Source: Octopus vulgaris | Lineage: Eukaryota | Direction: 5' to 3' | Length of the DNA stretch: 64,000 nucleotides | NCBI GenBank assembly: GCA_951406725.2 | Contig: OX597832.1 | Span: forward strand, 11,222,001-11,286,000 | The notes under the pieces: model-generated | Database searches by the model: none | Seen by the model: the letters and a program-made list of their open reading frames with translations, nothing else | Told to the model about the DNA's origin: nothing | Made by a program: the position numbers and the translations under genes | Shown here: piece by piece, positions 1 through 64,000 of the stretch | Numbering within the stretch: position 1 is the first letter of the stretch | Layout of the letters: the number at the start of each line of letters is the position of its first letter

Positions 1-520
1 ATCAACTGTGATTAACAACAGCTGCCTAAGATTAATAGATCCCTATGCAATACGCTGTTGTCGCTAAATGTCATTGCGAAAAGAGGCTCTGCATAAATGT
101 AGAGAAACCGTGTAATTGAAATACATTCAATAATATCAACACGAGGAATATTGGTAGAATAATCCTGTCAAAACTTCGGTCAAGTGTAGACATAACACGA
201 CAGATATTGCTGTGTGGAACATACATAAAAGCATATGTGTCGTAGTGGAGGTCAGTTGCCTAGCTGACGTCAATATCTGTTTGAAAATAAAATAAAATTG
301 AAGATGTCTATGAAACATTGCTCTGTAGCATCCGGGTCCTATATCTAGATTACAAATTTCCATTTATACCAATAATAATTAGTGCACTTCATTATGTAAC
401 TAAATGTCACACTCGATAAGCTAAGGCTTTCAGAAAAATCTGCAGGCTAACCTAGCACATTACAAATACTCTCTACTTATGGGACAAGAAAAAATCCAGT
501 CTTTTCTTAAATTTAAAATA
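1..520 (+). mobile_element. Decayed non-LTR retrotransposon 3' end, restriction-like endonuclease (RLE) domain, R4/Dong-like
   Basis: Manual translation across stops and frameshifts gives EYW*NNPVKTSVKCRHNTTDIAVWNIHKSICVVVEVSCLADVNI and LYLDYKFPFIPIIISALHYVT. These match the RLE pattern W-x-PI-x-T...HNRPD...EVSCPxDxN...YKFxxIPIIIGALG. Short (TACA)-like tail near 655-675. Confidence 0.7.
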
Positions 521-782
521 TGTCTTTGTTTTATATTTTGCTGGGTGGCTTTTATATTTTATTTTGTTTGCATTCCAACAATGGAACGTTGTGTCTTAGA
601 AATCAGCTCTTCCCTCTGAGGAAAAGTTTAAACTAGTAAAAACAGAAGAGAATCTACATACGTACACACATACAATGTGTGTGCGCGTGCGTGTGTGCAT
701 TAAGTTTGCGACACTGTTGTATAGAGTTAAATTATAATTTTCATACAGCCATTTCTGTTTTGATTGAACGGCAAAGCATATA

Positions 783-1348
783 TTGGGTAATCCGGAAAGT
801 TCGTACCGATTTTTAAAGGAAAGAAAAAGGTCAATAAATACTTGACATTACATTTTTAATCGACCAAAAACGAACCATTTTGTTGCACAATGCGTTTCCA
901 TCTTTCATTTAACTTGAAAATACCCTCTTCTCAGAATTGGGGTGGTTTCACGGCAAATAATTCACCAAGGTATCTTTTGACATCATCCAAGGAATTGAAA
1001 TGTTTACCTTTAAGACTATTCTGCAGAGACCTGAATAAGTGGAAATTCGAAGGAGCAATATCAGGTGAATATGGAGGGTGGGGTACCACATGCCAGCCGA
1101 ACTGCAGAATTTTTTGTCTGGTTTCCAAAACATCAAGTGCCGAAAATGAGCTTTCTTATCTTCCATTTTAAAGGGTTACAGAATTAACACACGATATAGG
1201 AACATAAATCTTCTTCCACGTAAAGATAGCTTAAACTGTGCTCTAAATGGAGGTGTAGTCAAATCCTATTTTATGGGCTCAACCATGCTTTAAGATAAGT
1301 TGAAAGATAAGCTACTATAAATCGGCACGAACTTTCTGGACAACCCAA
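783..1348 (-). mobile_element. Internally deleted mariner transposon (non-autonomous) with both TIRs and TA target duplication
   Basis: TIRs ttgggtaatccggaaagttcgtaccgatt (783-811) and aatcggcacgaactttctggacaacccaa (1320-1348), flanked by TA at 781-782 and 1349-1350. Minus strand encodes the N-terminus MEDKKAHFRHLMF joined out of frame to the C-terminal motif HPPYSPDIAPSNFHLFRSL. Confidence 0.9.
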
Positions 1349-2628
1349 TATTACATTAACGTCATTGTTAATCAACATCAATAAATGTTACGTCATTTCT
1401 TTTGCCAATTTTGCATCTGAATGACTTCCATGAAATACGGTTTCTTTTTATTTTCATGAAAGTGTATTATATCATTTAAAGATATTCTGTTTTAATTAAA
1501 TACCATTACCTTAAATGACACTTTTTAATGAAGGCATACCTTGTACATGAGAGCTAAGCCTCGTTATTATGTTGTTTTGTCTCACAGGCACGAAGCGTGT
1601 GATTTAGAGATACGTGACTTAATATCATGTTCAGGGGCTAGAACCCATTATGCGGCATGCTCGTTTAGTATATTTGACTACACCTTCGGGTCGATCAAAT
1701 ATATTTGTGATGTTAATTCACTAAGCAAAATCAAAGCCGGAGAAAACTTTAGATTGACAGCAGAATTCAATTTCTTGTAACCTTCATCTGCAAAATAAAA
1801 GTATATTTCCGGGCTAATACCAACACCTTAGTGTTGTGTGCTTCATGTGAGTACATACTGAGAGCCTGAGGACCAGCATTCTATTATGCAGCTATTTTGC
1901 GAATCGTAGAAGTTATCAGCCTTTTGTTTGATAGTCACGGAAGCCTTCTTTAAGTCTTCTAGGCGATTCACTAACTTCAGGAACTAATATGAATAACCTT
2001 CGTATTAATCTAAGAACTCTAACTTGCAAATACTGACAAGTTCTATACTAGCAATTATTTCCATTAGCTATTCTCAATAAGTATCTAACGTTTTCAAAAT
2101 ATATCATTTTTAAATATTTATAGTGTGTCTAGACAAAGACGAATTAATATTAATCAAATTTGATAATGAGAGGTATACATCCATTGACTGCACGATTGTA
2201 AAACGTAAGATTTACTTCTGTTTTATAAAATAAGTTGCAATAAACATCAAAGAAGGAAACTATAGAATTCTGTATTCGCATGAATATACATTTTGGCCAA
2301 CTTTCTTACTACCGATCTGAACGTGATTGATTGAGCGGAAGAAATATTAGGCTAATAATTAAAACACCATGCGTTTGTAAACAATGTGAATCTTTAGTCG
2401 TGCTTCTAGAAAGAAATCGTACGACGCGTCACATACAAAATATTGATATAGACAATTTATGTATAACAGTACAAAAAGTCAGATTGTTACAAAAGGTGAT
2501 TCATGATATTCTCTCTTTCCTACTCTAACACAAACGTGACTGCAACACGTTATATAACGCACGCAGTCATGTATTCATATTTGTGTATGTGTTTGTGAAT
2601 GTATGTATGTATGTTTGTGTCTGTATAT

Positions 2629-2837
2629 CTTTTTACTCTTTTACTTGTTTCAGTCGATTTGACTGCGGCCATGCTGGAGCACCGCCTTTAATCGAGCAAA
2701 TCGACCCCGGCACTTATTCTTTGTAAGCCCAGTACTTATTCTATCGGTCTGTTTTGCCGAACCGCTAAGTGACGGGGACATAAACACACCAGCATCGGTT
2801 GTCAAGCAATGCTAGGAGGACAAACACAGACACACAA

Positions 2838-2874
<37 letters not shown>

Positions 2875-3031
2875 CGACGGGCTTCTTTCAGTTTCCGTCT
2901 ACCAAATCCACTCACAAGGCTTTGGTCGGCTCGAGGCTATAGTAGAAGACACTTACCCAAGGCGCCACGCAGTGGGACTGAACCCGGAACCATATGGTTG
3001 GTAAACAAGCTACTTACCACACAGCCACTCC
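2629..3031 (-). mobile_element. tRNA-derived SINE, family A
   Basis: Reverse strand has A-box tggctgtgtggt and B-box ggttcagtccc, the conserved core gccttgtgagtggatttggtagacggaaactgaaagaagcccgtcg, an internal microsatellite and an (agtaaaag)n tail. Nine related copies in the window. Confidence 0.9.
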
Positions 3032-3087
3032 AACTGTAAACATACATATATGTGTGCGTGTGTGCGTGTGTGCGTGTGTGTGTGTGT

Positions 3088-3365
3088 GGAGGCGCAATGG
3101 TGTGTGGAGGCGCAATGGCCCAGTGGTTAGGGCAGCCGACTCGCGGTCGTTGGATCGCAGTTTCGATTCACAGACCGGGCGTTGTGAGTGTTTATTGAGC
3201 GAAAACACCTAAAGCGCCACACTTTCTCTCACTCTTTCTTCTGTTGGCCTGCTCGCATAGCCAGCGGGGCGGCGTCATTTCAAGGCTAAAACAATGCGAA
3301 GCGCATTGTGACCAGCGACGTGTAGCAACATCTGATAGCCTGGTCGGTCACGGTGATCACGGTGA
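3088..3365 (+). mobile_element. tRNA-derived SINE, family C, with duplicated 5' end
   Basis: Head ggaggcgcaatggcccagtggttagggcagccgactcgcggtcg...gtttcgattc with A/B-box-like motifs. First 13 nt repeated at 3088 and 3106. Tail (cacggtgat)2. Flanked by (GT)n and (TA)n. Confidence 0.7.
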
Positions 3366-3713
3366 TATATATATATATATATATATGAGTGTAAATGTGT
3401 ACATGTCTTAGTGTGTTAATGTGTGTCTGTTGGTGCGTATATCTGTGTGCGAGAGCGAGAGAGAGTGTTAGTGTGTGTCTGTGAGAGTGCGTGCGTGTGT
3501 GTTTTTGGTTTGGCTAAAACATTACTTCCAATATCTAATAAAAATGCTCATTCGTATTTAAATTAACTGACAAATACTGTTCTTCAACTTTTCAGCTATA
3601 TGTTTGAACGCAAAATTAATACCCGTAACCACAGTTCGCATGCTTTACTTTCCTTTGAATATGACTAAAGAGATAAAAGAAACACACATACTTTATATAC
3701 TTATATATATATA

Positions 3714-4097
3714 CTAGCAGTATCGCCCGGCGTTGCTCAGGTTTGTAAGGGAAATAACTATAAAGCATTTTTAGAGAGTTATAGCCAAAAAATAGCAAAA
3801 AAATGGGAAAAAAATGATGGTAAATTTTTTTTTGAGAGTAATAAAAGGTTGAGTTGCGTCCCCTAGACAGTCTGTGGTTTGTTTTTTTTATTCTCGACCC
3901 CATGTCGAATTTATCGATTTTTTTCAGAACTGGGGGAACTTTTCAAAATTTTCGCTGCGTTAGTTTTGAATTATGACATTGGGCTATGTGTGTCAAGTTT
4001 CATCAGAATCGGTTGAAAGCCGTGGTCAGGGTGAGGGTACGAGAAAACAGACACACAGAAACACGCACAGACAAACTGCCGTTTATATAGAGAGAGA
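3714..4097 (-). mobile_element. Non-autonomous Helitron, copy 1
   Basis: On the minus strand it starts TC, ends CTAG, lies between host A and T with no TSD, and has a subterminal hairpin cctgagcaacgccggg. Near-identical to 18765-19149. Confidence 0.85.
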
Positions 4098-4273
4098 TAC
4101 ATATGTTGCGAGACGGCCAACCTCTTCTCAGACGATAGCCCTCTCACATTGAGGCATCTATACGCCATTGGATTTATATGACAAAAAAAACTATACAACA
4201 CTTTTGTCACCCTAATAATTTCGGTAGCGTGATAATTTCGCGTGACATATATTGCAAGATGAACGCTACAATC

Positions 4274-4356
4274 ATGTATGTAATGTATGTAATGTATGTA
4301 ATGTATGTAATGTATGTAATGTATGTATGTATGTATGTATGTATGTATGTATGTAT
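4274..4356. repeat. (ATGTATGTA)n / (ATGT)n tandem repeat
   Basis: Direct inspection. Confidence 0.9.
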
Positions 4357-4878
4357 AAATCCTAACTGGAGTCAGACACCGATGTTACATGTGATATGTT
4401 TGTCAACTGTGGCGGACTTAACATGAAACCAATGGTAGCCTTAACGCATAAACAATGAAACTTTATCCACCAATGCGGTGTAGAGCACCGATTTTCAATG
4501 TTTGATATTTACTCATATCTGTGTGTGTGTGTGTGCGCGCGCGAGTGTGTGTATGTGTGTGTATATTTAATTAAAACGAATAAGAAAATTTTTTAAATAT
4601 TTTTGTTGTTATTGCAAAATCCCAGAAAATAATTAAAAATTCACATTTTTTGTCAAACTATTTTGTTATATTTGTCTATCTATCCAACTGTAAACATATG
4701 TGTGTGTATATATTTACGTTTTCATGCATATATATATATATGTGTGTGTGTGTATTTGGGATATATATATGTATATGTGTATATACGTGTGTACTATATA
4801 GATTATAATTTATTTTATCATTGCTTTTATTTCATGTGCACTTACATATATGAAATTTCAATTCTTTTCTATTTTCAG

Positions 4879-4983
4879 GTAAGTTAATATCATTTTAAAA
4901 CCTGTTCACTGGATATTTAATTCCAATATCGGATTACGTAACGTTTGGGATTTACAATTTTGAGTGATGAGGGCGGATCTTTG
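4879..4983 (+). other. Candidate non-coding exon beginning with a reconstituted donor (recursive-splice-like site)
   Basis: Polypyrimidine tract ttcttttctattttcAG immediately followed by GTAAGT at 4879. Second GTAAGT at 4984. Stops in all three frames. Confidence 0.4.
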
Positions 4984-7900
4984 GTAAGTAAGTCTTACTT
5001 TACGCACACAGGAGCATGTTGAATCGTCTCTCACAAGTGTTTACATATGCAAATATGTAAATATATATAGATATATATTCATATATATATACATGTATAT
5101 ATATACATATATATGCATACCTATATATATATATAACATCGTGTTTACATTGTTCATCAATGACATGCCAAGATACGCAACATCAAATATATCGCCTTTC
5201 CTTTATACACAAATGCCATTTTGTTTCTTATTTGATATAGCAATATTCATTTACGTTATGTATAAAAAAATGTTGTAGATGAAACATTCAATCTTCATGA
5301 TTTTAATAATGTTGTTGTTAATACCTTTCTCATTGTTACACTTATCCTCATGCCAAATGAGTATCTAAAACAATACATATAATAATTACATATTAAGAGA
5401 TATGCAACCCATTTTCTCTGAATGTGAATCATAAAACATATTTTGGAAACTATATTTGTATGCATATTAAAATTAAATTCTATTGCTAAAGTGAATTGAA
5501 ACATGGATTAACCTGCAAAAAAAAAAGAAAATGAAAATATGCTTTAAATCACAATAAAATACTCCCAAAGAAATGGAATATCTTACAACAAATCTAGAGA
5601 GTCATATGAAACAATCCGAGATTTAAGCAGTTATATATGTATGTTATGTATTTATGTTTGTTATATGTTTTCTTGATGGTAAATCATCGATATTGAAAAA
5701 TTGCAATTATGATTTCTGACGAGAAATTGCCTCTGTTTTGCTAAATATTTTTTGTTTGCTAGTTCTTTAAGGAATTGCAGTTTTAAATTAATGAAATTTC
5801 ATCTTTCATGTTCTAATATAATTTTCTTCAAAACAGTTAAATTTTTATTGCACTTAATTTGTAATATGATAAAATCAGTTAATCACAAAATAGCCAGTGA
5901 GGAACGCTACATAATTAAATTGCAAATACGAGCATTAATATATCATACAAAAGATATTGAACTTGGTTTAGTAACTCAGAGATAATTACAAACGTCCCTG
6001 AAGGTCGAGTTACAAATTTCGCTATAGTTTCTAATAACTCTTATAACTCATATGTATATCGTTTTTTGTGTGTATGTTTTACTAGATTCTTAATCTGAAA
6101 TGGTATATTGATAAAGTTATTGCTGTTATGGAGGGCTATTTTTCTATTAGGAAAACATACACATTATTGCACCTGAAACAGGTTATCAATAGACTGCCAT
6201 CATCATAAATTGTCCTGTAACTAACATAACAGAAACAATACCTAAATTTCCATAAATTCTTTTTTAAATTTCCATCTCAGTAGAAAGCAAAAGTTAAAAG
6301 GAAGGAAGTTATTGTTAATAAAGCTCAGTGAAAAGTAAGATAATTGTAAGAAATCGGTAATATATTCTCGATGTCATGCACATACTAATTAAATCACATT
6401 CCGATCCTTTGCAGTAATAAAGAGAAACTTATATTCATATATTTCCCTCGTTGAGAGCTCGTAGGCAAAGACCGGTCTCAGTTTTATTGCCGACCATTTA
6501 TAAGTGGGAAAAGATAACGTAATATATTTGGGGGTCAAATGTAATTTGAATTATTGGAAGCGAAAATAGCTTAAAGAATGAAATCATATATTTCAGTGCC
6601 ATGAATTCTGTGATTCAAGTTTCACTCTGTTTTGATAAAGGTTGTAGACAATAATATAAACAATTACTAGCGACTTCAGCAGTATTGATAACAAAAGTGA
6701 GCGTGAACGTTGTGTTAGAACATAGAATACGGAAGGTAAATGCTGCAGTATACTGTGTTCCACATTATGCCCGGGATAAAGATTGTCTGATTCTACAATA
6801 TTTCACGATGTCATTTAGATTCCGTTAACTTTTACTAACAATTAAATTCATTCTGTGATGTAGGAATACTTTGAAATAATTTTTTGTATTAAGGACACAA
6901 TGCTAAACCGTTCAACAAAAAGGAAACGCACAAACTGAATTATTATTTTTTTGTAGGGCTATATTCAAACGTGATCATTTACTCAAATTCTACACAAGTA
7001 GTACTTAACCCTTTGTCTTGTAAAATAAGAAATTCCTGAATAAAAAAAAATTAGGAATATTTTCTAAACGAATTTAAATTTGCTATGATTCAGTATTTAC
7101 ACATAAGGAATCAAACGACCGTTTATATTAATTAAAATCTTTATATTACTTTATATTATTTATTTATATTAATTATATAATTTATGTTTAATTATTTTAT
7201 ATTAATTATTTTATATATTATGTTTATATTACTTAAATACTCTCAATGTTTTCAGATACATACATCACCCAATAAAATTAAAACAATTATAATTAACGAT
7301 CGCAGATTTGAACAACAGAAATTCTAGCAGTAAAATATTAATAATACTCTGCAAATGCAGACCCATAGATAAGAAACTCCATATTTGGGTACTGAAATTT
7401 TAATCAAAAATGTAACAGCAAATATATTGCACTCAAAAGACAATTATTGAGTCACTTTTTTTAATTCATGATCCCTTTAGGTTGCTATATTTATACACAT
7501 ACAAATATATATTGCGTATATTTTTCAAAATTGATAGCAACATTTAGATATAAAATGTCGATAAAATAAGTACCAGACAGAGATATGTATTGGCGCCAAA
7601 ACGATCAGCAACATTTCCCTATTAGTGTATCCTCACCAGTCACATGACTGAAACTACTTTAAAAAAAATAGAGTATATACTGGATTTGCAACAGATACAT
7701 CCTTGGAAAGGATTCTATTACGTGTTATATTATATATTCCATACTCTTTTTTTATGTTATAAATATAAAATTCAAAAATTGAATAAAACCTACACATACT
7801 ACATCTGATTCTCATACAATACATACATTTCATTGGTGAGGCATCAGACCACGTTGTGCTGCTAGCATTCGATACTGTGAATAGCAATTTTTGTTATGCA

Positions 7901-8888
7901 TAAATATATTTGCGATAAAATTTCCACTGAGATGCATATGTCCGATAAAATACATAAACATGTCGGTTATGAGGGGTTTTAATCTATTAAAAAATGTGTA
8001 ATATTTTCATTTCTGGAAAGTATAAATCGATATTTTCTTGGTTCGTTTACTTAGACTTCTTTCGCCGTCGCATTCATAATTTCAAGCATAGTAACATTAT
8101 TGATAATGTAAAAAGAAAACAACACCACATAATCAGTATTTCTCTCTTCCTCTGTCGTATTTTTTCCTTTCTTTTTTTTTTTGGGGGGGGGTTATTTATT
8201 TATTTTTTGGTTGTATATAAGATGGCCAGGGAACCAAAAAAGATATATTGATTTACTGTATTTCTCCCTCTTTTCCAACTTTCGGTTTTTAATTACAAGA
8301 GTAAGATTGACTGAAAAGCAATAGTCAAGAGAATAATTCCAGCTTTTGAGTAAAGTATTCATACACATCCATAAAACCGCTCGAAAAAATAAAATCTAAT
8401 TATGTTTTGATTTTAGTCTATTTTTTTTTTCATTCTTTTCTTTATTTATTGAAGTATTCCGTTTTCATGGTGAGTCTCTAAGTTAAAATGGATTTGCTGG
8501 AAAACGCAAATTCAATTATATTTAGGTTAGGCTTTGCGTTACACTTTGCATTAAAATGGCATATTAACATCAAAGAGATTTTCAGTGTATTCGAATCGAA
8601 TCAAAAGAGAGAAAGTATCATTAATTGAGGAAGGTCAGCTATGGTCAGAATTGCTTCATTTTCCTAGTAAAAGTGTCTAGGCAAATAAGTATCGAATGTG
8701 GCTAATAAAAGCGAAGCCAATATATCAAAACATCGTTGGTTGTCAGATATCCTGGATAAATTCACGGAAAAGCAACAGGTAGTAATATGCCGTATTATAT
8801 ATATATATATTTATATATAAGTGTGTGCATGTGTACGTGCATGCGTGTGTGTATGCATATATGTATATAAATATATATAATATATATT

Positions 8889-9260
8889 AGGCGTAGGAGT
8901 AGCTTGCTTACGAACCACATGGTTCCGGGTTCAGTCCCACTGCGTGGCACCTTGGGCAAGCGTCTTCTGCTATAGCCTCGGGCCAACCAAAGCCTTGGTA
9001 CACGGATTTGGTTGAAGCCCGTCGTATATATGTATGTATATATATGTGTATGTTTGTGTGCTGTGTTTGCCCCCCACCCCCAACATCGCTTGACAACCGA
9101 TGCGGGTGTGTTTACGTCCCCGTAACTTAGCGGTTCGGCAAAAGAGCTTGATAGAATAAGTACTAGGTTTACAAAGAATAAGTCCTCGGGTCGAGTTGCT
9201 CGACTAAAGGCGGTGCTCCAGCATGGCCACATTCAAATGACTGAAACAAGTAAATGAATG
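8889..9260 (+). mobile_element. SINE family A, A-box region deleted
   Basis: Same core and tail as other family A copies. Lacks ggctgtgtggtaagt in the head and has internal deletions. Confidence 0.88.
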
Positions 9261-9295
9261 AAGATAAATGAATATACGCACATATATATATGTAC

Positions 9296-9339
<44 letters not shown>

Positions 9340-9704
9340 TATGTATATATAGATTACTTCGTGTTTTACGAACAATAGCTTCATTGATTGAGCATTTCCT
9401 TCTAGCCAATCGCTCACTTACGTAATTCGACATTGATATTTTTAATGTCGTGTTGTCTAATTCGATACACAACAAATATCACGTGAACACTCTTTCGGAA
9501 ACAACCGGTGTTTTCGATTTTTTCCGCGATTTGTATATATATAGTTTCGGTATACGCGATTGAAACAATATTAAATTAAAACAGCCATCTATGCATCCTG
9601 ATCAACGTGTATATCCTATAGAATGGTATTTCGATCAGTTTCAGCGAAATTATACTCTTACAATGCATACATACACACACAAACATATGTGTGAGTGTGT
9701 GTGT

Positions 9705-9845
9705 GAAGGCGCATAGCTCAGTGGTTTGAGCGTCGAGCTTACGATCGTATCGTCAGGTTGTGAGTTCGATTGCGGGTTGCGGGTTTTGTTCTTAAGCAAG
9801 ACTCTTTATTTCACGTTGCTCCAGTTAACTCGGGTTTAGAAATGG
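9705..9845 (+). mobile_element. tRNA-derived SINE family D, 3'-truncated
   Basis: gaaggcgcatagctcagtggtttgagcgtcgagcttacgatcg...gagttcgatt...tttatttcacgttgctccagt. Homologous to the reverse complement of 15861-16170. Confidence 0.7.
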
Positions 9846-10375
9846 ATTTCTTTCAAACCAGAAACATAACAAAACAAGAACTGATTTGCTTAATGTTCCG
9901 ACTATGAAGACTGACGAGGGAACTTTTATGATAATTTAGCTGATGTTTTATTATATTGCTGAGTAAAAAAAATGACTATGCATTTACAATGAAGCTGTTG
10001 CATAGAAAAACACTTTATTTGTAAGACATCGACTTATACGAGTAATGATTGTTGTACATTGTATGGCAAAAGGACTTGTTGTAAAGCGGTCATTAGCCAC
10101 TGTTGTAACTGCCTTTTGACGAAGGTCGTCGTTCTGACAGATATCGTTATATTCGAAGTCGTACAGTGCTGTTATTCTCAAACGGTTGGATCGTTGTAAC
10201 GTCCACACAGCATCACGGGATATGTACTATATCATCACAGACACGACTATCAGCACCACAGTCTACACGTACTTTTGACTTTTCTCGACCTTTGCTCCTG
10301 TCGACCGGCTACTGGTCTATTTATAATGTCTGGCTACTACGAATTTTTTTTTTTTACCGGGAGGAGTATGCAGTT

Positions 10376-10596
10376 TAACTCTTTTATTTGTTTCAGTCAT
10401 TTGACGGTGGCCATGCTGGAACACTGCCTTTAGTCGAGCAAATCGACCCCAGTATTTATTCTTTGTAAGCCTAGTACTTATTCCTTCGGTTCTGTGGTCG
10501 AACCGCTAAGTTACGGGGACGTAAACACATTAGCATCGGTTGTCAAGCGATGTTGGGGGGGGGGGGCAAACACAGACACTCAAACACACATACATA

Positions 10597-10637
<41 letters not shown>

Positions 10638-10781
10638 GACAGGCTTCTTTTCCAGTTACAAGGCTTTGGTCGGCCCGAGGCTATAGTAGAAGACACTTGC
10701 TCAAGGTGCCACGCAGTGGGACTGATCCCGGAACCATGTGGTTGCTAAGCAAGCTACTTACCAGACAACCACTCTTACGTC
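10376..10781 (-). mobile_element. SINE family A
   Basis: Homologous to 2629-3031, with an internal deletion. Confidence 0.88.
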
Positions 10782-11451
10782 TAACTATACAACACAACTA
10801 TAATTTAGTCAGCTGCCTGCTCCCTTTATAATCAGCAATTATCCATCTTTATCCCATTTTGTGTTGATATGCCTGAATGGGTTAAAATATTTTTATTTGC
10901 AAAAAATTTTATTAAACAGTTTAATCTTGTATATTTATGTATTTATTTAGAATTTTATTAAATAAATTTTTAAATACTTGATTTAAACTCAGCATAGTTT
11001 TGTCAATGCTGTAAAGTAAGTTAAGTTTTTAGAATATCTATTTTAGAAATTCAAAATTTCCGAAATAAAATTTCCAGCAGATGCTTTCTCAAGTTTGAGT
11101 GACAGGAGACTATTTTAGTCGTTCGATCGCAAATCATTTCTAGATTAAACAGTCATTGAATAATTATCTTGGGATTTTAAGAAAGAAAGACGTGGTAAAG
11201 ACAGTAAAGACAAGTCGATAATAAAAATGGGAATATATTCTCACACGTGGTAATTATTATCTAAGTATGGCAGATGAGTAAATCCGAAATGATGTGATAT
11301 TTTTATTTTATATTCTACGATAATATAACACGCATTTATAAAAGAGCAAGTATCATGCATATGTTCTGGAGAAAGAATATATAAACACAAATCGTACACG
11401 GTTTTGTTTTCTCTAACCTATCGTCTTATCTCATAGTAAGAATTAGGAATT

Positions 11452-11617
11452 AGGCGCAGGAGTGGCTGTGTGGTAAGTAGCTTGCTTACCAACCTCATGG
11501 TTCCGGGTTCAGTCCCACTGCGTGGCATGTTGGGCAAGTATCTTCTACTATTGCCTCGGGCCGACCAAAGCCTTGTGAGTGGATTTGGTAGACGGAAACT
11601 GAAAGAAGCCCGTCGCA

Positions 11618-11665
<48 letters not shown>

Positions 11666-11876
11666 CGTGTCTGTGTTTGTTCCCCTAGCATTGCTTGACA
11701 ACCGATGCTGGTGTGTTTACGTCGCCGTCACTTAGCGGTTCAGCAAAAGAGCGCGATAGAATAAGTACTGGGCTTACAAAGAATAAGTCCTGGGGTCGAT
11801 TTGCTCGACTAAAGGCGGTGCTCCAGCATGGCCACAGTCAAAATGTCTGAAACAAGTAAAAGAAAAGAAAGAAAAA
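11452..11876 (+). mobile_element. SINE family A, full length
   Basis: aggcgcaggagtggctgtgtggtaag head, B-box, core, (TA)n and A-rich tail. Confidence 0.92.
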
Positions 11877-12439
11877 ATTAGCGCATGCAAACACAGAATT
11901 ATGTGTATGTGTGTATGTGTATGTGTGCGTGAGTGTATGTGTGTATGTGTAGTGTATGTGTAGATAGACTGATAGATAGAAAGATAGATACATCTGTCCC
12001 AAATAAAATAGAGTTAATCTTTTAGAGAATCACATCATATGCCAAATGTGTGGAGGAGATAATTACTTAAACAGGAAATTCAGCTTATTTGCGAGACCTA
12101 AGCCAGATAGAATTTCAAGTATACCTTGTGGGATATTATCGGCCCAGTTTTTCAAGATTACCTCGCACACTAGATTGGATTTCAGTTGCCTAGACACTGA
12201 TAAAAAAGCAAAAACGGCGAACAAGATATATAAATCTCAACTCTTGTCTAGAGAATAGAAACATATTTCTACCACACCTTTCATTGTGTTCACTTAAACA
12301 ATTGTATCCCTTGATGTCATAATTGCCAGTTATTATTTTCAAAGTATATATTTTAATTGTTATTTGTCATTCCTATCAACTGCATATCTACTTATGCATC
12401 TATCTAGCTATCTATCTAAATGTGTGTGCGTTTGTGTCT

Positions 12440-12474
12440 GTGCATTATATATGTATATAAGTATACATACATGC

Positions 12475-12507
<33 letters not shown>

Positions 12508-12606
12508 TGGATAGATCTATATACATATCTAATATATATATGTATGTATATAGGTGTATATATATATGTATGTATATAGGTGTATATATATATATGTATA
12601 TAGATG

Positions 12607-12641
<35 letters not shown>

Positions 12642-13117
12642 GTATATAGATGTGTGTATATATATATATATGTATATAGATGTGTGTATATATATATATA
12701 TATATATGTGTGTATATATGTATATAGATGTGTGTATATATATATATATATGTATATAGATGTGTGTATATATATATATATATATATGTGTATATATGTA
12801 TATAGATGTGTGTATATATATATATATATGTGTGTATATATATATATATGTATATAGGTGTATATATATATATATATGTATATAGGTGTATATATATATA
12901 TATATATAGATGTATATATATATATGTATATAGATGTATATATATAGATGTATATATATAGATATATGTATATAGATGTATATATATAGATGTATATATA
13001 TATATATATGTATATAGATGTATATATATATATAGATATATGTATATAGATGTATATATATATATATATATGTATGTATATAGGTGTATATATATATATA
13101 TATATGTATGTATATAG

Positions 13118-13164
<47 letters not shown>

Positions 13165-13165
13165 C
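12440..13165. repeat. Complex (TA)n-based micro/minisatellite with recurring gtatagatgtgtg and gtataggtg interruptions
   Basis: Direct inspection. Confidence 0.95.
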
Positions 13166-13644
13166 GCTCAGTTTATGCAATGGAAGCTTACTCGAACAAT
13201 AAAAAGCACATCAATGTTCGCAGTAGTCGCTGTTCAAGTATCAGAATCTTTAATAGTTTATACACTCCCAGCATTCTTTCTGAATGACAAATACACGTGC
13301 TGAACATTAACACATTAACAATTACACATATGAATGAATTAGCAGTGGTAAGAATTTCATGAGCTGGTTCACCGTGCATGCTACCTTGTGCAGCTACTTA
13401 ACTGTAGGCCCTGAACAGGAGCTGTTTTTTTTAATCAAATACACTGAATGGTAACATTCTCAGCTTATTTTGAAACTCACCTTCCTACTTGGCTTTGAGG
13501 ATTTTAGATAAACTAATTTGTTTTGTAGTTTTGTGGAAGCAAAGCGGCAAATCTCGTGTTTATAATGGTGCGTGATATTTTCGATGTTTCGGTGAAAATT
13601 ATTTCGGTCGAATATTAGTCTTCAGAAACAGAATATTACCAGTC

Positions 13645-14245
13645 GACGAGCTGGCAGAAATGTTAGCACGCCGGGCGAAATACTTTGTGGTATTTCGTCC
13701 ACCGCTGCGTTCTGAGTTCAAATTCCGCCGAGGTCGACTTTGCCTTTCATCCTTCCGGGGTCGATTAAATAAGTACGAGTTACGCACTGGGGTCGATGTA
13801 ATCGACTTAATCCGTTTGTCTGTCCTTGTTTGTTCCGTCTGTGTTTAGCCCCTTGTGGGTAGTAAAGAAATAGAAATAGGTATTTCGTATGCCGTTACAT
13901 TTTGAGTTCAAATTCCGCCGAGGTCGAGTTTGCCTTTCGGGGTCGATTAAATAAGTACCAGTTATGCACTCGGGTCGATATAATCGACTTAATCCGTTTG
14001 TCTGTCCTTGTTTTTTCCCTCTGTGATTAGCCCCTTGTGGGTAGTAAAGAAGTAGAAATAGGTATTTCGTCTGCCGTTACGTTCTGAGTTTAAATTCTGC
14101 CGAGGTTGACTATACCTTTCATCCTTTCGGGGTCGATTAATTAAGTACCAGTTACGCACTGGGGTCGATGTAATCGACTTAATCTGTTTGTCTCTCCTTA
14201 TTTGTCCCCCCTATGTTTAGCCCCTTGTGGGCAATAAAGAAATAA
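13645..14245 (+). mobile_element. Head-to-tail trimer of SINE family B (Meta-domain-like core)
   Basis: Three units starting at 13645, 13879 and 14061. Each has gagttcaaattccgccgaggtcgactttgcctttcatcctt.cggggtcgattaaataagtacc and ends gccccttgtgggtagtaaagaaata. The core resembles the MetaSINE domain as recalled. Confidence 0.9.
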
Positions 14246-15019
14246 GGAACATAATAGGACCAGTCCTTGATGGATCACCTATTTTCTATCTACTTTGACC
14301 GGCAATAAGAAAGACAGCCTCTACCAGATCATTCGATTCGGCATGATTACTGGAGAAATGTTTATCAAACTATATCATACAATCTTAAAATAAATCATAA
14401 GATCCTAGCTAATATAACCAATGAAACAGATAAAGATAACATGACAGGCTGGCGGCTGGAAGAGGAGGATCATATAACAGCTTGATCACACCTGATGTCA
14501 GTCTTAATAGCTTAAGATAGCAGTTAAGCAAAAGGTTGTACAGTGCGAAAGCTTAGATCTGATAATTTTTATTGCTGGTTTTATATGTGCTTCGACCCAT
14601 GAGAGTCAATTTTGTATTTTCTCCACTTGTGGAATTGATATTTTACGAACTTACAAACAAGAAATTAATGTATTCGTACATATACACTATACCTCGAATT
14701 TAGCATATTGAACATAGTCGTAAATGAGTATTACATGTTTGAGTTCCAATACTGTTGATTATTATTGCATTGGAAAGAAAATGTATTGCATTCGATGAAT
14801 TAATCAAAAAACAATTATCCTCTGGAAATTCAAAGTGATTTCGTTTTGAAAGTAATTTGAAAGAACATACACTATATATGGGCTAAAATAAAATGCGTCC
14901 TTTTAAAGCCTAGCCAGGCTCATGGGCCCGGTTTCAATGGCGTATGTGTTCCCCAGCTTGACGGGACACCAATCAATCGCAGATATATGGGTTAGACATG
15001 GAACAAAAATCCGAGGAGA

Positions 15020-15170
15020 AAGAATGGTTAGCACACCGAGAAAAATACTTAACGGCATTTAGTCCATCCTTACGTTCTGGCTTCAAATCTTGTCGAGGTT
15101 GACTTAACTGTCATCCTTTTGGGGTCGATAACATAGTACCAGCTGAGAACTGGAGCTGGTGTAATCAACG
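15020..15170 (+). mobile_element. Degenerate SINE family B
   Basis: ggttagcacaccgag...ttcaaatcttgtcgaggttgacttaactgtcatccttttggggtcgata. Confidence 0.65.
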
Positions 15171-15860
15171 CACTTGAGAACTCATATCTTGTCTGAAACA
15201 ACACTCATACGTTGAATCCAATATAATTTTAAAAATTGTTTGGTGAGTAGTGTAAACACAAACAACCGAAGAGGCTATAAATTATTGAAGTTAGTACATA
15301 AATTAAAATCATTATATATATAAAACGTAATTAGGAATGCATGATGCCATGGATTTTCCATATCTTTTTTGTTTAACAGCAATTCAGTTTCTTCTTATTT
15401 ATATTCATAAAATACTGACAGGTTTATTTGAAAACACGGAACAACATTCTTTTTCTCTAAATTTGCATGTTCTGCAATTACCTGTAATTATGTATTTTCT
15501 GTAATTATCTGCAATTAAATTTCCACGGCATCCTTTTATCAATATAGTTCTGAGTTAAACTTACCTATACATACGTAGGAATATATTTAATTGCACAGGT
15601 TCTTTCTAGATCACTATTTGAAATTTCCTAATCTGTTTCATTTTACTCAATCGTAATTCTATACACACATACGTAAATAATTACGAATTATATCAATCTC
15701 ATGCATGTTTGTTCCTCTATGTATATTATATAATTATTTCCTACCGCGGCATTAGTCTCATAATTAATTTATCTCAAACTACATGTAAGTTGTACGATAG
15801 AAAACTTATCGCTCTGAACAGTAATAGTAATATAACCTATACTAATATAGCCTATACAAT

Positions 15861-16170
15861 GTTGCTGCTGCTGAGACCCCCTTCGGTCATGACTGACCAT
15901 GGGATTGCACCCAGAAGACCCGCAGTCGCCCATGCATGCCGGTCTTCTCTCTCCACGCCATCAGTGTTATCCAAGGGATAAGGCAAAGGGACTGATACAG
16001 CTTGGCACCTGTGCCGTCGCAACTCATTTCTACAGCTGAGTGTACTGGAACTACGTGAAATAAAGTATCATGCTCATGAACACAATACGTAACCCGGTCC
16101 GGGATTCGAACTCACAAACTCGCGATCGTAAGCTCGACGCTCTAACCACTGAGCCATGCAACTTCACAAC
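15861..16170 (-). mobile_element. tRNA-derived SINE family D with RTE-like 3' tail
   Basis: Reverse strand: tggctcagtggttagagcgtcgagcttacgatcgcgag...gagttcgaatccc head, 3' end gggtgcaatcccatggtcagtcatgaccgaaggggg and (cag)n tail. The RTE partner is an inference. Confidence 0.75.
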
Positions 16171-17365
16171 TCATACAATACATTCAATTTATACAATAGA
16201 CTTTTTCTTTAATACATATCTTCAACTCATTATTATAGTACATGTTTCCTTCCAAATAATACACAATGTCAAAATCCATAAAATATAACATTATTGCATT
16301 TATCACACCATATTATCACACCATATTATCACGCATTTTATGCCTAAAACAGGGTTTGAGAATCACATGCTACCCATTGCGATGAAACATTTAAATGTTT
16401 CCTTCCTGGAAACATTTAATATATAGCTAAAAAATGCTATATTTGACGTTCCATCTCTCTCGTGAGTGTTAAAGGAACAAGTTGTCTTTAACGCAAATGT
16501 CACGACAAATATGACGGATAAATATACTACTCGAAATACCGTGTATCATATACATTTAGTTACAGCTGCGAATAAATATTGTAAGACGTTAATATTTACG
16601 TAGGAGTTACTGAAAAGAAATTCTGTCGCGCTTATACGTATAAGCTGAATAATGTGTACTTCATGAATTATTTATTATGGAATGAAATTAATGATATCAT
16701 TTAGAGGAAAGCTATCTGAGCGAATGACCTGCAAAACCCTTATGAGTCGTGAGAGTACTTGTGGACAGTATCTTCATACTGAGAACCATAGTGAATTTTA
16801 GCAACAATCCGAAATCTGTTAAAGGTAAGCAATACTCAAGATTGTGGTGATACGCTAAGCGATATATATATATATATATATATATATTTTCCGTATATCA
16901 CTGGCGAATAAGTTTTCCATCCACTTGAAAGTGATGTGATCCTACACAGCTTCTATTTAATGGTTTCACTCAGTTTTAGTAGGCCTGACGTTAAGGCAAT
17001 AGAAACAGTTATACAAGATTTCTACACAATAAAAATTCATGAGCGAGATCCTTAACAATAGAAGCATCCTAGTTACCAGACACAATGTTTCGTGACCCAG
17101 TTTTTTTTAGCTGTTCTAGACTGGAACTATTATCTTCATCCTCAACAACGTTCTGTTGATACATTTTGTATAAGGTCGAACACTTATTATTCTGGGAGTT
17201 TCACGAATAGCCGCAGGTGTTTTCCAATATTCTATATCAAGATATAAGACGCGCTGAATCTTTACCATCATTATAAATTTCTTTTCGTAGCAGTTGTTTT
17301 AGTAATTGCTATTTGCGTTAGCACGCACACACATGCGTACATATATATATACACATATATATAAA

Positions 17366-17594
17366 GCGGCGAGCTGGCAGTAACGTTAGCACGCCGGGCG
17401 AAATGCGTAGCCGTATTTCGTCTGCCGTTACGTTCTGAGTTCAAATTCCACCGAGGTCGACTTTGCCTTTCATCCTTCCGAGGTCGATTAAATAAGTACC
17501 AGTTACGCACTGGGGTCGATATAATCGACTTAATCCGTTTGTCTGTCCTTGTTTGTCCTCTCTGTGTTTAGCCCCTTGTGGGTAGTAAAGAAAT
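17366..17594 (+). mobile_element. SINE family B, full-length monomer
   Basis: gcggcgagctggcagtaacgttagcacgccgggcg head, B-box gagttcaaattcc, Meta-like core and the same 3' end as the trimer units. Confidence 0.9.
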
Positions 17595-17654
17595 ATGTAT
17601 ATACACATATATGCAAAAATGTGTGCATACTGGTATACCATATGTATGTGTATC

Positions 17655-17665
17655 AATAATACAAC

Positions 17666-17698
<33 letters not shown>

Positions 17699-17735
17699 GA
17701 TGATGATAATAATAATAACGATGATGATAATAATT
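17655..17735. repeat. (AAT)n/(GAT)n microsatellite
   Basis: Direct inspection. Confidence 0.9.
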
Positions 17736-18002
17736 AATGGAGGAAAGTGAAGATAGATTTGGCACTAGTTTTTATTCTGTACGACGATCGTCTGTACTCA
17801 TCCTACAACTGGCCATTATGCGTAGGATTTTATGCATCTAACTGTGTTGCACCAATCCGTGGAGTTTGTGTCACATCAAGTACATGCATAAAGAAGATGT
17901 CCTGATAGTGACACTGAGATGCCCTAGGCATGTTGCTCGTGCCTGCTGTATCTTGGTTATAGCCGCTTACATTTGTCCATACACACACACACATACACAC
18001 GC

Positions 18003-18033
<31 letters not shown>

Positions 18034-18047
18034 CATGCATACGTACA

Positions 18048-18252
18048 TGTGACCTCTTCTGTATCGTTGGCGATTTTTTTTCCTCTGTCTTCTCTTCTCT
18101 AGATCTTTCCTTCTCCTATGTTTCCGACGATGAGCTCCGCTCGAAACGTTAAACCCTCCTTCTTTCCTTCTTTCTTGAGCGTCCAATAATACTATATTTG
18201 TTCCACGTCCTCGCGTTGTTGTGTTTTTTTATGCTTTCTTGTTTGGATTAAC
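18048..18252 (+). mobile_element. Probable PLE terminal-repeat fragment with degenerate hammerhead motif
   Basis: gttt-CCGACGA-t-gagc tcc gctc-GAAA-cgtt-aaac at 18120-18154. Flanked by TA-rich microsatellites. The same 3' end (ttttcttgtttggattaacta) recurs near 61191-61224. Confidence 0.6.
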
Positions 18253-18283
<31 letters not shown>

Positions 18284-18764
18284 ATGCATGAGTTAGTGGA
18301 AGGACGGATTTTGACACATAATTTGCAGTTGGTTCACATATCTATGCATTTCAGTTCTATGTCGACACTCCTCCACAATCTGCAGTTATTTCCTAGACTC
18401 CTTCATTTTATTATTAGACTTAATTCTACCCAGTTAGGATGAATCATTGTAAATGCTATTAATGCAACCAGCGCATTAGTTATTTTACTCTGAAGCTATT
18501 TGGAAGAACATATTTACAAAATGTCTTCTGTGCGAATGGATTTTTGATGTTGTTGTTTATCCAAATAGCATTTCACGCTGAGTAAACTTGCTATCCGACT
18601 GTGGCAATTCCATCTTAAACTGTGATATGTTTGCTCTAGAAAAAGACAATTGAAAAAAGAATAAGTAGTGTCTATTTGCAAATTCCAGCTGAGGAAGTGC
18701 TTGCTGGCCATCTCGTTTATTGGAGAGTAAGAAAGCGTAAAGATGAGTTTCACACAAATTTGTA

Positions 18765-19149
18765 TCTCTCTCTATATAAACGGCAGTTTGTCTGTGCGTG
18801 TTTCTGTGTGTCTGTTTGCTTGTACCCTTACCCTGACCACGGCTTTCAACCGATTCTGATGAAACTTGACACACACATAGCCTAATGTCATAATTCAAAA
18901 CTAACGCAGCGAATATTTTGAAAAGTTCCCCCAGTTCTGAAAAAAATCGATAAATTCGACATGGGGTCGAGAATCACAAACACAAACCACAAACTGTCTA
19001 GGGGACGCAACTCCACCTTTTTTAACTTTAAAAAAAAATTTACCATAATTTTTTTCCATTTTTTTTGCTATATTTTGGCTATAACTCTCTAAAAATGCTT
19101 TATAGTTATTTCCCTTACAAACCTGAGCAACGCCGGGCGATACTGCTAG
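18765..19149 (+). mobile_element. Non-autonomous Helitron, copy 2
   Basis: a|TCTCTCTCTATATAAA...cctgagcaacgccgggcgatactgCTAG|t. Reverse complement of 3714-4097. Confidence 0.87.
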
Positions 19150-19362
19150 TATTCATATAACATTAGTCTATGGATGATTTGTCAACATTATCATTAAAGA
19201 ACATAGAACAGGGGATGGCAGAATTTGTAGAGGCGTGGAGAATATACCTCGCAATAGAGTTATATATAATTGACATACAACATACATATGTACACATATA
19301 ATAATATATAACAATGTCGACGTATGTCTTTTATCCTTCTAGGATGATCAAACCTTCTTGTG

Positions 19363-19417
19363 GGTAGGATTCCTGGCTTTCACCCAGGTGGCCCGGGTTC
19401 GATTCCGGGCATGGGAA
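19363..19417 (+). pseudogene. 5'-truncated tRNA-Glu(TTC) sequence embedded in a composite SINE
   Basis: ggtaggattcctggctTTCacccaggtggcccgggttcgattccgggcatgggaa: anticodon arm cctgg/ccagg with TTC at 19379-19381, T-arm and 3' acceptor strand. The 5' acceptor strand and most of the D-arm are missing. Confidence 0.8.
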
Positions 19418-20136
19418 CGGCGTTACTAATGGCAGTGCATCAGCATGGCCGCAGCTCTGAGATGAAACTACAGAAAAAAATAAATAAAGTCACTTTACTC
19501 AGCCATACTCTCCACCCTTATATATGATAGTTTATATTTGTATTTATAACGATTAGTGATGTTAAAATGAAAGGGCTTTATGCTTTGCCTTCGCACGATA
19601 TCGGTATCCTGCGTGTGTAACAGTTATAATTTTTTTAATTCAAAAGTAGTAATGAACGGCTACAAAAGAAAATATCTTCAGTGACACAATTTCTGGGAGT
19701 TGGCTATGTAATGTTTGTTGAATCTCGTCCTTACATTTCGCTTTAAATTTTATCGATTAACTAATAATAAACTGGCGGAGTGAATGTTCAAATACCTATT
19801 TGTGTTATCTAAATATCCTGGATTTTTTACCCATCATAGATCTCATTATGTTAGTGATTGAAACGAGTTTAAAAGTAACATAGTGAAACTGGAAAGCACT
19901 AGTGGACCTGGTCGGCACTGCACTTGATTACTTTTCTAGAACCACTAACCAGGGATCACCCCTTCCCCATAAAGCAAGGCCAAGAAGCACAGCGAGCAAG
20001 TTCTTCTGCTGGTTGTTGTAGCGTCTAAATTTCGGCCGTCGTATACGACGGCTTTATGTAGATATACGCCATTCGGTAACTCTCTCGGGATCTCGAAACG
20101 AACTGTTTATTATAACTTCCGTTGTAGTTTACTCAC

Positions 20137-20246
20137 ACTCAGTTATTTCATTCGTTATTCTGCTTCTGCTACTGTAAGTGATCTCTGTCTGCTTTAACAG
20201 TGTTTAACACTTAACACTGACTCCATTCTTGAGATAATGGTCATAT
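20137..20246 (-). other. Candidate exon carrying the stop codon (ATA TGA) and 3' UTR of the minus-strand gene
   Basis: Preceded by a 100-nt GTAAGT...cctaac...tttttgtAG intron (20346-20247). Followed by GTGAGT at 20136-20131. Confidence 0.4.
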
Positions 20247-20346
20247 CTACAAAAATATTGTCACGTTACAAAGTTAGGTGTTGAAAATTAACAGTTTGAA
20301 ATTTAATTTATAAATGTTTGTACACACAGTGCTTTCAAATACTTAC

Positions 20347-20628
20347 AGCTGTTTCCATGAGCTTTGTGGACGTCTCAACATTATATGCATTGCCACAGAC
20401 GTCAGAGATGTAATTGACAATGTTCCTCATTATTTCTCCTGTTTGGAGCTTTGTACGGTAGGAATCTCCTCGAAAGCGGAGACCTGCTTTTGAATCATGT
20501 TTTAATGTTGCATGGACCACTATTTCGACATACTTATAACGAGAGTCACATTGGGTGAGGAAGAAACCGTAGCTTTTGACTGAGATGTCCACGCTTAATA
20601 TGTTTTTTTGGAAGGTTATGCTAAGCTT
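20347..20628 (-). CDS. Probable coding exon (282 nt, phase 0-0) of an uncharacterised protein
   Basis: Acceptor ctaacaacttctctAG and donor GTAAGT. One open frame of 94 non-repetitive codons: KLSITFQKNILSVDISVKSYGFFLTQCDSRYKYVEIVVHATLKHDSKAGLRFRGDSYRTKLQTGEIMRNIVNYISDVCGNAYNVETSTKLMETA. Confidence 0.6.
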
Positions 20629-21200
20629 CTAGAGAAGTTGTTAGTCTGAACATTATGTAACCTAAGCATGTCTTGTCTGGTGGACAAATGTATTTTGAAT
20701 AATGTTGTAGGTCGCGATGTATTCCTTTATTCATGATACGTGAATGGTGCGAATTACATTTCAAGTTTTATAAATGAGGGCATACGATATACGGATATTA
20801 TGAAACAACATTCTGTTCGATGTATGCATAGTTGTAATGATGATCTGTTCATATTTACGTTTCCTCCGCGAAAGAAACGACATTTTAACCATGCAGCGCA
20901 TAATAGACAGCATAATGTTGATTCATGACATTTGCGTAAACTCATTTACGGGACAATGCTTGTAATGTGATTTTTTTTTACATTGATAAATTTTGGAGAT
21001 ATGAATTGCCCTCGGCCTAGAAAACCTACCGTGCTATATAAATGTAAATCAGAGACATGCTAACAAGTGATTATTAAATTTAGAATATTTTAGACGAGCA
21101 TAAACTTTCAAATGAATATAATGCATAGACATGTTATTCATTCCTTCTGATCTATAATATTTGTAATTTTGAATTCAGAAGTCCTTTTTTTTTTTTTTAC

Positions 21201-21256
21201 CGTAAAATTACGGTACAAGTAATGCATTACTCTTTGTCTCGTCAGTCCCATATCAC
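21201..21256 (-). CDS. Probable coding exon (56 nt, phase 1-0), same gene
   Basis: Acceptor gttttaatattcAG and donor GTAAAA. Encodes (G)DMGLTRQRVMHYLYRNFT and splices in frame to 20628. Confidence 0.5.
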
Positions 21257-21738
21257 CTGAATATTAAAACTGTTTACAAATACAATGTATTGAAAAGAGA
21301 TATATACATTTGAAGAATGTCAAAAACAGAAAACCAAATAGAGATAATGGTCGGAAAAAGTGAAAGACATAGAGTCGAAATAATCTCCCAATATAAAGGA
21401 AATATTTGTGTTAAACATATCCGATCACGAAGATACAAATATATCCTTTATTCATGTTCGAGATTATTACCAAAAGAATAAAGCATAAAATTCGTGTTTC
21501 TACTGGCTGTGAAATATTACTTTTTAAATTTGGCAGCAGAACACCTACAGATTCTTCTATTGAACATTCAACGAATGCCCTCTGCTTTCCGATTCATACA
21601 TTTCATTTTTCGGTATTATTTTTCGATAGATATTCTAGAAGAAAATAAAACTGCCGCTAGGCGTACAGAAAGAAGATGAACTAAAAGATTTGCAAGAATA
21701 CACATAATAGTCAATAATCTTGTGTTTCAACTGTGTTA

Positions 21739-21780
21739 GAATATATATATATATATATATACATATGTATTCTAAAATAG

Positions 21781-21827
<47 letters not shown>

Positions 21828-21890
21828 TATTCTAAAATAGTTGAATATATATATATATATACATACATACATACATACATATATATATAT
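21739..21890. repeat. Tandem duplication of (TA)n-tattctaaaatagttgaa unit
   Basis: tattctaaaatagttgaatatat occurs twice about 60 bp apart. Confidence 0.85.
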
Positions 21891-22199
21891 TCACATCCAC
21901 ACACATATAAATATATTTTCACATTCTACACGTCTAAGCACACGCACGCAAACACACACATACACACATATATGCTCCGTATCTACATACATACCTATAG
22001 TTATATGTGTATTTTTGTCTGTACAAGTGGAGATATGCTGCTACAGTAGATCTTAGCGTAATTACGTAGTTCACATTTACAAAAAATATTCGTAAATCTA
22101 TATATTTCTCTACCATTGAAAATTATATTGAAATAGTATTTAAGCATATGCTTCATTATGCACTATATTTATATATTCATTGATGTATATATACATGTG

Positions 22200-22244
<45 letters not shown>

Positions 22245-22395
22245 ACGTATGTGTGTGCTTGTGTGTGCATGTGGGTGTGCGCGCGCGCGTGTAATTTGCA
22301 TATTGTATAAAGTCTGGGGTTTTGCTTTGAGGCATATTCTATAAAATGGTTATTTTTATGAATGCTGTGCATTAAAATACGACTAGAAGAATCGG

Positions 22396-22433
<38 letters not shown>

Positions 22434-22542
22434 TTTATACATATAATTCCACAAATGTCAATTACACACACATATACATGTTATACATATATACACATAT
22501 ATTCATATAGATATGATTTTATATATATATATTCATTTATAC

Positions 22543-22580
<38 letters not shown>

Positions 22581-22582
22581 TC

Positions 22583-22615
<33 letters not shown>

Positions 22616-22648
22616 TAGCTGTGCTTGTGTATACGTGTGCGACTCGAT

Positions 22649-23578
22649 CAGTATGTAAGAGTATGGCGTATTTAGAAACAGTATATCTCATTTGCAAATG
22701 CCTGAATGGAGTATTTTATTTTTATTTCTAGAGAGACAAAAAGAAATTATGATTATGTAGAAATATTTTGCCATTTTATATTTTTGCAATCCTGTATATT
22801 CATGCCTGTAATGTTGTTATTGAAGTTGCAGTTTTGGGTAATTCTAATAGAAAGTTGTGATCTTATTGAAATATTAATAGTAATAGTAATTTACTCTGAA
22901 TAATATACCAATGCAATGAATAACTAAATGAGATATTTTTTCATTGCCGTATACTTCAATTTATTTACTTGCACATAGTAGCATATGTGCACACACATAA
23001 ACAGAGACAGGAACGCTCACATATACGAATATTTTAAGTATTTATACTTTTTCCTTCATATACGTACATGTACATATATTTATATGTATATATATAGATA
23101 GATAGATAGATAGATATAAATATATATATTTATATATATATAGATAGATATATAGATATAAATATATATATTTATATATATATATAGATAGATAGATATA
23201 GATATAAATATATATATTTATAGATATATAGATAGATAGATATAGATATAAATATAAATATTTATATATATATAGATACATAGATATAGATGTAAATATA
23301 TATATTTATATATATATATATATAGATAGATAGATATAGATAGATATATAGATATAGATAGATATAGATAGATAGATATAGATATAGATATAGATATAGA
23401 TAGATATATAGATATATAGATAGATAGATAGATACATACATAGATATATATGTATTTATATATATAGAGAGAGAGAGATAAATATATATATATGCGTGTG
23501 TGTGTGTGTGTATATGTTCGCAAACGCAGAATAATACTAATAATACTGTTTCCAAATACGCCATACTCTTACATACTG
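22649..23578. repeat. 36-bp inverted repeat pair enclosing about 860 bp including a (TAGATA)n satellite
   Basis: cagtatgtaagagtatggcgtatttagaaacagtat (22649-22684) versus atactgtttccaaatacgccatactcttacatactg (23543-23578), one mismatch. Confidence 0.85.
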
Positions 23579-23693
23579 CCTGAGCAGTTTAAGCTACCCC
23601 TGTTTTGCTGAAAAAAGTATTTGGCCACCGAGTCTCATAGCCGGCCGCCAACACTTTTTTCTGCAAAATAAGGGTAGCTTATCCTGTTCAGGC
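23578..23693. repeat. Imperfect fold-back palindrome (about 50-bp stem); possible MITE or hairpin RNA
   Basis: gcctgagcagtttaagctacccctgttttgctgaaaaaagtatttggc pairs with gccaacacttttttctgcaaaataagggtagcttatcctgttcaggc. Confidence 0.75.
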
Positions 23694-24139
23694 TATATTA
23701 TTTACATTTTCCAGCGTTTGAGAATTTAAATCACTTCTTTGACTTTCTAAGACATCTCAACGCTTCTAAAGCAAACTTAGTTTGTTTGTTTACGTTCAGC
23801 ATAATTTGAATTTATATTTATGTATGTGAATATATGTATGTATGTATAAGAGAGTGCTCGCGTTGTCATCATCTACAAACTGGGGGGTACTAGCTACGAA
23901 CGAATTGGAATATTTATTACACAACAGGTATACCAAGGAGATAGTTGTAGGTCAGTCAATTAATCCTGAAATTTTCAGAAACTATACATTACATATTGCC
24001 GTATGTAGTTCTAATCGCACACAAATAAAAGTTTTACACAAATGCAGTTACTTTTTCCTCGGCTCTTACTGGTTTGATTTTGATCTAAACATGTATTTTA
24101 ACAAGATTTTCTGTTGTAATATTTTTGTATAAAAATTTG

Positions 24140-24345
24140 CTGGCACAAGGCCAGCAAATTCGTGAAGAGAATGAGTCGATTACATCGACGCCAGCGTTCA
24201 ACAGGTATTTATTAAGTCAACCCCGAAGTGATGAGTGACAAAATTTGACCGGGGAAGAATTTGAACTTTGAACATAAAGACGGACGATAGCGTTTCGCCC
24301 GGTATTTTGCCCAGCGTGCTAACCATTCTTCCAGCTCACCGACTT
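24140..24345 (-). mobile_element. Degenerate SINE family B relative
   Basis: Ends cgtgctaaccattcttccagctcaccg (reverse complement of the head). B-box gaatttgaact. Confidence 0.7.
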
Positions 24346-25194
24346 TCTGTTACAATATATTGATAAACCACAAATAACAAACACTTCGCTGATTGATAAC
24401 GAATTCGAGGACAAGAAATAATTGTGTTAACTGAATATTATAAAAGACTTACATGTTAATCAATATGAACAATCCTCAAAGAAAATGTGTTGTGTGCATC
24501 AATAAGCTCAGAAATCTCTACTTCTATAAGTATGTTTCAGATTAGTAATTTATTAATGGATACAACATCTTTCTTTTGAAATATTCACTCTAGTATACAT
24601 TTTATTCTACTCTCATTTTCCTGTACATATAACAGTGTATTATCAGATGCATTTACCCAAATAAAATTCGACTTCAGCATACTCTTCTAGTATAAAACCT
24701 ATAATAATATTGACGTTATTATTAAAATACTTATTTCTTTTCTCGTAGCAATGACACCATTACGGGCTTCATTTGAAAACCACTTGAGATAAAACTAAAG
24801 TTTAATAGATTATGGTATTGTAGATTACAGAATCAGTAATTTCAGAAATGACCACAGTTGAAGATGGCTTCATTGGTTGAAAAATCAATATGAACAACAT
24901 CTGAACATAACAGTGGATCTGCATACATTGTTTTCATTAGTTAATAAGAGATTCTATTTAAATTAGAATTGAAATAATGTTGTCTAGTCCAAATCCAGTT
25001 TAGTATTATTCCCACATTCAGAAATATGGCGCCACTGAACGAATATTTAACGTATTCAAGAGGAGTATTGATGTAAAATATTTAACGGAACTTCGCCTGT
25101 ATCCTATTTATTGAGGTGAGTCGAAGTAAAATCTCAGTTAGAAAGTTAGCGATCCACCAACGAATTTCAAACACCTCTTGACTCACATACATAT

Positions 25195-25237
<43 letters not shown>

Positions 25238-27117
25238 ATGTATTGCATAGAGAGCAAACAACTCCAATTTCGAATCCGTCACAAGTTCCATTTTGCCGTT
25301 GTATGGAAGACTATGTACATCTCGAGAAATTCATTGCAATTCCGAGATAGATTAGGATTTCAATGAATAAATATGCTGCATGACTCCATCTGAAGATCAT
25401 GAAGGAAAATAACTGTAATTTTGCAGGAAATATTTCTTGATTTATTTTAGATGAATCTGACTAATACAGCTTTTGCTGAATAGTGATATATTATGCTATT
25501 GTTTAATATCATTTTCTTTTATGATATTCAAAAATGCATTTCAACATTTTATAAAACTTCGTTTTTTGACGCATGAGATTTCTTTTAATACCATTGCAAT
25601 TAGATGTTCTTTTGAAATATATATTTCATATTTCTTTCATCGTTGCATTGTTGTGAATTTTGTAATTTTGCATATATTTCCTGCAAGAACCAATGATCAT
25701 TGTTGGTTTCGTATGAAAGAAGTTTTAAAGTTATAAAGCTCTGGGATTGGAGTTATTATAATACTGCTTATTAACTAGGTTATAGTGGAACATTCAAGTG
25801 ACGCCTCAAATGTCTCTACAGGGAATATGAATCTAATATACTGAAATCTAATCGATAATTCGCTTACAACATGCGAAAATTAAAATAAATTTACAAATGC
25901 TATGAAATATAATTTACTGCGTTGGTTCATTAGGTTAATCAATGATAGGGTGGTGGGTTTCTTTAAACGAGTTGTAATCAGGTTAAGTTGCAGAATTGTA
26001 AATCATAACAAAGTTATGGTAGGTTACATGAGTAGATATGTGTAAAAACATTCCTAATTTTCCCCCAAAATTTAATATGATGGAAATCCTGCTGGAGCCT
26101 TTCATTAACTAGGCTTGTGAATAGGAAAGTCATTGTATTGAGTAAACTATACTTAAGAAATCAAATATTTATTAAAATCCCACAAGAATAAAAACCTGAT
26201 AAAGGTTCATCTTACGTATGCAGTTTATCTATAAAGGCTATATTAACATTTTTCTCTCTGTGGATGACCATAAAAAGTTATGTATGCATGCATTGCAGGT
26301 TACCTCTAGTTGAAACTTTTACAATGTGCCTTAATGGATTAGAACGTCCGATTACACAATGAATAAGGTTAGAATTAAAAGTAGAGACTTAATTTGTTTC
26401 AGAATTTACAGAATAGGAAATAAGACATTTAGAAAGACAGAGGAAATACGTCTAGGAAAAGAAAGTAACGCTTTAACTTTAAATTGTATATTTATCCACA
26501 TAGATACAATAATCTGAAATTGTATATTACAAAAGAGTGTTAAATATTAGAATCACATGATCTGTAGGATAGTCGTAACGCCACATAATTTTATTTGATC
26601 TGGCATGCTCAAAAGTTTAGGGTTTTGATCTTGGCGTTATGTTGATACGGGTTATAAGACCTAAATTGCACTTCATGTCAACTGCTGATAATAAGTTCAA
26701 TTCGCTTAAAAAGTATCGGAAATTTAAAATATAATTCCCAATGGTCTGCGGTTCCGAGTGTGGCGATGATATCTTTTTTGTGGCATCTGTTTAAGCGTGT
26801 TTAAAGGATAAGGTATATTTAATATATTTTACTGAATATGAAACCTATTCTTCTGTATGCGATCGAGCTTTTGTATATTGCAATAATCTTCATAACTTAT
26901 AAATAAAATATCTTTCACCAAATTAGATTTTACTTATATAAAAATCGATTCGCTTGCTTTTAATGTTATAATGTGTTTAATGTGTTATAAGAAACAAAAC
27001 TTGAGGCTATAGTTCAAAAGTGTGTGCTTCTGGCGGTACGTATATTTTCTCTGCTGATGTCTCCCTTCCTCCATTACTATCTCTCTCTCTCTCACTCTAC
27101 CCATCAGAATATATTCT

Positions 27118-27328
27118 TTTCTTCTCTAGTCACAAGGCCCGAAATTTTGTGGGGAAGGGCCCAGTCCATTAGATCAACCCCAGTACGGAACTGCTACTTA
27201 TTTTATCGACTCCAAAAGGATGAAAGGCAAAGTCGATCTCGGCAGAATTTAAACACAGAACATAAAGACAGACGAAAGACCGCTAAGCATTTCGCTCGGC
27301 GTGCTAACGTTTCTGCCAGCTCGCCGCC
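27118..27328 (-). mobile_element. SINE family B relative
   Basis: aaaggatgaaaggcaaagtcga...cgtgctaacgtttctgccagctcgccgcc. Confidence 0.8.
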
Positions 27329-27619
27329 ATTGCATCAGAAAATATTAGTGGCTTCATAAAACTCCTGAAATAATTATAATTGAAAGTGCAAAATATTTTC
27401 TTTTCTTTTTGTTTTCTCGACTACATTAATCAGTATCGTTTATGTTAGATTTAGTATAACAATGTTGATCATAATGAATATCATACTTACATACTCCTGA
27501 ATTAAATACACTACCGTATCTTTCTGTACTTCTAATGCTATGGTGATTCTAAATATCAGGTCAGAGTAAATATACCGATTTCTCGAATATGAATAATAAT
27601 CATTTATAAATATAAACGT

Positions 27620-27776
27620 AGGCGCAGGAGTGGCTGTGTGGTAAGTAGCATGGTTCCGGGTTCAGTCCCACTGCGTGGCATCTTGGGCAAGTGTCTTCTG
27701 CTATAGCCCCAGGCCGACCAATGCCTTGTGAGTGGATTTGGTAGACGGAAACTGAAAGAAGCCTGCCGTATATATG

Positions 27777-27813
<37 letters not shown>

Positions 27814-28030
27814 ATATGTTTGTGTGTCTGTGTTTGTCCCCCTAGCATTGCTTGACAACCGATGCTGGTGTGTTTACGTCCCCGTCACTTAGCGGTTCGG
27901 AAAAAGAGACCGATAGAATAAGTACTGGACTTACAAAGAATAAGTTCCGGAGTCGATTTGCTCGACTAAAGGCGGTGCTCCAGCATGGCCGCAGTCAAAT
28001 GACTGAAACAAGTAAAAGAGTAAAAGAGTA
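27620..28030 (+). mobile_element. SINE family A
   Basis: Full head (small deletion), core and (agtaaaag)n tail. Confidence 0.9.
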
Positions 28031-30149
28031 CCAAAACATAATTTAGGTGTTTCATTGCGTCTGTTTCTAATATTTGACAATAAGGATAGACTCTCACGAT
28101 ATACTAATTGCGGATAAATTTTTGATACCGAAGTGTATCTTGTATCACCATTGACACCGATTATTGTCCGTCCCGTTAACGCATATATTATTATCACATT
28201 ATCATATTATATACTATAAATGATATAGTACTATGACACTATAGTATCATATACTATAAAATATATTGAAATTGATATTAAATATATGAAGTTGATATTT
28301 CACTATAATTTTTCATATAATATAACTATATGTTATAAACTCACTTATATTAAAATTTCTCTTTAGTATCAAACATTTAATTCTTAATATCCATTTACCA
28401 GGAAATCTATTTTAAATTTAAACATAAATGATATATTACCGACATGAATGAATGAGATAATCTTGCGTTATGCAATTAACGGTTATACAGTGCCGCAGTA
28501 CACATCATCTAATGGTAGTTAAATGGAAACTTTCTCAAAATCATAATTCACAACGGAAAGTATGTTTATGTTAAGTTATATTTTCTTATTCTATGTCCAA
28601 TAAATTTTCATCGAAGCACTCTTAATTTTTACCTAAGTGCCTTTCTATTCTTTACTAAGGTGTCAGTTATTTATAAATTCAAATATAGACTGTACTTAAT
28701 TCAATTTCCACCAGTAATATAATTTCGCATTAATAATACAAGCGATAAACAAAATTCATACTTTATCATAAGCTAAAATGAAATTTGCTGGGCGAATTTT
28801 GTAGTATTCTGTTGATATAGGAATATAATTAATAAATCTACAACAAAGACCAATTTTTAGATATGAAGAGAAATTATAGGAATACATAAGATATATATAA
28901 TTCAATACTTAAGAGACAAACTTACTAATTTCATATCATGCTATGATTTCCCTCTTTCCTTGCGTATTATTCATGTTTATTGAAATTGCTTAGAATATTT
29001 AAATTAAAATTTTATCCAATGTGAAATGCCGGATAACTACTCCAGCTTGCATTGATTATCAGGGAAAATTTCAGAACAAATATGATTCTATACATTGTAA
29101 TATCAAAATGCATCGTACAAGGGATAATATGAATATTTTCCAGCCAAGGATTCTGTCAGCAAGCGCTAAGCTATTGTATCACTTATTAGGGAGACACACA
29201 TAATTATACACAAACATACTGTTGTATCGTACGTTCGACGTACGATATAGCAATAATAGTATACGATGTAATAATAATAATAATTTCATTGCAAATCGTT
29301 CTAGTCTAGACACTGGTAATAAACCTCGAAAATACGCAACTCTCGGCTATGTTCTGATCCACACCGCTGAAGGCTCTCTGTGTATGTCAGTTTATATTGT
29401 GGCACAGTCCATATATTAGGAACCAACCAATAGGGGTGTTCTACTTCCACACAACATACACACGTACATACATACGTACGCATGTATATGTATGTATGTA
29501 TGTGTGTGTGTGTGTATACAGAGATAGAGAATTTAGATTCACACACACACATACATACATACATAGGGGTTGAAAAATAGTGAATAGGCTGGTAAGTAAG
29601 TTGGTACATATGTAGATAGATAGTTGTGTAACTAATTTTTAAGTTAATGACTCTAAAATCTGGGCTCTAAATTTCAACAGAACCTCACATTGAATTGGAA
29701 GCAACAGACTAGATGATAGCTTGTCACACGATATTTAACCATTTATCTAGAAAAGTCGGAGCAGGCATTTTCCATTACTTTTGTTGGCTGTAACATTCTG
29801 TACATTATTGATGTCAGTTAGGTTATCATGTGATATTCGTTACAGAATTTCAAATATTCTTCTCGGGGAGGGACCTCTACATGCACATCAAGAAGACAAA
29901 CCCTATGTAAGGTTTGTCATCAAGAAGGTTTCAAAAGTAGCATAAAGTTTCCATGTGATGATGTTCCAAACAGCTAGAAACTAAACTCGCGAAGTCGGGT
30001 TTTCTATATCTTTACAACTAACAGCGTCTCTTTTACAAAAGATTCGTCGAAGAACGTACAAGCCTACATTACGACATGAGTGTTTATATGAGTGTATGTA
30101 ATACGAATGAAAAGCATATATGCACGCACATCCGAGAGTCAGCCGAGAC

Positions 30150-30900
30150 GTTCAAAAGCTTATATGATCAAACAGCTCAAACAACAGTCACGCACTAGTC
30201 ATCGAAACCAAAGTGTTGTGTGATGGAGGCTTCTCCTAATTAAACATGATCTCTTTCGTCAGTTTTTCTTGCCCTTGTTCTTCATATCCCTTCGTAACTT
30301 TCTCACCAATGTGGCAAAGCATTCTGCATTGACGATTGCCATTAGGTTCAGTGCCGTTTGCATCCCAAAAGACTGAGGTCATCACCTTACCTGTAGATGG
30401 AACGACCTGGGCCTTCTTTAGCGGGGTGTTTCCACTGCATAGTAAACGTTGAATGAAACCGGCTACCTCTGCCTCAAACAATGGCATATTTTCCGTGATG
30501 TGATTGCTATGGTACGCCTTTGCTCATGTGACACAGACTTGGCACCCACCGAGTAGAGACCTTCGTCAGGCCAAATTACTTTTGCACAATATTTCCAAGT
30601 CTCTCGCAGGATGTATTCATAGCATTGATATTTGATTTTTAGATAATCGCCTGTCATCCATCACCGTGTGTTGAACAGCATGAATATTTTATTCGGTGGT
30701 GGCAGTTGCTGGACGTCAAGAACTTGCGAATTTTCAAAACTCTCCTTTCTACTTTTTCACTGTGGGTAATACCTCCGTGCAAAATTTTCTTCTCAGAACA
30801 GTCGGATATCAATCTACCAGAAAAAACAATAAATGCAGTTACTAATACGAAGTGTTTAAATTCATATATACAAGATTTCACTGCTCTAGCATCACTCCTT
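30150..30900 (-). mobile_element. Decayed mariner transposase (irritans/Himar-like)
   Basis: Minus-strand motifs across frameshifts: FSGRL, VMDDRRL, VSTRWVPSL (WVPxxL) and STGKVMTSVFWDANG (compare Himar1 SAGKVMASVFWDAHG). Confidence 0.8.
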
Positions 30901-31621
30901 CATAGTCAATCTATGAACATTTCAGCCTACCCGCGGATGAATATGTGTTTGTGCATGCGTGTGTCTGTGTGTGTAAAGAGAGAGAGAGTGATACATATAG
31001 ACAGCGTCAAAGATACATACATACATGCATGCATTCATACAAATATTCGCACATACAATTTTCACACACACACACGATTACGATTATGCATACACGCACA
31101 CAAACCCACATAGCTATATGTACTCATGCACATTCAGACGAACACAGGGATACCACAGCCTAACACGCGTGTACTCAGCTATACTGAGGTGCTGCAACAC
31201 GATCATGATTATTCAGTATGATAAAATATAGCTGATATATATATGTCAGCAAGATTTGATATAATCGTGAATTTGTATACAGATGCATATAAATGTATAT
31301 ACCGATATGTCAAATCTTGATAAAATATGCATCAGTAATAATTTATCTTCCTGAATATATATGGATGCGTATTGCGCAAATAGAATCAGCACAATAAGTT
31401 ATCCTTATGTTTTCTTCACACACACACACACAGACACACATACAGAAGCACGCACACTCACATATACATACATATATCTATATACCCCGCTTTCTGTTTC
31501 TCTGTCTCTCATTTTCTCCCTCTTTGTATGTATATACATTATAATATATATATATATGGATGGATGGATATATAGATATACATTACAAATATATACTTAT
31601 ATACATACACAGGTGTATATT

Positions 31622-31711
<90 letters not shown>

Positions 31712-32258
31712 GTATGTTTGTATGTATGTATTATTTGCCTCACAAAATGAAATTCCGCTCAAATATTTTGACATTCTTAGAAAGGAATAACAAAATCGTT
31801 AATGTCAGTGCTTGTTCCTTACCAATGCTTAGCAAATGTTAATGCTTTACAGAAAATTGTATGTAAAACGAATATTTGAGTATCTACAAGTGCAACATAC
31901 CTTTAATAAGATCATGCTCGAGAGCTAAATCACATATGTAACTTTAAAGACGAGAATATTTTAACTAGTGACTTTATATGAAGCGTATTAGTAACCTATC
32001 TATAAAATTTACCAAGTTAAATCTCCAACTTGTTGAAGTGGGTTAACAGAATTAACTACTAAATTCTCTCAAAACACACGAGATATAGGTTGTAGGTGAT
32101 AAATTTATCCTCGTTGGGTCACTTTGATCATAGCTATGCTATGTTATATGTGGCTGACCCGATACTACAACAGTAGAAAGGAACTATAATGATCAAACCT
32201 TTATTACAAACTCACTTGTGTATAATGTTCATACTTTCATATAATTTCTAATTATACG

Positions 32259-32289
<31 letters not shown>

Positions 32290-32299
<10 letters not shown>

Positions 32300-32610
32300 G
32301 AAATGAGGTAATCAGAAGATCGGATGGTTTATATTTACAGATATTTATTTATTTATATATTACATTTTTTACATATATATCATATCACTGAGATGATTAG
32401 CGCTTTCTCCCATTCTAGTGGGGTTTTCAAATCGAAAAGAAAAAAAAAACCCACTAGAATGGGAGAAAGCGCTAATGATCTCAGTGATATGATGTATATG
32501 TAAAAATGTAATATATAAATAAATATCTGTAAATTAAACCATCCGATCTTCTGATTACCTCATTTCTTCTAATATATAATGCCTGTGCATCATCTCCAAA
32601 CCTTCTAATA
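32290..32610 (+). mobile_element. About 130-bp inverted repeat with 3' extension in (TA)n; probable truncated PLE terminal repeat
   Basis: 32290-32422 is the reverse complement of 32450-32578 with few differences. Unique extension to 32610. (TA)n on both sides. Same layout as 40227-41845. Confidence 0.65.
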
Positions 32611-32758
32611 TATATATATATATTTATAACATATAAATTTATTACCCTCATATTTACGATACATATATATATAAATATATATATATAAATAAATTTATAT
32701 ATATATATATATATATATCCATAATAATATTTCCAAAACTGGTTTCAAGTGATATAAA

Positions 32759-32815
32759 ATCCTGGTGGTTACTGCATTAATTCTTAGAACGGTTGCAGCC
32801 GAAACGTGCGTAGGT
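32759..32815 (+). ncRNA. Degenerate hammerhead-like motif
   Basis: atc-CTGGTGG...ctgca/tgcag stem-GAAAC-gtgc-GTA-ggt. Two core A>G changes. Confidence 0.4.
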
Positions 32816-34282
32816 CGAAGCGAAGAACAATGCAAATAATTGTATATTATATGGATGTGCAAATATCAGTTCACTTGATCATCGTTAATTTCATTATATA
32901 TACTGGTAGAAAGACCCACCTCCGGGCGGTTTTCTGAAAGACACTTGATAATACTTTCACATTGATATTTTCAGTCGCATATTTTTGGGGACGCCCCATG
33001 ATGAATTACAAAATTTTAATTTAATATTTTTGTAATAAAGAAAGCAAACTTAGTGTGTGTGCACGCGCGCGTGTGTGTGTGTATGTGTTTATATGGCAGG
33101 AGCAGTGTGCGTTCTTATATTAGACACACAGCGTGTGTGAGAGAGGGGGAGGGTGAACATTGCAAACAATGAATGAAATAAACATGAAATGAAAAGATCG
33201 TACCGAATATTTAGATTTGTGAACTTGAAACATTCAATAATAAAAGTAAGTTCAGAAAGCAAATTTTCCTGAAAACTTCAATTTATAAAAAAAATATCAC
33301 TTGCTTAGTAAATATTTGTTTCAGTAATTTATCGTAGTTGTAATATATATCTGTAACTTAAGCAAACTTCAAGGTAGCCCAACAACGTTTAGTGTGCTAA
33401 TAAATAGTTATTATTGTAAGGCTCATGGCGTTCCAAACAGCCATAACAACAAAACCACTTCTGAATTTAAAACAATATATACCTTTATATTAAGAAATTT
33501 TCATTTTAGCAAAAATATACATTTAACAAAATCTGGGAACTGATATTATCATAAGACTCAAAGCGATACATCTATTTTGGCTAATAGCATTCATTCATTC
33601 AATAAATAATTTTTTTAAATATTATATAACTGTAGCTTTTGCAAATAGTGAACGTGAAATGAAAACATTGGAATGAAGATATATTAAATCATCATTAATG
33701 AAAATAGAGGCCAGAGAGTGTGAGAGACTGTTACAAATGAAAATGGACAATTTCGCCTGCAACGACTATTGTTTATTAAACATTAAAATCTACTCCACAG
33801 TAAATGCAATGAATATGTTAATTTCTAACAAACTTGTAGTTCAAATATTCAATATGCTTCAGAAATTGGAAATACAGGAATTTTCTTGAAGCATGAATTT
33901 ATAAAAAAATTCCAGACGAGAAAGCCGTTGATGATTGCTTTCTTTTAGTAACTGTTAAAAACCTAATTAATAAGCAGCTTTTCCCATTATAATATAGATG
34001 TTATGTTTGAGTGTGTGGACTAAGAACTCAGTTGACAGATCGCTAATATTTATAGTGTTAAACACTTTCGGTTTGTAAATTAAGGACTCGTTTATTGAAT
34101 AATTGCTGTATTTGTGAGTATATAAACAGTTTGGCTACTTGTTTCACTGAAGACTGTAGGATGATGTGGATCCCTCTGATGAAAATCGATTAAGGTTGAT
34201 CATCATTTTTTTTTTAGTCTGCGGAGAAATGGCTAAAATTTTGCTCCGTTTATAATTATACCATATGTTACATATACATATA

Positions 34283-34568
34283 CACCGGCCAAAATAAGTT
34301 TAACACTGATGATGACAGTTCCATTCCTTCATCAATATACTTTTTAACAAAACAGTATAAAATTATTTTACTTGTACTGTTTATATAGAATTTTTTTCCT
34401 CTTTCGAATGATAGAGGTGTTATAAGTCTTTCAGCAATTCGAAGAATTTTAATGCACAATCAGTTCTAATGATTAGAAATTATTGGCAAAATAAGTTTAA
34501 GACCGTGCAAGATTAAGCAAATTAATAAACGAAATGGGTGGCCATATGGTTGTCATGCGATGGGAAGG

Positions 34569-34612
<44 letters not shown>

Positions 34613-36085
34613 GACAGGCTTCTTTCAGTTTCCGTCAACCAAATCCACTCACAAGGTTTTGATCGGCCCGCAGCTATAGTAGAAGGCACTCCCACTACCT
34701 GCCATGTAGTGAGACTGAAAGCGGAATCATGTGGTTGGTAAGCAAGCTACTTACAACACAGCCACTCCTATATGTAAACACTGGCCAAAATAAGTTTAAT
34801 ACCAATGGTGACAATTTTATTCCTTCATTAAATTATTTTTAACAAATCTGTATAAAATTACTTTATGTTTTTACTGTTTTTGTAGATTATTTTATTTCGA
34901 ATGATATAGGCATTATATATATTTCTACAATTTGAATAATTTTAATGCACGATTAATTCAAATGATTAAAAATTGTCGGCGAAATAAGTTTAAGACTGTA
35001 CCAACATTATTTTGCTTAAATTGAAAAATTACGGTATAAATGATCAACGAACAAAAATTTATTATTAGTATCTAGTGTCATAGACACTATTTTCAATTAC
35101 GGCCTTTACAATGGTGGGACATCGAGTTCGACAAATGAGCACAAAATCACTTGGAATGTTGCCATATTTCTTGAATATAATTATATAATTGGGGCAATTT
35201 TGTAGTTTTTTAGCATGAACACTTTTAGAAACATAATTCCATAAACATTCTATCGGATTCAAATATGAGCTCTGCGGAGGCCATTTAAGAACCACCATAT
35301 TATTGCGCTCAAATATTGTAAAACGTTACTAGCTTTATGAAAGGGGGTGGGGTAATGTTGTGGGCCTCGTTGAGCAGCTTGGGTGTTTGTCCAGTTGTTG
35401 AGGTTGATGACAGACTGAACAGTGTAGGCTATCTACAATTAGTAAATGAAAACGTACTGCCATATTTTAAAAAATCAGACGCCACCGTGACCTATTTTCA
35501 AGCAAGACAATTACCCCGTTCATAAAGCTAGGAAGGTTTGGAAATATTAGAGCGCAATAATATGGTGGTTCTTAAATGACCTCCGCATAGTCCGGATTTG
35601 AATCCGATAGAAGGTTTATGGAATTATGTTTCTAAAGTAGTTCGTGCTAAAAGAAACTACAAAATTGTCCCAATTATATAATTTTACTCAAGTAATATAG
35701 CAGAACATTTCAAGTAATTTTGTGCTCAGTTGTCGAACTCGATGTCCCGCCATTGTAAAGGCCGTAATTGAAAATAGTGTCTATGACACTAGATACTGAT
35801 AATAAATTTTTGTTCGTTGATCATTTATACCGTAATTTTTCAATTGAAGCAAATTAATGTTGGTACAGTCATAAACTTATTTCGCCGACAATTTTTAATC
35901 ATTTGAATTAATCGTGCATTAAAATTATTAAAATTGTAGAAAGATATATAATGCCTATATCATTCGAAATAAAATAATCTACAAAAACTGTAAAAACATA
36001 AAGTAATTTTATACAGATTTGTTAAAAATAACTTAATGAAGGAATAAAATTGTCATCATTGGTATTGAACTTATTTTGGCCAGTG
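34283..36085 (+). mobile_element. Rearranged Tc1-like (DD34E) transposon with long IR/DR-type TIRs
   Basis: ta|CACCGGCCAAAATAAGTTTAA at 34283 and CTTATTTTGGCCAGTG|ta at 36085. Inner direct repeat caaaataagtttaa. Candidate ATG at 34534. Transposase remnants GGGVMLWASLSSLGVCPVVEV...YFQ/QDN and PPHSPDLNPIEGLW. Confidence 0.88.
34548..35346 (-). repeat. Inverted duplicate of 35514-36244 (Tc1 3' end plus flanking SINE A)
   Basis: Continuous reverse-complement match through the transposase C-terminus, the TIR, the TA flank and the SINE, including variants private to these two copies (cccttcccatc, ggttgacgg, gtgttgtaag). Confidence 0.88.
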
Positions 36086-36095
36086 TATACATATA

Positions 36096-36419
36096 GGAGT
36101 GGCTGTGTTGTAAGTAGCTTGCTTACCAACCACATCATTCTACAGTTGCTTTGGGCCGATTAAAACCTTGTGAGTGGATTTGGTTGACGGAAACTGAAAG
36201 AAGCCTGTCGTGTGTGTGTGTACCCTTCCCATCACATGACAACCGATGTTGGTGTGTGTACGTACCCGTAACGTAGCGGTTCGGCAAAAGTAATTGATTG
36301 AATACCTGCTAGGCTTACAAAAAATAAGTTCTGGGTCGATTTGTTCGACTAAAGGGTGTGCTCCACCACAGCCGCATTCAAATGACTGAAACATATGAAA
36401 GAATAAAAGAATAGAAGAA
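36096..36419 (+). mobile_element. SINE family A, diverged, B-box region deleted
   Basis: aggagtggctgtgttgtaagtagc head, core and tail. Confidence 0.85.
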
Positions 36420-36431
36420 TATATATATATG

Positions 36432-36482
<51 letters not shown>

Positions 36483-36483
36483 G

Positions 36484-36571
<88 letters not shown>

Positions 36572-36639
36572 CATTTATATATATATACACATATCTATAG
36601 GCAATATATATATAATATATGAATCAATCTATTTATGTT

Positions 36640-36900
36640 ATTTGAAGATGTTTGCTCGTTCGATAGGATAGAAGAGTAGTTGGCAAGACACTGGGAGAAC
36701 AGAGAATACCAAGATCTGCAATATGATCTTCAATGTGTCTGGAATTGTGATGAAGTTACCAATATCCTAATTTCAATACAATACTTCGGAAGAGTTGCAA
36801 GATATTTGAATGCTTGTTTGAAAATGCTGAACATCGAGTTGAATCTCCTGATGCTACTAACGGCCTGCAGGCTTGGCACAGCTACGTCTTCCAGTTACCT
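36640..36900 (+). mobile_element. Decayed RLE-type (R4/Dong-like) retrotransposon C-terminus
   Basis: CSFDRIEE.../EYQDLQYDLQCVWNCDEVTNILISIQYFGRVARYL...LLTACRLGTA matches CPFD...KYQDLxxELxRIW...PIVIGALG...KACLLGTA. Confidence 0.6.
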
Positions 36901-36984
36901 AAGGTTGCAGGATGGAGCGTAAAAGATCTAGCAATCCAATTCCGGTAGGAGAACAAGAACTTGCCGATGGAAGCGAACCAATTA

Positions 36985-37300
36985 TCATCATGGTGGTGAT
37001 AGTGGCTGTTTTAGTGGTTGTGGTGTTGGTGTTGGTGGTGGTGGGAGGTGTAGTGGCGGTGGAGGTTGGTCGTGGTGGTGGTTCTGGTCGTGGTGGTGGT
37101 TCTGGTTCTGTTGCTGCTGCTGCTGATGATGATGATAATGATGACGATGATAATGATGATGATGGTAAAAATTTCGATGACGTTGATGATGATGATGACG
37201 ACGATGAGGATGATGGTGTCGGTCGCGGTGGTGTTAGTGGTGATGAGCAATGATGATCATGATTATGATGTAAGTTGATGATGGTGATGTTGATGATAAA
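36985..37300. repeat. Compound (GGT)n/(GAT)n trinucleotide repeat
   Basis: Direct inspection. Confidence 0.9.
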
Positions 37301-38208
37301 TAGGCAACGAAAGAGGAAAAGGTAGTTTTGATTTTAATGCCCAACAGAGTAACAGTCGATGAAGTACAGCGCTTGGTTTCGGCAGTATAGAAACCTACTT
37401 GGTTAAGGGTAGCCGTAGTTTTGTTTGGTGGTAGTGTTGGTATTCGAAATTGTTATTTTAGTGGTTGTGCTGGCGGTAACTATGTTCTGAAATTAAAAAG
37501 ATAGAACGGTAATGTTACTGAAAGAATGGCAACTAGAAAACATGAGGTAAAGAAAAGAAACTTAGAAGTATGAAATAGCCAACTAGAAATGAATTGGCAG
37601 AGGAAATAGGATTAAAGATAACAATAGTATACTTATAGAGAGTTCAAGCGATAAATACCGGAAGAAAGATACAAAATAACAAAGCGGTTACAATATTAGA
37701 CCAATGATTAATGTAAAAAGTGGGAGATTTAAACTTCAGATTTGGAGTTTGTATTGATTTCAAGCCTAGTAATTAAGAACTGGAACAAGACTGGCACAAT
37801 TTTCTGTTATAGTGTAATAATAAAAAGAATGACATACAGACATTTGTATATTATAAGTTCATATGTGTGAGTATGTGTATGCGTGTATGTGTGTAATGTG
37901 GGCAATGTATAATTATAGAAATAACAGCTTCCATATATATATGTGTCTATACACACAGACAGACAGACACACATACGCACACACACCCACACACATATAT
38001 ATATGTGTATATATACATATCATGCTAATAATTTCTTGCTTCAGGATCTACATATATATGTATATATAAGCATATTTTTATTAACGTCACTTTTTTTTAT
38101 AAATCATATATTAGCGCTTGCATTTACTCTAGTAGAATCTCCAAATTTGATACAAATCTGTAAATATAAAGCCATCCAGATTTCTGAGTACCATATTTCT
38201 TCTAATAT

Positions 38209-38249
<41 letters not shown>

Positions 38250-38447
38250 ACTAATAATTTTTGGGTTCAGATTCTAGGCAGATTTTTATAACATATCTTT
38301 CGTCTCCAAGACGTGGTATAAAGAACATGTCTAGACCCGCGTCTCCAGAGCAAGGAACTTTGGCCAGTTCCTATCTTTACAATATGTACATCAACTGATA
38401 TTTATCTCTCTAGCACGCATACACACTCACAAACACACACACACACA

Positions 38448-38556
38448 GGTAGGTAGGTAGGTAGGTAGGTAGATAGGTAGGTAGGTAGGTAGGTAGGTAG
38501 GTAGGTAGGTAGGTAGGTAGGTAGGTAGGTAGGTATAACCATAACCATAACCATAA
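38448..38556. repeat. (GGTA)n followed by (CCATAA)n
   Basis: Direct inspection. Confidence 0.95.
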
Positions 38557-39001
38557 TCGAGAAAAGACGAATCGAAGCTACAAAATGATCTTAATGACAT
38601 GATTTGCTGTGTCACCTCATGAATATTTTCAGACCTATCACGGATTTGCTGATCCGGTTGTATACATTATTTGGAGATACACCGGAGAACATTCCTGCTG
38701 GTTTTCAAAGCTGAGCTGATAATAAATGATGCCTTTAGGTAGGTAAACGGGTGTTTTTCATGAGAACCATATGTCCGTCCTACAAAAATTGAGCTTTGAG
38801 AAGGAAAATTGCAATGCCTAGAATATCACATATTGCACGAAACTGTGTTGTTGAATTTGTTTTGTGCCTTAATGTTGCAAATCGGAAGAAGGCTGCGTCA
38901 ATGGAATGAATATAGTCATTTAAAATGGTCACTGTAGACTCTATTTTCCACAGCTATGTAGGAGTGTGCTTGTATGTACAATTGCCTAGCACATACATAT
39001 G

Positions 39002-39093
<92 letters not shown>

Positions 39094-40186
39094 TATATAT
39101 ACTTCTAATATAGGATAAGAAATTTTCCAAAACAAATTTTATCAAAGTGGTAGCATATTCAAATAATTTTAAAGGTATTTCAGCACGATATGTATTCATG
39201 GTGAATGTATATTGTAATGTGGTGATTGACGATTTTAAGTCTATACTCAGCATATTGGTATATAATCTTTTTGCCTTTGTTTATAATTATATATATATGA
39301 ATGTGTGTGTGTGTGTGTGTGTGAATGCGTGAATGCTTATGTGACCATCTGAATTTGTATGTGCATACTTGTTTACTCAGATTATTTTTTTATTCTTTCA
39401 TTTTACCTCTGTAGTTAGTTGACATTAATACTACATTAACCCTCATTTATTTTGAATATCAAAATCACGAAAATATAAAAAGTGATATTAAAATTCTCAA
39501 GAAAACTAATATTTGTTAAACCAGAATCACACTTTAGACGCATCAAATTATATGTCACGTTAGAAGTCATCGCATAAATCGCCTAATCCAAGCTTTCGTG
39601 ATTTTTTGCTATTAATTCTATTATAATCACCATAATTAAAATTAATTTCGATTCGAAAGAACATCAATGAAAATTAAAACAAGACTCGGAAATTTGTAAG
39701 TTACACATCAATTATTTGTTGTGCGTTTTCCAAGTCCTATGTTAATTAGATAAATCATTTGATTTTGTAGACTTTCAGAAATGATGGCAAGTAAATGAAT
39801 CATTTTGGCGTATAATTATTTTTGAATACATTAAGCTAAATAAATATGCGCAAACAAAATATAACTATCTCAACTCAGAGTACTTTATTGTCAGTTGCGT
39901 ACTTTTTTTTTTTTGTATTATTTCGTTCAAGGCTTTCCAGCAGCAATTTTCAGGCAGAATTTTGTCATAATTCAGGAAATGAAAGATTATTTAATTGTAA
40001 TTCTCGGACGCCAACGCGAGAGTGTAAGTTAGGCGGTTATGAAGAAATCCAAAACAGATAATTTTCACTCTACGAGACTCTTTGAGGGAGTATGTGCACG
40101 AGTCAGTGGGAATGTGTGATTGTGGGTGTTAGTGAAATTTTGTTATAATCTTTAAAACTTTGATATACCTCCATACATACACGCAA

Positions 40187-40228
<42 letters not shown>

Positions 40229-40290
40229 CATTATTGGTGAATTGAAGAAATGGAGCTGAACGCAGATTGAACAGAAATCGTTTTATTTCA

Positions 40291-40370
40291 TTCTACACGT
40301 GTTTCGAAAGGCACAAATTACCAAAATCCGATGGAATAATGGGACCATATTGTGTGTTTCTCTTCAGGAA
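40291..40370 (-). ncRNA. Type I minimal hammerhead ribozyme, antisense copy
   Basis: Exact reverse complement of 41545-41624. Confidence 0.78.
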
Positions 40371-41544
40371 GAAAATAGGAAATCCGTTGGAAAAACAAAA
40401 ACAGAACAGAGGCGGAGCAAAAACAAATCGAACTATGCTCCTAAGAGCCCATGGCGAAACTGTTTATCAGTGTATGTTGAGAACCGGTGGCTGAAGAATT
40501 CAACGGGTCAGGCATCGGTCAATCATGTGGGTGAGGGGGCGTAGATGTTCTTTGTGACCGAGAATAAAGTTCTGACTATTTAAGGAATATTGGATGTTTT
40601 ATAAGGGGCGAGAAAAAATCTACTTAGAGACGTGTGTGTGTGTATACTGTTCTATATACGTGTGTGTTGGCGTAGGGGTAGAAAACATTTTTTGTGTACG
40701 TGTGTGCGTTTGATCGTTCGGCTGTCAGTGGCTACTGCCGTGATGACCGTTGGGTGGCAGAAAAAAAATATACATCATGTTTTATGTGTGTGTGTGTTCT
40801 CATCTAAACCTGCCTTGTCAAGGCAGTGCAACCTTTGTGTCTCCGAACTCTTCCATATTTTGTTTGCCAGAGGCCGGATGGTAAACGGGCTTTTACAGTC
40901 GGCTTTTCGATGCCCCCATTGGCGGCGTTACACTTATCTGGCTTTTAAATAGCGTTTATAAATAATACCGGCACCCATAACCCTTGGTAACAAATTCTGA
41001 AATAGCCTTTAAGATATCTACGATTAACCACTGCAAGGGGAATTACTCCTGTAAGACAAACGGGGCTTGGTTTTTTCACAGCGGGGGGTTTCCTTGACAA
41101 GGCAGGTTTAGATGAGAACACACACACACATAAAACATGATGTATATTTTTTTTCTGCCACCCAACGGTCATCACGGCAGTAGCCACTGACAGCCGAACG
41201 ATCAAACGCACACACGTACACAAAAAATGTTTTCTACCCCTACGCCAACACACACATATATAGAACAGTATACACACACACACGTCTCTAAGTAGATTTT
41301 TTCTCGCCCCTTATAAAACATCCAATATTCCTTAAATAGTCAGAACTTTATTCTCGGTCACAAAGAACATCTACGCCCCCTCACCCACATGATTGACCGA
41401 TGCCTGACCCGTTGAATTCTTCAGCCACCGGTTCTCAACATACACTGATAAACAGTTTCGCCATGGGCTCTTAGGAGCATAGTTCGATTTGTTTTTGCTC
41501 CGCCTCTGTTCTGTTTTTGTTTTTCCAACGGATTTCCTATTTTC

Positions 41545-41624
41545 TTCCTGAAGAGAAACACACAATATGGTCCCATTATTCCATCGGATTTTGGTAATTT
41601 GTGCCTTTCGAAACACGTGTAGAA
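41545..41624 (+). ncRNA. Type I minimal hammerhead ribozyme
   Basis: ttc-CTGAAGA (41548-41554), helix II gaaa.cacacaa/ttgtg..tttc with a long loop, GAAA (41610-41613), palindromic helix III ACACGTGT, cleavage triplet GTA (41619-41621), then gaa pairing with ttc. All core residues canonical. Confidence 0.8.
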
Positions 41625-41838
41625 TGAAATAAAACGATTTCTGTTCAATCTGCGTTCAGCTCCATTTCTTCAATTCACCAATAATGTTCTAATTTCAATT
41701 ATCCGCACCAACGCACGGTTGCAACACCATATGGTTGTACCTCCAACCGTGCTGTTTTACTGCTGTGATTTTTGCTACTAAGGTATCGGTTAAACTTTTG
41801 ATTAATCTACTACAAGATTATTCATCTTTCTATTTCAC

Positions 41839-41872
<34 letters not shown>

Positions 41873-41877
<5 letters not shown>

Positions 41878-42118
41878 TTTTCTTCCAAGGAATCTAATGC
41901 TCTTAGTTTAGTTTTTTCGTTGGGGCTGGCCAGATTGGAGTAATCTCTAGAATGATCAGCCGAAATTGCAAGGATAATCTGGTTCTTGACTGAAGATAGA
42001 AAACTTCGAATGACCTGTTCTTGTTTTCTTTGTACCGTCTATCTGGATGTTTTGTTGTCCTTCTTTGTATCACGTAGTTGACCGGATGTTTTGCGTTATT
42101 GTCCCATTTTGCATTTTA
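41873..42118 (+). mobile_element. Interspersed repeat in (TA)n, probable PLE terminal fragment, copy 1
   Basis: Reverse-complement homologue at 54846-55105. Both are bordered by TA-rich microsatellites. Confidence 0.6.
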
Positions 42119-42127
42119 TATACATAC

Positions 42128-42177
<50 letters not shown>

Positions 42178-43069
42178 AAAATCAGCCGTAATATGTTAAA
42201 CTGGGATAAAACTTGCATGCCTAACGCGCTATTGTACGATGTGTTTCCACATATCTGAAATAAACCAAACTGAGTGAGGTACACCGAGATGCACACACAT
42301 ATATAATTGTATGCGTGGGCATGCGTACGGTAACAGAAATGGTACTAGCAAAGCATCTGCCCTTAAGCATATTGGAGACAGTTATGTCGTAAATTGCGAA
42401 ACTAAAAGTACATGAAGTCATGACGTGTTTTATGTGGCGGCTTAATCCTGACGTGCTAAATGTATCTGAACTTTCATCTGATATCTTTATTTGATTTGAA
42501 ACAACACTTTCTTTTCATACTCCCCGAAATCTTCAACTCCCCTTGTTATTGGAGCTGGATTTACTTCTATTTTATTCTCGCGTATTTCTTGATGAATTCA
42601 TTTATAGTTGTAGCCAAATGTTTTGAATATTATAAAGAATCGTTGTTGCTTTTCATACGACAGATTCATTGCAATTTAACGAGCATAACATGTTTCAGGC
42701 ATTTGTTGATTTCGGATTTATATTTTATGTTATATCATGTTTCTTCTCCTTATTTTCATTTAGTCGTGTTTTCGTTATCGATTTCCTAAAGGATTAACAA
42801 CATCTTATATTATTTTTATATCAGATTGTTTCAATCTTGTTCGTTCGGGGTTTGCTATACATATGCAACCTATATTCTTTGCAACTACACAATCTACTGC
42901 ACATATTTCTTTTATTGCCTTGATATTAAATTGTGCATCTTTGTCTTTCATCCTTCCGAGAACAATAATTTAATTACCAGATTGATGCTGGATAGCTTTA
43001 ATTGCATAAACACTTTTCTGAAATGTGCAGGCATTTTACCAAAAATAGGAACCATTAGTATTGGTTCAG

Positions 43070-43520
43070 AGGATGAAGTGGTGAGCCATGAGTTGAGACT
43101 GAGTCTCAAAGTCACGGTCGTCACTACAGAGCCTGCGTAGATGGAGGAATAGGAATAGGGGATGGGAAGCTTGGTATGTTTAGGGTGGGAGGTGGAGAAG
43201 TTGAGTTATGAGTGTGAGTCTGTGTTTGTAGTGGATGGAGGTGGTGGGAGTGGAGTGAAGAATGGTGACCGAAATGTCAAGAAAGGAGACAAAGGTGTCA
43301 GAGATAGTGCAAAAGAAGAGGAGAGCCGACTGGAAAGATTTGACAAAAGAGAGGAAGGAGTCTAGATGTTTGCAGGAGAGTGAGGTCGCACCGATGCAGT
43401 CTTCAATGTAACGGCCGTATAGTTCGGGAGTGGGGCCAGTGAAACTTGAGAATATTTGGACCTCAACGTAGCCAACGAAGACGGTCGCATAGTTGGGCCC
43501 CATTCTCGTACCCATGGCCA
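43070..43520 (-). mobile_element. Penelope-like reverse transcriptase fragment (Neptune-like)
   Basis: VAMGTRMGPNYATVFVGYVE...YGRYIEDCIG...VSFLDISV...TSIHYK, then after a frameshift TDSHS*LNFSTSHPKHTK.PIPYS. These are PLE RT and thumb motifs; catalytic YIDD is mutated to YIED. Confidence 0.88.
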
Positions 43521-43541
43521 CTCTCTCTCTTTCTCTCTCCC

Positions 43542-43607
<66 letters not shown>

Positions 43608-43749
43608 AAATATTATTCAATTGAAGTTGGAAACACTTCAGAAACTGTTATTCATAGTTTCACTTCCTTGATTTTCAAATGTCTTAAAACACTGCGCAAC
43701 GATTTCTGAAATCATTTCGGCTTCATCAATAGTATATATATATATATAT

Positions 43750-44153
43750 ACTCTTTTACTTGTTTCAGTCATTTGACTGCGGCCATGCTGGAGCCCCGCC
43801 TTTAGTCGAGCAAATCGACCCCGGAACTTATTCTTTGTAAGCCCAGTACTTATTCTATCAGTCTCTTTTGCCGAACCGCAGACGGGGACGTAAACACTCC
43901 AGCATCGGTTGTCAAGCAATGCTAGGGGGACAAACACAGACACACAAACACACACACATGCATATATATAGATAGATACATACATATATACGACAGGCTT
44001 CTTTCAGTTTCCGTCTACCAAATCCACTCACAAGGCATTGGTCGGCCCGGGCTATAGCAGAAGACACTTGACCAAGATGCCACGCAGTGGGACTGAACCC
44101 GGAACTATGTGGTTGTTTAGCAAGCTACTTACCACACTGCCACTCCTGCGCCT
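43750..44153 (-). mobile_element. SINE family A, full length
   Basis: Homologous to 11452-11876. Confidence 0.92.
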
Positions 44154-45239
44154 GAATATATATTATTCTTTAACAATAATTGGATTGATAGTGATTTCGA
44201 TGTTTTGTCCAGCTAAGCCATCATCGAACTGTGATGTATTAACTTAAACTTGGCTTTGTATAGTCTCTGTAGAGAAAATATATTTCTGGATTGGTGGGGT
44301 TCAGTTGAATAGTAATTAAGTTGTAAGTTGGGTAGTGATGGAGAGGTATTGTGTTTTCAGTTTTATTGATTCAATTCGGGATTGTAATTGTTTATAATTT
44401 ATTCATGCGTGTAGAACTTTGTAAACATGTGTGTATATTTAGGTGTCAGCTTCAGGTCATAGTCTTTTTTTATTTTATTTATTTATTTTGTGACTCACAA
44501 AAAGGAAATAGTTAGGTGTTGGAAGTTAATTTGTCAGCGAATGTAAATTAAGTTTTTTGGTATTTTCGGATTATTCGATTTAATCGTTTGCTTTGGGAAT
44601 GTAAAGATCAGATTTCAAAATTTAATCCACCATTCAAACACCTAGTAATCGGGTATGTTAGCTTCTTTTGTAATGGAATTTTTAGGGGGTCACAAAAGCA
44701 TGTTAGTAGGAAGTATGTTTTAGCTGGTCAGTGAGTATTCTTTAATACTATTTAGGTTATTTCTTGTTTGTATTTGGAAGGTGAATTTTACTAATCGAAC
44801 ACACCATGGTGTTATAAGCATAGAAATTATTTAATCTTGTGCTTTGATGTTCCCATGACTTTGTGTGAAGGCGTAAATTTTGCTGTTAAAATATTTCTAA
44901 GTAGGGGTTTGCTGTTTTATAAGCAATTCAAGTAATATGTAGAAATTTTAACCTTTGTGTTTTAGGGTTGCAGGGTTTGTTGCGTATGTTTTTACAAATA
45001 TCTTTAAATACCGTTTCTAATGTATCATTTTTATGATATATTATCATCTGCAGTTGGGTTAGCTGGCTGAAATTTCTAAGTTACTCTCAATAGTATTTTT
45101 GTCAAAGAATAATAAATTTTTACTCTACAGAATTACGGAGTAATCCTTCAGCATTATGTAGAATTTATGTTACCATAACTGAACATATAAACAAAGACTG
45201 ATTTGATTTATACGCGCCTGAGCAGATATAACTGCCTTT

Positions 45240-45297
<58 letters not shown>

Positions 45298-45965
45298 AAA
45301 GGCAGTTATATATATATATATATATAATTGTCTTAGTGGTGTGGTGTGTGGGTCTGTAGAAGCCGTCTGCGTTATTACAAAATTATGGAAAGCCATGAAT
45401 CTTTTGAATATATGAATACTTGTTCCATTAACGAAAACATTATTGCCTAGATGTCTTAAAGTTCGTGACGAAAACTTATCTATATTTTACGTATTTATTC
45501 TTCGCATCAGAGTGTGAATGAATTATAAATAACTATGGCCATATAAGCATTGTTTCTTTAATCAATCAATGTCATATCTGTCGTGATCAATGTATATCTA
45601 TAATTTGTCATTGATGAAAATAAACAATATATAGTGAGATTTATTTTCAGTCATTTTATATTTTATCACCATCCATCAAGTATTAAGTCTTCTCTGATGA
45701 GTTACCTTATAAATGTCTAACAAACATTTGCCAATATATATTGAATTGTGGATTCCTTAGTATTCTAGGCGTTTTTTCTTTTTTAAATGTGTTCTGAAAG
45801 CATTTGTACACTCTATGGATTTTGATAGAGATTGAGAAGGCAAAGTTGTTTATGAATGCGTACACATATGTTTGTTTTTTTTTTTGTTTTTTTCGGATAA
45901 TTACTCCATTACGTTAAAGTGCAATTTTGTGTATATTTTCTAAGGTGTTCGTGATTTTGCGCTGA

Positions 45966-46155
45966 AATTATTATTATTATTATTATTATTGTTATTATTA
46001 TTGTTATTATTATTGTTATTATTATTATTGTTGTTATTATTATTGTTATTATTATTGTTATTATTATTGTTAGTATTATTATTATTATTATTGTTAGTAT
46101 TATTATTATTGTCGTTATTATCATTATTATTATTGTTAGTATTATTATTATTGTC

Positions 46156-46187
<32 letters not shown>

Positions 46188-46190
46188 CTT
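45966..46190. repeat. (ATT)n/(GTT)n repeat
   Basis: Direct inspection. Confidence 0.95.
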
Positions 46191-46614
46191 GATAGAGTGT
46201 GATGGTTTTCGTGTTTCATTTTTTGTTTTTTTTTTGTTATTGATATAGCATTTTCTATAATTTGTAGTACACAATTTCTCTAAATTGTTTTTTTATTCCC
46301 ATTCCAAGCTCATAATTCATCATCAGAGTTGTCCTTGCTGCCAAAAAAAAAAAGATTTTTTTTTCTGTTTTTAATTTCTTTATTTATTTATTGTATATAT
46401 AAAACTTGAGATTCCGGCATATTCATCATACAGACCTTGTTACCTGACAGTTACTTATACTTTCGACACAGAAACTTGAGTCGAACGGCGAAGCCCAGTG
46501 TTATTTAGGCTCAAAAATGATTTTACCAATCGGCCGGTGATAATTAAATTTCCTTCGCCATCATTGTACATTGGGTGATTCTTCATTTACTTATAGTTCC
46601 CCTAAAATTTTCCA

Positions 46615-47020
46615 TACTCTTTTACTTGTTTCAGTCATTTGACTGCGGCCATGCTGGAGCACCGCCTTTAGTCGAGCAAATCGACCCCGGGACTTATTCT
46701 TTGTAAGCCCAGTACTTATTCTATCGGTCTCCTTTGCCGAACTGCTAAGTGACGGTGATGTAAACACACCAGCATCGGTTGTCAAGCAATTCTAGGGGGA
46801 CAAACACAGACACACAAACACACACACATACACATATATACATATATATATATACATATATACGACATGCTTCTTTTAGTTTCCGTCTACCAAATTCACT
46901 CACAAGGCATTGGTCGGCCCGGGGCTATAGCAGAAGACACTTGCCCAAGATGCCACGCAGTGGGACTGAACCCGGAACCATGTGGTTGGTTAGCAAGCTA
47001 CTTACCTCACAGCCACTCCT
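46615..47020 (-). mobile_element. SINE family A
   Basis: Homologous to other family A copies. Confidence 0.92.
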
Positions 47021-47719
47021 GAATTAATATTATTTATAGGAAATGGATTCAGAGTGCATTAACTGAAGGATTGTTTAAATGAAGTATCGTCTATGGAGTT
47101 GTCCAATATCTTAGAAATAACAGTAAAACATCTCTCATATAATAAGGTTTCTTTTAACAAAAATGAATGGCTCCTTATAATCCGGATACACTGAGAACAA
47201 CGAGTGCTGCCAACCAGAATTTCAGTTATTATAAACATGCTCGACATTTAAATAAATGGGAAATTCGAAACGAACAACAATCTAATACCTACTACGTGTA
47301 TTACTAAGAGTTTTAATAAACTATTGGTAAATAGTTTCAGTATATGAAACGTTTTGAAATCCGTTTGAATACGTGTTTCTCTATACATAAAGTATTCAGG
47401 ACCAGATGAAATTCTCAGTGACACTCGAACAATTATCACCTGCATTCTCACCTGTAATCCTATACAGTACATCAAGCATTCTAGTCTCTATTCTTTGAGC
47501 GTTAATAATTGCTTGAGCCTACCTTGACATTTGCTACTCATTTTTTGTTTATCTTTAGTAAATGAATTTAAAGAAGAAATGAAAACATCCACGTATGATT
47601 TTTTTTGTTTACTCGAGGATTAGCATAAATTTCTTGAAAAGATTCTGATATATTTGCGCGCGCGCACAAGTGTGTGTATACATATTTTTACACACAAACT
47701 TCCATACGCATACTTACAA

Positions 47720-47873
47720 CACACGCGCACATACATACATACATACATATATATATATACATACATATATATATGCATAAATATGTATATACATACATAT
47801 ATATAAACATATATATACAGATATGTGTATATATATACATATATATGTATATATATATATATATACATATAAG

Positions 47874-47907
<34 letters not shown>

Positions 47908-48020
47908 TATATACATATATATATATACATATAAGTATATATATACATATATATATATACATATATATATATACATATATATATATATGTATATATGTAT
48001 ATATATATATATATATATAT
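47720..48020. repeat. Complex (TA)n microsatellite
   Basis: Direct inspection. Confidence 0.95.
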
Positions 48021-50339
48021 CAGTCGTAAAATGAGTGACATTCATTTTATAAACGAGTTGATTTATTTTCATTCTTACACCTGCAACTTGTTATACACTG
48101 TATCCTAAATTCACATATCTTTGCTTAATTGAAGTTTTATACATGTAATTAAAATATATTTTACATAATGAAAATATTACATATAAATGCAGCCAGGAAA
48201 GCTGACCATGGCCCATCGTGTTCAGTTAGATGTACTTCAAAATATATTTCCTACATCCCTCATAAACGTTTATTTGGAGGTGAAGGTTACTTCTACGCAT
48301 CAGAAATGAAAGACATAAAATTTTGCAGTATAATAGTTGGAATTGAAGCTAGAAAACAGAAGTGTTTAGAAATTTTTTAGAAAAATTGTTCTTCTATGGG
48401 AGATATGTAATTTTGAATGAAGCTAATAATTCAGTTCATTATTTCAATGTTATTTTTCTTAATATTCTTTTTTATTGCACTACATATTAACCAATAACAG
48501 ATGGTTTTATCAATATAGTAATTAATAAGCAATTATAAGTATAAAAAAACGTAAGTGAACAATATTTAATACGAACTTTTGCAGTTATAGATATGGTCCA
48601 ATTAATTACTTCACTGAGAAAATGTTCAAAAGCATATGAAATAAAGTAAGCTATATATTTATTCCCATTAAATATATATTCTTTTTTTTTTTTCTTCAAA
48701 ATTCTGCCTTATCATTAAATATTGTGAATGTGCTCTAATAATTTTTGCTCTTTAGAAAATATGAGAATTTAACCTTTTTGGTGAATACTACACAATTACT
48801 GTATTTGAGATATTAACAAGAAAGAAATTATGCGACACATTTCACTTCATAACTTTCAAGTAATTCTGTATCAACTTTTCTCACATATTTGTTATGTAGT
48901 TGTTGTAGTATTTTCTCTTTCTTTATATTTATTACTTAATACTATATGCTCTATATTTTTACATAATCTTGTTGCATCTGCTATTCTGGCCTAATTCATT
49001 TAGGAGCTATTGAAATTTTCACTTCCATGCTGTGTATCTTAGACTGATCACCTTATTTATCTCATGAAAGAAAAATATAACCAACTCATATGGTTATCTT
49101 TAAATAGATTTTTAGGTACGTATTGCAATATTGGCTCACAACTGTACATTTTATTAACGTATGACAGGAAATTTTCCTTAGATGTGTCAGCTGACAAGAG
49201 TCAAGCTATCAAACATTCGAACATTACTCGTCAAAGAACACTTTATATGTGAATTAGTTATTGTATAAATATTGAAATAGTGTTGATACTTTTCATTTTT
49301 TCATACATTATAAGCATCTAGAAAATATTATTAAACACTTATGTACCAGAAGTTAAGATGTTATTAGAAAAAATGGTGTTCTTGTGAAATTAATAAACGC
49401 ATATAATACTACTTTAAGCTATTCAGTACATTTTCAATAAATAAGTATATTTTTTTAGCACCACGTACATTGTCGGCCATTTTTGCTAGATTACTTTTAA
49501 AGACCATCAAGTGCACATGATTAAAACCTAAAGCGAAGAAAAAAACAACGGATAAATATTCTCGTTTTCTATGTACTTCGAAAACAAAATGCTCCTTAGA
49601 ATATAATTAATTCTTCTTCAACAGATTCTAAATTTAATCAATATAATTGAAGATGTGCAATTAATTAATATAAAAAATGAATACATAAGATGTTTGTTGC
49701 TCTATAGCATTTCAATATTTCAATCTTCAAAATTTGTGAACATATTCGTGTGTGTAATTATTTGTTTCTATAATTATTTTCAGAAGAACCCAGACAGTAT
49801 TTTTAATGTTTATCCATATAAATGTGTGAGACTGTGTGTGAGAGAGAGAGTGCGGGTATGTATGCATGTCTGTGCAATGTGTATGCGTGCATGTGCAAAG
49901 GTGTGCGCGTGTGTGGGGACATGCCTGTTCATAAAAGACAGACTTTGGGATTATTGTTTACCGGCTTATTGGTTCTGACGGTTGATTGAAGTCCTTTCAT
50001 TTTCATAATTTTGTTGCTATAAGTAATACAAATATTTTTCACAAATATTCTATTCAGTGTGAACGATGCGAAGTTTAACAAAGTGAGAAAAGTATTTGGT
50101 AATCGTAATCTAGTCAATATACTGCAAAATTACGTATAGAATATTAAATAAGTCGTGAATGAAGCCAGGGCTTAGAAGAAGATGTGAAGAGAGATAGAGA
50201 TGGAGAGAGAATAAGAATGTATGAGATGGTGTGGTTAGTGAAGATAGTCGCGTAAATATAGTGGGAGACTTGCAGTATATTATGTAATAGAGTATTCAAT
50301 GAAATAGTAAACTACTGATTAATGGAAATAATGAGCGCA

Positions 50340-50640
50340 GGTGGTTAATGTAGGTGATAGGAGAGTACTTTGTCTGAGGATAAAGAGATGATGATGGAGA
50401 AAATAATAATCAAACGGCAAGAAAGTTGTAAACAGCATCGTAATGGGGCGGGGAGAAGGATTTCCATTGAGGTGTGCTTATAAAGAAGAATTATCAAAAT
50501 GTCTTGACTATAAAGGGAATTCAGAGGAACTAGATTTGTTAAGATTGACCTAAATTGTTTGGAGAAAATCGCAGTAAGGACGGTGGAAATGGAGAAGATA
50601 TAAATATAGAACAGGAAAGACTGGTTCTCCATCCATTTTC
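50340..50640 (-). mobile_element. Possible highly decayed CR1/L2-group LINE 3' end
   Basis: Weak motifs SFLFYIY and RHFDNS/FFIST..WKS resembling LFYxY and NSFFxRTxxxWNxLP. Confidence 0.3.
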
Positions 50641-51929
50641 TCCAGTCCTTTCCAAGCTATTGACTCTACTTTCTCCCTTCTATCTTTCTCATCCTCAATT
50701 TTCCAGACGAGTGACTATACATATAGTTATACTGTCTCTCATCCTTTCGATTTTTCTCACGCGATGTTCGATAGTGCAAAACGTCAGGTGTCTTTTTGTC
50801 ACGACATGAAACATCGATTTTCAAAACATCTGAATATTTGTATGACTTTTTGACTACACATAACAACATTTATTTCCTCGGTTTCTACTCTTTTACTTAA
50901 CTAAGTAAATTTGTTGAATAAACAAACACTTTCATTTAATGAACGGATAGAGATAACTATTTTGCTTCTTTTTTTTTTTTCACAGTATCAGTTTCTGAAA
51001 TGAAAGCGATGATTTTTGTGGTTGTTATGATTGTAGTTCTTTAACACCAGATCAACAATCACTGAATTCATCTCTGTACGAGGGTGTTGCATTTGTTACT
51101 ACCCTGTCTTATTTTTAAATATAGTTAGTTCATTTACAGCTACAATATCAAATGTTATCTTCATTGCGTAAAACAAGAAAATGTGTTGATGTATGTGTGT
51201 TTAAGGTAGATTAGGCTGATATTCATAGTAGGTCAAGTGGCCTCCTTCGTTGGCTTGTTTATCATTAGTTAACGTACGTATGTAATGAATTAGTGGTATG
51301 ATACATGATATTCGATAAATTTCTTATTCACTTCTTTATAATTTATGATATATTTATACAGTAATTGGATTGCTAGTTATCATAGTAGGAGAAGAAAAAT
51401 TCCATTCTCTAATTCACAACATAGTGAGCTCTTTGAACTTTATATTATGATACCTTGGAAAACTCCATGAACAAAATTATTTACGAAGTAATTGCTAAGA
51501 TCATAAACACTATTTTCAGCAACTCCTTAGAAAAGGGGGGTGAGAGAAAGAAAAGTTTGCATCAGATGTAATTCGAACCTTGTATATATCTCTTACTGGG
51601 AAAGTGCAAAGCAGAAGATACAAGAAATTACCTGCGATAATCACTCCTACCCTCTACACTGTTCTCCCCACCCCCGGTCTCTCAAATAACTTACTTAAAT
51701 GTATGCTTTTTGTTGTTTACTTTTAAATGTATCATAGAATTGTCTTTTAATTTATCTCCGCAAAGAGTTCATTACTCTAAATTCCCTAAATACAAGAATG
51801 TTTGTGTACTTGCAGGTGTATTTAAGCATTATATGAGTAGTATATCATATATATATGTATTGCTAAAATTTCAAACACCGTATATTACTTGCTGATGTCA
51901 GGACAAATTAGTTTTAAAATCGGTATCAA

Positions 51930-52122
51930 ATTTTAGCACAAGCCCTGCAATTTCGGAGCAGTGGTTAAATCTATTACGTTAACTTCTGCACTAGCTGGTA
52001 CATGTTTTATTGGCCCCGAAAGGAAGAAGGCGAGTTGATGTCGACGGAATTTCAACGCAGAACATAACGACCAGTTGAAAGCCGTTAAAAGCATTTTGTC
52101 GAGCGTGCTAACAATTCTACCA
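51930..52122 (-). mobile_element. Degenerate SINE family B relative
   Basis: ggccccgaaaggaagaaggcgagttga...gcgtgctaacaattctaccacc. Confidence 0.6.
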
Positions 52123-52159
<37 letters not shown>

Positions 52160-52163
<4 letters not shown>

Positions 52164-52371
52164 AAAAAGGTAAGATAACAAAAGAAAGAAGGAGACCTCG
52201 ATATTATGTAAATAGAGGAATTTATCTGTAAATGTAATATGTGACAATTATTCGGTAACCATGATAAAACTCCGAGTTTCGGATGCCGAGGTAGAAATTC
52301 ACGCCGCCATCTTTTCATTTATCCGGCCTTCGGAACAACGCTATGAACAATGATCTTTTTATAGCACACAT

Positions 52372-52375
<4 letters not shown>
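52160..52375 (-). mobile_element. Probable PLE terminal fragment in (TA)n with degenerate hammerhead (52263-52323)
   Basis: Minus strand gataa-ATGAAAA-gatg...catc-c-GAAA-ctcggag-TT-ttatc. Helices I-III are present and the first core box is mutated. Confidence 0.5.
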
Positions 52376-52426
<51 letters not shown>

Positions 52427-53494
52427 TAACAGTTTGTTTCAGCTCCATATGACTTTAATGTACTCGGACATGTAAGTTGCGTTCAAATCATCGTCTAGAA
52501 AGAGAGGAATGCGAGATTTGATACGGATTCGAGGTAGATTTTTACATGCGAGTCTTCCATTGAATAGCTCAGGTCACGAGGTATTAAGGCTACGAATGCG
52601 ACATCAGCTATTTTCTTTGTCTCCGCCTCCATGCCAGGACAGGATGTTGGCAGGATGCTGGCGCCCCTTCGCTGCCAGTCTGCGGAGTGCTTTACAGAGT
52701 GAGTTCAGTTCTTCGTTTTGGTTTGACACATGATTGCGTGGGATTTTGGCGTCAGTCTGTAGCTCCGTCGAGCATTAACACAACAGCAGCCATTTTTTAT
52801 GTGGTAGGTGGCTCATATTATCTCTAAGCATAATTTTGTACGGGATATGGATTACAGATGCCGATGTGTCTAAGGCAATGAGTAATTAAGAAAAAAAATC
52901 TAACAAGAGAAGCTTGTATGCAGTCGCTCTTTATGGTTAAAAAGCATTCAACCCTGTTGCTGTTTCAAGAAAGTAAAGGCTGATGTAGTCTCCTTCAGTA
53001 AGCACATGATGGTCATGGTTTTAGCATCGCCACTCAGTTCATTTATCAAATCAGAGTTCCCTAATACCAAACAACCTCTATGTATGCAAAATTATAAAAT
53101 TAGCAGTGATCACCCCGGAAACGAAAGTCCAATTAGTAGCTGGTTCACATGCCTATAGATGTCCAATATCTCGCAAATTTCCTCCTTAAAAAGATAAGGG
53201 CCTACTAGAACAAAGACAAGTGAATCAATAAATAGATGTACGTCTGAAATTATGATGCATACTAAGTTGATGCAGGCGCACTAGAGCATCGAAAAAAAAT
53301 GCCTTGAAATGTTTAGCTTTCGTCCTTCATAAGCGAATGTTTGACTTCTAACGGCATTGATTTGCTTTTGTAGAATGTGGTATTGATAAAATAAATATTG
53401 TTATATTTGGATCGATGAAATTGTCATCATAACATCTAATTCACTATTCTACATGGGAAACGACACACACGCCTAAACACACACACAAACACGC

Positions 53495-53830
53495 ACATAT
53501 ATATTCATTTATTATCTATCTACCTATATATATATATTTATATGTATATCCATATATATGTATATTCATTTATTATCTATCTACCTATATATATATATAT
53601 TTATATATACATGTATATATATATATGTATATATATATGTATATATATATATTCATATACATGTATATATATATGTATATATATATATTCATATACATGT
53701 ATATATGTGTATATATATATTTATATACATGTATATATGTGTATATATATATTCATATACATGTATATATGTGTATATATATATTTATATACATGTATAT
53801 ATGTATATATATATATATTCATCTATAATA
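53495..53830. repeat. Complex TA-rich minisatellite (atatacatgtatat units)
   Basis: Direct inspection. Confidence 0.9.
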
Positions 53831-54486
53831 GATCATTATTTAGCACGTTACTTAATTTAAACTTCTGATTCCAAATGACATTATCTGTGAATTATTTATT
53901 AAGATCTATAAAATTGTAAATGTGTAATCCATATTTCATAAAACTCAGAAGTGATAATGGGATGAATAGATTAAAGGTTTATGGCATCTGTTAAGAATAC
54001 GGAATTGAGGATCTGAATACGAATCAGAACAGGACGCATTGTGTGTCATATTACTGATTCCAAATCTATCTCAACATTTCAATATGAATATTTACTTCTA
54101 TGAAATGAATATTTACTTGAGTAAATATTCATATAGGTTTTGTTTCCTTACACAGCAACAGTGAATATTTATATATTGATATTATTAAGTTTAATGAAAT
54201 TTCGGTGACAAGATTTAACAAACCAACATTTGCTGACACAGCTATGGACAAGTTGTGACAATATGAATAATTTCTTTTATATGGTGCTCTGTCAAAATAA
54301 GTCTTTAAATTCCTTCTTCATTTCATAAATAAAAGAACATCAAGAAATCAACGTGAAGGACGTGATAGATTAACACTTTGAATTCTCAGATGCACGGTTA
54401 GATAATACCCTTATTAGAACATTATATATCAGAGAGAAAGAGAGAGAGAAGGGGGCAGAAACTGTGTATATAGGCGTGCCCATGTG

Positions 54487-54532
<46 letters not shown>

Positions 54533-54631
54533 TATAACGTTTTCTCAAACAATATTAATAGCGTTCAGTAAGTCACTATACATATCCATCATTTTTTGCT
54601 AAAATGTCTTATTGACGAGTTTCGTTTTTTC

Positions 54632-54718
54632 ACTTCCCTCAAGAGAAGATTGCATTGTTTTATAACATTTATTCTTTTGAATAATACCAGTGAAATCTTC
54701 GAAACATGTGTCGAAAGT
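54632..54718 (+). ncRNA. Hammerhead-like motif with one core mutation, in a repeat fragment between (TA)n tracts
   Basis: acttcc-CTCAAGA-gaagatt...aatcttc-GAAAC-atgt-GTC-gaaagt. 7-bp helix II, GUC site, G5>C. Confidence 0.6.
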
Positions 54719-54756
54719 AAAAGTATTCGATTTATACCTGTGTTAAACTCCATTTT

Positions 54757-54845
<89 letters not shown>

Positions 54846-54848
<3 letters not shown>

Positions 54849-55105
54849 GCAAAATGGAACAAGAACGTAAAACATCCGGACAGTTAGTTGATACAAAATT
54901 GGGACAACAAACATCCAGGTAGACGATACAAAGAAATACAAAGAAAACAAGACAGGTCATTCAAAGTTTTCTTTCCTCAGTCGAGTACCAGATTATCTTC
55001 GCAATTTCAGCTAATTTTACTCGAGATTGCTCCAATCTGGCCAGCCCCAAGGAAAAAATTAAGCTAAGAGCATGAGATTCCTTGGAAGAAAGCAGCGAAT
55101 GTATA
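54846..55105 (-). mobile_element. Interspersed repeat, copy 2 of 41873-42118
   Basis: Reverse-complement homology. Confidence 0.6.
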
Positions 55106-56244
55106 GAAATATATATGTATGTATATGTATATATAATGAAAATGATCAGAAATGTTTACCTCTGCATGCAGCACCTCTGTTAACATCGACTTTCTGAGAA
55201 TGTATGAAGAATAATTTACTCAGGAGACATTTATTTATAATTAACAGAAAATCGAGAATGCTATCATACATCGTAAGGAATATATAACGAGAGAAGGAGG
55301 AATTTACTGGTAGTACATTTATTCCTCAGTTGCAAAGTGATTCTATATCGTGCAGTAACAACTCGAATACAATGAATGAAGACATGTATGACATCACTAT
55401 TCTTGTGGCAATAATGCGGAGTATATAATTATCTCCTCAGAGCCATTAGTTGCTTATGGATAGATGACATTGAGGAGATCATTATGTAATATGCATTATA
55501 CAAATGACACAAAATACCTATATTCTCATCTCCGTCTCACTAAAGGATATTACGTATGCGCCGCTCAAAGCATGCACCGTGTTCATATAAGCAAAAATTA
55601 TATGTGTTTTCGTCTTTAATAGCTTCTGATTTCTTGACAGGAAATATTACCGTCACTATTATTTATCTTTGTTATACTGAAAGAGTAATTATACGGGTTA
55701 TTATTATATTATTGTATTTATAGTGATTTCCTAATACTTCTTAAATTTGATAAATACGGAAGACGTGAAAGCTATTTTGATATACATTTGTATTTATCAG
55801 AAGTTTTTAACGAACAGTAAGAATGTTGAGTTTTAATGCATTGGAGAGAAATAAATGTCATGATAAACACGCATAATTTCCCGGAAGAGACGTGAAATCA
55901 CAGCTTGTGTCATTGTTATAACTGACAAACCAGGAAATGAATTGGAAAGGGAAGATTATGTTTTTATATGTTGGTGTGTATATGTATACACTCAGAAAAG
56001 TATATACAAACATATGTATATGTGTGTATATATACATACACATAAATGTAAATGATTGTATATACATATGTGTTTATATAGATATAGATACGTAAATGCA
56101 TATATGCTTGTAAATATTCATACATATATAAATATATACATGTATATACAGATATACGTATATATGTATATATATATGCATATATATATACACACACACA
56201 CATATATGCATTATAACAAAACTGTGTATTTATGTATGTATGTG

Positions 56245-56277
<33 letters not shown>

Positions 56278-56839
56278 GTATGTATGTATACTTGTGCGTC
56301 TGTGTCAGCTTGTGTATATATTTTCAGGAGAAACGCTATTGCATGTATCAAAGAAATTACATAAGTATATACGATTATATATGTTTGAGCGTGTGCACAT
56401 TGGCGTTTTAGCACGTGATACCTTTCGCATAAATATACGTAAGTTTTAACTTTCTAATGCGTATTTTGATATATCATAACGCCAGCGGAGCTTTTTAAGA
56501 TAGTAGATCCACGTTTCCAAACAGCCTGACTTTAGGCAACAAAGTGAAGTGGCTTCTCTGTAAGCTGAGATTAAGTGCATATTTTCTACCGCAAACTGTA
56601 ATATATTCCGTCTAATATATTATAAGATCCATTTTGGTGGCGTCAGCATTCTTACTATTATACAAATATACATGGTTGCCCATCCAGTTACATGTAAATG
56701 ATATGGGAAACTGTCAAGTAAGGGCAAAATGTTGATATAGAAAAATGAAACACACTTTAGAGAAATGAAAACACGAACAGAAGAATAAAATTAATAAAAA
56801 AAAATCTATAGCCAAGAAAATAATGACGTACTCATAATT

Positions 56840-56993
56840 GAACGTACGTATATATGTATATACGAATATATATGAATCGACACACATGAATGTATACATA
56901 CATAGGTATATATATATATATGCGTGTGTGTGTATGTATATATATGTACATATATATATATGCACATGTATATATATATACATATATGTAAAC

Positions 56994-57049
<56 letters not shown>

Positions 57050-57132
57050 TATATATATATATATGTATATATATATATGTACATATATATATATGTACAT
57101 ATATATATATGTACATATATATATATATGTAC

Positions 57133-57164
<32 letters not shown>

Positions 57165-57203
57165 GTACATATATATATATATATGTACATATATATATAT
57201 ATA

Positions 57204-57252
<49 letters not shown>
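56840..57252. repeat. (TA)n with periodic gtac interruptions
   Basis: Direct inspection. Confidence 0.95.
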
Positions 57253-57256
<4 letters not shown>

Positions 57257-59582
57257 AAATACTTATGCCAACTACCCTCGACTTGGCTTTGCCTCTAGGC
57301 ACGAATCTCCCAGTTAAGTGATATGAAAGAGCATTGACTTAGACTTGTTAGTGAGTTCTTAAACTCTGTTCATAATGGTTTATTTTCTGTCTGAAGAAAT
57401 ATTTGCATACAAAAGCGGTGACTATGAACTATCAAAACGCCTTGTCTGGTTATAGTGATGTGCTTCTCTTAACCAAATTCTTTGGAATGAAATGTTTATT
57501 GTAATTGTCAGAACAGAAACTGCTACAAAGTAGTAGGGATGTGTACTTACTTAGTGTTGACAGTGAGGAAAGTATTGTAGCCTTATTATTGATTTTACTT
57601 AGAAGCTGATGCAATGTTAGACATTATACAGTTCTGTTTCATATATCATTCAATAATTACTTCTGCCATTTTGCGTTTGAAGTTCAAATCACACTGGGTT
57701 ACATTTCTCCTTTTAGCTTTTCGGTTTCGATAAAATATATGTCAGGTATTTAATTGGCCGGTTCTCGCTTCAACCTACAAATATTGTAACCTTTTTTTCG
57801 CTATTTTTTTATCTCATCATAAATCAATACCGATATCTGATGCAACGGAATATATTTAGATATAAAATCGAACGATAAGACGTGGTCTGACCTTAATAGC
57901 ATTTAGTGGGCATTTACGAAAAGTGTACAGGAGGCGATTGTGCTAGAACTCCTACATATACGAAGGGTGACACATTTTCACAATCACGCAAATGTGTAAT
58001 TTCAAAACATAATAGTGAACTTTGACGATCTCACGTCAAGAAGACATCCTGATTATTTTAGTTTTTCGGAAATAATGAGATATTCACGGCGTAGTTAAGC
58101 GAAGATAATATACAGGAACAGCTGATTGGAATGTGGTTAGTCCCTTGATCTAACACATGTGTTCTTGTATCGATTTTTTTGTTTCGTTCATATTCTGCAT
58201 TCACTCATTACGGTTTGTTTTTCCGTGGTCTCACTCACACATGACCGCACATATTAGTCTACTTGCTAAGTCTCAAATACACATATAAATTTGAAACAAA
58301 AGAGTTTATCGCTTACGATACTCATGTATATGCCTGTGTACGGGTGTGCCTTTACGCGTTGGGGTGTATGCGTGCATTTCCGAAACATCATGAATACGAG
58401 TGTGTTGTTGTTGTTGTTGTTGTTTCTAGTAGTAGTGTACTTTTAGTCAATTCCAGTGGAACAATAATTGCATAAGCTGTTTAATTACGAAGCTTTTTAT
58501 GTGCATAAAAAGCTTTATAGTGTATGATATGTACATACTTTTCCAAGCACTGCAACTATCTCGAGAAATAAGCTCCTTTTCTAGAATTTGTTCCCCATGA
58601 GGCAGCAGAAGAAGACACTATACTTGCTTGCCGTGCAGGGAATTCGAACATGGCATTGCACAGTCCGAAAATCGAAATGTTTAACCACACTGCTTGTCTG
58701 AACAAATGCAACTAAACTGAACGAGAATGGACATTTTTTTTCATTCGTTTACATTATCTGACGTTGTCTGACATTGTCTAACATCATGTTCACTTGTAGC
58801 GAGCGAAGAAGTTAAAAATTGTTTGGCCATTTCATTCAAAATTACATTGATTGTAACAAAAGTTTAAATAGGTTACATTGATCTAGACAGACTTTAGCAC
58901 AGAAGACTGTAAGGCAACGAATTTGATACCTGTAAATATGTATTATACCGAAACTACAAGTGTACTAACTTGACAGCATTCCAGTTCTACACTGACATAT
59001 GACAAGTCATATGATAGAAAGTTTTCACATTCCGGTTTAAACTGACAAATTTCTGCATGCAGGAATAAACATCTGATCAAAGCAGAGACGTTTTCCTTAA
59101 CCTTTCACTTCAGAAAAGACCGTACAAGACATTGTTTTGTTTTACATTAAAAAAAAAAAAAACTCGCATAAAATAAAACGAAAGAAATTCTATTTTTAGT
59201 GAAAATATATCTGACGTATATCGACATAGCGAAGATAAATCATGTAAAGAAATGAAATCTGTTGAAATATATTATTAATATATTCGTATGTATGTTTATA
59301 TCTGTTATCAATCAATGTTTTAAACGCCACACTTTATTTGTTTTGTCTGGGAGGAAACGGCACTACCCATGACGTGACAGGCGCTCCGTGACTGCAGAAA
59401 TCGATTTCATAGATATTCCGTTTAAAATGTTCCAAGACGACGAATGCAGAGGAAGAAGGAAAGCCAGTACCGACATTTAGAAATGATGGGGCATTATTAT
59501 TTCTGGGTGAGGGTTAACTGGAAAAACCGTGGGTGTTAAGGGAGCATAACTAGAAGCATGAAACCAACCACCTATGAAGCAC

Positions 59583-59875
59583 ATCTCTCTCTCTCTTTCT
59601 ATGACTCTCTCTCTTTCTCTCTCTCCCTCTTTTTTTCTCTCTCTCTCTCTCTCTTTCTATGTCTCTCTCTTTCCATCTCTCTCTCCCTCTCTATGTATAT
59701 CTCTCTCTCTCTGTCTCTCTTTCTATGTCTCTCTTTCTGTCTTTCCATCTCTCTCTATCCCCCTCTCTATGTCTATCTCCCTCTGTCTGTCTTTCCCTCT
59801 CTCACTCTTTCTATGTCTCTTTTTCTTTCCTTCTCTCTCTCTCTATCTCTCCTATATTTCTCTCTTTCCATCTAC

Positions 59876-59918
<43 letters not shown>
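59583..59918. repeat. Degenerate (CT)n polypyrimidine tract
   Basis: Direct inspection. Confidence 0.95.
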
Positions 59919-59919
<1 letters not shown>

Positions 59920-60460
59920 GAAACGGTGTTGGGTGAAATCGTTTAATCAAAATTTTGTTAATCTGGGGATATGTTCATGGAAGATATACCGCACTACACC
60001 TTGTTTATATAATAGGAAAATCATTTTAATTCATTGACATTTGTGCTGTGTCACTCGATTCGCCAGAAATAGCAACCAGGCCTCACTCAAAGTTCACGGT
60101 GCATCTTAAAAGAAGAAAATCACGCATTATGCAACGTACTCCTAGATAATGTGGAACAAATTGGTAAATCAATAAAAACCGAATTCTGTTCTAGTTCATT
60201 TTGATCTGGTGCTGAACAACCAACATAACACAGACAAACTTATCTTCGTATATTGTGCACAATGATAATCAGCTTGTAAGCTAGTATTCTGTTCCGTTTG
60301 ATTCCTAAGAGTCGATTAGAACCCACTTCAAATTGCAGCACCTTGCAGCAAAACACATTCACACCTTGCAGCAAAACACATTCAACAACTAAAAATAAAC
60401 AATGAACGAGCCGAGTTTGTCAAACTCAGACACACTACACCCTTATAAATACACAAGAAT

Positions 60461-60498
<38 letters not shown>

Positions 60499-60869
60499 CT
60501 TTACAGGCTACGTCAGTGTGTGTAAGTCATTATACGTATTTCTTATATTGTGAGTATTTCGTTTAATTTCATTTTGTGAACTGTCTGATAAAAACATATC
60601 AGGTTTCAATAGTTATGTGGTTAAGCAGTATAAAATCTACTGCTCCGCGATCATAGTATTCCGTTTTGTTCCAAGATTAAATACCCTCGGGCTCGATTTG
60701 CTTTTACATCTTTACAAGGTATATAAAATAAAATACCAGTCTTTTGGGGGAATTCAAATCTTTAGAATACTGGCAATGATAATATATGGCTTTTATCCAA
60801 AGGAAAGAAATAAAATCAATTAATGTATACATATATGTGCGTGTGCGTGGTTGTGTAAATATGTGCATG

Positions 60870-61512
<643 letters not shown>

Positions 61513-61513
61513 T

Positions 61514-62250
61514 GAGTGACTCTCCCGTCGAAGACGATGAGTGAGCGTTGAGTGAGAAGATAGACACAGAATACATCCAGAGATACAATCAAACACACAT
61601 TCACATTATTATTACTGTTTTTCACCAATGTTTACGTTTTATTTACTACACCTTGTAACACCTTATGTTACGGAAAACAATATGGATATGAGTATGGCGC
61701 ATGAAACCATCTTGTGACGTAGGTGAGAAATCCCACTATGGACAATGCTTGCTTGTGGGAAGTTAGACAATCGTTGCTTGTCGGGAAGACTTTTCCCACA
61801 ACTGCTCTTAATGAAGTACCGTTTGAGTGTGGTAATTTTAAAGCTTGAAAATGCATTATCGCTTTCAGTCTGCAGGATTTCTCGCAATATTCTATGTTTT
61901 CTTTCCCAATATTCAAGCATTTAAATTAATTTTTTAATCTGTCCTTATACCATAGAAGTATCCGGCCTACATTGCAACGTGAATTTACAAGCTGCCCATA
62001 AAAAATCTCGTTTGCTCTTCAATTACTATTCATGCGAAGGATTTGTCCACTCCATAGCATCTGAGATATGATCAAGAAAGCTTCTCTACCGAGTATTCAG
62101 CATTCCAATATAGTGCTATTCTTCACTCTCTCATACCACTCAACCTTGTACATTTTCCAAACACATATCATATGAAAGGTGATCAGCGGACTGATGTGCC
62201 TACCATAAGTTGTACAAATCTCTACTCCGTGCAAAAGAGTTGTTACGACA
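61514..62250 (-). mobile_element. Decayed RTE-clade LINE, 3' portion
   Basis: Manual minus-strand translation TLLHGVEICTTYGRHISPLITFHMICVWKMYKVEWYERVKNSTILE...SQMLWSGQILRM...IFYGQL...GRILLWYKDRLK matches RTE LLYGxETW...FHxRCLR...W.DRVxN...LRWxGHVxRM...LYGEL...YKDxLK. Confidence 0.85.
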
Positions 62251-63384
62251 CCTGACACGTCTATTTTTGTCCTAACAGAAACAAATTAGACAATCCAACG
62301 TCGACCACAAAAATATATAATTTGAAAATAAAGATAAAGTCAAAATATATAAAGAATATATATACATATGTACACGTTATTGGATAGCCGTTGACAGACA
62401 TTTTACGGATTTATCATTCGTACGACTGGGCGTTCAACAATCACCCCTCCTCACCAAACAAGCTAGGTAGAGTCGTCAGTTTAGTCGGCCGCGACACGAC
62501 CATGCTACAAGTTGTACTGGATTACATATTACCACTAGCGCTGAAGAGCGACCTGACATAATATATATACACGTAAATAAATGTTTAAGTCTATGTGTGT
62601 GTACATGTATATAGATAAATGTACACAAACACACTCATATATATATATATATATGTGTGCGTGCGTGTGTGTGTGTGTATGTAAATAATGTAAAGAAAAC
62701 TATGGAAATGAAATTATATTTTGAAATATTTTGTAAACTGATTAATCTTTAAAACTCTTCCTAAATTTACCGTTTTGGCAGCAAAATTTCCTTATGTTCA
62801 TGTATACAGAGAAAATGGCTTGGAAAGATTAAAATATATAAAAGAAGCAACATCGATCGATACACACATGAATATAATATATATATATATATATACACAT
62901 ATATATTATATATATATATATATACACACAGGGTGAGAGGGAGGGATGGAGAGAGAGTTTAAAGTTGTCTAAATAATGCTTCCTTATATTTTCTTTTGTT
63001 TTGCCTGTTTCTGATCATATTATTCTAAATATGTTTCTATTTTCAATAAGCTAACTCTATGATGTTTCACATTAAAGCAGTAATTGCTGAAAAATGCCAA
63101 GCTGCAATATTTCATTCGCGTTTGTCTTAAATTTTATTAAAGAACTGAAATTATTTCTCTTTCGAATGTTACGAAAGTGGAACGTATATATTGAATTTCA
63201 AAAGAAATATATATATAAAAGTATGCGCAATTTTATACTATTCTTTGTATAAAGAGCATAGCATTGAAGTGTTCAAGCTCGCATTGCATTAAGCGTGTAT
63301 GGTTACGCATATAACTACACTCTCGAACATTCATATCTATGTAAATATGGCTATAATAAACACACTCACATTATTATACGTACA

Positions 63385-63830
63385 CCCACGTATATATATA
63401 TATATATGTGTGTGTGTGTATGTATGTGTGTATGTGTGTGTATGTATATGTGTGTATGTATATGTATATGTGTATATGTATATGTATGTATATATGTATA
63501 TGTATATATATACGTATGTATATGTATGTATATATGTATATGTATATATATACGTATGTATATATATATATATGTATATGTATGTATATATGTATATGTA
63601 TGTATATATGTATATGTATATATATGTATATGTATAATATGTATATGTATGTATATATGTATATGTATATATATACGTATGTATATATATATATGTATGT
63701 ATATATACGTATATATATATGTATGTATATATACGTATATATATATATGTATATATACATATATATATGCACACACACATTCACACACACACACACACAT
63801 ATATGCACGTACATTTGCGCGTGCGTGTGT
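63385..63830. repeat. (ATATGT)n/(TA)n/(CA)n compound microsatellite
   Basis: Direct inspection. Confidence 0.95.
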
Positions 63831-64000
63831 ATATGTGTTTGTATGCATTTCGGTGTATATTTATGTAAATTGGAATGTTTTTAAATGAAAAAAATGAATA
63901 CTAATATATTTCATTTAAGAAATAAAGGGATTTAAATAATTTAACGAATACAAACAATGGAGGAGTGTTACCAACATGGAAAGTATTCAATATAATAGGC

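Follow-up and report, generated by a model that had tools for sequence, protein, structure and literature searches.

The locus described here lies within a 64-kb window (i.e., the whole stretch of DNA that was analysed) and consists of two 5′-truncated, head-to-head arms of a young Hydra-type Penelope-like element (PLE; Table 1). It is an ordinary copy of known architecture, in a Hydra-derived family that combines three variant traits with a countable end-pairing rule. Both arms probably stem from a truncated double insertion into (TA)n, in which the two target strands were primed on the RNA of one donor at two fixed sites.

Table 1. Features of the insertion locus (window coordinates).
Feature	Position	Strand	Remarks
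Left (TA)n target run	40188..40226	.	20 units
Inverted 5′-truncated arm	40227..40823	-	3′ part of the pseudo-LTR (pLTR); ends at site A, without tail
Hammerhead motif, left-arm copy	40286..40374	-	C3 at 40367; mirror of 41541-41629
Junction microhomology	40820..40823	.	4 nt, where the two arms meet head-to-head
Last ~43 ORF codons	40820..40952	+	GIY-YIG-type endonuclease end with CxxC, E, N, CxH and stop
3′ UTR/pLTR of forward arm	40953..41688	+	Extends up to site A
Forward-arm portion repeated in left arm	41092-41688	+	
Type I hammerhead motif	41541..41629	+	7-bp helix I, 2-bp helix III with palindromic loop, predicted cut after 41621
Helix II domain	41555-41609	+	55 nt
Tail between end sites A and B	41689..41841	+	153 nt
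Tail stem-loop	41713..41752	+	z -2.9; also present in the sister family, with one compensatory pair
Right (TA)n target run	41843..41873	.	15 units

The paired parts of the arms measure 597 bp each and differ by a single mismatch (41256/40659), while the 268-nt spacer separating them encodes CNLC...CPH in a reading frame that runs to a stop at 40950–40952. A previous sequence-only reading had proposed a young Penelope-like insertion with a dimer-type pLTR hammerhead and an inverted 5′-truncated copy, and had pointed to mirrored near-identical arms with a hammerhead motif in each, a spacer coding for this C-terminus, and (TA)n flanks; all of this was borne out, with (TA)20 on the left and (TA)15 on the right. 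Absent from that reading was the 153-nt tail, which is found on the right arm only. The locus copy is 99% identical to its family. A retrozyme or non-autonomous element and the terminal inverted repeats of a DNA transposon were rejected as identities, since both arms correspond to nested 3′ portions of a PLE that encodes a protein, and their inner ends vary. A separate repeat of very high copy number, as judged by depth, adjoins the right TA run of the insertion (window positions 41880–42100).

The full unit of the family is 3,624 bp, as given by the spacing of tandem copies, and holds an intact 895-aa ORF (4671–7358 of locus L031). ORFs of this length were found at five loci, with 99.1–99.9% identity to L031 over the last 800 residues, and a genome search returned 1,745 candidates, of which the 40 that were scored were all 99–100% identical. 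The single ORF carries a telomerase-related reverse transcriptase (RT) with the YRDD motif, and the seven best PDB fold matches of its predicted structure (pLDDT of 80) are all telomerase TERT; Pfam searches with the full ORF, the endonuclease part and four homologues, as well as a PDB sequence-profile search, gave nothing significant. The GIY-YIG endonuclease is recognisable at motif level, with Y778, G793 and R802 invariant in 66 aligned sequences and E861 and N874 conserved (the match to the published Hydra alignment being judged by eye). Moreover, the family displays a pLTR, partial tandems, inverted 5′-truncated copies and a one-sided tail, as expected of endonuclease-bearing (EN+) PLEs.

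The clade was assigned by comparison with the accessible parts of Craig et al. (2021; PMC8557442), to which the statements on published Hydra and Naiad families refer. These define Hydra elements by a C-terminal endonuclease, DKT, no CCHH, CxxC/E/N/CxH and (TA)n targets, and Naiads by an N-terminal endonuclease, DKA and no canonical hammerhead. In our element, the RT precedes a C-terminal endonuclease, CCHH is absent, the DKG position reads DKT (D122 K123 T124), and a CxxC and a CxH surround the conserved E and N (C855–C858, E861, N874, C883–H885). The RWK position reads RWL, with R and W retained and with K or R as the third residue in most homologues. A putative canonical Hydra hammerhead lies in the pLTR, where the motif core is present. 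The published Hydra-1_Obim, Hydra-1_Crog and Penelope-13_HM likewise have a single ORF with RT then endonuclease, DKT without CCHH, CxxC and CxH around E and N, and (TA)n targets, the block-by-block match again being judged by eye; they also share a type I hammerhead with a CTGAAGA(G) core and a palindromic helix III. Penelope-13_HM even has an inverted 5′-truncated copy with a hammerhead on both strands, and inverted 5′-truncated copies with a one-sided tail have been described for the clade.

The sequence-only reading had placed the element in the Naiad clade, and this assignment was overturned. Naiads, including cephalopod ones, can indeed show (TA)n targets and inverted copies, but a C-terminal endonuclease, DKT instead of DKA, a full hammerhead and the lack of any N-terminal GIY-YIG domain are at odds with such an identity, the domain order in the full-length ORF refuting it and leaving it a practically nil probability. 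The endonuclease and RT motifs are shared by 107 homologues, among which a partial Argonauta protein is the closest named one. In an RT tree, which did not contain published Hydra or Naiad sequences, the element grouped (0.94) with the linker-bearing homologues P0001 and P0002 and the partial Argonauta protein, and was distant from three RTs of Neptune type in the same genome. A decayed Neptune-type PLE RT fragment (with DKG in its relatives) also lies in the window at 43183–43521 (−), and its family has many long open frames genome-wide.

The element nevertheless departs from published Hydra families, which span 1.1–3.0 kb, so that its unit exceeds the Hydra norm of less than 3 kb, and which carry a CxCX5C linker and RWK instead of a long, predicted-disordered S/N-rich stretch and RWL. 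Specifically, the 45 residues before the GIY tyrosine contain one cysteine, vs. three to six in 91/91 homologues in which that tyrosine was aligned (16 of the 107 homologues were dropped from this count), and the distance from RT to endonuclease is 423 residues vs. a median of 238 (94 rows), the extra linker parts being S/N-rich and predicted to be disordered. A CxCX5C linker motif was also sought, and not found, in other frames, as could be reached via an in-frame intron or a frameshift. The missing cysteines make the element a Hydra-derived variant and not a typical member of the clade and, since they are retained in the closest full-length relatives of the tree, their absence is more simply read as a loss. 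The linker cysteines are missing from the sister family as well. In-frame low-complexity (N-rich) sequence between RT and endonuclease is also known from Pen2a of Adineta vaga (Arkhipova et al. 2013, PMC3846280, accessible part), an element with low copy number, unlike the hundreds of young copies here and their lost linker cysteines.

Targeting appears unaffected, as an A or B end (see below) was joined to a TA-type run in 60/61 loci, the remaining locus being internal to a tandem array; adjacency to TA served as the definition of an end in this count. Mobilisation in trans by a third family that keeps the linker motif is possible but unlikely, as we infer from the intact ORFs and the differing end sequences.

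A pattern scan for type I hammerheads across the whole window found exactly two sites, i.e., with C3 at 41548 (+) and at 40367 (−). Each comprises CTGAAGA, 55 nt, GAAA, a palindromic ACACGTGT helix III, a GTA site and a bulged helix I of 7 bp, and there are two at this locus only because both arms span the motif. An Rfam scan of 39000–43000 at E ≤ 10 reported no hammerhead family, for which the long helix II may be the cause. In minimum-energy folding of 41525–41645 the catalytic fold did not appear (z of 0.61; −9.2 kcal/mol for the catalytic fold vs. −12.6 kcal/mol). The core and three helices are present, but the earlier description of the hammerheads as intact must be qualified: a G>C change in both arms (41559/40356) weakens the helix II stem (−9.3 vs. 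−12.6). This variant has exactly two occurrences in the assembly, one in each arm of the window insertion.

The sequence-only reading had staked the ribozyme on conservation of its core among copies, and the 13 core positions were indeed unchanged in 98/98 arms covering the hammerhead (out of 110 arms in total), an observation that is weak alone because the family is young (an estimated ~3 changes expected). The sister family has an identical core, a helix II of 55 nt, a 6-bp helix I and a self-complementary helix III, with two double-sided (compensatory) changes in the helix II stem, a covariation seen across two lineages only. The long helix II, which had been noted as an unusual insertion of about 55 nt, therefore has its length confirmed as an inherited trait of two families and is not an insertion peculiar to this copy. 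It exceeds the ~10–25 nt tabulated for Hydra elements (accessible part of PMC8557442), whereas PLE-X1_sMoe is comparable in this length. The minimal PLE hammerheads of Cervera and De la Pena (2014; PMC4209133, accessible part) are likewise of type I with a short palindromic helix III, and were reported to depend on dimers, to have low activity in vitro and to occur as opposite-strand pairs 100–700 bp apart; their helix II is 7–8 bp, vs. ~11 bp plus an extended arm here. The helix III palindrome of the present family is predicted to be dimer-competent (−10.3 kcal/mol), and the hammerhead, which is part of the pLTR, likely acts on transcripts of tandem copies, cutting them as a dimer or assisted by protein. 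A tandem array with three full units and a partial one (G000:C1:119514303-119525421; L106, L107) is a candidate donor-type locus, in which hammerhead dimers could form in cis.

The mirror-image ribozyme layout is ordinary, as there are hundreds of young back-to-back insertions. Exact matches to a 28-mer from the family hammerhead number 893, and those to the equivalent 28-mer of the sister family, whose 3′ end is ~75–80% alike, number 200. Contig C1 has 96 exact motif matches in 61 clusters, of which the 29 with both orientations were all head-to-head and none tail-to-tail. Moreover, of the 41 two-armed insertions that could be measured, no fewer than 32 carry a complete hammerhead in each arm, and therefore nothing singles the window copy out. 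An older family copy (93–94%; L033:4203-4663), situated ~5.5 kb upstream of where the window begins, likewise sits in (TA)n with a head-to-head A and B layout.

Two further families came to light alongside. The sister family (L118–L136; at least 200 hammerhead copies) has an even more N-rich linker and yielded no full-length copy, and near one of its copies lies a hammerhead-like motif of a different family (L135:595). The third family (L137–L166, e.g., G000:C27:15433926-15436052) is a typical Hydra family with RWK, DKT, CxCX5C and ~717 aa, having many intact near-identical ORFs, a minimal hammerhead and a TA run inside the pLTR.

Copies of the family stop at two sites 153 nt apart, i.e., A (41688) and B (~41841). 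In tandem copies, the tail between both sites is the 5′ leader of the next unit and ends ~45 nt before the ATG. The count covered 61 loci (50 of 10 kb and 11 short ones), leaving aside L031, L032, L113 and L114. Both outward ends were visible in 43 of them and a single end in 17; the last was an internal stretch of a tandem array. All 43 two-ended insertions combined one A with one B end, and none were A+A or B+B. Loci were taken from the best hits, and as the tail formed part of the first query, one B arm was favoured there; the partner end was free. The same pairing was seen in the sister family, at the homologous sites (7/7; 20 loci, tail-biased query), and in the third family (4/4; 30 loci), where the tail is ~73 nt. 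Published PLE tails, as far as the sources are accessible, measure 30–40 nt vs. 153 nt here, and that a tail can be one-sided was already known qualitatively; Pen2a, for instance, has inverted pLTRs with an optional one-sided tail of 31 bp (PMC3846280, accessible part). Neither this family nor a counted A/B pairing rule was found in the openly accessible literature searched. The 12 bases at site A recur exactly once per unit in the ORF linker (L031:3306, 4468, 6930 and 8093), and several 5′ truncation points lie near L031 6900–7020, possibly by chance.

To compare the two arms of each insertion, minority variants were counted in the 35 insertions with overlapping arms. Of 126 such variants, 60 were common to both arms, whereas random re-pairing of arms (300 times) gave a mean of 6.9% and a maximum of 15.7% shared variants. 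Variants seen in more than one insertion were shared between the arms in 46/60 cases (14/60 unshared), and private ones in 13/103 (90/103 unshared). That common variants are shared and private ones mostly not agrees with two cDNAs having been made from one donor and having then changed independently.

An alternative is that the same element inserted and that the inverted arm is a self-primed fold-back copy of the first cDNA, using the 4-nt microhomology, or the product of later gene conversion. Self-priming was proposed earlier from junction palindromes (PMC3846280, accessible part), several junctions here have nearly equal 5′ ends, and the A arm is nested in the B arm at the window locus and in 27/41 insertions. 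The private G>C variant in both arms points the same way: as it has no third occurrence, either the assembly lacks the donor or one arm took its sequence from the other by copying or conversion. However, in the other 14/41 insertions it is the A arm that exceeds the B arm in length, which fold-back on a tailed (B-primed) cDNA cannot make and for which an A-primed cDNA cannot supply the tail, and these insertions share variants as well (22/37). Since, in addition, most private variants are unshared and the fixed stop at site A would be left unexplained, fold-back or conversion is an unlikely origin of the inverted arm.

An assembly or chimeric-read artefact would also produce near-identical arms that share a private variant, and contigs from four DNA runs over 39400–42900 covered the unique flanks while both TA runs stopped these short-read contigs (words of the element were very deep in these runs, a depth that was not read as copy number). 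Against this, the arms differ at one site and end at distinct, biologically fixed sites, one A and one B end were found in 54 insertions of three families with differing junctions, and the older copy just upstream of the window shows the same layout, making an artefact extremely improbable.

In the favoured double insertion, the RT-endonuclease of the element, probably a dimer by analogy to Poseidon of the anole, would nick both target strands, one cDNA would start at B and the other at A, and both would stop early before being joined head-to-head by microhomology. Junction overlaps of at least 2 nt were seen in 17/27 insertions and of at least 4 nt in 9/27, vs. 16% and 1.5% at random; these are BLAST overlaps and hence approximate, the overlap at the window locus being 4 nt. 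Poseidon of Anolis carolinensis (PAc; Frangieh et al. 2024, PMC11167929), for which a dimer was predicted, offers the closest comparison in the accessible part of that study: two internal RT start sites define its tail, its targets are AT-rich with both strands cut and extended, a stem-loop lies at the start region, and an upstream hammerhead, which needs protein to cleave, was not needed for insertion in vitro. PAc differs in belonging to another clade and in having adjacent start sites within the ORF, instead of 153 nt apart and upstream of the ATG, and a pairing of one A with one B per insertion is not reported in that part. In that study, the start site in vitro was alike on the top and bottom strands, a point that weighs against the pairing rule. 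Asymmetric double priming as a property of PLEs, in which one dimer would use one donor RNA at two sites flanking a conserved stem-loop and would find (TA)n without a linker zinc finger, is accordingly advanced as a tentative model, at slightly less than even chances.

The locus had further been read as a switch between self-cleavage and self-silencing inside a probable host intron, neither of which held up. Read-through would indeed give a near-perfect 597-bp hairpin, and siRNAs matching inverted regions were described for Drosophila Penelope (PMC3681739, accessible part). However, both 3′ ends point outward, so that a transcript from either side meets the antisense arm first, and the duplex of the hammerhead region (−159.9 kcal/mol) far exceeds the catalytic fold (−9.2 kcal/mol). 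Each strand has a single sense hammerhead and thus no dimer partner in cis, helix II is weakened in the window copy, the copy is 99% identical to its family, and the layout is common. Moreover, a comparison of 145 of the 243 filtered window ORFs with Pfam yielded no host exon, but only weak transposase or low-complexity matches, although short exons could be missed. A regulated RNA switch in a host intron is therefore very improbable. Fragments with weak DDE transposase matches lie at window positions 30239–30523 (−) and 35068–35325 (−), with Pfam E-values of 4e-4 and 1e-4, below the cut-off. Instead, the ribozyme would be buried in the 597-bp hairpin of any read-through RNA, i.e., if transcribed, the locus is likely to yield plain passive dsRNA, as a small-RNA or editing substrate. 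Nine runs guessed to be RNA contained 0.29–0.39 of the words, which are not assignable to the locus and provide no expression evidence.

The family challenges the proposed link between the linker and microsatellite targeting (the CxCX5C linker having been tied to targeted insertion in the accessible part of PMC8557442), as the linker cysteines were lost and yet (TA)n targeting was kept. If asymmetric double priming is true, every complete insertion would equal one A end plus one B end. The step of PLE integration that follows priming is described as still unvalidated in the accessible part of PMC11167929; the A+B rule with same-donor arms constrains models of it and argues against fold-back as a general route. 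The family is a ready test system for PLE integration, as its near-identical copies number in the hundreds and its two sites are separated by 153 nt. Finally, each genome contains hundreds of near-perfect hairpins, and these could plausibly act as a built-in supply of silencing RNA, comparable to that of Drosophila Penelope.
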